Shown here piece after piece: positions 1 through 64,000 of a stretch of DNA of 64,000 nt. Numbering within the stretch: position 1 is the stretch's first letter; each line of letters starts with the position of its first letter. Made by a program: the position numbers and the translations under genes. The DNA lies in NCBI GenBank assembly GCA_951406725.2, contig OX597822.1, forward strand, positions 44,392,001-44,456,000. Direction: 5' to 3'. Origin of the DNA: Octopus vulgaris. Taxonomy: Eukaryota. The notes below the pieces were generated by a model. That model searched no databases. It was given only the letters and a program-made list of their open reading frames with translations, and was not told the origin of the DNA.

Positions 1-15
1 TATACATACATACAT

Positions 16-998
16 AGCCGAAATTACTACGATGATCCGGTTCTTGACTGAAGACTGAGGGTTTCGAATGTCCTGTCCGTGTTTATTGTGTCGTCTTCTA
101 AGAGTTATACGTTCTTGTCCATGTTGTAATTTTCTACATACCTTAACATATATTCCAGGCGCCCCGTACCCCCCTTAACATTTATGTGAGCACATATTCT
201 TAATAATTGGTACGACTCTCTGTTTGTCTCTCTCTCTCTCTCATTTTTACTTGATCTGTCCCCCTCTCTCTCTTTTCTCTCTACTCATCCTCTTTTTCTC
301 TTCTCTTTCCTCTGATTCTTTGGTCTAGTCTTCCACTACCCTCCTATTTCTTTGTCTCGCTCTGCACTCACAGGTCATTCTTCGACACCCATCCCTTCTC
401 CTCTCTGATTCCTTCTTTCTCTCTCTTCTCTCTCTTTGTTGCGTTTGTCCCTCCTCTCTCTCTCTCCTCTCTCTTTCTCTTCCTTTGCTTCTCTTTCTTT
501 TCTTTTCCCTCTTCTCTGTCACGTGACTGTTGGCCGAAATCTGCCTTTCAGCTTCTGACCCTCGTCTTGTTAACATCGCTGTTTTCGTCCGCCACTATAA
601 AGGCTTTTTCCATTGCGCCAGAGAAAAAATTTGTTTGCTTGTTATCAGTCGTAAGACACTGTTGTTTTCACCGTTAATGCTTCTGTATTTCATGTTTCTG
701 TATTCCATTATTGTTTTTTGTTTTTTTATATCTGTCCCTTTTGCTGTCCTGGTGTTCGTATGCATTCGATCCTTCTTCCAGGAAATCTACGCTTCCAGCT
801 TAGTTTTTCTAATGCTCGTTGCTTGGTTTTTCTTGGAGGGCTGGCCGTGATCTAGTAATCTCAAGATTAATCAGCCGAAATTACTACGATGATCCGGTTC
901 TTGACTGAAGACTGAGGGTTTCGAATGTCCTGTCCGTGTTTATTGTGTCGTCTTCTAAGAGTTATACGTTCTTGTCCATGTTGTATTTTTCTACATAC
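16..998. mobile_element. Non-coding element bounded by ~125-bp direct repeats (Penelope pLTR-like or LTR-like)
   Basis: 16-141 is nearly identical to 873-998 (agccgaaattactacgatgatccgg...ttctacatac). The interior is CT-rich and non-coding, and both sides abut TA/TACA microsatellite. Confidence 0.6.
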
Positions 999-999
999 T

Positions 1000-1091
<92 letters not shown>

Positions 1092-1544
1092 CAAGCAATA
1101 AAGGGTTTAGCAACGAATTGCCTTACCACAGACCGAATTTAGAAATAGCAGTCAAAGAGTTATAGCTATTTCTTCTACTAAAAAGGGAGATCTCAGTAAA
1201 AAACACAGCAATTGGAAGGCAGACACAAACAGGTAAGAGAATGAATTGACGGCAATCTATCATACAATGTTAAGTTATCTACGGACGCACGTTTCGAAAT
1301 CAAGTTTTTAGGAACTCAAAGTGTGAATGAAAGGATTGTGTCACCAGCCCCTTCCCACCCGCGTGTAGCCAAAACAAGATGCTATGGTCATCTACTGAGA
1401 TAAGGGGCTGGTGACACAATCCTTTCATTCACACTTTGAGTTTGGTGATACTAGTTGCGGATTCTAGCTCGCTCTGATACTGAGTTGAGTTGGTGCCTTC
1501 TAGTATCTCAAAATTCAATATATAATCACTTATGATTATAGTAT

Positions 1545-1644
1545 TCTACGCTGAAGAGAAAAGAAGTTTGGGTAACGTAGAATTATTTAATATTTAATTC
1601 TCATGCTTTCCTAAAAACTTGATTTCGAAACGTGCGTCCGTAGA
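1545..1644 (+). ncRNA. Type I hammerhead ribozyme motif (minimal stem III, long stem II)
   Basis: tctacg-CTGAAGA-[g aaaagaagtttggg...cctaaaaacttgatttc]-GAAA-c gtgc g-TC^-cgtaga. Stem I is tctacg/cgtaga; GUC cleavage triplet at 1636-1638. Confidence 0.7.
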
Positions 1645-2140
1645 TAACTTAAAATTGTATGATAGATTGCCGTCAATTCATTCTCTCTTACCTGTTTGTG
1701 TCTGCCTTCCAATTGCTGTGTTTTTTACTGAGATCTCCCTTTTTAGTAGAAGAAATAGCTATAACTCTTTGACTGCTATTTCTAAATTCGGTCTGTGGTA
1801 AGGCAATTCGTTGCTAAACCCTTTATTGCTTAGTATTACTTAAATTTTCCTCGAATGAGGCTTTTACATGCCGAAGACTACTTGGTGTAATTGATAATTA
1901 TTCCAAATTAATTAATTTCACCCTTCATTATTACGGATAACCATATTTTATCTCAGTAGATGACCATAGCATCTTGTTTTGGCTACACGCGGGTGGGAAG
2001 GGGCTGGTGACACAATCCTTTCATTCACACTTTGAGTTTGGTGATACTAGTTGCGGATTCTAGCTCGCTCTGATACTGAGTTGAGTTGGTGCCTTCTAGT
2101 ATCTCAAAATTCAATATATAATCACTTATGATTATAGTAT

Positions 2141-2240
2141 TCTACGCTGAAGAGAAAAGAAGTTTGGGTAACGTAGAATTATTTAATATTTAATTCTCAT
2201 GCTTTCCTAAAAACTTGATTTCGAAACGTGCGTTCGTAGA
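2141..2240 (+). ncRNA. Type I hammerhead ribozyme motif, second copy (GUU triplet)
   Basis: Same as 1545-1644, offset by 596 nt, with gaaacgtgcgtt^cgtaga. Confidence 0.65.
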
Positions 2241-2445
2241 TAACTTAAAATTGTATGATAGATTGCCGTCAATTCATTCTCTCTTACCTGTTTGTGTCTG
2301 CCTTCCAATTGCTGTGTTTTTTACTGAGATCTCCCTTTTTAGTAGAAGAAATAGCTATAACTCTTTGACTGCTATTTCTAAATTCGGTCTGTGGTAAGGC
2401 AATTCGTTGCTAAACCCTTTATTGCTTAGTATTACTTATATATAT

Positions 2446-2476
<31 letters not shown>

Positions 2477-2603
2477 TACATATATACATATATATACATA
2501 TATATATATGTATACATTCATATATATGTATACATGTATATATATATATATATACATACATACATGCATACATATATATGAGTATGTGTGTGTGTATATA
2601 CAT

Positions 2604-2652
<49 letters not shown>

Positions 2653-3056
2653 TATATACATACGTATATATATATATACATATATATATATGTATACATT
2701 CATATATATATATGTATACATGTATATATATATATACATACATACATGCATACATATATATGAGTGTGTGTGTGTGTGTATACAGGCACGTGTATAAGTA
2801 GATGAACCGATAAAGAGATAAAAAATATATCGGCATAATACTGTTGAATACATTTGGGTATAAATTTTTCGAACATTATCTTATAGTTACGGAAAACATT
2901 CAGATAGTGGATTGCTTGTAAAATTTCAGGGTGAAATGTCACTACATGGCGAATAGTACCTAAAATGTATTAAGAGTCGATTATATTACAGTATTTATCA
3001 CTACCAACCAGTACTGATTACTCTGCTCTTATATATGTATGTGTATATATATATAC

Positions 3057-3151
<95 letters not shown>

Positions 3152-3179
3152 TATATATATATATATACATATATATATA

Positions 3180-4100
3180 CTAGCAGAAATACCCGGCGTT
3201 GCTCGGGTTAAAAAGTATAATGAAATTTAAAAACCTTGTCTTCCTTACGCGGATCTCAACAACTAATAGCTGAGATACCAACTTTTTATATTAATAACTC
3301 CGCAACCCATGCCAGCATGAAACATAGACGTTAAAAGAAGTGTTAAAAGAAAGTTTTCAACTCATATATGCATATAAAGTAAATACATGCAATTCAAAAA
3401 CACGTTTTATGTGGCTTATTTAGTAACCAAAAAACAGGTACAGATTGTAAACAATGAACGGCCGATTTTGGTGATTCATTTGACAGAGGTAGTAGAGCGC
3501 CAGTCTGGTGACAAATGTGACCTTGGATCTACATCTTGGCTCAGTTATATCTCTTGTGGATCCAAATGATGTCATATGTAGTGCAGCGTTGTATTGTCTA
3601 ATTTTGTTTTGGAAGTGCTTGGAATCTTGGTCAGTTGATGACAACAGTTTCTGCAATGGCTCCGGAGGTTGGGGGACTACAGGAAGATTAACCTTTCCAC
3701 CACAGCAGCACATTGCAGGTGTCTCTCCAGGTCACTTCATTGCTTTACAATGTTTGCACTCAGTTCTCATTGCACCAATGAAAACTCTAGTGTCATCTGC
3801 AAAATGAACTGCTGGATCATAATTGAAAAGTGCTTCGTAGAATCAGCTTCTCTGAACTGTTCCAATTGCTCTTCGTTCTACCGTGGAGATCATATTCCTT
3901 GTCAGCCGTGCATACCTCTGTTCATCACTTTGAGATGCTATGGCTTTTGTAGCGCACAGTCTGTTGGTTTCTTGGTATGCTTCCCTTTCTTCAGGTGTAT
4001 CTCTTTCCCTGGACAGAGACTTTCATTTGTTTGATCTTGACATTGTAGACAAATTTGACACATTCCTTCTAGGCATGGTTATATACGTATACAGAAATAC
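3180..4100 (-). mobile_element. Internally deleted Helitron (3' terminus plus degraded N-terminal RepHel coding region)
   Basis: The minus-strand 3' end is hairpin cccgagcaacgccggg followed by tatttctgCTAG at 3180-3183. The adjoining coding remnant is listed below. The 5' boundary is not resolved. Confidence 0.8.
3554..4076 (-). pseudogene. Helitron RepHel N-terminal region, pseudogenised
   Basis: One frame from ATG 4076 (MPRRNVSNLS...) with in-frame stops, through CKHCKAMK*PGETPAMCCCGGKVNLP...LQKLL...SKHFQNKIRQYNAALHMTSFG. This is the typical Helitron Zn-finger / CCxxGKV / F-x-x-x-IRxYN...MTSFG signature. Confidence 0.85.
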
Positions 4101-4467
4101 AAGGATGCAGAAGATAGTAATCAATGAAAATAACTAGGTAACGGAAATTATAATTCTTAATACGACAGGCAGAAAGTAAATAAGATATTTTTACGGAAAA
4201 TAAAGAAATCAAAGGGTTGAAGCGAAATTTGACAGTGAACCAAAGAGCCAGTATCGAAAGAACAAAAAAAAAGCAAAAACACGTTTACAACAGAAAAGCA
4301 CAAACCCGTTGCAAAAGTAAATAAGAAATTAACTAAGTGTATGGATTTAAGTGAAATTTTTGAGGTTACTTTTGTTAGCAAATCATGAATTTAATTTTAT
4401 CAATAATTCCGTCAACAACAAAAAGTTTTTTCTTCACTCGATTATTACTGTTTCTTAATTTTTATTG

Positions 4468-4504
<37 letters not shown>

Positions 4505-5107
4505 CGTTATTTGGCAATCTGTTTCAAGACACAATTTCCCATCAGGAATCTTGCAAGACAAATTGATGTACACACACACACAGAACGACATGCACACACA
4601 CACATATATATATATAGGATAAGCACCACCGACATGCTAGAAATAGACGCCAAATGACTCAAAAATCACACCTACACTCCGTTAGCACAGTTGTAAGCTG
4701 TAGATGAAAATATGATGGAGATTTTTGTTTTTAATTTGGTTAATTTTAAGTTGATTTCTGTCTTAGGGTTTTGCATAAATTAGATATTTGCTCCTGATCA
4801 AATTCCCTGCGATACTTTTTGGATAGTAAAAAGCGTGTGGTTGAGATGAAAAAATTTAGATTCAACTACTGTATACATGTAAATCTTTGCATATAATCGT
4901 GCGGGTATATATTGTTCATGTGGGTATATATAAATGTTTGCATTTACATGCTCTTCCCAAATCGTACTGATGAAGGTAGGGAGTTTTACAGAGCTATGTC
5001 AGAAATTGATTTACAATTAAACAACGTATTCATATTCATTTTTCATCTCCCGCTTACAACCTGTGCTAATGGAGTCTATTTCTAGCGTGTTTATTCGCAC
5101 TCTCTAA

Positions 5108-5900
5108 TCTCTATTTATAAAACTGAAAAAAAGTTTGTTTGTTTGTTTGTTTGACTCGACCGCTTGGATCGCTTTCAAGGCCACTACATCCCGTCCGATT
5201 GACTCCAAAATTTACAGGGACATGTAAAATGAGGTGACGATACCCGTGGGCTACGTTAGAAATCCCTATCTTAAAAGGTGTCGTTGCTAGGGCCAAAAAC
5301 CCACTTTGACAAGTCCACTCTCAGTCTTTTATGTATCTGTCTTCCTCACTCACTCTATTTCCCCCCTTCCCATCACTTTCTACATATAACGTCGATTCGT
5401 CAAGCGGCGTTCTACAGCGCTTTCACACACTCTCTCTCTCTCTCTCTCTCTCTACACGTCTGTCTGCATTCAAATATGTGATACCGTCTACTATCGGTCT
5501 TTCGCCAGCGATGTCACTCTCTCTCTCTATCTACGTCTGTCTCCATTCATATACAAAGTGTATATATCTGTATTTATGTATATTAAACTTTTTAATACTT
5601 TTTGATAGTTATATATATATATTTTTAAATTATACGCCTTCGACAGCGCTTTCACACACAATCTCTCGCTCTCTCTACGTCTGTCTGCATTCATAGAGAG
5701 AATAATCATCGCCACCACCACCACACAATCATGAGAACAAATATTATGAATCAGATATTTATTGGGTTCATTTATGTGTGTGTGTGTGTGTGTGTGTGTT
5801 CTATATATATAAATATGTATATATAATGTATATATACAAAGTGTATATATCTGTATTTATGTATATTGAACTTTTTAATACTTAAAATCATTAAAGTGGT
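5108..5900 (+). mobile_element. Non-autonomous Helitron-like 5' portion
   Basis: A|TCTCTATTTATAAAA start followed by (TTTG)n and ccgattgactccaaaattt, typical of non-autonomous Helitron 5' ends. Internal subrepeats (cagcgctttcacacac...; 5551-5600 similar to 5834-5883). No 3' end seen. Confidence 0.5.
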
Positions 5901-5926
5901 TTTATCCCCAAGTTTGTATCATATAT

Positions 5927-6367
5927 ATATATATGAAAAAACAAGTCAAAATAGAAAATGCTAAAATAATTTTATAAAGAACATTTCAGATACAGCAGGG
6001 ATCACCACCATCCCCTGCCGGAGCCTCGTGGAGCTTTTTAGGTGTTTTCGCTCAATAAACACTCACAACGCCCGGTCTGGGAATCGAAACCGCGATCCTA
6101 CGACCGCTAGTCCGCTGCCCTAACCACTGGGCCTAACCACTGGGCCACTGGAGGCGCAATGGCCCAGTGGTTAGGGCAGCGGACTCGCGGTCGTAGGATC
6201 GCGGTTTCGATTCCCAGACCGGGCGTTGTGAGTGTTTATTGAGCGAAAACACCTAAAAAGCTCCACGAGGCTCCGGCAGGGGATGGTGGTGATCCCTGCT
6301 GTATCTGAAATGTTCTTTATAAAATTATTTTAGCATTTTCTATTTTGACTTGTTTTTTCATATATAT
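5927..6367. repeat. Near-perfect 207-bp-arm inverted repeat containing two divergent tRNA-derived SINE heads
   Basis: 5927-6133 is the reverse complement of 6161-6367 (one mismatch seen). The 27-bp spacer contains a duplicated taaccactgggcc. Confidence 0.95.
6149..6303 (+). mobile_element. tRNA-Arg-derived SINE (family A) 5' part
   Basis: ggaggcgcaaTGGCCCAGTGGttagggcagcggacTCGcggtcgtaggatcgcGGTTTCGATTCCcagacc shows an A box, a TCG anticodon-like loop and a B box. Resembles octopus OR-type SINEs. Confidence 0.85.
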
Positions 6368-6394
6368 CAACTCGTGTGTTCCTTTTCACCCTTA

Positions 6395-6435
<41 letters not shown>

Positions 6436-6501
6436 CTTGTGTGTGCACAGAGAGAGAGAGAGAGAGAGAGAAAGAGATAGATAGATAGATAGTCTAGATA
6501 A

Positions 6502-6534
<33 letters not shown>

Positions 6535-6543
6535 GAGATAGAG

Positions 6544-6612
<69 letters not shown>

Positions 6613-7466
6613 TGCATCGTAAATTTTGGCTCAAGGAAATGACCAAGTAACATACGGAAACAGGAAAACACGATCTACCCCTATCGGTTGACGGCCGAAA
6701 TTCTTTACGATTTCGACAGCCGTTCGATAATATTGCACAGTTTGGTGGTGTTCAAAGTAAAACGCTGGTGGGGTATAATTGTACAAACCTTCAAAATAAA
6801 ACATGTATAAAAAAATTACATGAGTGTGTGGCAGGGGAAGAGAGACTAGAGAGAGAGAGTGAGAAAAAGGGTAATCCTAGATGAGCGTAAAATGCGAAAC
6901 TCGTAGCAAATTGTGCAAACAACATGATATAGTTAGTAGATTCTGTTGCAGTATTCAGGATTTTCAGTATACAACTTCTTATTTGGAATTCTCAGTTCAC
7001 ATGCTCGCACGCGCGCACTGACACACACACACACTAACACACACACACACACATCACACACACACACACAAACACATATACGCTGAAAAATACAAAAACA
7101 ATTGCAAACACGCTCACACATATCTGTTCCCTTGGGTGAAGGTATATGAATATATTATTATAATACTTTTAATGTTATCATCACCATCATCACGATTGTC
7201 ATTATTAATATTAATAAAAATAACATTAATAGCGACAACAACTACAACTAAAATAATAACGTGATATCTGAAGTTATTTTGAAGCCTGGCATCAATGGAA
7301 CAGAATGCAGGCTTGAAAGCCATAGCAATACGCATTTAATAAAAGAGAGTTTTAATATTGTTCTTTTATCCAACACGTACACACACATACACACATGTAT
7401 ATATATATATATGTAAGTATCGATATACATGTATATATATATGTATGTATCGATATACTTACGTAT

Positions 7467-7520
<54 letters not shown>

Positions 7521-7867
7521 ATGCATATATATAACTTACATTCGCACTTACATATATATTTATTTATGTATAATTGTGTTTAGATGTTGGTAGGTATATC
7601 CATATGATTAATCAAATATCTGAATCTACACACATCTAAAACAAGTTATTCAGCACAATTTTTTTATTGTAAAACATATACACACTTTGGCTAGGTGTTC
7701 TTGCGTTGTGGGTGTACATTATATTGCACTACATGACACTTCACATCTATCAGTGTATCCCCCGCCTCTCTCTTCCTTTTTCTCTCTCTGTATATATGTA
7801 TATATAAGTTTATATATATATATATATATATATACATATCTATCTATCTATCTATCTCTATATATAC

Positions 7868-7926
<59 letters not shown>

Positions 7927-8005
7927 TACATATATACATATATACATATATAGACTAATGTATATGTCTGTACATATATATCTATCTACCCATCTATCTA
8001 TCTAC

Positions 8006-8054
<49 letters not shown>

Positions 8055-8655
8055 CATATATATATGCATGTATTGACTTAGTTTGTACACACTCAGGCAC
8101 ACTGATATATATATATATATATATGTAGTTACATATATATATATATATGTATGTAAGTAGTGTGTGTCTGTGTGTTTTTATATTATATGTATGTGCATGT
8201 GTGCGTTCGTGTGTTTCATGTCTGTTATTATGAATTAATATAAACATCTCACAACAATATATTCTCTTCATATGCAGGATATGTACATTGCCTATATACT
8301 TTATATTCACCTGCCATTATTAATGCCACTGACATTCACTTGTTGAACTTTGGAAGCCATTAATTCTTATTGTTTACTACTACTACTACTACAAATTTGT
8401 TTGCTGGAATGTTTAATAGTTTTTCACAGCTGTTTATATAATCTTTTAGTCAAACCTCCTCGCGCCTCTTGCATACTAATCAAGTTAAATTGCTGTTAGC
8501 AGATTCATTATTAAACGCACCAACGCTATTCCTACCTTCGTGCTCGGCAAATAATATTTCCTCCCGTACAAGGAGGCTGCTTTAGTACCGATGCTTGTGG
8601 AGGGATCGAGATCGATGACAGCAGTTGTTTTTAGGCATCATATTTGAGGTGCTAT

Positions 8656-9230
8656 GGAGGCGCGTGGCTTAGTGGTTAGTGTTTCAGCATCATGTTTGTA
8701 AGATTGTGGTTTCGATTCCTGGACCGGGCGACGCGTTGTGATCTTGAGCAAAACACTTCATTTCACGTTGTTCCAATCCACTCAGCTGGCAAAAATGAGT
8801 AACGTTGCGATGGACTGGCGTCCCGTCCAGCTGGGGTACACATACGCCATTGAAACCGCGAAACCGGGCACATGAGCCTGGCTAAACTTTAAAAGGGCGC
8901 AGTGGAGGCGCAATGGCCCGGTGGTTAAGGCAGCGGACTCGCGGTGGGAGAATCGCGGTTTCGATTCCCAGACCGGGCGTTGTGTGTGTTCATTGGGTGA
9001 ACGCACCTAAAGCTCCACGAGGCTCCGGCAGGGGGTGGTGGCGACCCCCGTTGTACTTTTTCGCCCCAACTTTCTCTCACTTTCTCTCTTCTTGTTTCTT
9101 GAGTAACGCTGCGATGGACTGGCGTCCCGTCCAGCTGGTGGGGTGGAGGGAACACATACGCCACAGAAGCCGGGAATCCGGTCCCATGAGCCTGACTAGG
9201 CTTGAAAAGGGCGCATAAATAAAAAAAAAA
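8656..9230 (+). mobile_element. Head-to-tail pair of tRNA-derived SINEs (8656-8901 and 8904-9230) sharing a 3' tail
   Basis: Two pol III A/B-box heads. The first has the CORE-like gtgatcttgagcaaaacacttcattt. Both end in gcgatggactggcgtcccgtccagctgg...catgagcctg...aaaagggcgca, then an A-rich tail. Confidence 0.85.
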
Positions 9231-10157
9231 ATTAAAATTTGAGCTGCTATATAAGCCTCTATAGGCGCACCCGAGCGATACTTTTGCATCTGCTAATATA
9301 AGCCTGCATAAGGAGTGGGGCGGCATGCTTAAAGACTGTTCCGAATGGTACACATTCTAGCAGCGACACGGGGAATGTCGGCGGGAGTTTTTAGAGTGCA
9401 GGACGGAATGCTTTACAGCACCCTCATTTTATAATCTCTGTTCAATTACCGCCGAGTAGCCCGTGGCAACGTTTAATGATACAATCACAGTAACAATTCG
9501 TACCACCTGGTATTCTGTAAGCGTCTTTAGGTTGATCTAATCAGAATAGATAAACCTTGAAAGGCTTTGGTCTAATTTGGGATAGAATGCTCCATTCGCT
9601 TAATGTAGATTATCTAATTTACCCACTAAATCCCACATTTTTTCATCCATATATTTTGGCTTTGCCAGGTGTCTTAGGAGTCAAAATAATATATAATATT
9701 TAGATTTTCTTCATATGTGAATTATTTTGGAAATTATAATAAATTATTTGAAAAGTTCCAAATGGGGATCCATGAAAAAAGTATATTTATCCTTTTCTAT
9801 TCAATTGCAATAATAAATATTTTAGTGTTTTCTTTTTTTTTTTTTTTTGAAACTATACTATCAAATGCGAATGTGTATGGAATATCAATGAATGATATAG
9901 ATGGGAAATGCAAAACAAAAAAAAACCTTTTCACAACAGTGGGTATTTTAGTAGTTCAAAAACTGCGATGTATGACATAAAATGTCCTCTAGAATTAACC
10001 AGAGCTAATAATGACAAACTTTAACTACTAAATATTGTGAAATACACCTCTGCAAATGCATTATACATAAGCAATTCGCTTTAAATAGAACGAACAACCG
10101 GCAATGAGACTGTTTTTAGTAGATCTCCAAATGAGCCTCATGGAAGGCAATGAGCTA

Positions 10158-10742
10158 AGGCGGCGAGCTGGCAGAAACGTTAGCACGCCGAGCGAAATGC
10201 TTTGCGGTATTTCGTCTGCAGCTACGTACTGAGTTCAAATTCCGCCGAGGTCGACTTTGCCTTTCATCCTTTAGGGGCCGATTCAATAAGTACCAGTTAC
10301 GCACTGGGGTCGATATAATCGACTTAATCCGTTTGTTTGTCCTTGTTTGTCCCTTCTGTGTTTAGCCCCTTGCGTACAGTAAAGAAATAGGTATTTCGTC
10401 TTCCGCTACGTTCTGAGTTCAAATTCCGCCAAGGTCAACTTTGCCTTTCATCCTTTCGTGGTCGATTAAATAAGTACCAGTTACGCACTGGGGTTGATAT
10501 AATCGACTTAACCCGTTTGTCTGTCCTTTTTTGTCCTTGCTGTGTTTAGCCCCTTCTGAGTAGTAAAGAAATAGGTATTTCGTCTGTCTTTATGTTCTTA
10601 GTTCAAATTCCGCTGAGGTCGACTTTGCCTTTCATCTTTTCGGGGTCAATAAATTAAGTACCAGTTGCGTACTGGGGTCGATCTAATCGACTTACCTCCT
10701 CCCACAAAAACTTCGGGCTTTGTGCCTAGAGTAGAAAAGGAT
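10158..10742 (+). mobile_element. SINE family B with internally triplicated ~184-bp body
   Basis: Head aggcggcgagctggcagaaacgttagcacgcc. The unit ggtatttcgtc...gagttcaaattccgccgaggtcgactttgcctttcatcctttcggggtcg...aagtaccag starts at ~10206, ~10390 and ~10573. Confidence 0.85.
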
Positions 10743-12186
10743 ATATATTTATATACACACACACGGTTATATGCATACATACACATGTGAGCATATGTAT
10801 ACACATACGCATGCACACAAGAAATATACATGCATTCATACATACGTACATGCATGCGTATTGGTATATACGTAGAAGATACGCAGGCGTATGCAGAGAA
10901 AATATACAACTTACATATATAAACACACAAACACATACAGTCAATTACATAAATACATATATACATACAATCACACACACACACAGATGTAAACATATGT
11001 ATACCGTTAGAATCGCATACATGAATACGTATATATACACATATATAGACTGTTGAAGAAATACATAATTGAGTTTCACTTGACATTTGAAAATGAAAAC
11101 TTACCAGGATAGTTATCTCGTATGTACTACTGCTGATGCTACTACTGCTGCTACTGCTACTACCCCACTCCTGTCACTACTGCTATTACTACTACTACTA
11201 CTACTACTGCTACAATTATTTATACCACAATTATTTATACCACTACCCACTACAACAACACCACAACCACTACCACCACAATCACCGATCAACCCCCCCC
11301 ACCACCACCACCATCATACATACGTGCTATCCTTGCTACATTCACCCATCTTTTTTTAAAACATTCACTAGACAAAAATTATCTCCCTACTCTCACTTTC
11401 CTTTTCAAGTGATACTTGAAGAAGTTGATGAGAGATTAACCAGAGACGAAAGTGTTTGTCTCTAATCCTTTCAGATGCGTCCATCGATGCATATATAGAT
11501 AGATTGTTAGATTGAGAGACACAGAGACAGACATATAATATACACACTTAAAGCATAAAAATATATACACACACATAGGTATAGAAATATACAAAAGAAA
11601 ATGAGAATGGAAATTGTTTATTTATAATTTTACAAGTGTAACATAATTACTTATAATTGATCTTACGTAACTCAATGTCAACCGTCATTCCATCAGAATA
11701 CATTCTTCAGAAATGCAGAGAAGAATTTTTGTTGAGTATTGTAAATTTCCAGGAATTTAAAATGTATGTACCGGATATGTTGATAATAAATGGTCTGGTT
11801 TGAATTCAAAGAAGGTGTCACAAGAAAAGATGTTACAAAATAGAATATGTTAAACGCAGTCAAAGATCAATAAAACCGAACAGGGATGAAAGAGAAGCAA
11901 AAATGACATTAGCAGGAGTTGTAAATTATAAGAGATAAAAGATGATAAATATTTAAATATTAAAACAAAAGATAAAAGGCAAAAACGGATAAGTTCCTAG
12001 TCAAGCGTCTGTGCATATATTTATATACACTCACACGCATTCGGAAGATTTTGAAGTCTGTACCAGTAATCTTATCGTGAATAAAGTACAGCACACTTGC
12101 ACACTTGTATTAGGTCTTTCTAAGAAATTATGCTGGTTGTTTTATTGTTTTTGTTTGTGAATATCTTCACATTAATAAATACATAC

Positions 12187-12226
<40 letters not shown>

Positions 12227-12349
12227 ATGTGTGTGTGTGCGTGTGTGTATACATATAATGATATAGATATATAAATGTCTATATTTTTATATAAAAATAT
12301 AAAAGAACGATGCTATTTCTAAATGTGGCCGTGAGCCACTATACTATAC

Positions 12350-12398
<49 letters not shown>

Positions 12399-12440
12399 AT
12401 GTACGTCTACACTCACAAACACACATGCACACACACATGA

Positions 12441-12494
<54 letters not shown>

Positions 12495-12900
12495 GTGTGT
12501 GTATGTGTGTGGATGTGTGTGTGTGTGATGGCAATACTTCGTATTTCGTGAAAGACATTTTTTTGCAATTTGTTATTGAGCAAACCTGCACAAATGAATG
12601 TATGCGCTGTATATTACCTCACTCCTTTCTTCAAATAGACGCTGCCTGAACAGGTGCACGGTGTACTATGCGCCAGCTCTCGAAGTAACGAGAGATGAAG
12701 TGTTTTGCTCAAGATCCCAACACACGACTGGGTCCAAGAATTGAAACCACCATGTCGCGATGTGGATTGTCAATAGACACCGATAGAATAAGCACTAAGC
12801 TTGCGAAGAATACGTCCTGGGGTCGATTTGCTCTACTAAATGCGGTTCTCCAGCATGGCCGCAGTCAAATGACTGAAACAAATAAAAAAAATTAAAGAAT

Positions 12901-12911
12901 ATATATGTATG

Positions 12912-12945
<34 letters not shown>

Positions 12946-13157
12946 TGTATGTATGTATGTATGTATGCATGTATGTATGCATGCATGCATGTATGTATGT
13001 ATGTATCTATGTATGTACGTATGTATGTATGTATGTATGCATGCATGTATGTATGTATGTATGTATGTATGCATGCATGTATGTATGTATGTATGTATGT
13101 ATGTATTTATGTATGTATGTATATATATGTATCTATGTATGTATGTATGTATGTATG

Positions 13158-13191
<34 letters not shown>

Positions 13192-13300
13192 TGTATGTAT
13201 GTATGTATGTATCTATGTATGTATGTATATATCTATGTATGTATGTATGTATGTATGTATGTATGTATGTATGTATGTATACATACCGATGTATGTATGT
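12901..13300. repeat. (TATG)n tetranucleotide microsatellite
   Basis: Direct reading. Confidence 0.95.
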
Positions 13301-13399
13301 GAACATAGAAGGCAAATAGTTGCATGTGTGACAATAGAGTCATTTGAAAAAAAAATTTCTAAATTCCATTTCACTTTCACTACAAAGAGCCATCTGAGA

Positions 13400-13590
13400 T
13401 CTAAATTTTCTCGCAGAATGCGATAAGGTATACCTAATCTTGCCATTCTTTCATCTACATTTTCTGACAATTTTATTTCTGCGATGCCTATCTTCCATCC
13501 GATTTCATGGTTTGAGATTTGTTTGGCATACTCCATTACTTTCAGCTTGAATTCCACGTCATAAGAGTTCCATGTTTTATTCTGCAACAT
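13400..13590 (-). pseudogene. pogo/Tigger-like transposase N-terminal HTH fragment
   Basis: MLQNKTWNSYDVEFKLKVMEYAKQISNHEIGWKIGIAE resembles the Brinker/CENP-B-type HTH (SYxxxFKLxVxxYA...N) of pogo transposases. Confidence 0.55.
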
Positions 13591-13748
13591 GATTCTTGGG
13601 ATAGATTGCCAAATAGATAAACTGATGAAAAGCACCGATTATATTTTTTTATTGGTTAACGATGAATGCAATCTTAAACCATAAAGATTAAATGCACCAT
13701 ATTTTTATTGCATCTCAATTGCTATGCTTAATGTTGAATAACCCTACC

Positions 13749-13824
13749 AGCCAATCACAGTAAATTTAAGTCTAACCAGACATCCAATTAATGGTGCGTT
13801 ATTACGTCAGCCAATGGCGGGAAA
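13749..13824. promoter_or_regulatory. Cluster of CCAAT boxes, a CRE-like site and an E2F-like site
   Basis: agCCAATca 13749-13757, CCAAT 13784, TTACGTCA 13802-13809, agCCAAT 13809-13815, TGGCGGGAAA 13815-13824. Confidence 0.35.
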
Positions 13825-14054
13825 GCGTTTTGGAAGCGGTTGAGGCAATACTAAGCATTAATTCGTCAGGTGTTTAGATTACCCGACCACATCAAATATT
13901 GATCCAAAAATGGGCAGTATATGATCAGATTATCAGATTAAATAATACAATGGAGATTTTTTTAAAAATTAAACCGCTAACGTATTTTTTATTTGTTACA
14001 CGATTATTCTTGTAATATATTGCTAACCGCCATTTTCCAGTTTCTAATTCCAGT

Positions 14055-14463
14055 TGTTTTTTCTTTTAATTGTTTCAGTCATTTGACTGGGGCCATACTG
14101 GAGCACCGCCTTTAGTCGAGCAAATCGACACCACGACTTATTCTCTGTAAACCTATCACTTATTCTATCGGTCTCTTTTGCCGAACCGCTAAGTTACGGG
14201 GACGTAAACACATCAGCATCGGTTGTCAAGCAATGTCGAGGTGACAAACACAGACATACAAGCATATACACAGTCACATACATATATATACATATATACG
14301 ACGGGCTTCTTTCTGTTTCTGTCTACCAGATCCACTCACAAGGCTTTGGTCGGCCCGAGGCTAGAGTAGAAGACACTCGCCCAAGGTGCCACGCAATGGG
14401 ACTGAACTAGGAACCATGTGGTTGGCAAGGAAGCTACTTACCAAACAGCCACTCCTACGCCTA
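14055..14463 (-). mobile_element. SINE family C, full length
   Basis: The minus strand reads aggcgtaggagtggctgtttggtaagtagcttcc...ggttcagtccc...ccttgggcgagtgtcttctact...tttacgtccccgtaacttagcggttcggcaaaagagaccgatagaataag...ggcggtgctccagtatggcc...gactgaaacaa. Many other copies occur in the window. Confidence 0.85.
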
Positions 14464-14774
14464 TGTTCGTAAATGGACTTTAAAAGGAGACAAATCAAAA
14501 ACAAGCAAACCTGTTACATGTGATAAATAAACAGCCCTGTTATTTCAGATTTAAGAAAAGAAAATTTTGATCAAAGATACTAGTGTAGGATGCAACATCG
14601 GAATGTTACTTATCAGCTTCTTTCCCTCGGGATTACAGCTATATTTTCTGTAAACTATTTTAGTGAACACTGATAAGTGAGCAAATTTCAAACGTCCGAC
14701 TCTTCTGGCCGCTGTATCATGCCTTATAAGTTGATATGTACGTATAGATAGACAGACAGGAAGATAGATATTAT

Positions 14775-14985
14775 TACTCCTTCCCCCAAAATTGCTGGCA
14801 CAAAGCCAGAAATTTTAGCGGAGGGCGTATTTGATCTACTCCAGGGTTCAACTGATATTTAATCTATCGACCCCGATTTGATGAAAGGCAACGTCGACCT
14901 CGGCGGAATTTGAACTCAGAACGTAAAGACGGACGAAATTCCACAAAGTATTTTGCGGTAACGATTCTGTTGCTTTGCCGCCTTA
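14775..14985 (-). mobile_element. SINE family B, single-unit diverged copy
   Basis: atgaaaggcaacgtcgacctcggcggaatttgaactcagaacgtaaagacggacgaaa matches family B. Confidence 0.75.
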
Positions 14986-15295
14986 ATATCGATATTTATA
15001 TTAAAATTAATATACATACTGCGGCAGCTTGCTTATGGGAATAAATCGTAAATAAATATACACGGCTGCATTTAGTAAACACGCATTTTTGCGTCCATAG
15101 TGAAACATAATCGGCGGTGAAAGAACAAGGCACTCTCTATATACAGGACTAAGAAGAAATGAATTATTAACAGTCAGACATCATTGTGTTGTAAAACTGT
15201 TTACCTTACAGAAAACTTAAATGAATAATTATTAAGCGATCACATGCTGATCTATTCATAAAGTACGTCCACAAAAGCCCAGCCTTAGTAGTTAG

Positions 15296-15620
15296 TTTAT
15301 TACCTCGTTTTCAGTCGTGTTTGTTTGTATATCCGTGGACAAGATGTCTCAAGAGCCGCTGATTGGATTGGGATGTAATTTTCAGGGATGTTTCGCCTCG
15401 TGACTGGAACAAACTGATTAGATTTTGGAATCAATCCGGTACTGGAACGTTTCCTGTTTTTTTTTTTTGAGAGTGGTCGTGTTCATTTTTAATATTCTCA
15501 TTTCTGAGAGCTGTCGTGATTATTTCAAATATTCTTATTTTAAAAATCGTCTCGGGCTAATCGTTGAGAGGACGTTGGCGTTGCCTTGGTGATGGTTTAC
15601 ACCTTCTGAGTTCACTTATT
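15296..15620 (+). mobile_element. Helentron/DINE-like non-autonomous element (degraded)
   Basis: Starts tttattacctc, then gtgtttgtttgt...aagatgtctcaagagcc...gattggattgggatgtaattttcagggatg...gattagattttgg, and ends gccttggtgatggtttacaccttctgagtt. This layout is typical of HINE/DINE-type elements. Confidence 0.5.
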
Positions 15621-15964
15621 AATAATTATTATCAACGAATGTACACAAAGGAATTAAGAATATGAAGTGCCTATCCTCATTGCAGGTGTCGTAAGTACTC
15701 GTCTATTGTTTGTTCTCATGGTTATTTAATTTACAAATCAAGACTTTGGAACAAGAGAAATCACAAGACAAAACGAGAAGGTAGAGGAAAAAAGTGGAAA
15801 GGGAAAAAAACAAAACGGGGAAATAAACTAATCAAAATAAAATGAAAATTAGGGATGTGTCCCCTTTGAACATAAAGACATAATTAAGCTGGTTGTAGAA
15901 TAATTCAATATATTTATACTAGTCAGTGGACAAATGAAACAATGTGGCACTCAAACATATTTAA

Positions 15965-16360
15965 CTAGCAGTATCGCCCGGCGTTGCTCGGATTTGTAAG
16001 GGAAATAACTATATAAGCATTTTTAGAGATGTAAAGTATAATAGCCATCTCAATATGCCTAACCACAAACGGGGGGGGGGTGTTACTGTAGCTTTTTACG
16101 CTCTGAGATTTAATAAATTTTAGAGAGTTACTTCCCTTATATATGCCAAAAATGCATTAAAAATGGGAAAAATTGATGGTAATTTTTTTTTTAAATCGCA
16201 GACTCATCGTAGACGCGCGCTAATAGCCAGAAGGGCTCGATATGAATCACGACTATAAGATACCCGGTTTTGGTTAAACTGCACCGCAAAATGTGGGAGT
16301 AGTTAGGAATCTAAATCGTAGGAGACAGACAGCACACAACCTCTCTTTTATATGTAAAGA
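15965..16360 (-). mobile_element. Non-autonomous Helitron, complete
   Basis: 5' TC (tctttacatataaaagag), 3' hairpin ccgagcaacgccggg plus CTAG, inserted between A and T. Homologous to 48237-48586. Confidence 0.9.
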
Positions 16361-17490
16361 TATGAGAAAAAGGTTTGATTCAGTTCTATACGACTTAGTC
16401 TCACGGGCTACTTACAGGTAGTTAGCTCATGAAGCCCAGTAACTGAAAGACGTGTTTTGAAACACTGCTATATATTTCTATACTCGCTATAACCATTCCC
16501 ATCTTCCTTTCCTTTCTATTTATATGGACTCGCCGATCAATATATGATAGGCTTTATATGTGTATGTATGTATGTATGTATGTATTTATGTATGTATGTA
16601 TGTATGTATGTATGTATGTATGTATGTATGTATGTATGTATGTATGTATGTATGTATATTCCAGCTTTGTTCTTTCAGTCATCGGACAGTGGGCATACGG
16701 AACAGCGTCTTGTTGAAGGTTATTAACTAGTCGAACGAAGCATTTACTCTTTGAAACATGTGCCTTTTTCCATCGGTTTCTTTGCCGATTCGGTAGGTTA
16801 CGATGACGTAAATAAAACAGGCTGTGAAAGGATGGTTGAAACAAATATATTCAAACAGATACGCAGATACGCACACATATTTTCAGACATCTTTGTCCAG
16901 TATCATTTTCATCCTACCTTGGAGGGTGGATATGTAGGATGGACGATGCTGTGCTTGTGCATCTGCGTATATATTTGAAGAAAGGTTTTCTTTAATTATA
17001 AATTCTTTAATGCATTGTAGAAAATATTAAAACTTAGGAACAACGTACATATGCTGCTTTTTCTTTTGAAGTTTTTCATACACACGTATTATATGCAAAG
17101 CTATAAACGTTGAAATGCGCTTGACATAGCGAAAAAAACTTCTTGTCAAAATGTTACGTCATTCGATATTTTTAAAAGTTGTGTTTTGCTCATCGCAGCG
17201 TTATTTTAAGACATTTAAATCATGAAAACCGTTTCGGCCGGCGTTTTCCCGAACCTAAAAACAAATACATGGAAACACCTTGTTCCCAAGAGTAACCACA
17301 CCCGACGACGCCAATCGGCAGGCTGATAACTGAGAGTCGATCATGCGGCTTCTGGCAGTGGAAGCCTGAATTACAGCAGGTTTGTCCAACAGGGAAAGAT
17401 TCCATTTAATTTTGGGTACCACCTCGTATCTCTCTGTCTTTATCTATCTCTCCTCCACTCAAACTCCCTGAATCTATCTATCGATATATG

Positions 17491-17537
<47 letters not shown>

Positions 17538-17618
17538 ATGTATGAATATATATAATATATATATATATATATAAAACATATATATGTATGTATATATGTA
17601 TATATGTGTATATATAAA

Positions 17619-17677
<59 letters not shown>

Positions 17678-17929
17678 ACATACATATACAAGCACACATA
17701 CATACGCATACATACATGTATGCATGTATGCATTTATGTATGTATATAATTCATATACACTACGTGGATGCATCCAACCAATCGAAATGCGATTACATCA
17801 TAGCTGCGCGTACGTTCCTTTTTATGTATATATATATGAATACGTTTGCTCCATGGCAATAGTAATTCTAAAGAGAACAATAAACAACAACAACAACAAT
17901 AATAATAAGAATAATAAAAATCAGAGTAA

Positions 17930-17946
17930 TAAAATTATTATTATTG

Positions 17947-18004
<58 letters not shown>

Positions 18005-18034
18005 TACTATTACTATTATTATTAGTATTATTAC

Positions 18035-18098
<64 letters not shown>

Positions 18099-18152
18099 AT
18101 TATTATTATTATTATTATTATTATTAATATTATTATTATTATTATTATTATT
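17930..18152. repeat. (ATT)n microsatellite
   Basis: Direct reading. Confidence 0.95.
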
Positions 18153-18435
18153 GCCATACTGGTCTTTTCCGCCTCATTGTTCTTTCCTATTTCCTTCCAT
18201 GCATTGAGGCAACTGTCATTGATTACACCAGCCGTCATTCCTTCATTCTTTCCAACTTGTAAGGGTTGATATATTATTCACCGCATTCCTTTATTCCTGT
18301 CATTAAAATGCTAGATTTTTTCTACCTCGTATTTATTACGCCATTACACGTGTAATGGCTTTATCAACTATACGTGTATGAAAACCTAACCAACACATCT
18401 AACAACATATGCATGAGTATGTGACTATGTTTATG

Positions 18436-18482
<47 letters not shown>

Positions 18483-18522
18483 ACATGTATATAATATATA
18501 TACATAAATATATATATGTATG

Positions 18523-18567
<45 letters not shown>

Positions 18568-18607
18568 TGTGTGTGTGTATGTACGTATATATATATATAT
18601 ATATAAG

Positions 18608-18771
18608 TAGGCGCATGAGTGGCTGTGTGGTAAGTAGCTTGTTTCCCAACCAAATTGTTCCGTGTTCAGTCCCACAGTATGGTCCCTTGGGCAAGTGTCT
18701 TCTACTATACCCTCGGGCCGACAAAACCCGTGAGTGGATTTGACAGATGGAAACTGAGAAACGCCCATCGT

Positions 18772-18823
<52 letters not shown>

Positions 18824-19010
18824 GGGGGGGGGGGTGCGTGTGTGTGTCTGTGTTTGTCCCCCATCATCGCTGTTGTTGTGTTTACGTCCCCGTAACTTAG
18901 TAATTCCGCATAAGACACCGATAGAATAAGTACTAGACATAAAATGAATAACTCCTGTGGTCGATTTGTGATGGCATCAGTCAAATGACTGAAACAAATA
19001 AAAGAATAAA
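18608..19010 (+). mobile_element. SINE family C
   Basis: taggcgcatgagtggctgtgtggtaagtagcttg...gttcagtccc...cttgggcaagtgtcttctactata...internal TA/TG repeat...cagtcaaatgactgaaacaaataaaagaa. Confidence 0.85.
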
Positions 19011-19052
19011 AGAATATTATGTAAGTACGTATGTATGTATCTATATGTGTCA

Positions 19053-19098
<46 letters not shown>

Positions 19099-19249
19099 GT
19101 ATACACACGCTTAAAATATAGAAGATTAGTTCGGCTTGCGCTGTTAATTTGAAAAATTATAATATATAATGATGAGACATGTTATCTGTCTCTTAATTAT
19201 ATGTTAATGTTATGACGCGGTCAGTGATGAGAATTACGCCTAGCAAATT

Positions 19250-19460
19250 ATACTCGCACACACAAGAGTTAAGGAATGGTGCAGATAATATCCGAGTTAG
19301 GGGAACCGCAGAAGTGGTAAATATCCAAGCGGGATGTATAGCGCGGGGTACTCTTCAGACCGAGGGTATCTTGATTTTAAATGAATTCTACAATGTTGTG
19401 AGGAGGTACATGTCAACACACAGACGATTCGATCAGAATATCTCCTCCGTTCCATAACTC
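19250..19460 (-). pseudogene. Possible very degraded mariner transposase catalytic fragment
   Basis: The minus frame *HVPPHNIVEFI*NQDTLGLKSTPRYTSRLDIYHF loosely matches HDNAPPH...HPPYSPDLAxxDF. Confidence 0.3.
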
Positions 19461-19674
19461 TCGTATTTTATTCGCATTCCTGTCAGCCCTGCCTGCCTAC
19501 CGTGAATTATAAAACACTTTTTTCAGTTTACCATACTTCGATACAGGAAAAATAGACAACCTTCTTCTTCAATAAAGCATTATTGTTCTTGGAAGTTGTT
19601 TTGTTATAAATATATGTTCTACGCTTTGCTTGAAGCTAACCTTCCAACAATTCGATCCTTGGATCTTACACACG

Positions 19675-19767
<93 letters not shown>

Positions 19768-19944
19768 CAGGTTTTATTATCGAAATTGAACAGAACGTTA
19801 GTCGCTCCACTCCACCTTTGTATCAGTGTACCATTGTGATCTTCAAGCGAAAAGAAATATGATCCTAGACCCGTTATACTTCGACGCGATCTGGTAGAAT
19901 GTCAACGAAATATTTTTGGAATAACTTAAATGAAGTTAATATTA

Positions 19945-20326
19945 CAAGGGTGAGTCAAAAAGTAATATCATTTTGTTTAGGACAGGTATAATTATCTACA
20001 CAGGAACATGTATCATACATCAAAATGAAGCTGGTCCTCTGTGGATCACATCCCTACTCCTCAACATAGTCACCGTTTCTCTCAATAGCAATGTTCCACC
20101 TTCAAATGAGAGTATGTATCCTTGCCCCGTAAAATTCTGTTGACTGTTCTTTGAGCCACATCTTCAATACTATTTTCACTTCCTCGTCACTGGAGTAATG
20201 TTTGCCTCTCTCAAACCCTCATTCATGGGGTCGAACAGATGATAGCCTGAAGGCGCTAAATTATTCCAGTGACAGGTAATTATACCTGTCCTAAACAAAA
20301 TATCATTATTTTTTTACTCACCCTTG
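19945..20326 (-). mobile_element. Mariner internal-deletion derivative (MITE-like) with TIRs and TA target duplication
   Basis: TA|caagggtgagtcaaaaagtaatatcattttgtttaggacaggtataatta ... taattatacctgtcctaaacaaaatatcattatttttttactcacccttg|TA. The interior encodes a mariner C-terminus, HYSSDEEVKIVLKMWLKEQSTEFY...RWNIAIERNGDYVEE*. Confidence 0.9.
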
Positions 20327-20429
20327 TATATACACACAATCAGTTGTTAATTTGGCTACATATATTACAAAATATATGTTTGTATGCTTGTATGTATGTT
20401 TAGTTATGTTTATACCGGAACACGATTGT

Positions 20430-21005
20430 GGTTCTGCAAACTTACTGCATTTATTATATCGTCGACCCCTGGGAAATATGTATGAGAAATATTAATCTGG
20501 GATTGTGGTTACATGGAATTGATTGTGTAGTCCCTTCTTGCGTTATTATACTTCCTGTCTTTTTTGTACTTCTTCCTTCGTTTTTCCTTTTTTTCTCTCT
20601 GCTTCCAATAATCACTCGTTCCTTACTGACGCTGGCAAGGTTTCCTTACTTTCGGCTAGGTATCTCTTTAATCTCTCGAGATCGATTCGTATGCAGTCTT
20701 CCACACTTATCAGTTCTCTTCATGTATAGGCGGTCACTGTGTGTGCGTGGATGATGGGTCCCCTGCATTGCTAGGAGCTTTCTTGACTTCTTGAGCATCT
20801 CCTTTAGCTCCTCCTCGGTCCGCTTCAGGATTCCAGCGCCATGCCGAACTACTGCGACTGCGCGCGAGTTTATTGCCGACATTATGTTTCTGGCATTCAG
20901 CTTTGAAGCTATTATTTTGGTGACTCGCTGCAGATAATTTCCTATTGCCTTTTCTTTTTGTTTGAATCCAACTGCCTCAAGTACTCCCAGATATTTATAG
21001 CTGTA
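20430..21005 (-). pseudogene. R4/Dong-like non-LTR retrotransposon RT thumb fragment, degraded
   Basis: YKYLGVLEA...YLQRVTKIIASKLNARNIMSAINSRAVAVVRHGAGILK...KSRKLLAMQGTHHPRTHSDRLYMKR, homologous to the start of ORF 21819-23036. Confidence 0.8.
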
Positions 21006-21027
21006 TGTACTTAATTATTATTATTAT

Positions 21028-21582
21028 TGAGCGAGAGGGCACTGCATGCCATCAAAGTGACTCTAGGGTAACATATACGAAGCCCAGTATACCCATCATG
21101 ACTACCCTTCTGTTAAGGGTACACCAGGTACATGCATCACAACCATATGTGCACGACATGGTGATCTCATATCAAGATAAACAGCGCATGACCTTGCAGG
21201 TGGGACACAGTTAGAATTTTCTGCGGGTCGAGTAGCCCATTCTGCTCAAAAGGTCCCTGAATAAGGGTTGCTTAAGGATGTTGAACAAAACACCCGTATT
21301 TCCAAAGGTGAATTATCCAAACCCCAGAAAATTCCTCTCAATACATGACTGTGATGCTTCCCCACTACTTCTGTTCCTCGTGATCAGAGATGTTCATATT
21401 GTCAGCCACAAAGGGACATGCTCAACTGATGAAGGTCAAACAACTGACAAGCAAATCTGTGGTATTGAGTAGAATATTTGCTGTAACCTATCACTAATAC
21501 CAATACAAAACAATGTACATAACAATGCCAATCACTTAAGATGAGAAGCCATGAAAGCCACTGTCTGGTACTGCATTAGGGG

Positions 21583-21583
<1 letters not shown>
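21028..21583 (-). mobile_element. ~550-bp non-coding retroelement 3' segment inserted in (TAA)n
   Basis: Reverse-complement homolog of 34645-35176. Both copies lie between (TAA)n arrays and end in ...gcatg(c/a)a(g/c)tgc(c/t)ctctc(g/a)c + (TAA)n. Confidence 0.8.
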
Positions 21584-21640
<57 letters not shown>

Positions 21641-21642
<2 letters not shown>

Positions 21643-23037
21643 TTTTTTTTTCTTCTTTCAAATTTGCTTCCATTTCTTGCCGAGTGTCTTCCCGACTCCT
21701 AGGGCAAAGAAACTCATAGTATACATTGGTAGGCCATTAAACCAAACTCAATAGTTCGTTCATTTAAAAAAAAATTTTTTTTTAAAGTTAAATTAAAATA
21801 CATGAGCAGCAACAGTTCTCACATCGACAATGCTCTTCTCAATACGTGTGATGTACCAGTTAAGACAATCTTTTGCACTTCTTGCAGGGATGGTAAGCCA
21901 GGGATCATTCTCATATAATTTTCGGTTCCCTTCTTGATCATTCCTAGTGCTCCTACGATCACTGGTATTGTAACCGCCTTGAGATGCCACATTTTCTCAA
22001 TTTCAATGAGTAGGTCTTTATATTTTCTGAGCTTGTCAAACTCTTTCGCTGAGATATTATGATCGCAGGGGATGCTCATGTCGATCAATAAGCAAACTTT
22101 ATTGTTTTGGTCTTTCACAACAATATCTGGTTTATTGGCCTTGATGGTTTGGTCTGTATGTACTGGAAAGTCCCATAGAATGGTTACATTTTCTCCTTCA
22201 GTTACAGCCTCAGGGTGGTGATTATACCACTTGTCGGCAGTTTTGATATAGTAATGCCGACTTATTAGCCAGTGTAGATATTGGCCAACTCTGTCATGTC
22301 TTAATTTATACTCCACTGGTGCTAAGACTTTACATCCAGAGATTAGGTGGTCCACTGTTTCAATCATGTCGTTGCAGAATCGGCATTTTGGGTCTGCTCC
22401 ATTTTTCATCACATTGGCCTGGTAGTTCCGGGTTAATAGGCTTTGATCTTGAGCAGCCAGGATGAAACCTTCGCTCTTTGCTTTTAGCCCTGAGCTCCGT
22501 AGCCACTGATGGGTTTGCTTCTGGTCAACATCAGCTTGTTTGCTGCGGGTCACATATTTGCCGTGTAGAGGTTTCTCCTCCCACCTATCAGCCAATTGCT
22601 CGTGCGCTTTTTTCGTTGCCATCATTTTCACCTTCTTTGCAACAATAGTTGCCGTACTTCCCTCGGGTTGTTCAGTTTGGGTATCCTGCACGAGATCAAT
22701 AGCAAATTTTTTGCTTTCCTTTATAATAGAATGAAGCTTCTTTCGTCTCTCGTGATTTTCCACGAGCTTTAGCATCCAGTCATTCGATATTTCGAGATAT
22801 TTGGCCAGTCCAATTGTGGTTGTTTTGTAAGCTAGTTCAAATTGGATCAGGCCTCGACCTCCTTGGGCTCTGGGAAGGTAAAGGCGATCTACGTCTGCCT
22901 TTGGGTGGTGCATCCTATTACAACTCAGCAGCTTGCGTATTTTCCTATCTATATTCTTTACTTCACTCATATTCCAGTTCAACACATTGTAGCTATAAGT
23001 AACAACTGGAACTGCTAAGGAATTTATAGCAAACACC

Positions 23038-23038
<1 letters not shown>
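21641..23038 (-). mobile_element. 5'-truncated R4/Dong-clade RLE non-LTR retrotransposon in (TAA)n
   Basis: Open 405-aa frame plus a ~180-bp 3' UTR ending in an A-run and (TAA)n; (TAA)n also lies at the 5' junction. Confidence 0.92.
21819..23036 (-). CDS. C-terminal part of a retrotransposon ORF: RT thumb, CCHC zinc knuckle, restriction-like endonuclease (5'-truncated, no true start)
   Basis: AINSLAVPVVTYS, DRLYLPRAQGGRGL, AAQDQSL, CRFC...ETVDHLISGC, RHD, KPDIVV...LIDMSIP...K...KY, PVIVGALG. Confidence 0.9.
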   Translation of the reverse strand: MFAINSLAVPVVTYSYNVLNWNMSEVKNIDRKIRKLLSCNRMHHPKADVDRLYLPRAQGGRGLIQFELAYKTTTIGLAKYLEISNDWMLKLVENHERRKKLHSIIKESKKFAIDLVQDTQTEQPEGSTATIVAKKVKMMATKKAHEQLADRWEEKPLHGKYVTRSKQADVDQKQTHQWLRSSGLKAKSEGFILAAQDQSLLTRNYQANVMKNGADPKCRFCNDMIETVDHLISGCKVLAPVEYKLRHDRVGQYLHWLISRHYYIKTADKWYNHHPEAVTEGENVTILWDFPVHTDQTIKANKPDIVVKDQNNKVCLLIDMSIPCDHNISAKEFDKLRKYKDLLIEIEKMWHLKAVTIPVIVGALGMIKKGTENYMRMIPGLPSLQEVQKIVLTGTSHVLRRALSM

Positions 23039-23096
<58 letters not shown>

Positions 23097-23244
23097 GTTA
23101 TTATTTTTATTTTTTTATTATGTTTATTGTGTGTACCAGTCAATTAGTGGGGGGTTGATGTAATCAACTTGCCCTTCCATCAAAATCTACTAGCCAAGTG
23201 CTAAAATTTGAAATTACTACAACTATTACTACTACTACAACTAT

Positions 23245-23297
<53 letters not shown>

Positions 23298-23760
23298 TCG
23301 AAATGAGAAGACATCAATTTTATATTCTTTCCGTTTTTCATTTTCATTTCGCATTACTTTGATGATGATGAAGAGGAGGAGGAAGATATGATGATGATGA
23401 TGATTATGAGGATCATCATCTTCATTATCATCATCACCATCATCATCATCCTCATCTTGGTATTCTCAGTAAAATTTACAATTTGGATCACGATCAATAT
23501 ATTTTCTCTCTAATCTTTCCTTCTCTCTTCTTCTATATTTAAAAAAACAAATATTAAAACAATCTCTTTATGTCTTTTACCAACTTCTGCTGTGGCTATA
23601 TCAGTCATACATTAAACCAACGACACTACCATGCAAAAATAATCGTCTCCTTAACCGTTAATGTGTGATCTTGGTACGATTTCTGTTGTGGTTGCTGTTA
23701 CTGTTTATCTCCCCTTTGTCTTCACTTGTCATTTTTAATAATAATAATAATAATAATAAT

Positions 23761-23996
23761 ATGCAAAATACTCTCTATGTAATCCCAAGGTTTAAAACAA
23801 ACTTTTTTTTATTTTTTATTTATTTATTTATTTATTATTTTTTTATGTATTAGACACTCACTAGTACAAGACCAAAAAAGGGAAGAAAAAAAAACCCAAA
23901 TATATGGCACTGGACTTCCAACCTGTTGTCTCTTGAGGTCTCTGGGTGAGACTTGGAGCCAACTTGTACAGACATAAAGCAAAAGTCAAACATAGA
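23761..23996 (+). mobile_element. Extreme 3' end of an R4/Dong-like element between (AAT)n arrays
   Basis: gcaaaatactctctatgTAA (KILSM*) followed by ...tagacactcactagtacaa...ccaaatatatggcac, matching the stop codon and 3' UTR of 54074-54540. Confidence 0.75.
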
Positions 23997-24340
23997 ATAA
24001 TAATAATAATAATATTGTTGTTAGTTTTGTTATTGTTTTTGTTTGTTGGTTGGTTTGTTCTTCGTGATTGTAGACTTTCATCTTATTAATACTGATGATG
24101 TTGCTGTCGTTGTTGACGATGTCATCGTTGTTGCTATGGATCTCCTTCTTATCACCTTCCTAATGACAACTAGCGCCAACACCGGCGACTTCAACACTAG
24201 TGCTACCACTACCAACACCACTGCCACCACCAACAACAGTAACAACAACACCATTTTTACGAGCAACTCTATTAACTCCTCACTTTCCTTCTTTTTCCTT
24301 GCTTTCACACTTGATTCATTCTTTTTTCTTCATTCTTTCT

Positions 24341-24386
<46 letters not shown>

Positions 24387-24475
24387 CTCCACACACATAT
24401 ATATATATATATTAATATATATATACATTTGTATATATGTATGTATATATATGTGATATATGTGTCGATATATAC

Positions 24476-24530
<55 letters not shown>

Positions 24531-24773
24531 CATATATACACACATATATATACACATACGTAAATCACATACATACATACATACATACATACATACATGT
24601 AAAATATGAAATGATTTTCCCAACAGTGTGGACAGAAACTAAAAGCCAAATAACATTGTGTATGCTAACTCGTTGGGGTTAATTTGATTAACCGTTATTA
24701 ACATTGAAAAACCTACGGTTATTCTTACACACTTCCTGCATATGTGTGCATATATGCATGTACCTGTATCGAT

Positions 24774-24817
<44 letters not shown>

Positions 24818-25402
24818 AGCGTGTGTGTATGTGTTTGTGCGTGTGTGCTTGCATGTGTTTGTGTGTGTGTGTGAGTGTGCCTGTGTGTGTTGTAAATGTG
24901 ATTATATACATATGAGTTTAATTCAATCAATTCTTACAAGCATGCAATTTGTTTCGGCCATTAAATGCACTCCTCGGAGACACATTTTTCTGAAGATAGC
25001 TTTTAATAGCCGAAAGAAATGGGTTATTTTGTTTCTTTCTCTGTGTATGTATGTGTGTGTGTGTGTGTGAATATTTTGAATATTTACGTAGAATACTGTG
25101 TTTTTGTAATTAAGTTCCTTTAAATGTTTAATACCCGCATCTGCGATTATGTCTACGCGTACACACACACACACACACGTCTACACACAAACACACGCAC
25201 ACTCATACATACACACACATGTATATATATAGATGCAGACATGGATGTACGTTTTGGAACCTTAAATTGGAACCCCGTGTCTTCAAGATCAATACCACTG
25301 CACGGCACCTTGGACAAATGATGTCTCATTCTATGACCAGGGACTGAGCGATGTCTCTTGTGTTTTATAGATAAAACTGCGTGAAAGCATGTCGTGTGTG
25401 CG

Positions 25403-25718
25403 TCAAGAACCCCCTTTGGTCACGGATGACCATGGGATTGCACCTAGAAAGTTCCCCTGCGAGGCACAAGTCCGGGCAAGGTTGTTTATGGAAGACCAGT
25501 AGACATACCGGCCTCCCCTATCCACGCCACCAATGTAATCGAAGGAAAAAGCAAGGCTGACCAGTGACGTCGCAAACACATTTCTACAGCTGAATAAACT
25601 GGAGCAACAATAAAGTGTCTTGATCAAGAACACAACACGCAGCTCCGTCCAGGATTCGAACTCACAACCTCGTGGTCGTAAGTTCGAAGCCCTAACAACT
25701 GGGCCATGTGCCTTCACT
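25403..25718 (-). mobile_element. tRNA/CORE-type SINE
   Basis: The minus-strand head gaaggcacatggcccagttgttagggcttcgaacttacgaccacgaggttgtgagttcgaatcctggacgg is followed by gtgttcttgatcaagacacttt. Confidence 0.75.
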
Positions 25719-25725
25719 TGTGTGC

Positions 25726-25772
<47 letters not shown>

Positions 25773-25784
<12 letters not shown>

Positions 25785-26479
25785 TTAGAGACAAAACCAC
25801 TATTTTAAGTGATGTCTGTTTCTAGAGCGGGAATGTGGGTTGTATGTGTGTGTGAGGGAGTATGAATAAGTATTGTGTTGAAGTATTTAGCTATTTTATT
25901 TATTTATCGTTGCCTAGACGTTTTTATGTGTATGTATAGGGATATATATATAGGTGTGTGATTTAGTGTATGTATTTAGATATGGTTATATATAATTAGT
26001 TATATGTGTATGGGTGTATATATAGTTTATTTTTTGTTTTGTTTTATATTTTATATTTTATATTTTATATTTTATATTTTATATTTTATATTTTATATTT
26101 AATTGTTGATAGGTTTATTTTAGTTTATATATTGTTTATATATTGATTATATATGGATTATATATAGGTTATAAATAGATTATATATTTATATTTTTTCA
26201 TTAATACTTTAATTATTTTAAAATTATTATTTTTATATTTTAAAATATTGATATTTTAGATTGGAAGTCCACCTGAAGATTGTCGATCAAGACAAGAAAC
26301 AATTGTAGTGGCGGTTTTTTTGACTTTTTATTAAAATTTTATGTATTGATTAAGTCTTTCCTTGTTTGTTTTGCAAAATAGTGGTTTTGTCTCTAATAAT
26401 ATTATATAATATTTTACTATAAAATTGGATTTAATCCTAAATCTGATTTTTTCCCTGTAAATTTGGATTTATTCCCTAA

Positions 26480-26482
<3 letters not shown>
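25773..26482 (+). mobile_element. Non-coding Penelope-like element with short 5' inverted segment and HHR, embedded in (TA)n
   Basis: 25773-25806 is the reverse complement of 26375-26408. Canonical HHR at 26269-26311; (TA)n on both sides. Confidence 0.7.
26269..26311 (+). ncRNA. Minimal type I hammerhead ribozyme
   Basis: ccac-CTGAAGA-ttgtc gatcaa gacaa-GAAA-c aatt g-TA^-gtgg. Stem I is ccac/gtgg, stem II is a perfect 5 bp, stem III is the palindrome ACAATTGT, and the triplet is GUA. Confidence 0.85.
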
Positions 26483-26540
<58 letters not shown>

Positions 26541-27517
26541 TGATATACATGTGTGTATGTGTGTGTGTGCATGTATCTGCTTGAGTGTTTATTTTGTTGC
26601 ATTCGCACTGTTTGACATCCGGTGATGTTTTGTTTGTATCTCGATATATTAGTGGTTCGCAAGAAAGAGACCGACAGAATATGTAACAGACTTGGAATAA
26701 ACAAAGTAATGCGCCCCATCTGTTCGACTAAACCCTTCAAGGTAGTGCCCCGATTTGGCCGTAGCCTAGCGTCTGATATAGAAAGAATTGCATGTACTAC
26801 ATCGAATCCTTCTGGATTTTTAAATATACTAGGGGACGCATACTCAAAGGCTTACAGAAAATATTACTAGGCAATCGATGGATTCTCCTGTCATGAACGA
26901 CGTGTGATGGGTCCAACAGTTCTTGCAGAAGAATCTGCACAGATATTCTTATAGTAATGTGATGTGGAAGGTTTCCGACCAGCCCAATTGGACTGTCACT
27001 TTGCTATAAAATAAAGTACTGTGAGCAACTGAGGGGAAGCAGTTCACTGTGAGCCGTTGGCAGAGTGTGTTTAACCTCGAGTAATATTAATATTATTGAG
27101 TCGTATAAATACTTTCTTTACCCCTGTTCGTTAAATTATAATATCTCACACCAGGACATAAAATAATGAAATGTATGTTCTCTACACAAGCTCCATCCAT
27201 CAAATTCATACTGCTTGTACAGGTACAGGGTGTGCCAATCTCCATATGTAAAAGTTATCGTAGAGCAACTTGAAATTAAATGTTTTTGCCCAGGAACACA
27301 ACGGAGCGCCCGATCTATGACTCGAAACCATCATCTCGCGATTATCAGTGTCACAACTTAACCATTACTCCACGCCACTTTCACACATGATGCTAAATCC
27401 GTGAGTAATCCATATCATAATGACCTCCGACGCGGTTGAACAACGAATCTCAATCAGTCGGTATTGATAACATCGTTGGTACTATTCAATCTTTCAATCA
27501 CTGAATACAAAACATGG

Positions 27518-27653
27518 CTCACCCTTCTGCGCCTCAGCCTTGTACGCCTCACCCTTGTTCACCTAACTCATGTGCGCCTCACCCTTGTACGCCACACACT
27601 TGTACGACTCACACTTATACGCCTAACTCTTGTGCACCCCACACTTGTAAGCC
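27518..27653. repeat. 15-bp minisatellite, ~9 diverged units (ctcacccttgtacgc)
   Basis: Direct reading; periodic LTLVR translation in the ORF track. Confidence 0.85.
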
Positions 27654-28293
27654 AATCCATTATCTTGTAGTGGATTGGCATGTAGTTGAGCGACGTAGAA
27701 CAAAGCGGAATGAAGTCTTTTCCTCAAGAGCAAAAAGCACAACTTGTGTGGGGATCGAAACCACGATCTCGTGATCTTGAGTACAGCCACTAGGCCACGC
27801 GACTTCACTAATCCATAATACGCAGGATTTATACATGTAAAGAACATGATACAACACGCACGGCAACCATATGACATATTATAGCACTTGAAAATTTATA
27901 TATACAGGCACAGGCGTGGCTGTGTGTTAGGGTCTGTCATGTGTGAGAAATGAGAGAGAGAAAAAGAGAAATGAGAGACAGAAAGACACATAGAAAACGG
28001 TTAAAGAGGGAGGCGGGAAAAGGGAATTAGAGAAGAATGGAAGCAGAAAACAGTATCGAGTCGCATACACACACACACACACACACATATTTCCAATGGG
28101 CTTCATCACATTTTCCTTCTTCGAAATTCACTCGTAAAGTACTGGTCGACCCGTGGCTAAAGTATAAGACATTTGCCTAAGGTTCTGCGTAAAGGACTAA
28201 ACTTGAAACCGCGCAGTTGCAAAGCGATCTTCTTAGCAATAGAGACACCAACTTAGTATTCCATATGTGTGTGTGCCTCTGTGTGTGTATGTG

Positions 28294-28346
<53 letters not shown>

Positions 28347-28387
28347 GAATATATATATATGTATATATATATATGAATATATATATT

Positions 28388-28472
<85 letters not shown>

Positions 28473-28685
28473 CATTTAAATATATATATATATATGTCTA
28501 TGTATGTATGTATGTATGTATGTATGAAGGGTAGAAAACTCAACGGTAAAATAGAAAACCAAAGCACTACTCGTGGTTGAGAAATAATACGCGCCGAAGT
28601 TCTCGGTTAAGCAACGAAATCACGCAATAAATAAATACGAGACTGGCGAATCTCTGATCATATCTTTACATTTTATTGTTGCTGC

Positions 28686-28929
28686 TCTTCTTCTTCTTCT
28701 TCTTCTTCTTCTTCTTCTTCTTCTTCTTCTTCTTCTTCTTCTTCTTCTTCTTCTTCTTCTTCTTCTTCTTCTTCTTCTTCTTCTTCTTCTTCTTCTTCTT
28801 CTTCTTCTTCTTCTTCTTCTTCTTCTTCTTCTTCAGCACCATCATCATCATTATTATTACTATCGTTCCTGTTAGTAATATTATTCTTATGTGTTGTGGT
28901 AATTATTACTTTTATTATTATTATTATTA

Positions 28930-29010
<81 letters not shown>
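28686..29010. repeat. Perfect (TTC)n of ~150 bp followed by (ATT)n
   Basis: Direct reading. Confidence 0.95.
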
Positions 29011-29012
<2 letters not shown>

Positions 29013-29867
29013 ATTATTATTATTAATATTATTATAACTACATAATAACTACTTCACCAACCACTAGTACTGCTGTTACACCAACTGCCATTACGACTCT
29101 ATCGTTCCATCTCAAGATCCTATATTACACCGCGAAATTGTTAAAAAACAAAATAAGCGAAAGAGAAAAAGAAAAAGAAATAGAGCGAGAACAAGAGAAA
29201 GAGAGAGAGGGGGGGAGACGGAGACGGAGAAATAGAGAGGATGCGTGTCTCTGAATGTGTGTATGTGTTTGAGAGGGTGAGAGATAGAGAAACAGAGAGA
29301 GAATGAGATGAAAGGAGGTTGCTGGATAAAGACAGAAATAAGCGATAGAAAAATATATGACAAACGCAAAGAAAATACAAACTTTATAATATAAATAATT
29401 CTATGAGTGTAATGTAGAGTCGTAACTGATCGATAAATCATCGTTTTCATTCTAACGTCCATCATTATATTTCATTTTCTGCACTGGTTTTGATTATATT
29501 TTATTTTATTGGGATTTCTTTCTTAGACTATACTATACCGCCATCTTTGAAACTCACTCTTAACGTCTTATGGCTGCTTTGATTTCATTTTTATTTCATT
29601 TTATTTTATATATCTCGTTTAGCTTCTTGTCTTTTTGGCTTCTTTTTTCCCTCATCATCTTCATTTTTTTTTTTTTTGGTGAACTTAATCATTTTTTATG
29701 TACAATAGAATGAATGTATACGTGTATATATGTATTTGCATATATACACGTGCACATTCACACATATACATACAAATACACATACACACACATATATGCA
29801 ATCTGAATATATGTATATATGCAAATATATATATATGCATATATATATATATGGACATACGTTAATA

Positions 29868-29930
<63 letters not shown>

Positions 29931-29961
29931 GTTATATATACATATTTATATATATATATGC

Positions 29962-30004
<43 letters not shown>

Positions 30005-30277
30005 AGTATATACATATATTTATGTATATGTATATATATACACGTCTGTATGCTTTTATATATGAATATGTGTGTGTATGTAGTATGCATTAATATATGT
30101 GTGTGCGTGTGTGTGTATATATATGTGAATGTATGTATATATATATACGTTAACATACACTACTCACATATGTATATACATATATGTATATACACGTCTA
30201 TTTGCATCTATATATACATAATATGATAATACATATATGTATATATATGTATAAGTTCATATAATATATATATACGT

Positions 30278-30349
<72 letters not shown>

Positions 30350-31587
30350 ACAACACAACAGATGTATACATGCTACTGATATAGACATATAGAGCGACAT
30401 ATATTTAAGAGTGTACAGATGAATGGATAAAGAAAATTCGCATATGAAATGAGACTCTCATGTGTTTTAATATGTGCAAGTACGTATATGTATCTATAAA
30501 GCTACGTAGCTATTGACATGCGAGCTTGTATGTGTATGGATAGATACACACATACACACACATATATATACATACATAGAGATGTACATATACACATACA
30601 TGCATTCATACTTACAAGCAATACATACTTACACACGCTCACACCTATATAAGTATATATATATATATATATGTGTGTGTGCATGCCTGTGTGTAAGTAT
30701 ATATATATATATATATATATAAACATGCATATACATATTTTTCTATGTTGGTATATAAACAGCTAGATGGAGAAGTCAAAGATTAAGGGTTTGACAGGTT
30801 GTAGGGATAGTATATGTTGAATATGGATCGATAAATCGATAAATAACTGTTAAATGTTATTGCACTTTGAAGCTGTCGTTCTTTGCAAAAATTTCAATAT
30901 TTAACCCGGCGATCCACAATATCCTCACTATCACAACCGCCATCCAAACCTTAGACAATAACAACAAGTGTAACAACAACAACATTGGAAACGGATAGTG
31001 ATTAAATAACAACAGTAACAGAAATATTAGAGACAAAAATAACTGCAATTAAAAACAACACTGTTAGCGACAACAACACAACGTCATTAGCAACATGAAA
31101 ATATTAGCAACAGAATCGCCAGCCACGAGACAACACCACTAGCTACAGCAATAGCAGTGAAGACCACAACGGTAATGGCGTTAAAATTAGCAACGCCAAC
31201 AATGATGGTAACGAAAACGTTAGCAATAACAAAGAAGTTGATGACGGTAGCATGAACAGTAGCCGCAACAAAACATTAGCAACGGTAGGATCATTATCAT
31301 CGTCAGCAACATTAATAGCAATGTATATGTTGTTAGTGATAGCCGCATTAGCAACTACAACAACAGTAACGAAAAGAACAACGATAGCACCAGCAAGAAA
31401 TTAAAGTATGACTTTCGCGATATCGATAACAATATCAAGTGCATTAGCAACAACAAAGACAGCTGCAGCATCGGCAATGACAACAATAACAACAAAGTGG
31501 ACAACAGTAAATTGCAGCATCATTACCAACAGAAACATCGATAGCAACAAAGAATGCAATGACGTAGCGTGAACAACACGTCAAGAA

Positions 31588-32173
31588 TATTCTTTTCCAC
31601 TCTAGGCACAAGGTCTGAAATTTGGTGAGAGGAAGTAGTTCGATTAGATCGACTCCAGTACGCAACTGGTACTTAATTTATCGACTCCGAAGGGACGAAA
31701 GGCAAAGTCGACCACGGCAGAATTTGAACTCAGAACGTAAAGAAAGATGAAATACCGCCAAGCATTTTGCCCAGCGTGCTAACGTTTCTTATTTCTTTAT
31801 TGCCCACAAGGGGCTAAACGTAGAGGGGACAAACAAGGACAGAAAAAAGGATTTTAAGTTGATTACATCGACACTAGTGCGTAACTGGTACTTAATTTAT
31901 CGACTTCGAAAGGATGAAAGGCATTTGGACTCAGAACATAAAGACAGATTTACTACCCACAAGGAGCTAAACACAAAGGGGACAAACAAGGAGAGACAAA
32001 CGGATTAAACCGATTATAACGATCCCAGTGCGCAACTGGTACTTGTTTAATCGACCCCGAAAGGATGAAAGTAAATGTCGACCTCGGCGGAATTTGAACT
32101 CAGAACGTAACTGTAGTCGAAATACCGCTAAGCATTTCACCCGCCGCGCTAACATTTCTGCCACCTCGCCGCC
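31588..32173 (-). mobile_element. SINE family B composite (multiple units)
   Basis: Repeated aactggtacttaatttatcgac...gaaaggatgaaaggcaaagtcgac...gaatttgaactcagaacgtaa; the head is at ~32173. Confidence 0.85.
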
Positions 32174-32979
32174 GTCAACGCCAAGAATATTAGTAGCAAG
32201 ACGTCGGTTACGGAGTCAGTCACCTCAGCAGCACTTCATACATGAATCTGGCTAGCAAAGTGTATGCATAAACGTGTGTCTATATATACGTAGGTTATGA
32301 CGACGAATGTTCCAGCTGAGCCGATCAACAGAACAACCAGCTCGTGAAATTAAAGTGCAAGTGGCTGAGCGCTTCGCAGACATGCATATCCTTAACATAC
32401 TTCTCAGAGAGATTCAGCGTGACATGGCCCCCTTTGAATTACAGGTACAACTCATCTTTTACCAGTTGAGTGCCTTGCTCAAGAACACAACGCACCGCAA
32501 GGAATCGAACTCATAAACTTACGATCGTGGTCAGGATATTCGGCCCACGATCGTAGCACCTTCGCAACAATAATAGTAGTAACAACAACGCCGACGACAA
32601 AATCGAAGGCAAAAAATTGCAATAACAACAATAGCAACAATAACATAAACAACAACATCAACATCAGCAAGAACAACAATGGAATAAAGAAAAAACAAAA
32701 GCACCAACAACACCAACAACAAGAATGGTGATAATCAGTCAGGATCACAATAATGACCTCGATGACAATAGCGACAAAAATAGCAACAAAGTCGGTGGCA
32801 ACGATGAAATTAACAACAAAGACGACACTGAGAACAACAGCAACAATATCGATGATAACGATGACCGATCAATAGCAACGACAGCCACAACAATGGCGAC
32901 CACGATACTGACGACAGCAACAACAATAAGGAAAACAATGACGACTAACAGACACTATTTAGTCTTGGGTTTATATGTG

Positions 32980-32986
32980 CTCTCTC

Positions 32987-33038
<52 letters not shown>

Positions 33039-33242
33039 CTCTGACCTTATCTCTCTCTCTCTGTCTGGCTCTCTTTATCTGTGTGTCTGTCTTTCTCTCT
33101 CTCTCTCTCTTTTCTCTCTTTTTCTGTCTCCATATCTTTCTGTTTTTCGTCTCTCTATTTCTCTGTCTATCTCTTTTCCTCTCTCTCGTTCTCTCACTGT
33201 CTCACTTTGTCTCCTTCTATCTCTCGCTCTCTCTGTCTCTTT

Positions 33243-33286
<44 letters not shown>

Positions 33287-33830
33287 CTGTTTCTGTATCT
33301 TTGTCTTTTTGTTTCTCTCTTTCTCTGTCTCTCTCTCTACCTCAGTTTGACTCTGTCTGTCTCTCTGTCTGTCTCTCTTTCTCCCCCTCTCTCTCTCTCT
33401 CTCTTCTCTTTTTCTGTCTCCATATTTTTCTGTCTTTTCTCTCTCTCTTTCTCTGTCTATCTCTTTTCCGATCTCTCTCTCTCTATGTCTCAGTTTAACT
33501 CTGTCTCTCTGTCTCTCTCTCTTTCTCAATTTGTCTGCCTTTCTCTCTCTCTCTCTTTTTTATCTCTTTTTGTCTCTCTATATCTTTCTCTTTTTGTCTC
33601 TCTCTTTCTCTGTCATTCTCTTTTCTCCTTCTCTCCCTCGCTATCTGTCTTTCTCTTTCTCTCTCTCTCTTTTCTCTCTTTTCTCTCTTTTTCTGTCTCT
33701 ATATTTTTCTGTTTTTGTCTATTTCTTTCTCTGTCTATCTCTTTTCCTATTTCTCTCTCTCTCTCTCTGTCCCACTTTATCTCTGTCTATCTCTCTGTCT
33801 CTTTCTCTCTCCCTCTCTATAGCTCTCCCT
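32980..33830. repeat. Degenerate (CT)n polypyrimidine block, ~850 bp
   Basis: Direct reading. Confidence 0.9.
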
Positions 33831-34100
33831 CTCACCCTACCTTTTCTATCGCTACTACAATTTCCATTCTTACTCGGAAAACAAGAGAGGGCATCTCCTC
33901 CCTCCACTATTTCCAATCCCATCGTTTCTCCGCCCTTAGTTTCACCTCGTCGCCTAACACTAACCAGATCACTCTCCCACTGTAAAATTCCCCTTCCCCT
34001 CATATTAGTCTTGGGAGCGTTCATGGAAAAATATCATTGGACACTCCCTTCCACCTATGATACTCTGAGATGCAGTTCAGGTGTTATAAATAGGGAGATA
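33830..34100 (+). pseudogene. Degraded LINE (CR1/Jockey-group-like) ORF2 C-terminus
   Basis: cttttctatcgctactacaat = LFYRYYN...SE...LLPP and later LPSTYD...VIN, matching the common LFYRYY...WNxLP...YDL LINE tail motif, with frameshifts. Confidence 0.45.
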
Positions 34101-34144
34101 TCCCCCTTACCAGACATTGTTAACAGCGTATGACAGCACAGTTC

Positions 34145-34318
34145 TATATCTAAGAGATGAGGAATTATGTACATTATTTATGTTATTTACATTCGACGGA
34201 TATTTGTGCTCATCTTGTTTGTTGTTAACACAACGTTTCGGCTGATATACTCTCCATCAGGTGTCTTGGAGTAATTTCGAACCTGGATTCTCATTCCTAA
34301 GGTATTTTTCCATGTTAT
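34145..34318 (-). mobile_element. Short Penelope-like repeat with degenerate HHR (34228-34264)
   Basis: The minus strand reads acac-CTGATGG-agagtatatcagcc-GAAA-cg-TT-gtgt. Homologous to 35327-35500 in the opposite orientation. Confidence 0.6.
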
Positions 34319-34321
34319 TTG

Positions 34322-34644
<323 letters not shown>

Positions 34645-35175
34645 GTGGCTCTCATGGCTTCTGATCTTAACTGATTGGAAGTGTTATCATGTACATTGTT
34701 TTGTCTTGGTATAAAAGATGGGCTACAGCAAATATTCTGCTCAATACCACAGATTTGCTTGTCAGTTGTTTGACCTTAACCAGTTGAGCATGTCCCTTAG
34801 TGGCTGACAATATGTGCATCTCTGATCACGAGCAGAAGTAGTGGGGGAGCATCATAGCCATGTGTTGAGAGGGATTCTTTGGGGTTTGAATAATTCACCT
34901 CTGGAAACATGGGTGGTTCTTTCAACATCCTTAAACAACCCTTATTCAGGGACCGTTTGAGCGGGATGGGCTACTCAATCTGAAGAAAATTCTAACTGGG
35001 CCCCACCTGCAAGGTCATGTGCTTTTTATTTTGATACGAGGTCACCATGTCGCACACATATCGTTGTGATGCATGTGCCTGGTGTACCCTTATCAGACGG
35101 GTAGTCATGATGGGTATATTGGGCTTCGTATATTTTACCCCAGTGTCACTTTGATGGCATGAACTGCTCTCTCAC

Positions 35176-35176
<1 letters not shown>
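34645..35176 (+). mobile_element. ~530-bp non-coding retroelement 3' segment inserted in (TAA)n (second copy)
   Basis: Homologous to the reverse complement of 21028-21560; flanked by (TAA)n on both sides. Confidence 0.8.
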
Positions 35177-35235
<59 letters not shown>

Positions 35236-35255
35236 TGATGATGATAATAATAATG

Positions 35256-35326
<71 letters not shown>

Positions 35327-35331
<5 letters not shown>

Positions 35332-35500
35332 CATCGAAAAATGCGTTAGGAATGAGAACTCTGGTCCGAAATTTCCCCAAGACACATGATGAAGACTGGA
35401 GGGTATATCAACCGAAATGTTGTTAACAACAAACAAGATGAGGATAAATATCCCTCAAATGTAAATAATGTAAATAATGTAAATAATGTAAATAATGTAG
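35327..35500 (+). mobile_element. Short Penelope-like repeat with degenerate HHR (35382-35423)
   Basis: acac-ATGATGA-a-gactg gagggtatat caacc-GAAA-tg-TT-gt; ends in (gtaaataat)n. Confidence 0.55.
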
Positions 35501-36552
35501 CGTGTCACAGGAACTGTGGGAGGCTATAAATGGTGATCTCCTGGAATGAGTGTGGGAGGTTGGAATCTCTACGGTCGAGGTTCCCAATAGTGCAACAGAA
35601 CTCAGACATTGATAAGAAACGGTAATTGTGGGATCCCTTGTTCTGTGGAAGATAGTATCTGGATAGGAGTTCTAGTTGGCCATCTCGCGTCGACAAAAAT
35701 CCGTTCCTACCAACTAAGAACAAATTCCATCTCCAAACTTATTATATTGCAATAGTGATAACAGAGGAACCAAAAGCAGGCAGTAGCGGCGAAAACAACA
35801 ACAAAAATAACTACCATAACGGCAATTTCAGCATCAAAAGAAAAGTTCAATAGCGACAATAACTCAAGCGAATAAATAAATATACTTATATGTGTGTATG
35901 TAGGTATGTATATACATATATACACATACATAAATGTTTACGTGGGTGGGTGTGTATGTGTGTGTAATTACATGTTCACACAGACACATATGCAGAGAAG
36001 GAGTGCGTGACAGTTTGATATATAGATAGGAGATATATGAATACATCATTTAGCTCTATGTAATTACGACAACTACGTAATCTTTCTCGTACCACTGGTT
36101 TCATAGAATTTGACCTGTTGCTTTATCTCGATTCTCTGTAATCTTTTATGTCTGTGTTGTAAATACAGACGTGTGAATGAATAGTATGATTGCACATGGT
36201 TGAGTTGTTTGTTCCATGAAGATAAATATTTTGACATTTTCTATAAACCAGCACTATAGCTTATGTACTATAATATTAAAGCAATGAAGGTAGATTTCGA
36301 TTATGCTTATTTTATAAAAAATGAGTTTCCATTTTTTTTCCTTTTTCCACTTTTCTACTATGCTGTAAACATTCAACGTCAAATATATTCGTCTATGATT
36401 TATAATACAAGATTACATTATATTGGTGGCACTTTGCACAATGAAACTTAACCGTAACCGTCATTAATGCACAAGGTTTCGCTTCCATTTCAGAAATAAA
36501 AGATACATAAATATTCCGGGGTTTCTATGATATATATACACATATACATATA

Positions 36553-36601
<49 letters not shown>

Positions 36602-36610
36602 GTGTGTGTG

Positions 36611-36641
<31 letters not shown>

Positions 36642-36656
36642 GTATATATATATATC

Positions 36657-36961
36657 ACGTGATCACGTGTCCGACCAGGCTATCAGCTGATGCTACACAT
36701 CACTGTTCACAATGCGCTTCGCATTGTTTAAGCCTTCAATGACGCCACCCCGCTGGCTAAGCGAGCAGGCCAACAGAAGAAAGAGTGAGAGAAATTTGCG
36801 GCGAAAGAGTACAGCAGGGATTGCCACCATCCCCTGCCGGCGCCTCGTGGAGCTCCAGGTGTTTTCGCTGAATAAACACTCACAAACCCCTGTCTGCGAA
36901 TCGAAACCGCGATCCTACGGCCGCGAGTCCGCTGCCCTAACCACTGGGCCATTGCGCCTCC
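36657..36961 (-). mobile_element. tRNA-Arg-derived SINE family A, full length
   Basis: The minus-strand head ggaggcgcaatggcccagtggttagggcagcggactcgcggcc; the tail differs from the 8904 copy. Confidence 0.85.
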
Positions 36962-37010
<49 letters not shown>

Positions 37011-37361
37011 CATATACATATAGGCGCTGGAGTGACTGTATGGTAAGTAGCTTGCCTACCAGTTACATTGTTGTGAGTTCAGTCTCAGTGCGGGACAGCT
37101 TGGGCAAGTGTCTTCTAGTATAGCCTCGAGCCGACCAAAGCCTTTTGAGTTGATTCGGTGGACGGAAACTGAAAAAAGCCCGTCGTATATATGCCGAAGT
37201 CTCCTGGAGCTTCAAGCGTTTTCGCGCAATAAACACTCACAATGCCCGGTCTGGGAATCGAAACCGCGATCCTACGACCGCGATTCCGCTATCCTAACCA
37301 CTGGGCAATTGCACCTCCATTCACACACACGCACACACACACACACATTTATATATATGAC

Positions 37362-38790
37362 ATGACAGTTGCATCCTCGATTCACGAGAAAAGCCATTGT
37401 CAAGAAGACTTACCTAAATGATTCATGATTGTTGACATGTGATGCCCATATATGACTTTTAAGCCCGACCAAGCTTTTACACATTTTATTACATAGTAGA
37501 CAAGTGTGCCAGCTGGCAGGAGAAACAGGTGCCACCATATGTACTCTCTTAATATGTCTTTTTCGACCTCCAGCTGAGAGACACACTCTTCCACATTTCA
37601 CACATGTTCTGTTTAGAATTTTAATAGCCACATCATTGTTTATCATGGGTCGATTTCTATAATTTTGATGACTCACCAGGCCTGCACGACTCAAACACCT
37701 CCGCCCACAAACCACACACATAAAAAGCAACACTCTCTGACTTTCCACAGTTTCCCCCCTTTTAAGCCCCCTTCTAATTCTCTCTCTCTCTCAAACCTTG
37801 AACAACCATCATGCACTATCTTCCTCCATCCATCAGGGTCTTGTGCCTCACTCTCCCAATTACCAGCTGCAATTCCTGTCTGTATTAGAACATATTTAAG
37901 GCAATCCTTAAACCTTAGTTTAGGCTTATGCGCTAGTCTCCTGCCATCTTCCAGCTGCTTGGGCACTTGCTCATCGCTCATCCTTACCAAATGTCTCCCT
38001 CCCCCACACACCTCAAACGTCTTTGCAAAATCATTGACTCTATACTCCTACCGCCGCTCCTCTCAAGCATTTCCACATTACTAATGGCCATTTTCCAGTT
38101 TATCCTCAAATTTTTCTCAGACAGTACTGATGAAATCGTTCCAATTGCCTTGCCTGCTTACGGTAAACAACCCATGCCTCACTTCCATATAGCAAAGATG
38201 GGAGGACGCATGTATTATATACCTTAACTTTAATTTGCGAAGATATATTTTGTTGTTTCCACAGACGCCTATCAAGCCTACCAAAAGCACTACTAGCCCT
38301 GCTGATTCTGTAGGAAATTTCATCATCAAGACGAGCAGTGCCCAAGGTACTTCCTGAATAAATAAATCTAGGAACAGTCTCCAACCTTTGACCATTCACA
38401 GTTATATAATGTTCCACATACTTGGAGGGAGCAGGCTGGTACATTATAAAAGTTTGTTTTTAAATTGATTGTTAGACCCAATGCTGCACATGCTGCAGAA
38501 ATCGCATTCACCATGAGCTGCATATCTTTCTGAGAATGTACCAACAGGTCACAATCATCTGCATACAGAAACTCAGCAAGGTGAGAATGCAGAACTTTCG
38601 CTTTGTCACAGAGTCTTTTGGGATTGAACAGTTTCCTGTTGTCCTATATCTTATATAGACCACTTCAGGGCAATCTTTAAAAGCTATTTGAAAGACTATT
38701 GCGAAATATATAGCAAACAGTGTAGGAGCAGAAATATCACCTTGCTTTACACCATTTTTATTTAGAAATTGGATCTCATAAGGTACCTCC
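37362..38790 (-). pseudogene. 5'-truncated, frameshifted RTE-clade LINE (RT C-half, thumb, C-terminal C2H2 fingers, 3' end)
   Basis: GVKQGDISAPTLFAIYF, LYADDC, FIYSGS, SAFGRL, VYNTCVLPSLLYGSEAW, KPKLRFKDCLK, then three CxxC...H fingers. RTE-like 3' end ctcgtgaatcgaggatgcaactgtcatgtcat. Confidence 0.9.
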
Positions 38791-38882
38791 AAATTTAACT
38801 CTCACTTCCAAACACACACACACACACATACATACACATATACAAGCACACACACACACACATATATATATGATAGATCCAC

Positions 38883-38956
<74 letters not shown>

Positions 38957-39095
38957 CTTCATTTATATGCATATGGATGTATGCTTAGATAGATATTGAC
39001 ATACAGACCGATAACTAAATCGATAAATGGAGAGATGGATAGATAGATAGACAGACAGTAGGCAGGTAGGCAGACAGACAGACAGACAGACAAAC

Positions 39096-39256
<161 letters not shown>

Positions 39257-39673
39257 CGGGATTTTTCAGAAGGCTGCAGTATCGTCACATTAAAGAGACG
39301 TGTTTCGGAGTGAATAAGTAAAAAACCAACTGCTATACATGGGTACACACATGCGCTAACATAGTCATACAGGTGTATGAGCTCGCGGATTTCCGTAGCT
39401 ACAACTATTCATGCATTCGCTAAAAGTTAACCGGTGTATATTGGTTTATTTTATGGCAAATAAGAACAACAGCGCTGTAAAGTGATTGCGTCCAAACAAA
39501 GCCGGTGTTTAGCAATGTTTATGGCTTATATCTCAGAATTTTATGAGTTCGATGTTTGTAAATACGAGCTTTCTCCACATAACAGCGGTATTGTCATACG
39601 TTCTCGAACAAATTCATCTCCTATTCCTGTCACTCTTTCTTTCTTTCTTCCGTTCATATATATATATATATAT

Positions 39674-39742
<69 letters not shown>

Positions 39743-39795
39743 TAGATGATAGATAGATAAATAGATAGTAGATAGATACAGATACATACATATAC

Positions 39796-39864
<69 letters not shown>

Positions 39865-39885
39865 TATGTGTGTGCGTGTGTAAGA

Positions 39886-39922
<37 letters not shown>

Positions 39923-40025
39923 CCAAATCGATATCATACATATAACGTATCTATTATATACATTATAAAAACACACACAGAGGCACACGAGCACACTCAT
40001 AAACATATATATACATATATATATA

Positions 40026-40070
<45 letters not shown>

Positions 40071-40699
40071 GAGAGTGTGTGTGTGTGCGTGTATGTGTGT
40101 GTGTGTGTGCGTGTGTATTTATATGTGTAGTCATGTAAAATTTCTTAGCGATATTCCTTCTTCATCGAGTTAAAGACACTTCATTCAGTTTCGCCATTAT
40201 AAACATGGTCGTAGAGGTTTTGTTCCGACATCAACCTATAGCTAACGACGTTTCACCACAGCAGCTGCATGATAAACAAATCAAGCAACACAACATCCGC
40301 AATATACGCGATAATATTCATTTAGAAGTGTTTAAATATGAGTTCTTATAAAATTTTGTAGGTCAATCATCGATATTAGTGCTTAAAGCCTTGTGGGAAG
40401 ATCAACAAATAATACACTCACACGCACACACGTAAACGCAGACTCACATAGCGCCTGTATATATGTATGTGTATATGTATGTGCGTATGTGTGTATGTGT
40501 GTGTATATGTATGCGTCTATACATCTATATACCGTTGAGGCCGCCCGATGGCCCAGTGTTTAGGGCAGCGGAATCGCGGTTTCGATACCCAGACAGGTTG
40601 TTGTGAGTGGTTATTGAGCGAAAAGACCTAAAGCTCCACGATGCTCCGGTGTGGGGGGGGGGCGAACACTGCCGTATGTGTGTGTGTGCGTATGTATAC

Positions 40700-40732
<33 letters not shown>

Positions 40733-40944
40733 ACGGAGTTCCTTATGTTTCCGTCTACCAAATCCACCCACAAGTTTTGGGGCAGCCCTAGGCTATAGTA
40801 CAAGACAATTACCCAAGTACTGCGCAGTGGAAATGAACCTGAAACCATGTGGCTGAGCAGCAAAGCTCTTACCACATAGCCAAACTTACATCTATGTATA
40901 TACAATATATAAATATATGTGTATGCGTATATGAATATAAGCAA

Positions 40945-41342
40945 TTATGTGGCTGTGTGGTAAAAGGCTTGCTTACCAGCCACATGGTTCCAGGTTCAGT
41001 TCCCACTGCGTGGGATCTTGGGCAAGGTGTGTTATAGTATAAGCACGAGGCGACCATAGCCTTCTTAGTAGACGGAGTCCTAAAAGAAGCCCGTCGTATA
41101 TATATATATATATATAAATATATACATATCTGTGTGTGTCTGTGCGTGCGTGTGTGTGTATGTGTTTATGTTTGTGTGTCTGTGTTTTATCACCCACCGC
41201 TGTTGTGTTTACGTCCCCGTAACTTAGCAGTTCGGCAAAACCGATAGCATAAGTACTAGGCTTACAAAGAATAAGTCCTGGGGTCGATGTGTACCACTAA
41301 AGGCGATGCTCCAGCATGGTCGCAGTCAAATGACTGAAAGAA
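40945..41342 (+). mobile_element. SINE family C (an inverted partial copy lies at ~40730-40880)
   Basis: gtggctgtgtggtaaaaggcttgcttaccagccacatggttccaggttcagtccc...cagcatggtcgcagtcaaatgactgaaa. Confidence 0.8.
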
Positions 41343-41791
41343 ATTTAAAAATATGTAAGCGTATACATACGCGCACACCTGTGCAAATATGTACATGTGC
41401 GTGCACATACATAGTGACAGGCACACGTACATGCATACATAAATAAAGGCATATATACATACATACAAAAATATAGTCAGAAATACATACGGTCGTTTCT
41501 TGGCCAACAAATCATAAATTTCTGATTAGTGTCAGATAAATTGAAATTTGGTGCATATTAATTATGAAGTATGTACTTTTTAAAATTAATTCTATTGAGA
41601 TACATTCATACCCAATCACACATACACATACACAAACGCACGCAATCACACACACACATGTAGACATCGAAATATTTGTATGTACACATATGTTATATGC
41701 TTCTATAAGTGAATGGGTGTCTATATAAGTGTGTATGTGTGCGTCTAAGAGTACATATATTTGCAAGGGGAATCATGAATTTAAAAACTGA

Positions 41792-41887
<96 letters not shown>

Positions 41888-41967
41888 ATACTTGCATACA
41901 TACACACATAAATACATACATTATATCCATATATGCATATCATGTTTATCAATTTATACGTAAATGC

Positions 41968-42010
<43 letters not shown>

Positions 42011-42370
42011 ATGTATATATCATACATATATATGTGAGAGTTTGTCTGTGTGTGTGTGCATGTGTGTCTCTGTGTGTGTGTGCATGTGTGTATGTGTGCA
42101 TGTGAGTGTGGGGGTGCATGCGATGGAAATAGAATCTGATATGCGTAATTAGCAAGTTACTCTAAGCTGATTGGAAGAAAGATGAAATGCGGAATGTAAA
42201 CGGCATTGAAAAACAAACCACGAGAGCGGAAACGAAAGTGAGAGCGAAAGGGAAATAGTTATGAGTGAGTGAAAAAAAGAGAGGTAAAGAGAGTTAAATG
42301 AATGATGTAGACAAAAGACAATCAGATGGAAAACAAGTCACATCAACGATAGATAGGCATATGCATATAC

Positions 42371-42428
<58 letters not shown>

Positions 42429-42431
42429 CTA

Positions 42432-42543
<112 letters not shown>

Positions 42544-42576
42544 ATGTATATGTGTATGTATATGTATATGTATATG

Positions 42577-42620
<44 letters not shown>

Positions 42621-42623
<3 letters not shown>

Positions 42624-42740
42624 GGTGCGATGGTTATATTGTGGACATTTCATATTTTTTATTTTGCGCATGCGCATTGTTTGGTTTTCATTTGGTCGAC
42701 TTCACGGTATAGTAAGGTCAGTTGGGCAATTTCTGTGAGA
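42621..42740 (+). mobile_element. Possible solo Tc1/mariner end
   Basis: TA|cagggtgcgatggttatattgtggac at the edge of (TA)n; no partner TIR seen. Confidence 0.35.
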
Positions 42741-42854
42741 ATATTTTGTAAACACGTATTTTGTATTCAGACACTTGCGTCTGGCGTTGAAAAACACGTA
42801 ATATCTGGGGGTTTTTCCTTTTTATCTCGAAGTTTCCTTAAGAAAGAAAGCAAT

Positions 42855-43814
42855 GTAATGTATTATAACTCTATTTTATGCTCCTGAGAATTAAATTCTA
42901 TTACAGTTGATCTCTAAAAGTCCCCTTCAAACTCAACACCTTCCTGTCGTCGATTACACAGTAAATATCATATGAGCGTTCGTTCGTACCACAAACAAAA
43001 CACAGAGACACTGACCTTAATGAGATACCAGTGGTTCCCTCATATTTCTGCTCTTTTTCTCTTATTTCTTTTGTCCATGATCCAAATTCAGCTGGTTTAG
43101 TGACTGTTTATGGTCTTGGTGTGGAGGCGCAATGGCCCAGTGGTTAGGGCAGCGGACTCACAGTCGTAGGATCGTAATGTATTATAACTCTATTTTATGC
43201 TCCTGAGAATTAAATTCTATTACAGTTGATCTCTAAAAGTCCCCTTCAAACTCAACACCTTCCTGTCGTCGATTACACAGTAAATATCATATGAGCGTTC
43301 GTTCGTACCACAAACAAAACACAGAGACACTGACCTTAATGAGATACCAGTGGTTCCCTCATATTTCTGCTCTTTTTCTCTTATTTCTCTTGTCCATGAT
43401 CCAAATTCAGCTGGTTTAGTGACTGTTTATGGTCTTGGTGTGGAGGCGCAATGGCCCAGTGGTTAGGGCAGCGGACTCACAGTCGTAGGATCGTAATGTA
43501 TTATAACTCTATTTTATGCTCCTGAGAATTAAATTCTATTACAGTTGATCTCTAAAAGTCCCCTTCAAACTCAACACCTTCCTGTCGTCGATTACACAGT
43601 AAATATCATATGAGCGTTCGTTCGTACCACAAACAAAACACAGAGATACTGACCTTAATGAGATACCAGTGGTTCCCTCATATTTCTGCTCTTTTTCTCT
43701 TATTTCTCTTGTCCATGATCCAAATTCAGCTGGTTTAGTGACTGTTTATGGTCTTGGTGTGGAGGCGCAATGGCCCAGTGGTTAGGGCAGCGGACTCACA
43801 GTCGTAGGATCGTA
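42855..43814 (+). repeat. Three near-identical tandem 319-bp units ending inside a SINE head
   Basis: Units start at 42855, 43174 and 43493. Each ends ggaggcgcaatggcccagtgg...gtcgtaggatc(gta); only the third continues into a full SINE. Confidence 0.95.
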
Positions 43815-44110
43815 GTTTCGATTCCCAGACAGGGTGTTGTGAGAGTTTATTGAGGGAAAACACCTAAACTTCCACGAGGCTCAGGCAGGGGGTGGTGTTG
43901 AACCCTGTTATGCTCTTTCGCTACAACATTCTCTCACTCTTTTTTGCTGTTTCTGTTGTACCTGTATTTCGAAGTTGCCAGCCTTGTCACACTGAATCTC
44001 CCCGACAACTACGTTCAGGGTACGCGTGTCTGTGGAGTGCTCAGCCACTGGCGCGTTAATTTCAAGAGCAGGCTCTTCCGTTGATCGGATCAAATGGAAC
44101 ATCGTGCTTG
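43760..44110 (+). mobile_element. SINE family A copy with a third tail type
   Basis: tRNA-Arg head. The tail ...ctcagccact...gttaatttcaagagcaggct...gttgatcggatca is shared in reverse with ~32305-32450. Confidence 0.8.
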
Positions 44111-44134
44111 TATAGATACTGTCATACATATGCT

Positions 44135-44332
44135 TTTCTACTCAATGCACAAGGCCAGAAATTTTGGAGAACAGGGCCAGTCGATTAGATCGACCCCAAT
44201 ATGCAACTGATGCTTAATTTATCGATACTCCGAAAGGATGAAAGGTAAAGTCGGCCTCGGCGGAAGTTGAACTCGGAACGTAGTGACGGACGAAATACCG
44301 CTAAGCATTTCGCCCGGCGTGCTAACGTTTCT
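44135..44332 (-). mobile_element. SINE family B single unit
   Basis: gaaaggatgaaaggtaaagtcggcctcggcggaagttgaactcggaacg...gaaataccgctaagcatttcgcccggcgtgctaacgtttctg. Confidence 0.8.
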
Positions 44333-44559
44333 GATCTTATAACGTCATACACATTGTAACTGTTATACAACCATATATACACTCATATATATGTGTATCC
44401 GAAGGCACTGTCTACACTCAACTATACAAAAGTGTAATATATCTATCTATCTCTTCATTTCTCACACTCTGTCTTTCTATGTACACACACATAGGTAAAT
44501 AGATACACTGGTAGACAGATAGTCAAACAAAGAGATAGATAGGTATGTATAAATGTGTG

Positions 44560-44605
<46 letters not shown>

Positions 44606-44609
<4 letters not shown>

Positions 44610-44802
44610 GGAAGAATTCACAAAAAAAACCCCCAAAGACGAAGACAGGTGTTGTAGACAATAAACATGTATTATTATAACGCTCGTGAAGTGAAAAAGT
44701 CTTTAACGTTTCGAGCCTACGCTCTTCCACAGAAAGGAACACAGAAAGAAACAAAGAGAAAAAATAAAGAATCTGTAGTGGCTAGCGATCTATCATGGCG
44801 AA
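44606..44802 (-). mobile_element. Short TA-embedded element with HHR-like motif (44701-44736)
   Basis: The minus strand reads cttt-CTGTGGA-a-gagc gtag gctc-GAAA-cg-TT-aaag. Homolog at 49082-49256. Confidence 0.6.
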
Positions 44803-45607
44803 TATATACATATGTGTGTGTATGTGTGTGTGTGTGCATATGTATATGCACACATCCGTATTCATTTGCATACGCCTGCACATGAGCGCACATGAAAGCC
44901 GCCATATAAATATTCGTAGGAAGGCGAAGAGAAACAAATTAGCTCGAGGAACGTTTACTTAAGTTGTTAGGCTGTCGATGTATGTGTTCTAGTGCACACA
45001 CTTCTAAATTCCCTTAGAACCAGCTGTATGTATTTCTAATGTGCTTCTGGCCCTGTAACCAGCTGTCGGAATGTCATTTCGTCTTTGTCTCTTTCTTCCT
45101 ATTTAATCGTATTTGCTACAGAAATATGAAAATAAGACAAGATGTCAAATCGAGCCTTGAATGATTTCAGAGAATTATTGTTGTTGTTGGTGTTGTTGTT
45201 GTTGTTGTTAGTGTTGTTCCACTCTATATGTGTCTGCAAAGTGCAAATATGTATGTATGTATGCATGCATGTGCGTTTCAGTATGTATGCACACACACAC
45301 ACACATATATATATATAAATGCATACATACATATATATATATATATGGATATATATTTATATATAGATATAAATATATACACATACATATACACATACAC
45401 ATGTACATACACATACACATTCATATATGTATATATATCTATCTTTATATGTATATATAAGCATACATATATAAATATAGATTATATATATATGTATATA
45501 TATTATATACATATATATATATACATATCTATTTATATATGCACATACATACATAAATATAGATTATATATATGTATATATATTATATATCTATAAGTAT
45601 ATATATA

Positions 45608-45676
<69 letters not shown>

Positions 45677-45812
45677 GTGTGTGTGTATACATATATATAT
45701 ATACAAGCATATACATTTATGCTTGTATATACTATATGATACATTATATACAATATGTTTTTATATGTTATATATACATATATGATACGTAATACAATAT
45801 CCTGAACATCTG

Positions 45813-45878
<66 letters not shown>

Positions 45879-46603
45879 GTAGATAGATCGATAGATACAT
45901 ACATACATAGATACATACATACATACATACATACATACATACATGCATACGTACATATGAATACGGTCTCTCGCGCACAAACACATATATACAAAGACAC
46001 ACAAACACACATATAAACATGAGACCACACACCGGCACCCGGACACACCTTCATAAAGAAATGATTTGTGTCACGTGGTTGAGCTTGTGCTGAAGCTCAC
46101 CCCGCCTTCAACATTTACGCTGAAATAACATTGTTGATAGTTCTACGATGTGGCAGGTCATTCCACCCCACATCCCTACCCACCCGACCTTTTCTTTCCC
46201 ACCCAGCCACCCACCTCCGTTTCCATTCATCTTCCACTCCAGACACTCAAGGTTAACCTTTCGAACACTAATCAATGAATGTTGCTGCAGCTTAATGATC
46301 TGTAAAAATACTACATCGTATAGTAAAAAAAAAAAACTGAAAATAAAAACAGGGTCACGCCTCGATGATTCTAGCAAGCAGATATCGAAGAATATCTTTC
46401 GTAAGCCTCTGTTGAGAACTTCAGCGACCTCTACGACAAAGACATCAATATATTCACCACCACCAACACCACCATCACCACCAACAACACCAACAAAATT
46501 GCTATACATATATATATGTATGCATATATATTATAAACATATATATATATATATATACATATATTTATATATAAACACACACACACACATATATATATGT
46601 TTA

Positions 46604-46650
<47 letters not shown>

Positions 46651-46783
46651 ATATATATATTTATATAAAACATATATATTTATATATAAACATACATATA
46701 TATATATAAACATATATATATTTATATATAAACATATATATATTTATATATAAACATACATATATATATATATGTGTGTGTGT

Positions 46784-46841
<58 letters not shown>

Positions 46842-47279
46842 CACAACGTTGATACGAACAAGAGAAAGTATAATAACCGCGTTAATAAGAATCTAACCGG
46901 AAAATCAACCAAAAGAAACTAAGCATGGAAACAACATTAACAAGAACAGCATCAATATGGACATTGGCAAGAACAAGAAAATTAATAAGAATAGCTATTA
47001 AATGAACCGAAAGAATTATTATCCAGTTTAATAACAATATTAACGACATCATTAAGGATGTTAGTTAAATAATGACTAAACAAATTAGTAGTAATGACAA
47101 CACCGACAATATAATCGATGATAACAACGGCAATAACAACAACAACAACAACAACAACAACTAATACAGCAGCAACAGGAAAATAAATAAGAAAAAGTAA
47201 AACAAAAAGAAAAAAAAATCAAACATCAAACATACAAACAACGATAAAACAACACGAGTAATATTTACATTAACACTTA

Positions 47280-47659
47280 TAAAGACGACGACGACAACGA
47301 CAACGACGACCGTGATGATGATGATGATGACGATGACGACGACGAAGATAATGATGATGATGATGATGATCACGATGATGATGATGATGATGATGATGAC
47401 GATGACGACGACGATGATGATGATGATGATGATGATGACGATGGTGATGATAATGATGATGATGATGACGATGACGACGACGACGACGACGGTGATAATG
47501 ATGTTGATGACGACGACGACGACTACGACGATGATGGTGATGATGGTAATGATGAAGACGACGTCAACGACGACACTAATGATAACGACGACGGCGATGG
47601 TGATAATGATGATTATGATGATGGTGATGATGGTGATGATGATTATAATGATGGTGAGG

Positions 47660-47749
<90 letters not shown>

Positions 47750-47801
47750 TTGATGATGATGATGATAACGACGATGGCGATGGTGATGATGATGGTGATG
47801 T

Positions 47802-47835
<34 letters not shown>
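47280..47835. repeat. Degenerate (GAT)/(GAC)n microsatellite
   Basis: Direct reading. Confidence 0.95.
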
Positions 47836-47836
<1 letters not shown>

Positions 47837-48010
47837 GAGCGTGCCAAGCTCTCTTAAAAACCAATTCTCAACGGAGTGGAACTGGCACACTTTGGGCAAA
47901 CATATAGCTTTTGGTCATGTGACCGTTGTGACAATGACTCATTCCTTCTCTGGTGTTTCTCATCCACCGGAGTTGCTCTCGCTTCCTCAAAATTACTAAC
48001 CTTAATATGG
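47836..48010 (-). pseudogene. RTE-like LINE C-terminal zinc-finger fragment
   Basis: FEEARATPVDEKHQRR...YVCPKCASSTPLRIGF matches the RTE ORF end (FExxR...EKRxRRK...CxxC...RIGL), running into (CAT)n. Confidence 0.55.
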
Positions 48011-48236
48011 ACGATGTTAACAGCATTTCCAGCAATAACAACAAAACCAACAAAAAGCAACTTTAACTTTTAGTTGCTTCAGTAATTGGACTGCGGCCAT
48101 GCTGGGGTACAGTCTTTATCAAATCGACCACAACACTTGTATTTTTAAGCCGAGTACTTATTTCGAAACGCTAAATGAGAGGGACGTAAAGAAGCCAACA
48201 TCGGTTGTCAAGTGATTGGGCTTGGACAAACACAAA

Positions 48237-48586
48237 TCTTTATATATAAAAGAAAGGTTGTGTGTCTGTCTACTCCGATTTAGATTCCTAACTACATCCA
48301 CATTTTGCGGTGCAGTTTATAGTCGTGATTCATATCGAGCCCTTCTTGGTATTAGCTCGCGTCTACGATGAGTCTACGATTTTCCATTTCAATGCATATT
48401 TTTTTTAATATAAGGGAAGTAACTCTCTAAAAATGTCTACGATGAGTCAACGATTTAAAAAAAAATTTACCATAATTTTTTTTTCATTTTTAATGCATTT
48501 TTTGCTATTTTTTGGCTATAACTCTCTAAAAATGATTTATAGTTATTTCCCTTACAAACCCGAGCAACGCCGGGCGATACTGTTAG
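48237..48586 (+). mobile_element. Non-autonomous Helitron nested in a family C SINE
   Basis: A|TCtttatatataaaagaaagg ... cccgagcaacgccgggcgatactgTTAG|T. SINE C halves lie at ~48070-48236 and ~48600-48750. Confidence 0.9.
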
Positions 48587-49081
48587 TATATATATAAAAA
48601 TACATGTAGGACTTCTTTTCAGTTTCCGTAGGATTTCTTTTCAGCTTCCATAGGACTTCTTTTCAGGATTTGGACGGCACATGACTAAAACGCACCTACC
48701 CAACTTGCCTGTACAGTGGGATTGAACTCGATACCGCATGGTTGGGAATCTAGCGAAAATCTTAAGTCAAAAGCTCATGGAATTTAATTAAATATTAGAA
48801 TATCAACTATGCATGGGGATGCCCTTTCACAGACCAAGTCGAAGAGCGTGTTTGCCATATTGAGATTCACGAGCTACGTTGAGCTCCTACTGCAAGCGAA
48901 GTAGCCGAAATGATCAAAAGACTTGGAGCGAAAATGCAAATACAATAAGCCAGAGCTTTCGGACGGGGTGGATTACAAAATGCAGAAGTAACAATTTTAA
49001 TTTCCTTCCCGCGTCAAGATCAGGACATTGATCTCGAATAAGATGGCGTATGAAAGTATATACATACATAGTTGCAGTTTA

Positions 49082-49256
49082 TAGACGAAGACAGGTGTAT
49101 GAAAAACAAGAGGGTGTAATAGTTTGATACTTGGGAAAAAAGGAAAAGTATTTTACGTTTCGAGCCTACGCTCTTCAACATAAAAGAATAAGAGAAAATA
49201 AACAGGGTGAGAATGACAAAAGAAAACTAGTAGATTTAGCGGTTAAGCATGGCGAA
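49082..49256 (-). mobile_element. Second copy of the short HHR-like element (motif 49151-49185)
   Basis: The minus strand reads tttt-ATGTTGA-a-gagc gtag gctc-GAAA-cg-TA-aaa. Shares agacgaagacaggtg and catggcgaa with 44606-44802. Confidence 0.55.
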
Positions 49257-49257
49257 T

Positions 49258-49290
<33 letters not shown>

Positions 49291-49389
49291 TATCATATAA
49301 ATAAATGAATATATATATAAATAATATATATATATGTAAGTATATATACATACATCTATACGTGTATATATATATATATATACATATGC

Positions 49390-49444
<55 letters not shown>

Positions 49445-49841
49445 TGTATCTATGTATGTACGTATATGCATATGTGTGCGCAGGACGTCATGAAACGCGT
49501 ACAACAAAAAGTACGAAGCAAGAGTACAGGGAACATGAACTATTCATTGGAAAAATGAAAGACACAAATACAAAACAAAACAAACAACTTAGAGAACGAC
49601 GCTTCACAGATGTTGGGTATTTTTCTAGTCTCGTATTTCGAGCATTTAACAACAATATACGCTTTCGATAAAACAGTTGCTCCAGCAAAGCAAAGAAAAA
49701 TATATACATGCATATATGGGTACACGATATCACCAACGGTGCAAATAATAGGAAATACCTAAACAACGAGAAAAATTGGAAAACAGGACAGTTAAACACA
49801 GAGAACGGACCCGCCATCTATTTTCGGCTGTTTGTATACTC

Positions 49842-49904
<63 letters not shown>

Positions 49905-50013
49905 CGATAATTGCAGCGAATTTGTCTTCAGGAGTTGAATTATCTCACAAATATGTATTAACCATAGTCCATGCTTAAATACTGCATGGCGCTGATACTA
50001 CTCTGTTTCTTCC

Positions 50014-50053
<40 letters not shown>

Positions 50054-50333
50054 GGAGAGAGATACATACATACATACATACAGTTTTTCTCTGCCCATTG
50101 TCTTCCTGGGCGGATGGAGAGCGTAGAGATTTTAGGCATCGCCTCTGCAGTGTCTTACCAGAAGCAACGGTCGTTTGATTTTTCGGTCAGATTCCCAAGT
50201 ATGACCATTTGAGACCATGGGTATTAGCCTTACCAACTCGTTCTTGTCTTACGTTGAGTCTCCTACCACTCGGCTCGGCTTGAGGAATCTATTTTACCGC
50301 ACATTTTGACATTCTGATCACATATCTGACGCA

Positions 50334-50380
<47 letters not shown>

Positions 50381-50469
50381 ATATATATACTGCATATATA
50401 TGTATGTGTACGTATATAATGCATATATATGTATCTATACGTTCGTATATGTAAGTATTCGTATGTTGC

Positions 50470-50535
<66 letters not shown>

Positions 50536-50866
50536 ATTTACGTGCTATCTGAGTATATTCCACTGATTAAGGCAGGGAATATCTTATGCAGAGTCAGAAA
50601 TCCGGGATCTGGAATTATCCAGTAATTTTTTGCTAGTTTATATTGTCTCTTTGTCTTCTCTCATTGTAATGTATGAAAAATTAGTCTGGATTTAGAGTCA
50701 AGTTTTGGCTGCTATTCCAAGCATGGTGGTATCTCTTAGATACCCTTAATTATAATATATATATATGCATATACATGCTAAAATCACGTCCATAGAAAAT
50801 AGCAAATAGAAAACCGCAAATACATATACATACTTACTTACATACATACATACATATACACATAAT

Positions 50867-50923
<57 letters not shown>

Positions 50924-51378
50924 GCATTCATATATGCATTCAGTGACGCTGATTTTGCTGTTGCTGTATGAAGTAATATTATTTTTATGTTTCCATACTT
51001 CCGGTAAGAATAATATTTAGATCTACCACGTATATATTCCATATATTTTCTGTCACCGGAAGCAGCTAGCTGTTATTCGTGTCGCTGAACTTGATGTTGT
51101 TGTAGTTATGGCTGATAAAATAATACGATACTGCTAATGCATTCGTGGCTGGTGATGCTGATATGATGTTTGTTATGGTTGTTTTTAGTGTTATCGAAGT
51201 TGAATATGAAGATAGAGTCAGCGGTTGTGGTGTTTATAGAAAATTGCGTTTCTCAAGGAAATTTTTTTTATACAATTGAATTTTATCTCTTTTCAATCTC
51301 TACAAGCATATATGTATGTGCGTATGTATATATCTGAGTGTGTCTGTGTGTGTATGTATATATATATATATGTATATG

Positions 51379-51451
<73 letters not shown>

Positions 51452-51513
51452 ATATATATATATATACAGACATATATATATATATATACACATACATACA
51501 CAGACACACTCAG

Positions 51514-51552
<39 letters not shown>

Positions 51553-51681
51553 AACGCACATAAATTCATATAGGCCTATACATACGTATCAATACATGCA
51601 CAAACCCATTATAAATAGATACATACATACAGACATACATAATTTACATACATACATAGATCGACAGATGGATAGATAGAG

Positions 51682-51788
<107 letters not shown>

Positions 51789-52463
51789 AGATAGATAGAT
51801 GGGCAGATTGGATTGTGTGTTTATTTGTATGTCTCTGGGTGTGAGTAGAAATCTGCTTACATACAAGAATGTATGTATCGGACTTATTTGGCTTCTCCCT
51901 CCCTGTATATATATGTGAATGTGTGTGTGTAGGTATAAATGTATCTGGATACATGTACATAAAGATACGTGCGTGTGTGTGTCTGTGGGTGCATGTGTGT
52001 ATGTGTCCCTCGTGTACGTGTCCACGTGTGCACATGTGTGGGTGTGGCAAAGGCCTTCTGCATGTGCGTATCTGTACGTGCGCAACGAGTGCATGTGTCA
52101 GCCTGACCCGAGTATGGAATCGATATCGAAGAAAAGTTCAATTCCTAAAACCTGCGCATGTGCGCTCTACCAATGCACACACACATATATATATGTATGT
52201 ACATATATATATATATATATATATGTTTTGTATCTTTCAACTGTATTGAAGGATATGAAAGTGATTGATTTGAAATGAGCGAAATTGCGAATATCAGACG
52301 TACACAGAAACACCGGCGCACGCATTCATTCACACATGCGCACATGCTCGCACACAAGCTAAGGGAATTGAACAGGAGTATCACAAAGTAATGTCATAAA
52401 TTGGAACTAATATTAATGATGTTGATGTTGATGATGATGATGTTGAAATTATTATTATTATTA

Positions 52464-52516
<53 letters not shown>

Positions 52517-52703
52517 AATAATAATAATAATAAAAAAAATTTAAAAAATAATAATAATAATAATAATATGAGTGGCTTTGGATGAAGAGGTGAATGATAA
52601 TAATATCATGGATGAGAGAGTAAAAACTAAGGATATGAAATTTAATGTAAAGCCTAAATAAATATAAAAAAGAAACGATGAGACGATAATGTTGTTGGCG
52701 ATC

Positions 52704-52750
<47 letters not shown>

Positions 52751-52898
52751 GGTGGTGGTGCTGGAGGTGCTGGTGATGATGATAATCATGATGTTGATGA
52801 TGTGAACTTAACTCGAAAGAAAATTAATCAGTTTCGAATACGGCCTATATCTATCATTCGGCTAATAGTAACAATAATGATGTTAATTCCTCTCCTCC

Positions 52899-53297
52899 AA
52901 GGCAGCGAGCTGGGAGAATCGTTAGCATGCCGGGCGAAATGCGTAGCAGTATTTCGTCTGCCGCTACCTTCTGTGTTCAAATTTCGCCGTGGTCGACTTT
53001 GCTTTTCATCCTTTCGGAGTCGATTAAATAAGTACCAGTTACGCACTCGGGTTGATATAATCGACTTAATCCGTTTGTCTGTCCTTGTTTGTCCTCTCTG
53101 TTTAGCCCCTTGCGGGTAGTAAAGAAATAGTTATCTCCTCTGTCTTTACGTTCTGAGTCAAAATTCCGCCGAAGTCGACTTTGCCTATCATCCTTTCGGG
53201 GTCGATGAATTATGTACCTGTTGCGTACTGAGGTCGATCTAATCGACTGGCCCCGCCCCAAAAATTTCAGGCCTTATTCCTAGAGGAGAAAAGAATA
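52899..53297 (+). mobile_element. SINE family B, two-unit copy
   Basis: aaggcagcgagctgggagaatcgttagcatgccgggcgaaatgc... with two gtcgactttgc...tcatcctttcgg units. Confidence 0.85.
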
Positions 53298-53681
53298 TTC
53301 TTCCTCTCCTCCTCCTCTTCCCTCTTCGTCTTAATATTCCTCGCATTACCATTATTATTTTAATTCCATATACGCACAACAGACTAGACTGTTTGGAGAA
53401 CAAAATAGCTTTAGTTGCCAAGAACCTTCCTATGTATCCTAGTTGCTCCAAACAATATTGTCATGACAATGGCACTCTCTTTTTAATTTTGATTCTATAT
53501 CTTCTGGAAGAGTTACCTCAATCCTACATATTAACCAAAATGAAGTAGATCGACAAAATTATATTTTGAACCTGTTGAAGACACGCAAGAAGTCGAAATA
53601 TCGTTCACTAGATGACAATGGCACTCTTCTTTTAATTTTGACTCTGGAGGTTTATCTTCTGGAGGAATTACCTCAATCCTA

Positions 53682-54073
<392 letters not shown>

Positions 54074-54537
54074 GTTCGTGTTGTTGTTATGCCTAGTGTG
54101 CCATATATTTGGTTTTGTGTTCAGTGTTGTACTAGTGAATGTCTAAAAAAAAAAAACGAAAATTATGTTTGTTTTAAAACTTGAGATTACATAGAAAGTA
54201 TTTTGCGTAGGATATGAGCAGTACCCATGAGCACTGTCTTTTGAATTTCTGCCATTTTCGGGTTTCCTAGTATCTGAGTTAGGTAGCGATCAGCCCCTTT
54301 TGCTATCATTCCAAGAGCACCTATGACGACAGGTATTGTTTTAGTCTTCAGGTTCCACATTTTGCTGATTTCTATTTCAAGATCTTTATATTTGCTCAGT
54401 TTTTGGTAGGTCTTGACAGATACGTTTATATCGACTGGGACAGTCATATCAATGAGGAGGCATGTTCTTTGTTTGAAGTCTTTCAATATGATGTCTGGTC
54501 TATTTGCATCTATCTTTCTGTCAGTTTGAATGGGGAA

Positions 54538-54540
<3 letters not shown>
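54074..54540 (-). mobile_element. 5'-truncated R4/Dong-like element: RLE domain plus part of the 3' UTR, between (TAA)n arrays
   Basis: FPIQTDRKIDANRPDIILKDFKQRTCLLIDMTVP...KLSKYKDLEIEI...PVVIGALG...ILRKILSM*, clearly paralogous to the end of ORF 21819-23036. Confidence 0.9.
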
Positions 54541-54616
<76 letters not shown>

Positions 54617-54730
54617 CTGTTGTTATTGTTATTGCTGTAGTTGTTATTATTATTATTATTATTAGTAGTAGTAGTAGTAGTGGTAGTAGTAGTAGTAGTA
54701 GTAAAAGCAGCAGCAGCGGCAGTAGTAGTT

Positions 54731-54802
<72 letters not shown>

Positions 54803-56349
54803 ATAGCAGCAGCAGCAGCAGCAGTAGGAGTAGTAGTGGTAGTAGTAGTAGCAGCAGCAGTATTGGTAGTAGTAGAAAGTTTAGTAGTATGAAAATGCTA
54901 ATACTAACGACGATGACGACGATGACGATGATGATAATGATGATGACGGTGATCATGATGATCATGATGATAATGATGATGATGGTATTGATGACGACGT
55001 TAAAGATAACGGTGATGAGCATGTCGTTTAGCACAACGTCGAGAAGATTCCTCATATTTTTAGGAGTATGTGCAACTATGTTATGATGCTTCAAATATTC
55101 GAAAACCAATTATATTTATGACGATTTGATTGGTGATGATTTGGTATATATTCTTGCAGTTGCAATGTCGTGCATAATTCCAATTTGAAAATTTAGTATC
55201 GAATATAGTATTGATCACGTATAATAATCACATTTAAACACCGGAAATTGCTGTGACTACATTCACCATTCCACAAAGTAATGGTACTGTGACTATTTAA
55301 GTGGCTTACTCCATAGAGATAAGCGAGAAATGTAGGAGAAATTGAAGTTATATTTGATGCGCAATCTAATGATGACAGCACTTGACCTAATAAGATATTT
55401 GACGGGTGAAAGTATATGATATATTTTCTTGAGAATTTAGTGACCATCCATGCGAAATTTTCAGTGTACTCGCGAAGGAGTTGATCAGCATTGTAGCTGA
55501 AATGTAATTCCTTGTTAGTAATATTGAACGTTGATAATTTGCGTGAGGCAAGGTTGGTACAGGTCTGCATTCTTTAGATTACGTCGGGGTCACCAATGTT
55601 AAATTTTTTGGCGTGAGGCTGAGAAAATGCTCTTGTACTAATATAGTGAATGATTCTCGTTTCAAAATGTGATATGAAATGTAATATTTATTTCGTATAA
55701 TTATCTTTGAAGCAATAGAAATTGCCATGAACATTTTCTACCATGTGACAAATGTAGCCTAAATCAATATTAACAGATGCTATCCGTTTTGATAGCTTCT
55801 TTTCAATGTTCATACGGTATCAATGAAACAATATTTGAATGCGTGTGGACAGAAATATATAATGCGGTAAAATATTGTTAACAATGTATTTTCTCAGAAG
55901 ACATAGTATAATGAAAGATAACATAACAGAAATATTACATATCTAAAAATAATTCCCTATTAAAGAGAGTTTACAGCGTTCAAACATACAACGAAAGCTG
56001 TCAGTTACAGAAAATTCGAGAATCTTTTTTTACATAGGTTCAGGCACAACTGTACTTATGTAATATTTATATATATATATATATATATATATAGGTGATT
56101 GCGCTCGCGCGTGAGGTGAGTGTCTTGGAGAGTGCGCGCGTGTGGGTGTCTGTGTGTGTGTGTGTGGAATGTATGAATGTACATTCTGTGTTGCTAAGAA
56201 GCTAACTTTGCAACCACGACGTATTGGGTTCAGTCCCACTGGGCAGCAAATTATGCAAGTGAATTCCATAACTACGGGGAAAACAATGCCTTGCAAATGG
56301 TATTGTTGGACGGAAACTATATAGAAGACCACCATGTATGTAGATGGAC

Positions 56350-56461
<112 letters not shown>

Positions 56462-56570
56462 CTGTTGTGTCTAGGGAGAGTCATTTTCTTTGTGTGTCTT
56501 TTAAAGAATCTTGCAAACCAAATCCCAAAACGAAATATATATTATTGTTATATATATATATTTATATATA

Positions 56571-56615
<45 letters not shown>

Positions 56616-56993
56616 GGGGAGGGGGTTTGAGCTATGAAATAGTCAACCAACTATATAACAATATATGTGATTATGGCGTTGCACTCATGGTTGCAAGTTT
56701 TTGGTTTCGATTCCCAGTCTGATTGCGTAGATTGTTCTTGGGCAAAGAGCTTTATTTCACGTTATTCCCGTCCAAAGAATCCATTCGTTCAGAGACAATA
56801 TCGGTTGCCAGCATCACCAGCGGGGACAAATCATTCCAGAGCTAAAATAGTGCAAAGCCCATTGCATCCAGCAGCTTATATCTCTCAACCTCCGATAATC
56901 CCGTGAATATCATAATATCGTAACATACGCCCCCACAAACACACACTCACGCGCGCACACACATACACACACACATATATGCAGAAACACTCA

Positions 56994-57031
<38 letters not shown>

Positions 57032-57217
57032 CATAGGCTGAAACGCCTCGGAGAAGTGGCTTCGGTTATAGTCCAGGGTCGACCAATGCCTTATGGATGC
57101 ATTTGGCAGATGGAATCTATTGTATTCATACAAACATACATACATACATACATACATACATACATACATACATACATACATACATACATACATGCATGCA
57201 TATATGTATACACACAC

Positions 57218-57267
<50 letters not shown>

Positions 57268-57349
57268 ATATATAAGTATATATATATATATATATATATA
57301 TAAATATATATATATATATGTGTGTGAATATACTCTTTACTCTTTTTTT

Positions 57350-57745
57350 TCTCTTTTACTTGTTTCAGTTTTTTGACTGTGGCATTGCTGAAGCACCGCC
57401 TCTAATCGAGCAAATCGCCCCCTGGACTTATTCTTTGTAAGCCTAGTACTTATTCTATCGATCCGTTTTGCCGAACCACTAAGTTACGGGGACATAAACA
57501 CACCAGCATCAGTTGTCAAGCGATGTTGGTGGGACAAACACGGACACACAAACGTATACACATACATACATATGTAAATATACATATATACGACGGGATT
57601 CTTTCAGTTTCCATCTACCAAATCCACTCACAAGGCTTTGGTCGGCCCGAGGCTATAGCACAAGACACTTGCCCAAGGAGCCACGCAGTGGGACTGAACT
57701 CGGAACCACGTGGTTCGTAAGCAAGCTACATACAACACAGCCACG
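57350..57745 (-). mobile_element. SINE family C, full length
   Basis: Colinear with 14055-14463. Confidence 0.85.
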
Positions 57746-58212
57746 AGATTTATCTGTGTATATATATATATATATATGTTTTTATACATGTAAGCAAATG
57801 CACTCATCTACCTCTAATACGAACCTATCCCAGAAACAGATGTAAAGTACAGCATACACTTACTTATAAACTGCTAGCAAGCTTCTCAACAGTAATTATT
57901 TGCGTTTCCGTTGCGGATATTGTTTAAATCAACATTAAGGCGTGTTCAAATTCTCTCTACCATTTCGTGGTTTTTATCGATCTTCGCCATTAACTATAAA
58001 TTTTCACCCTCTGGAATATCCTTGACTCATGCTATAAATACATATACATAGATATATATTTGTTCTCTCTTCACAATATTATTAAATATTTTATAAGTTC
58101 ATTGTATGCCCCACAAGTTCTTTCTCAAATGAGGATCTATTGTACCTATAGACACACGTACAAAATTGCATGTACGTGTAGATACGTATGTATAACTACT
58201 TTAGAATTTTAC

Positions 58213-58310
<98 letters not shown>

Positions 58311-58958
58311 AGAGAGAGAAAGAGAGAAATTTCGACAACAAAATATAAAAAGGAAAATGCACACAAATATTATGTTAGAAAATATGCATCATTTTTTATG
58401 AAGTAAAATATTTACATAGTCGACCGGTTTCGCTAATGGTAATCATGACTAAGCAGTTAGTGATATTTTTATAATTCATGCTATCGTAAGTATTCACTGC
58501 ATGCCAGTACGAGGAAGGATAAGTACGTGTGTATGTATGTCTGTTTGTATGCATGTATTTATGTATGTACATATGTATGTATGTATGGATAGATCGATAG
58601 ATGGCTGGATAGATGGAGGTAAATAAAATAGTCTTTGACGTAGTTATAGACTATACTTGTAATCGTGGTTCGTATATTGTCAGAAGCATATAAATAAGTA
58701 CTCCTCTGTGAGGGAGACATCGTACGTAGCCGCATCAGTTTGAAATTCTCTGACGTAGATTATGAGTTTAGCCGCTCCACCTCTGGCACAGCCATGAAAA
58801 ATGTAAATTCTGATAGTTTTTATTACGGAATTTTAAATATAAACAACTCTATATATTTGCATTTTGTAAAATATTGCTATCTTTTTAATGTACAATAATC
58901 TGTTTGTTTAGTCTTCAAAAGGCTTAATGTTTCAAAACGTAATTTATAATATTTCTGC

Positions 58959-58997
<39 letters not shown>

Positions 58998-59039
58998 CAT
59001 ACGTATATTTATATATATATGTATGTATATATATGTATA

Positions 59040-59093
<54 letters not shown>

Positions 59094-59307
59094 TATGGGT
59101 GTATGGGCACGGAAGTTTGTGCACGCATGTGTATATCATACACTTACCCATACATATATACATATATGTTTACATATATATGAGTATGAGTATATATTTA
59201 TATAGGCCTATATATTTGTGTCAGTATGCATACATGTATGTTTGTATGTATATAATTATGTTTGTACATATATATGCTTTTATTTTAATATGAATATATG
59301 TATATTT

Positions 59308-59365
<58 letters not shown>

Positions 59366-60157
59366 ATGTATATAAATCTATATATGTTATATATATGTAT
59401 ATATATGCATGTATGTACTTATCTATGTATGTGTGTATGCATGCTTGCATCTATGTATGTGTGTGCATTTATATGTATGCATGGGTGGAGATTACTACAA
59501 CCGTTTCTTTTGATTCTTGAATTTTTGAAAAGATGACCGTATGTCAGTGGGTCGTTCAGTTCGTAGTAGCATTGTGCTAGAACACTTATTTATTATAGAC
59601 CGTGGTTTCTAAAGCTTAGTAACAAATTAGTGTAGCGAGACCATGTTTTGTTCAACAGTTTTGATTTTTTTTCCTGTGTGTTTTTTTTTTCTGTTTTTGT
59701 TTTGTTTCGATATAAAATGTTTCATTGTAAATATTTTCTCTGTTGTATATTAGAAATAAAATTCATGAATTAAATACACACACACAAACACACACGCGCG
59801 CGCACGCACGCACACACACACACACACGCACACACACAAATACATGCATGCATGTACACATATGCACAGAAGCATATGTCCGTGCAAATGATCATACAAA
59901 CTATAGAAATACGACTCTCAAGATACACAATTGAGAATCTTTAGACACGCACATAAACATATTATATATATGCACATATATGTATATGTATATGTATATA
60001 CACTCACACACACACTCACATATATAAATATTAATACTTATAGACAAAGGCGTGGCTGAGTCGTAAGAAGCCTTCTACTCTAGTCTCGGGCTGACCAAAG
60101 CCTTGAGAGTGGATCTGGTAGATAGAAACTGGAAGAAGCCCTTCGTGTGTGTGTATG

Positions 60158-60207
<50 letters not shown>

Positions 60208-60350
60208 CAGAGAGAGAGATAAATAAATAAATGGAGTTAAACGCAAGTGTTATTCAAATTCTTTTATTTCCGACATATATTTCGAAGACAATATTGCTAT
60301 AATTTCAGAAGGAATGAAATGGTGTAAAACAATACAAGAAAGAAAGAAAC

Positions 60351-60435
<85 letters not shown>

Positions 60436-61789
60436 ACTACACTTACTACCTAACGTTGTTCGGTAAAGTATTCACGGAATTGTTGGCCAGTTTGTAGAAT
60501 GGGAATTCGCAGTGTTTATGTATGTACGTATATAGACCCTTACGTCTGGACTTATTTAATTGGAACTATTCAAACAAGTAGTAATTCTTTCGTTGCCATT
60601 CATCACCAGATCCCTCACTATATCAAAACAGCATAGAGTTGAGAACAGAGATATTCAGGCATAATGAAACTCAAAGTGAGATTGTTGAATTATTGGATTA
60701 CAAATGTCATATGAATGAAATAATAATGAATAAGATCTGAAATAATCTCAGCAAAATAGATGTTTCTGTATGTCAATGTGTGTGTACGTGTTATTTTTTC
60801 TTAGAGAGTGATATAGAGAGAGCACGAAGACTATGTGTGTGCATATGTCGCAGATAGCGTATGTGTGTTTGTGTTGCTTCACAAACCACGACATTCATTA
60901 TATGTGTGTGTATAATGTATGTGTGTATGTGTGTAGACGTCACGGAAGCCATGCTTTCTTTTTCGTCAAGGAATAACGAACAAAAATTGTGTTTAATCGA
61001 TTTCATTAATAAATAGAGGTCCAAATATCATGAAACCTCATACTGCACTGCATAAAGTAAGCATGAAAATATATATGTAAAACGATAAAATAAACTATTT
61101 CTGAGATATTTCGGGAACAATCTTCTAGAGTTTTAGTATTATTAAGACATATGTGTGTGTGCGTGTGTGTATCTGTATGTATGTATGTATGCATGTATGT
61201 ATTTGTGTTTCTGTTTTCCCAACCCCACACCGATATTGGTGTGTTTGCATCCCTGAAAACTAGCAGTTCGGCAAAAGTGGGTGATAGAATAATCACTAGA
61301 ATAAGTGCTTGGAAATCGAACTGTGTCGAGTGTGTTAAGTGATAAGGTAGTAAAAGAGAATGACTCCATCCAGTCATTTTTTTCTTAGAGAGTGATATAG
61401 AGAGAGTACAATAAAATATGCTTCAACACACGAATTGACATAAAGAATCTCCGAAACCAAATAAAAAAAGTTTTATATATATTCTTCTTCATCAGCCACA
61501 CGGGGCGAAACACAGAGGCGGCAAAATACAATGTTGAACCTTTCTTTTGAAGAAAGGAAAAGGAGAAAAATAAAATTTCGATCAAAAGGGTTCGTGAAAA
61601 AAAAGAAGCGCCGATTGATAGGGATCGTGAATCACAGAAAATATTGTAAATGTTACAAAAAAGAAAAAGCAGGCTAAGTTTATCCGTGGAAAGAAACGCC
61701 TACGGAAAAGACCATGGTAACCTCGGGCAATAATATCCTACACAGACACATAACAGTAAATGACTCTCTATATATCGATATAGACAGTC

Positions 61790-61824
<35 letters not shown>

Positions 61825-61832
61825 TAGATAGC

Positions 61833-61912
<80 letters not shown>

Positions 61913-62873
61913 CTGATTGATTGACACACAGACATACGAATATCTTGAGTACAAGAAAAGGCTTTTTAAGTACTGATGTAGCTAAAGAAAATTTCTATTA
62001 TCGTGATTTGGGGCGATGCGCTTCTCGATCGATTCCTGCTGGAGGATGATGCCTCGCCACCGTTTCAATAATCCCTTCTACTCTCGGCACAAGGCCTGAA
62101 ATTTGTGGTGAGTGGAATTGTTGATTACGTGGATCCCGATGTTTCACTGGTAATAATTCTATAGAAACCGAACTGTCGAAAGGGAAAGTCAACTTCGGCG
62201 GAATTATAAATTCAGAACGCGAAAACGGCCGAAATGCCCATATATATATATATATATATACATATATGTACAAACGTGTTTGTGAATCTGCGTTCATCCT
62301 TCATCCCACCATGGCTTTGACAATCGATATTGGCGTATTTACGTTCTCGTTACTTAGCGGTTCGGCAAAACATTCTGATAGAATAAGTCCTGGGATCAAT
62401 TTGCTCGACTAGTGGCGGTGCTCCAGAATGGAAAAAGTAAACTTGAACAAGTATATATATATATCTATATATATATGCACACACATACACATGCGCAACA
62501 CAGACGCACATTCAAACTTCATAGAAAAAACCTGGCACATGGTTTATTACACGCACAGAGTAACATACGAATAAATGTAATCAGCACAGCTTGTCTATCT
62601 GAGCTTTAGGTATGAACTACATCAAGGAAATAACATGGAATCCGTCTTTCAGTATGAAAAAAGAAATGCGACAAATCAAGCTCGCCATGTTATATCCTCA
62701 CGTGATCCTCAGGCGAGACTCTCGATATTTCTCTTCATTAATAATGTAATCTGTTCTTTTTTTTTTAATCCTATTTTGCATTTATATTTGTATTTTCATT
62801 TCATTTTATTATCTCTTTCTCTCTCTTCGACAAGTTGGTAGCGAGGAAATTACATTCTCGTACATAATTTCTG

Positions 62874-62914
<41 letters not shown>

Positions 62915-63067
62915 TTATAAATATAACATCTATCTATATATATTGTACCTGTATAAATATATATATATATATATACATACATGTAAATGAACGATCACAT
63001 AATTATATGTGAATATATATATATATATATTGAGAGACAGAGAGAGCGAAAGACGTATATACATTTT

Positions 63068-63118
<51 letters not shown>

Positions 63119-63627
63119 ATATTTATTTATGTATGTATGTATGTGTTCGGGTCTATAGTGTGTATTCAAAATTAGATATTAGAGATACGTTTGTAAGTTT
63201 TTTTCTTGTACAAAGTAAAAAGGAAGAGAGAATGACAAAAAAGGGTGAAATTATTTGTAGCAAAGTGGAACAAAAAGATAGGGAATATGGAGATATTTAA
63301 GAACTGAAACATATCCTTATACGCAGTGTGTGTGTGTTTGAGTGTATGCTTGTGTGTATACATGTGTGTGTGAGTTCATATAAGCATACACACACACACA
63401 CTCACGCATGGAAACACATTTATATGCTGTATTCAGTTCTTGCCCTCACGTCTAACCCTTTCACATGGTTGGCATATGTGTGTGAGTGTGTGTATGTGTG
63501 TGTTTGGTGTAACATTGATGTAGATATAAAGAGAAATATATATTTATATACACACGACCGCACACGCCCACACACACACAAACGAATGTATCTATGTATG
63601 TCTGCATTTATATATTGCATATAATCT

Positions 63628-63672
<45 letters not shown>

Positions 63673-63876
63673 ATAGTGGTGTATGTATGTATGTATGCAT
63701 GTGTGTGTGTATATATGTATAAATGTATAGTCACACATATGTGATGACTAAGATGAAAGGTGTTAAGATGCTTGAATACGCAAAAATAACTTCATACACA
63801 TTTAGAAAATACGTTTTTACATATAAGCATATACATATACACACACATATATACATACATATATATGTATATATTT

Positions 63877-63935
<59 letters not shown>

Positions 63936-64000
63936 TATAAGTGTGTGTGTGTGTATAGATAGACATATTATACAAATATATATTATGTATTATATATCAC

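What the first reader, a model, noticed from the sequence alone, without database searches (positions are those of the whole stretch)
1093..2438. Tandem HHR-bounded 596-nt unit (retrozyme-like) with an inverted upstream copy
Seen: two HHR motifs lie exactly 596 nt apart, with predicted cleavage after 1638 (GUC) and 2234 (GUU), inside 441-bp direct repeats. An internally deleted inverted copy precedes them. Stem II is unusually long (~69 nt), and its loop contains cgtagaat, which could compete for the 5' strand of stem I (attctacg). Stem III ACGTGCGT is self-complementary with two G-U pairs. Inference: the two motifs could fold as a dimeric HHR and release a 596-nt monomer able to circularise, and the competing pairing could act as a conformational switch.
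Basis: partly seen in the sequence, partly recalled or inferred. Interest (0 to 1): 0.75.

Follow-up and report, generated by a model that had tools for sequence, protein, structure and literature searches.

The report
Young Penelope-type hammerhead retrozyme insertion
This is one recent copy of a small, protein-free jumping repeat whose conserved hammerhead-ribozyme motif is predicted to cut its own RNA and which was likely pasted in by a Penelope-type retrotransposon enzyme; it is a known kind of animal genome parasite, and the folding switch proposed for it is not kept in its relatives.

Summary
Observation confirmed: two type I hammerhead motifs 596 nt apart in 441-bp direct repeats (one mismatch, at C17), preceded by an inverted arm with a 165-nt deletion, set in (TA)n. 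It is one copy of a very young ORF-less family (175 units of this subfamily; 4960 hits of a shared downstream motif). Across four lineages the core is kept, stem I covaries (5 of 6 pairs) and stem III stays palindromic in most copies, which fits dimer-type cleavage (untested). The 'switch' is not supported: the 8-bp competitor is private to this subfamily and is predicted to be buried once stem II is made. The inverted arm is an insertion footprint, not a special feature: 32 of 61 insertions are two-armed and 83 of 93 arm ends sit at two fixed sites about 100 nt apart, the Penelope-like (PLE) 'tail' signature. Best reading: an animal non-LTR retrozyme, i.e. a non-autonomous PLE passenger. No helper sharing its sequence was found, and circle versus uncut multimer as template is unresolved. 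The scan has reported this kind repeatedly on other DNA of this genome.

The parts
1003..1088 (.). (TA)n run, left side of the target site
1089..1314 (-). Inverted arm, outer piece: unit positions 362-590 (unit 1 = window 1843); begins at the family's fixed end 590; holds only the 3' half of the hammerhead
   Evidence: 98% identical to the direct arm
1313..1403 (-). Inverted arm, inner piece: unit positions 106-196; joined to the outer piece across a 165-nt deletion and to the direct arm, each with a 2-nt overlap
1402..1842 (+). Direct repeat 1 (5'-truncated unit, positions 156-596; pseudo-LTR-like)
1545..1644 (+). Type I hammerhead motif 1: stem I 1545-1550/1639-1644, CUGAAGA 1551-1557, stem II 1558-1626, GAAA 1627-1630, stem III 1630-1637, predicted cut after 1638 (GUC)
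   Evidence: cleavage not tested
1576..1583 (+). CGUAGAAU, the proposed competitor of stem I; private to the youngest subfamily, predicted paired inside stem II
1630..1637 (+). Self-complementary stem III (two G-U pairs as a dimer; a perfect palindrome in most relatives)
1639..2234 (+). Predicted cut-to-cut monomer, 596 nt, 35% GC, longest ATG frame 37 aa, circular fold z = -5.4 against 60 shuffles
1745..1939 (+). Conserved structured module around the two fixed ends (first end at 1836 = unit 590; 'tail' end at about 1931-1939 = unit 89-97); likely recognition and reverse-transcription start region
   Evidence: function inferred from PMC11167929
1843..1997 (+). Unit positions 1-155 between the direct repeats (tail plus remainder)
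1998..2438 (+). Direct repeat 2, ending at unit 596, 6 nt past the commonest fixed end
2141..2240 (+). Type I hammerhead motif 2, predicted cut after 2234 (GUU); the C17-to-U change is private to this copy
2437..2761 (.). (TA)n-rich run, right side of the target site

Best explanation
The element is one young insertion of an ORF-less, 596-nt tandem repeat with a conserved type I hammerhead motif, set in a (TA)n run with a direct arm of 1.7 units and an inverted arm, and it was likely written by the reverse transcriptase and GIY-YIG endonuclease of a Penelope-like element acting in trans. Shown: the anatomy, the family, motif conservation, two fixed arm ends and variable inner ends. Inferred steps: a multi-unit RNA is transcribed; two hammerheads pair through their palindromic stem III and cut, and a double cut would free a 596-nt monomer that a host ligase could close (about even odds that such a circle, rather than uncut multimer, is the usual template); the PLE protein binds the conserved module about 200-300 nt past the cut site, cuts both strands of a (TA)n target and starts copying inside the RNA at unit 590 or at the tail end about 100 nt further on; copying runs through the hammerhead site without stopping, for up to five units; when both DNA ends prime, two arms meet head to head through short overlaps. 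In this copy both arms began at the first site and the inverted arm jumped 165 nt.
For: Family: 1800 candidates, best 40 at 96-100% over full units; 175 exact hits for this subfamily, 0 for the reversed control; 4960 hits of the downstream motif, 0 control. Ends: 83 of 93 arm ends in 61 insertions fall at unit 578-596(+3) (57) or 85-110 (26), windows covering 8% of the unit; 32 of 61 insertions are two-armed, 20 with one end of each type, 4 with two first-type ends, none with two tails. Sister lineage: outer ends again at two sites (that set was picked with a query spanning both sites). Inner ends are scattered and not at the cut site: 2 of 102 within 5 nt against 1.9 expected; 2 of 18 sister arms that reach the site appear to stop there, and on inspection only 2 of these 4 junctions are within 2 nt. 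An intact RT + GIY-YIG PLE family in the same genome (765 aa) has the same footprint: of 29 rows 19 end at one site, 6 at a tail about 37 nt on, 4 run into the element, in (TA)n. Literature: partial tandems, inverted 5' copy, tail and (TA)n preference are PLE features (PMC8557442, passages); a purified PLE protein cuts and extends both strands at AT-rich DNA and starts inside the RNA at two sites that bound the tail (PMC11167929); animal retrozymes are proposed non-autonomous PLE derivatives (bioRxiv 10.64898/2026.07.22.740005). For a one-unit template: of 20 recurring variants seen in one insertion only, 14 are in every covering unit, and 6 of those 14 are sense A>G against 4 of 68 single-unit variants (Fisher p 0.001), as expected if edited RNA is copied round.
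Against: No autonomous PLE sharing sequence with the unit was found: 3 of 50 loci around GIY-YIG hits matched; two were viewed and are separate short insertions, the third was not viewed; a neighbouring PLE fragment proved unrelated; only 150 of 6136 GIY-YIG candidates were scored. The tail here (about 95-105 nt) is longer than the 30-40 bp described. Against a pure circle model: 6 of 20 recurring private variants (and 2 shared ones) are in only some units of an insertion; 'private' means among 63 sampled insertions only; in the Anolis PLE uncut RNA was the dominant template in vitro and the hammerhead cut only with protein; 8 of 9 Xenopus retrozyme dimers did not cut in vitro. All young loci were picked for holding stem II, so one crossing of the cut site per insertion is built in. 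Core versus flank counted per column (0 of 11 against 82 of 360 changed) is not significant for one lineage pair (p 0.13), and the distant-lineage rows in the alignment were picked by a core-like pattern. Rfam does not recognise the motif.
Confidence: 0.8

Rival explanations
1. Same element, but the template is an uncut linear multi-unit transcript; the hammerhead is rarely or never used for circles and tandems are inherited from parent arrays or made by template jumps.
For: 6 of 20 recurring private variants are in a subset of units, two of them in the outermost full unit of both arms but not the inner unit; uncut RNA was the main substrate for the Anolis PLE; no RNA evidence of a circle was obtained.
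Against: 14 of 20 are in all units with an A>G excess; arms reach five units; the motif is kept across four lineages with covariation; related animal retrozymes form abundant circles (PMC7229834, passages).
Confidence: 0.4
2. One reading: CGUAGAAU captures the 5' strand of stem I and toggles the ribozyme between off and on states as a selected control.
For: The 8-bp helix is predicted at -8.8 against -6.6 kcal/mol for native stem I as isolated duplexes and dominates (0.97) in transcripts ending at 1590, so a brief co-transcriptional trap in this subfamily is possible; 2 of 12 relatives have other competitor helices of similar strength.
Against: Absent from the 97% sibling and all other lineages aligned; C1576 is nearly or wholly absent in four other data sets; probability 0.05 by 1612 and 0.00 by 1625; the forced competitor fold is 7.6 kcal/mol worse than the hammerhead fold.
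Confidence: 0.07
3. The piece is the broken-off pseudo-LTR end of an autonomous PLE, locally duplicated by unequal crossing-over (a satellite birth), not an independently mobile unit.
For: This route is proposed in the 2026 preprint; most PLE insertions are 5'-truncated.
Against: The same closed 596-nt unit recurs at dispersed sites on many chromosomes at 99% identity; none of 40 copies fetched with 7 kb runs into a PLE ORF (1 tblastn hit, 1.1 kb away behind a TA run); arrays are in two orientations within one insertion.
Confidence: 0.06
4. A MITE-like DNA element with terminal inverted repeats.
For: This copy has inverted ends of about 229 bp and a TA target.
Against: 29 of 61 insertions have one arm only, arm lengths range from 76 to 3119 nt, inner junctions are scattered and the two outer ends usually differ.
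Confidence: 0.02

Closest known systems
Animal non-LTR retrozymes (Cervera and de la Pena 2020, PMC7229834, passages read; Li, Clavereau and Pollet 2026, bioRxiv 10.64898/2026.07.22.740005, parts 1-3 of 5 read)
   Same: ORF-less, low-GC tandem units, each with a type I hammerhead with weak palindromic stem III; two consecutive motifs meet the preprint's definition of 'active'; co-occurs with autonomous PLEs; 596 nt is inside the preprint's 51-972 bp range.
   Different: Longer than the 170-400-nt RNAs studied in coral, mussel and axolotl; 60-70-nt stem II in this lineage; inverted arms, tails and (TA)n targeting are not discussed in what I read of these two papers ('inverted' and 'microsatellite' occur 0 times in PMC7229834); no molluscs in the preprint's 35 genomes; expression and cleavage untested here.
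Endonuclease-positive Penelope-like elements and their non-autonomous derivatives (Craig et al. 2021, PMC8557442, passages; Frangieh et al. 2024, PMC11167929, parts 1-2 of 4)
   Same: Partial tandem, 5'-inverted copy, optional tail, microsatellite target, hammerhead upstream of the start sites; non-autonomous multicopy head-to-tail Chlamys elements such as MRC1 are described.
   Different: No RT or GIY-YIG ORF; tail about 100 nt rather than 30-40; no sequence match to an autonomous family found.
Dimer-type hammerheads of PLE pseudo-LTRs (Cervera and de la Pena 2014, PMC4209133, parts 1-2 of 4; review PMC6765202, passages)
   Same: Type I, palindromic 15.2-16.2 region, tandem layout.
   Different: Six-pair stem I and 8-nt palindrome are closer to the canonical animal motif than to the minimal one; stem II much longer than 4-8 bp.
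Plant LTR retrozymes (as described in PMC7229834 and the 2026 preprint)
   Same: Two hammerheads in direct repeats about 600 nt apart.
   Different: Type I not type III, 35% GC, variable multi-unit arms, no fixed LTR boundaries.

Membership tests
Type I hammerhead ribozyme | Core CUGANGA / GAAA / UH in type I order | tested here: met
   (219 of 220 core letters kept in 20 sister segments)
Type I hammerhead ribozyme | Stems I-III supported by covariation | tested here: met
   stem I 100% paired, 5 of 6 pairs with two-sided change; stem II base 88.8%, 2 of 4; stem III paired but nearly invariant; slid controls 24-39%. Rows are related (four lineages).
Type I hammerhead ribozyme | Match to an Rfam hammerhead model | tested here: not met
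   the 69-nt stem II is the likely cause (inference)
Type I hammerhead ribozyme | Self-cleavage at the predicted site | not testable with these tools
   only assembled contigs were available
Animal non-LTR retrozyme | Tandem units, at least two consecutive ones with a complete type I hammerhead | tested here: met
Animal non-LTR retrozyme | No coding capacity, GC under 45-50% | tested here: met
   37 aa longest ATG frame, 35% GC
Animal non-LTR retrozyme | Dispersed multicopy family, strongly self-paired monomer | tested here: met
   circular fold z -5.4
Animal non-LTR retrozyme | Accumulates as linear and circular monomer RNA | not testable with these tools
   no holder on record as RNA, contigs only
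Non-autonomous Penelope-like element | Partial tandem with variable 5' truncation and inverted 5' copy | tested here: met
   32 of 61 insertions two-armed, inner ends scattered
Non-autonomous Penelope-like element | Two alternative fixed 3' ends (tail) | tested here: met
   spacing about 100 nt, longer than described
Non-autonomous Penelope-like element | AT-rich or microsatellite target | tested here: met
   flanks printed are mostly (TA)n; not counted formally
Non-autonomous Penelope-like element | Sequence shared with the pseudo-LTR of an autonomous PLE | tested here: inconclusive
   none found in 50 + 25 loci; 150 of 6136 GIY-YIG candidates scored
Autonomous Penelope-like element | RT plus GIY-YIG ORF between pseudo-LTRs | tested here: not met
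Plant LTR retrozyme | Type III hammerhead in LTRs, GC over 55% | tested here: not met
   type I, 35% GC
MITE / TIR DNA transposon | Fixed terminal inverted repeats on all copies | tested here: not met

The most novel reading that the evidence does not exclude
The family is a genomic record of a Penelope-type enzyme copying an edited, self-cut RNA circle round and round from both strands of a broken (TA)n target, guided by a structured recognition module that thousands of otherwise divergent retrozyme units in this genome share and that matches no sampled helper by sequence; that module plus the helper protein would give a compact in-trans system for writing RNA circles into DNA.
Probability: 0.35. 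Interest if true: 0.6.

Novelty: new member of a known kind. Interest (0 to 1): 0.32.

Why it matters
How animal retrozymes get back into DNA is proposed but not shown; the papers read name PLEs as the likely helpers on grounds of co-occurrence and pseudo-LTR similarity. A very young family with PLE-type tails, two-armed insertions and a conserved module around the start sites, next to an intact PLE in the same genome, makes that step testable with the published in vitro PLE assay. The element itself is an ordinary member of a described class, and the scan has already reported several such families in this genome.

Tried and rejected
Rfam at gathering score and to E 10: no hammerhead. A Pfam accession recalled as PLE-specific is not in the library. 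Helper search: unit against 50 loci around GIY-YIG hits, a PLE fragment beside one relative, tblastn of the 765-aa ORF against 89 and then 40 family loci and the window: no shared pseudo-LTR. C17 as a hot spot of change (a possible ligation scar): rejected, the change at 2234 is not among the 30 commonest variant positions and appears in this copy only. Arms stopping at the cut site as a sign of cleavage in vivo: a post-hoc hint (4 of 148) shrank to 2 of 148 when the junctions were read. Expression: no RNA holder listed; contigs of four runs guessed to be RNA cover the unit, one 470-nt contig with one difference spans motif 2, which shows neither transcription, strand, ends nor a circle. One search used a faulty pattern and was redone; the tail count used a faulty pattern and was redone. 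Look-up of earlier scan notes by sequence and near this place: nothing. Paper searches for a description of such elements in octopus and for retrozymes with inverted arms or tails listed none; the library lacks most subscription journals, and bioRxiv supplements were not seen.

Full report
What is there. The window lies at G000:C9:44392001-44456000 in a 2.8-Gb genome of 227 contigs; that it is an octopus is my inference from size and microsatellite load and is also said in earlier scan notes, not tested. At lag 596 the stretch 1402-1842 repeats as 1998-2438 with one mismatch, 1638 C against 2234 T. Upstream, 1089-1314 is the reverse complement of 1608-1836 (98%) and 1313-1403 that of 1948-2038 (100%). 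With unit position 1 set at window 1843, the direct arm is [156-596][1-596] and the inverted arm [106-196][362-590], so 165 nt including CUGAAGA are missing from it. Both outer ends abut (TA)n runs. The cut-to-cut monomer 1639-2234 is 596 nt, 35% GC, has no ATG frame over 37 aa and folds as a circle at z -5.4 against 60 dinucleotide shuffles.

The hammerhead is real as a selected motif. A strict descriptor finds these 2 motifs and nothing else in the window, and 0 in 30 shuffled windows. Rfam does not detect it, probably because of the 69-nt stem II (inference). Relatives were collected by similarity to the unit, to a sister 3' end, by a downstream motif (4960 hits, 0 for the reversed control) and by two distant copies. 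Four lineages emerge. In an alignment of 29 motifs, CUGA, GA, GAAA and U16.1 are invariant, stem I pairs in all cells with two-sided changes at 5 of 6 pairs, and slid controls pair in 24-39% of cells; the 13 distant rows were picked by a core-like pattern from 30 loci, several of which have decayed cores. In 20 sister-lineage segments not picked on the ribozyme, 219 of 220 core letters match against 75% in the rest of the unit; per column this is 0 of 11 against 82 of 360 changed, p 0.13. Stem III is ACGUGCGU here and mostly ACGUACGU, ACGCGU or ACGGCCGU in the others, with one-letter decayed forms such as ACGGCGU in several copies: different palindromes, as expected for dimer-type motifs (PMC4209133 parts 1-2; PMC6765202 passages). 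GUU at the cut site is the usual triplet in one distant lineage, so the change at 2234 need not disable motif 2. Cleavage was not tested, and published rates for such motifs are often low: 8 of 9 Xenopus dimers did not cut.

The switch is not supported. CGUAGAAU pairs better with the 5' strand of stem I than the native partner as an isolated duplex (-8.8 against -6.6 kcal/mol) and is predicted at 0.97 in transcripts ending at 1590, but at 0.05 by 1612 and 0.00 by 1625, when the stem II hairpin buries it; the forced competitor fold is -13.2 against -20.8 for the hammerhead fold. It occurs in the youngest subfamily only (175 exact hits). Four other public data sets read G at 1576 in all or nearly all laid depth. 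In fairness, 2 of 12 relatives have other competing helices of -8.1 and -9.3, so a transient trap is possible but not a conserved one.

The inverted copy is an insertion footprint. I mapped 61 insertions of the young subfamily: 21 from the best full-unit matches (overlapping loci merged; one locus with a masked stretch and one cut by the locus end left out) and 40 fetched with 7 kb, 38 of them from the first 100 of the 175 pattern hits. Of 93 arms, 57 end at unit 578-596 (counting 5 that BLAST extended 3 nt into the TA run) and 26 at 85-110; 10 end elsewhere. 32 insertions have two arms head to head: 20 with one end of each kind, 4 (this one included) with two first-kind ends, none with two tails, 8 with an irregular end. 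56 of 93 arms exceed one unit (28 of 58 in the 40-locus set), up to 3119 nt. Inner ends are scattered; 2 of 102 lie within 5 nt of the cut site against 1.9 expected (these loci were picked for holding stem II). In 29 sister loci picked on the 3' end only, 18 of 46 arms reach the site and 2 appear to stop near it; reading the four nearest junctions left 2 of 148 within 2 nt. A cut linear monomer is therefore not the usual template. The region around the two ends (about 1745-1939) is better kept than the rest (90% against 75%) and is recognisable in all four lineages.

Comparison with PLEs. Partial tandems, an inverted 5' copy, a 30-40-bp tail at one end and (TA)n preference are described for PLEs, including non-autonomous ones (PMC8557442 passages). 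The Anolis PLE protein cuts and extends both target strands at AT-rich DNA and starts reverse transcription inside the RNA at two sites that bound the tail; its hammerhead cut only with protein and was not needed in vitro (PMC11167929 parts 1-2). This genome holds many intact RT + GIY-YIG PLEs whose ends behave alike: 19 of 29 rows stop at one site, 6 at a tail about 37 nt on, 4 run into the element. They share no detectable sequence with the unit, and no helper was identified; only 150 of 6136 endonuclease candidates were scored.

Circle or uncut multimer. In 63 insertions (substitutions only, segments of at least 93% identity, 8 nt trimmed at ends), 20 variants seen in one insertion recur within it: 14 in every covering unit, 6 in a subset; 68 are in a single unit. 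Sense A>G makes up 6 of the 14 against 4 of the 68 (p 0.001), which fits A-to-I-edited RNA being copied repeatedly from one monomer (inference; editing itself not shown). The 6 subset cases, unsampled parents and assembly errors keep the linear-multimer reading alive. I put it near even odds. No usable RNA data exist here.

Verdict. A new member of the animal non-LTR retrozymes (PMC7229834 passages; bioRxiv 10.64898/2026.07.22.740005 parts 1-3 of 5), working like a non-autonomous PLE. The PLE footprint on retrozyme copies was not found in print in my searches, but earlier scan notes report it for other families in this genome, and I took the 'two-armed' wording and the edited-circle test from them. 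Supplements of the preprint could not be seen; its genome set has no mollusc by its own methods text.

Noticed in passing
window 16-1010 (+): A second very young ORF-poor tandem family directly upstream: 857-nt unit, copies 96-100% identical, 1464 candidates, fixed 3' end near window 998 and variable 5' ends. It has CUGAAGA at 48 and 905 but no canonical GAAA/stem III; possibly a PLE-type passenger with a variant ribozyme or none.
   Followed up: partly
L061-L076 (e.g. L076:2536-5810): Abundant intact PLE family with a 765-aa RT + GIY-YIG frame, a Cys-rich linker and a second frame upstream; its pseudo-LTR holds a hammerhead-like variant with U3-A8 and a short palindrome. Candidate helper.
   Followed up: partly
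L027 (G000:C3:109315697-109318225): Two A>G changes, one in each strand of stem I, are present in every unit of both arms; both leave G-U pairs.
   Followed up: partly
L071:6050-6345, L086, L110, L116: Many relatives are only 200-300-bp fold-back insertions made of the two end regions, with no hammerhead; inner ends of the sister lineage cluster near unit 470-505, partly through the query used.
   Followed up: no
window 1089-1314: If transcription came from upstream, the inverted arm would pair over about 229 bp with the 3' half of a hammerhead unit and could block it or feed double-strand RNA pathways (inference).
   Followed up: no
window 21819-23114 (-) and 54187-54897 (-): Two open frames that look like the C-terminal part of non-LTR retrotransposon proteins (resemblance recalled, not searched).
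   Followed up: no
window 42855-43814: Three nearly identical copies of a 319-bp unit.
   Followed up: no
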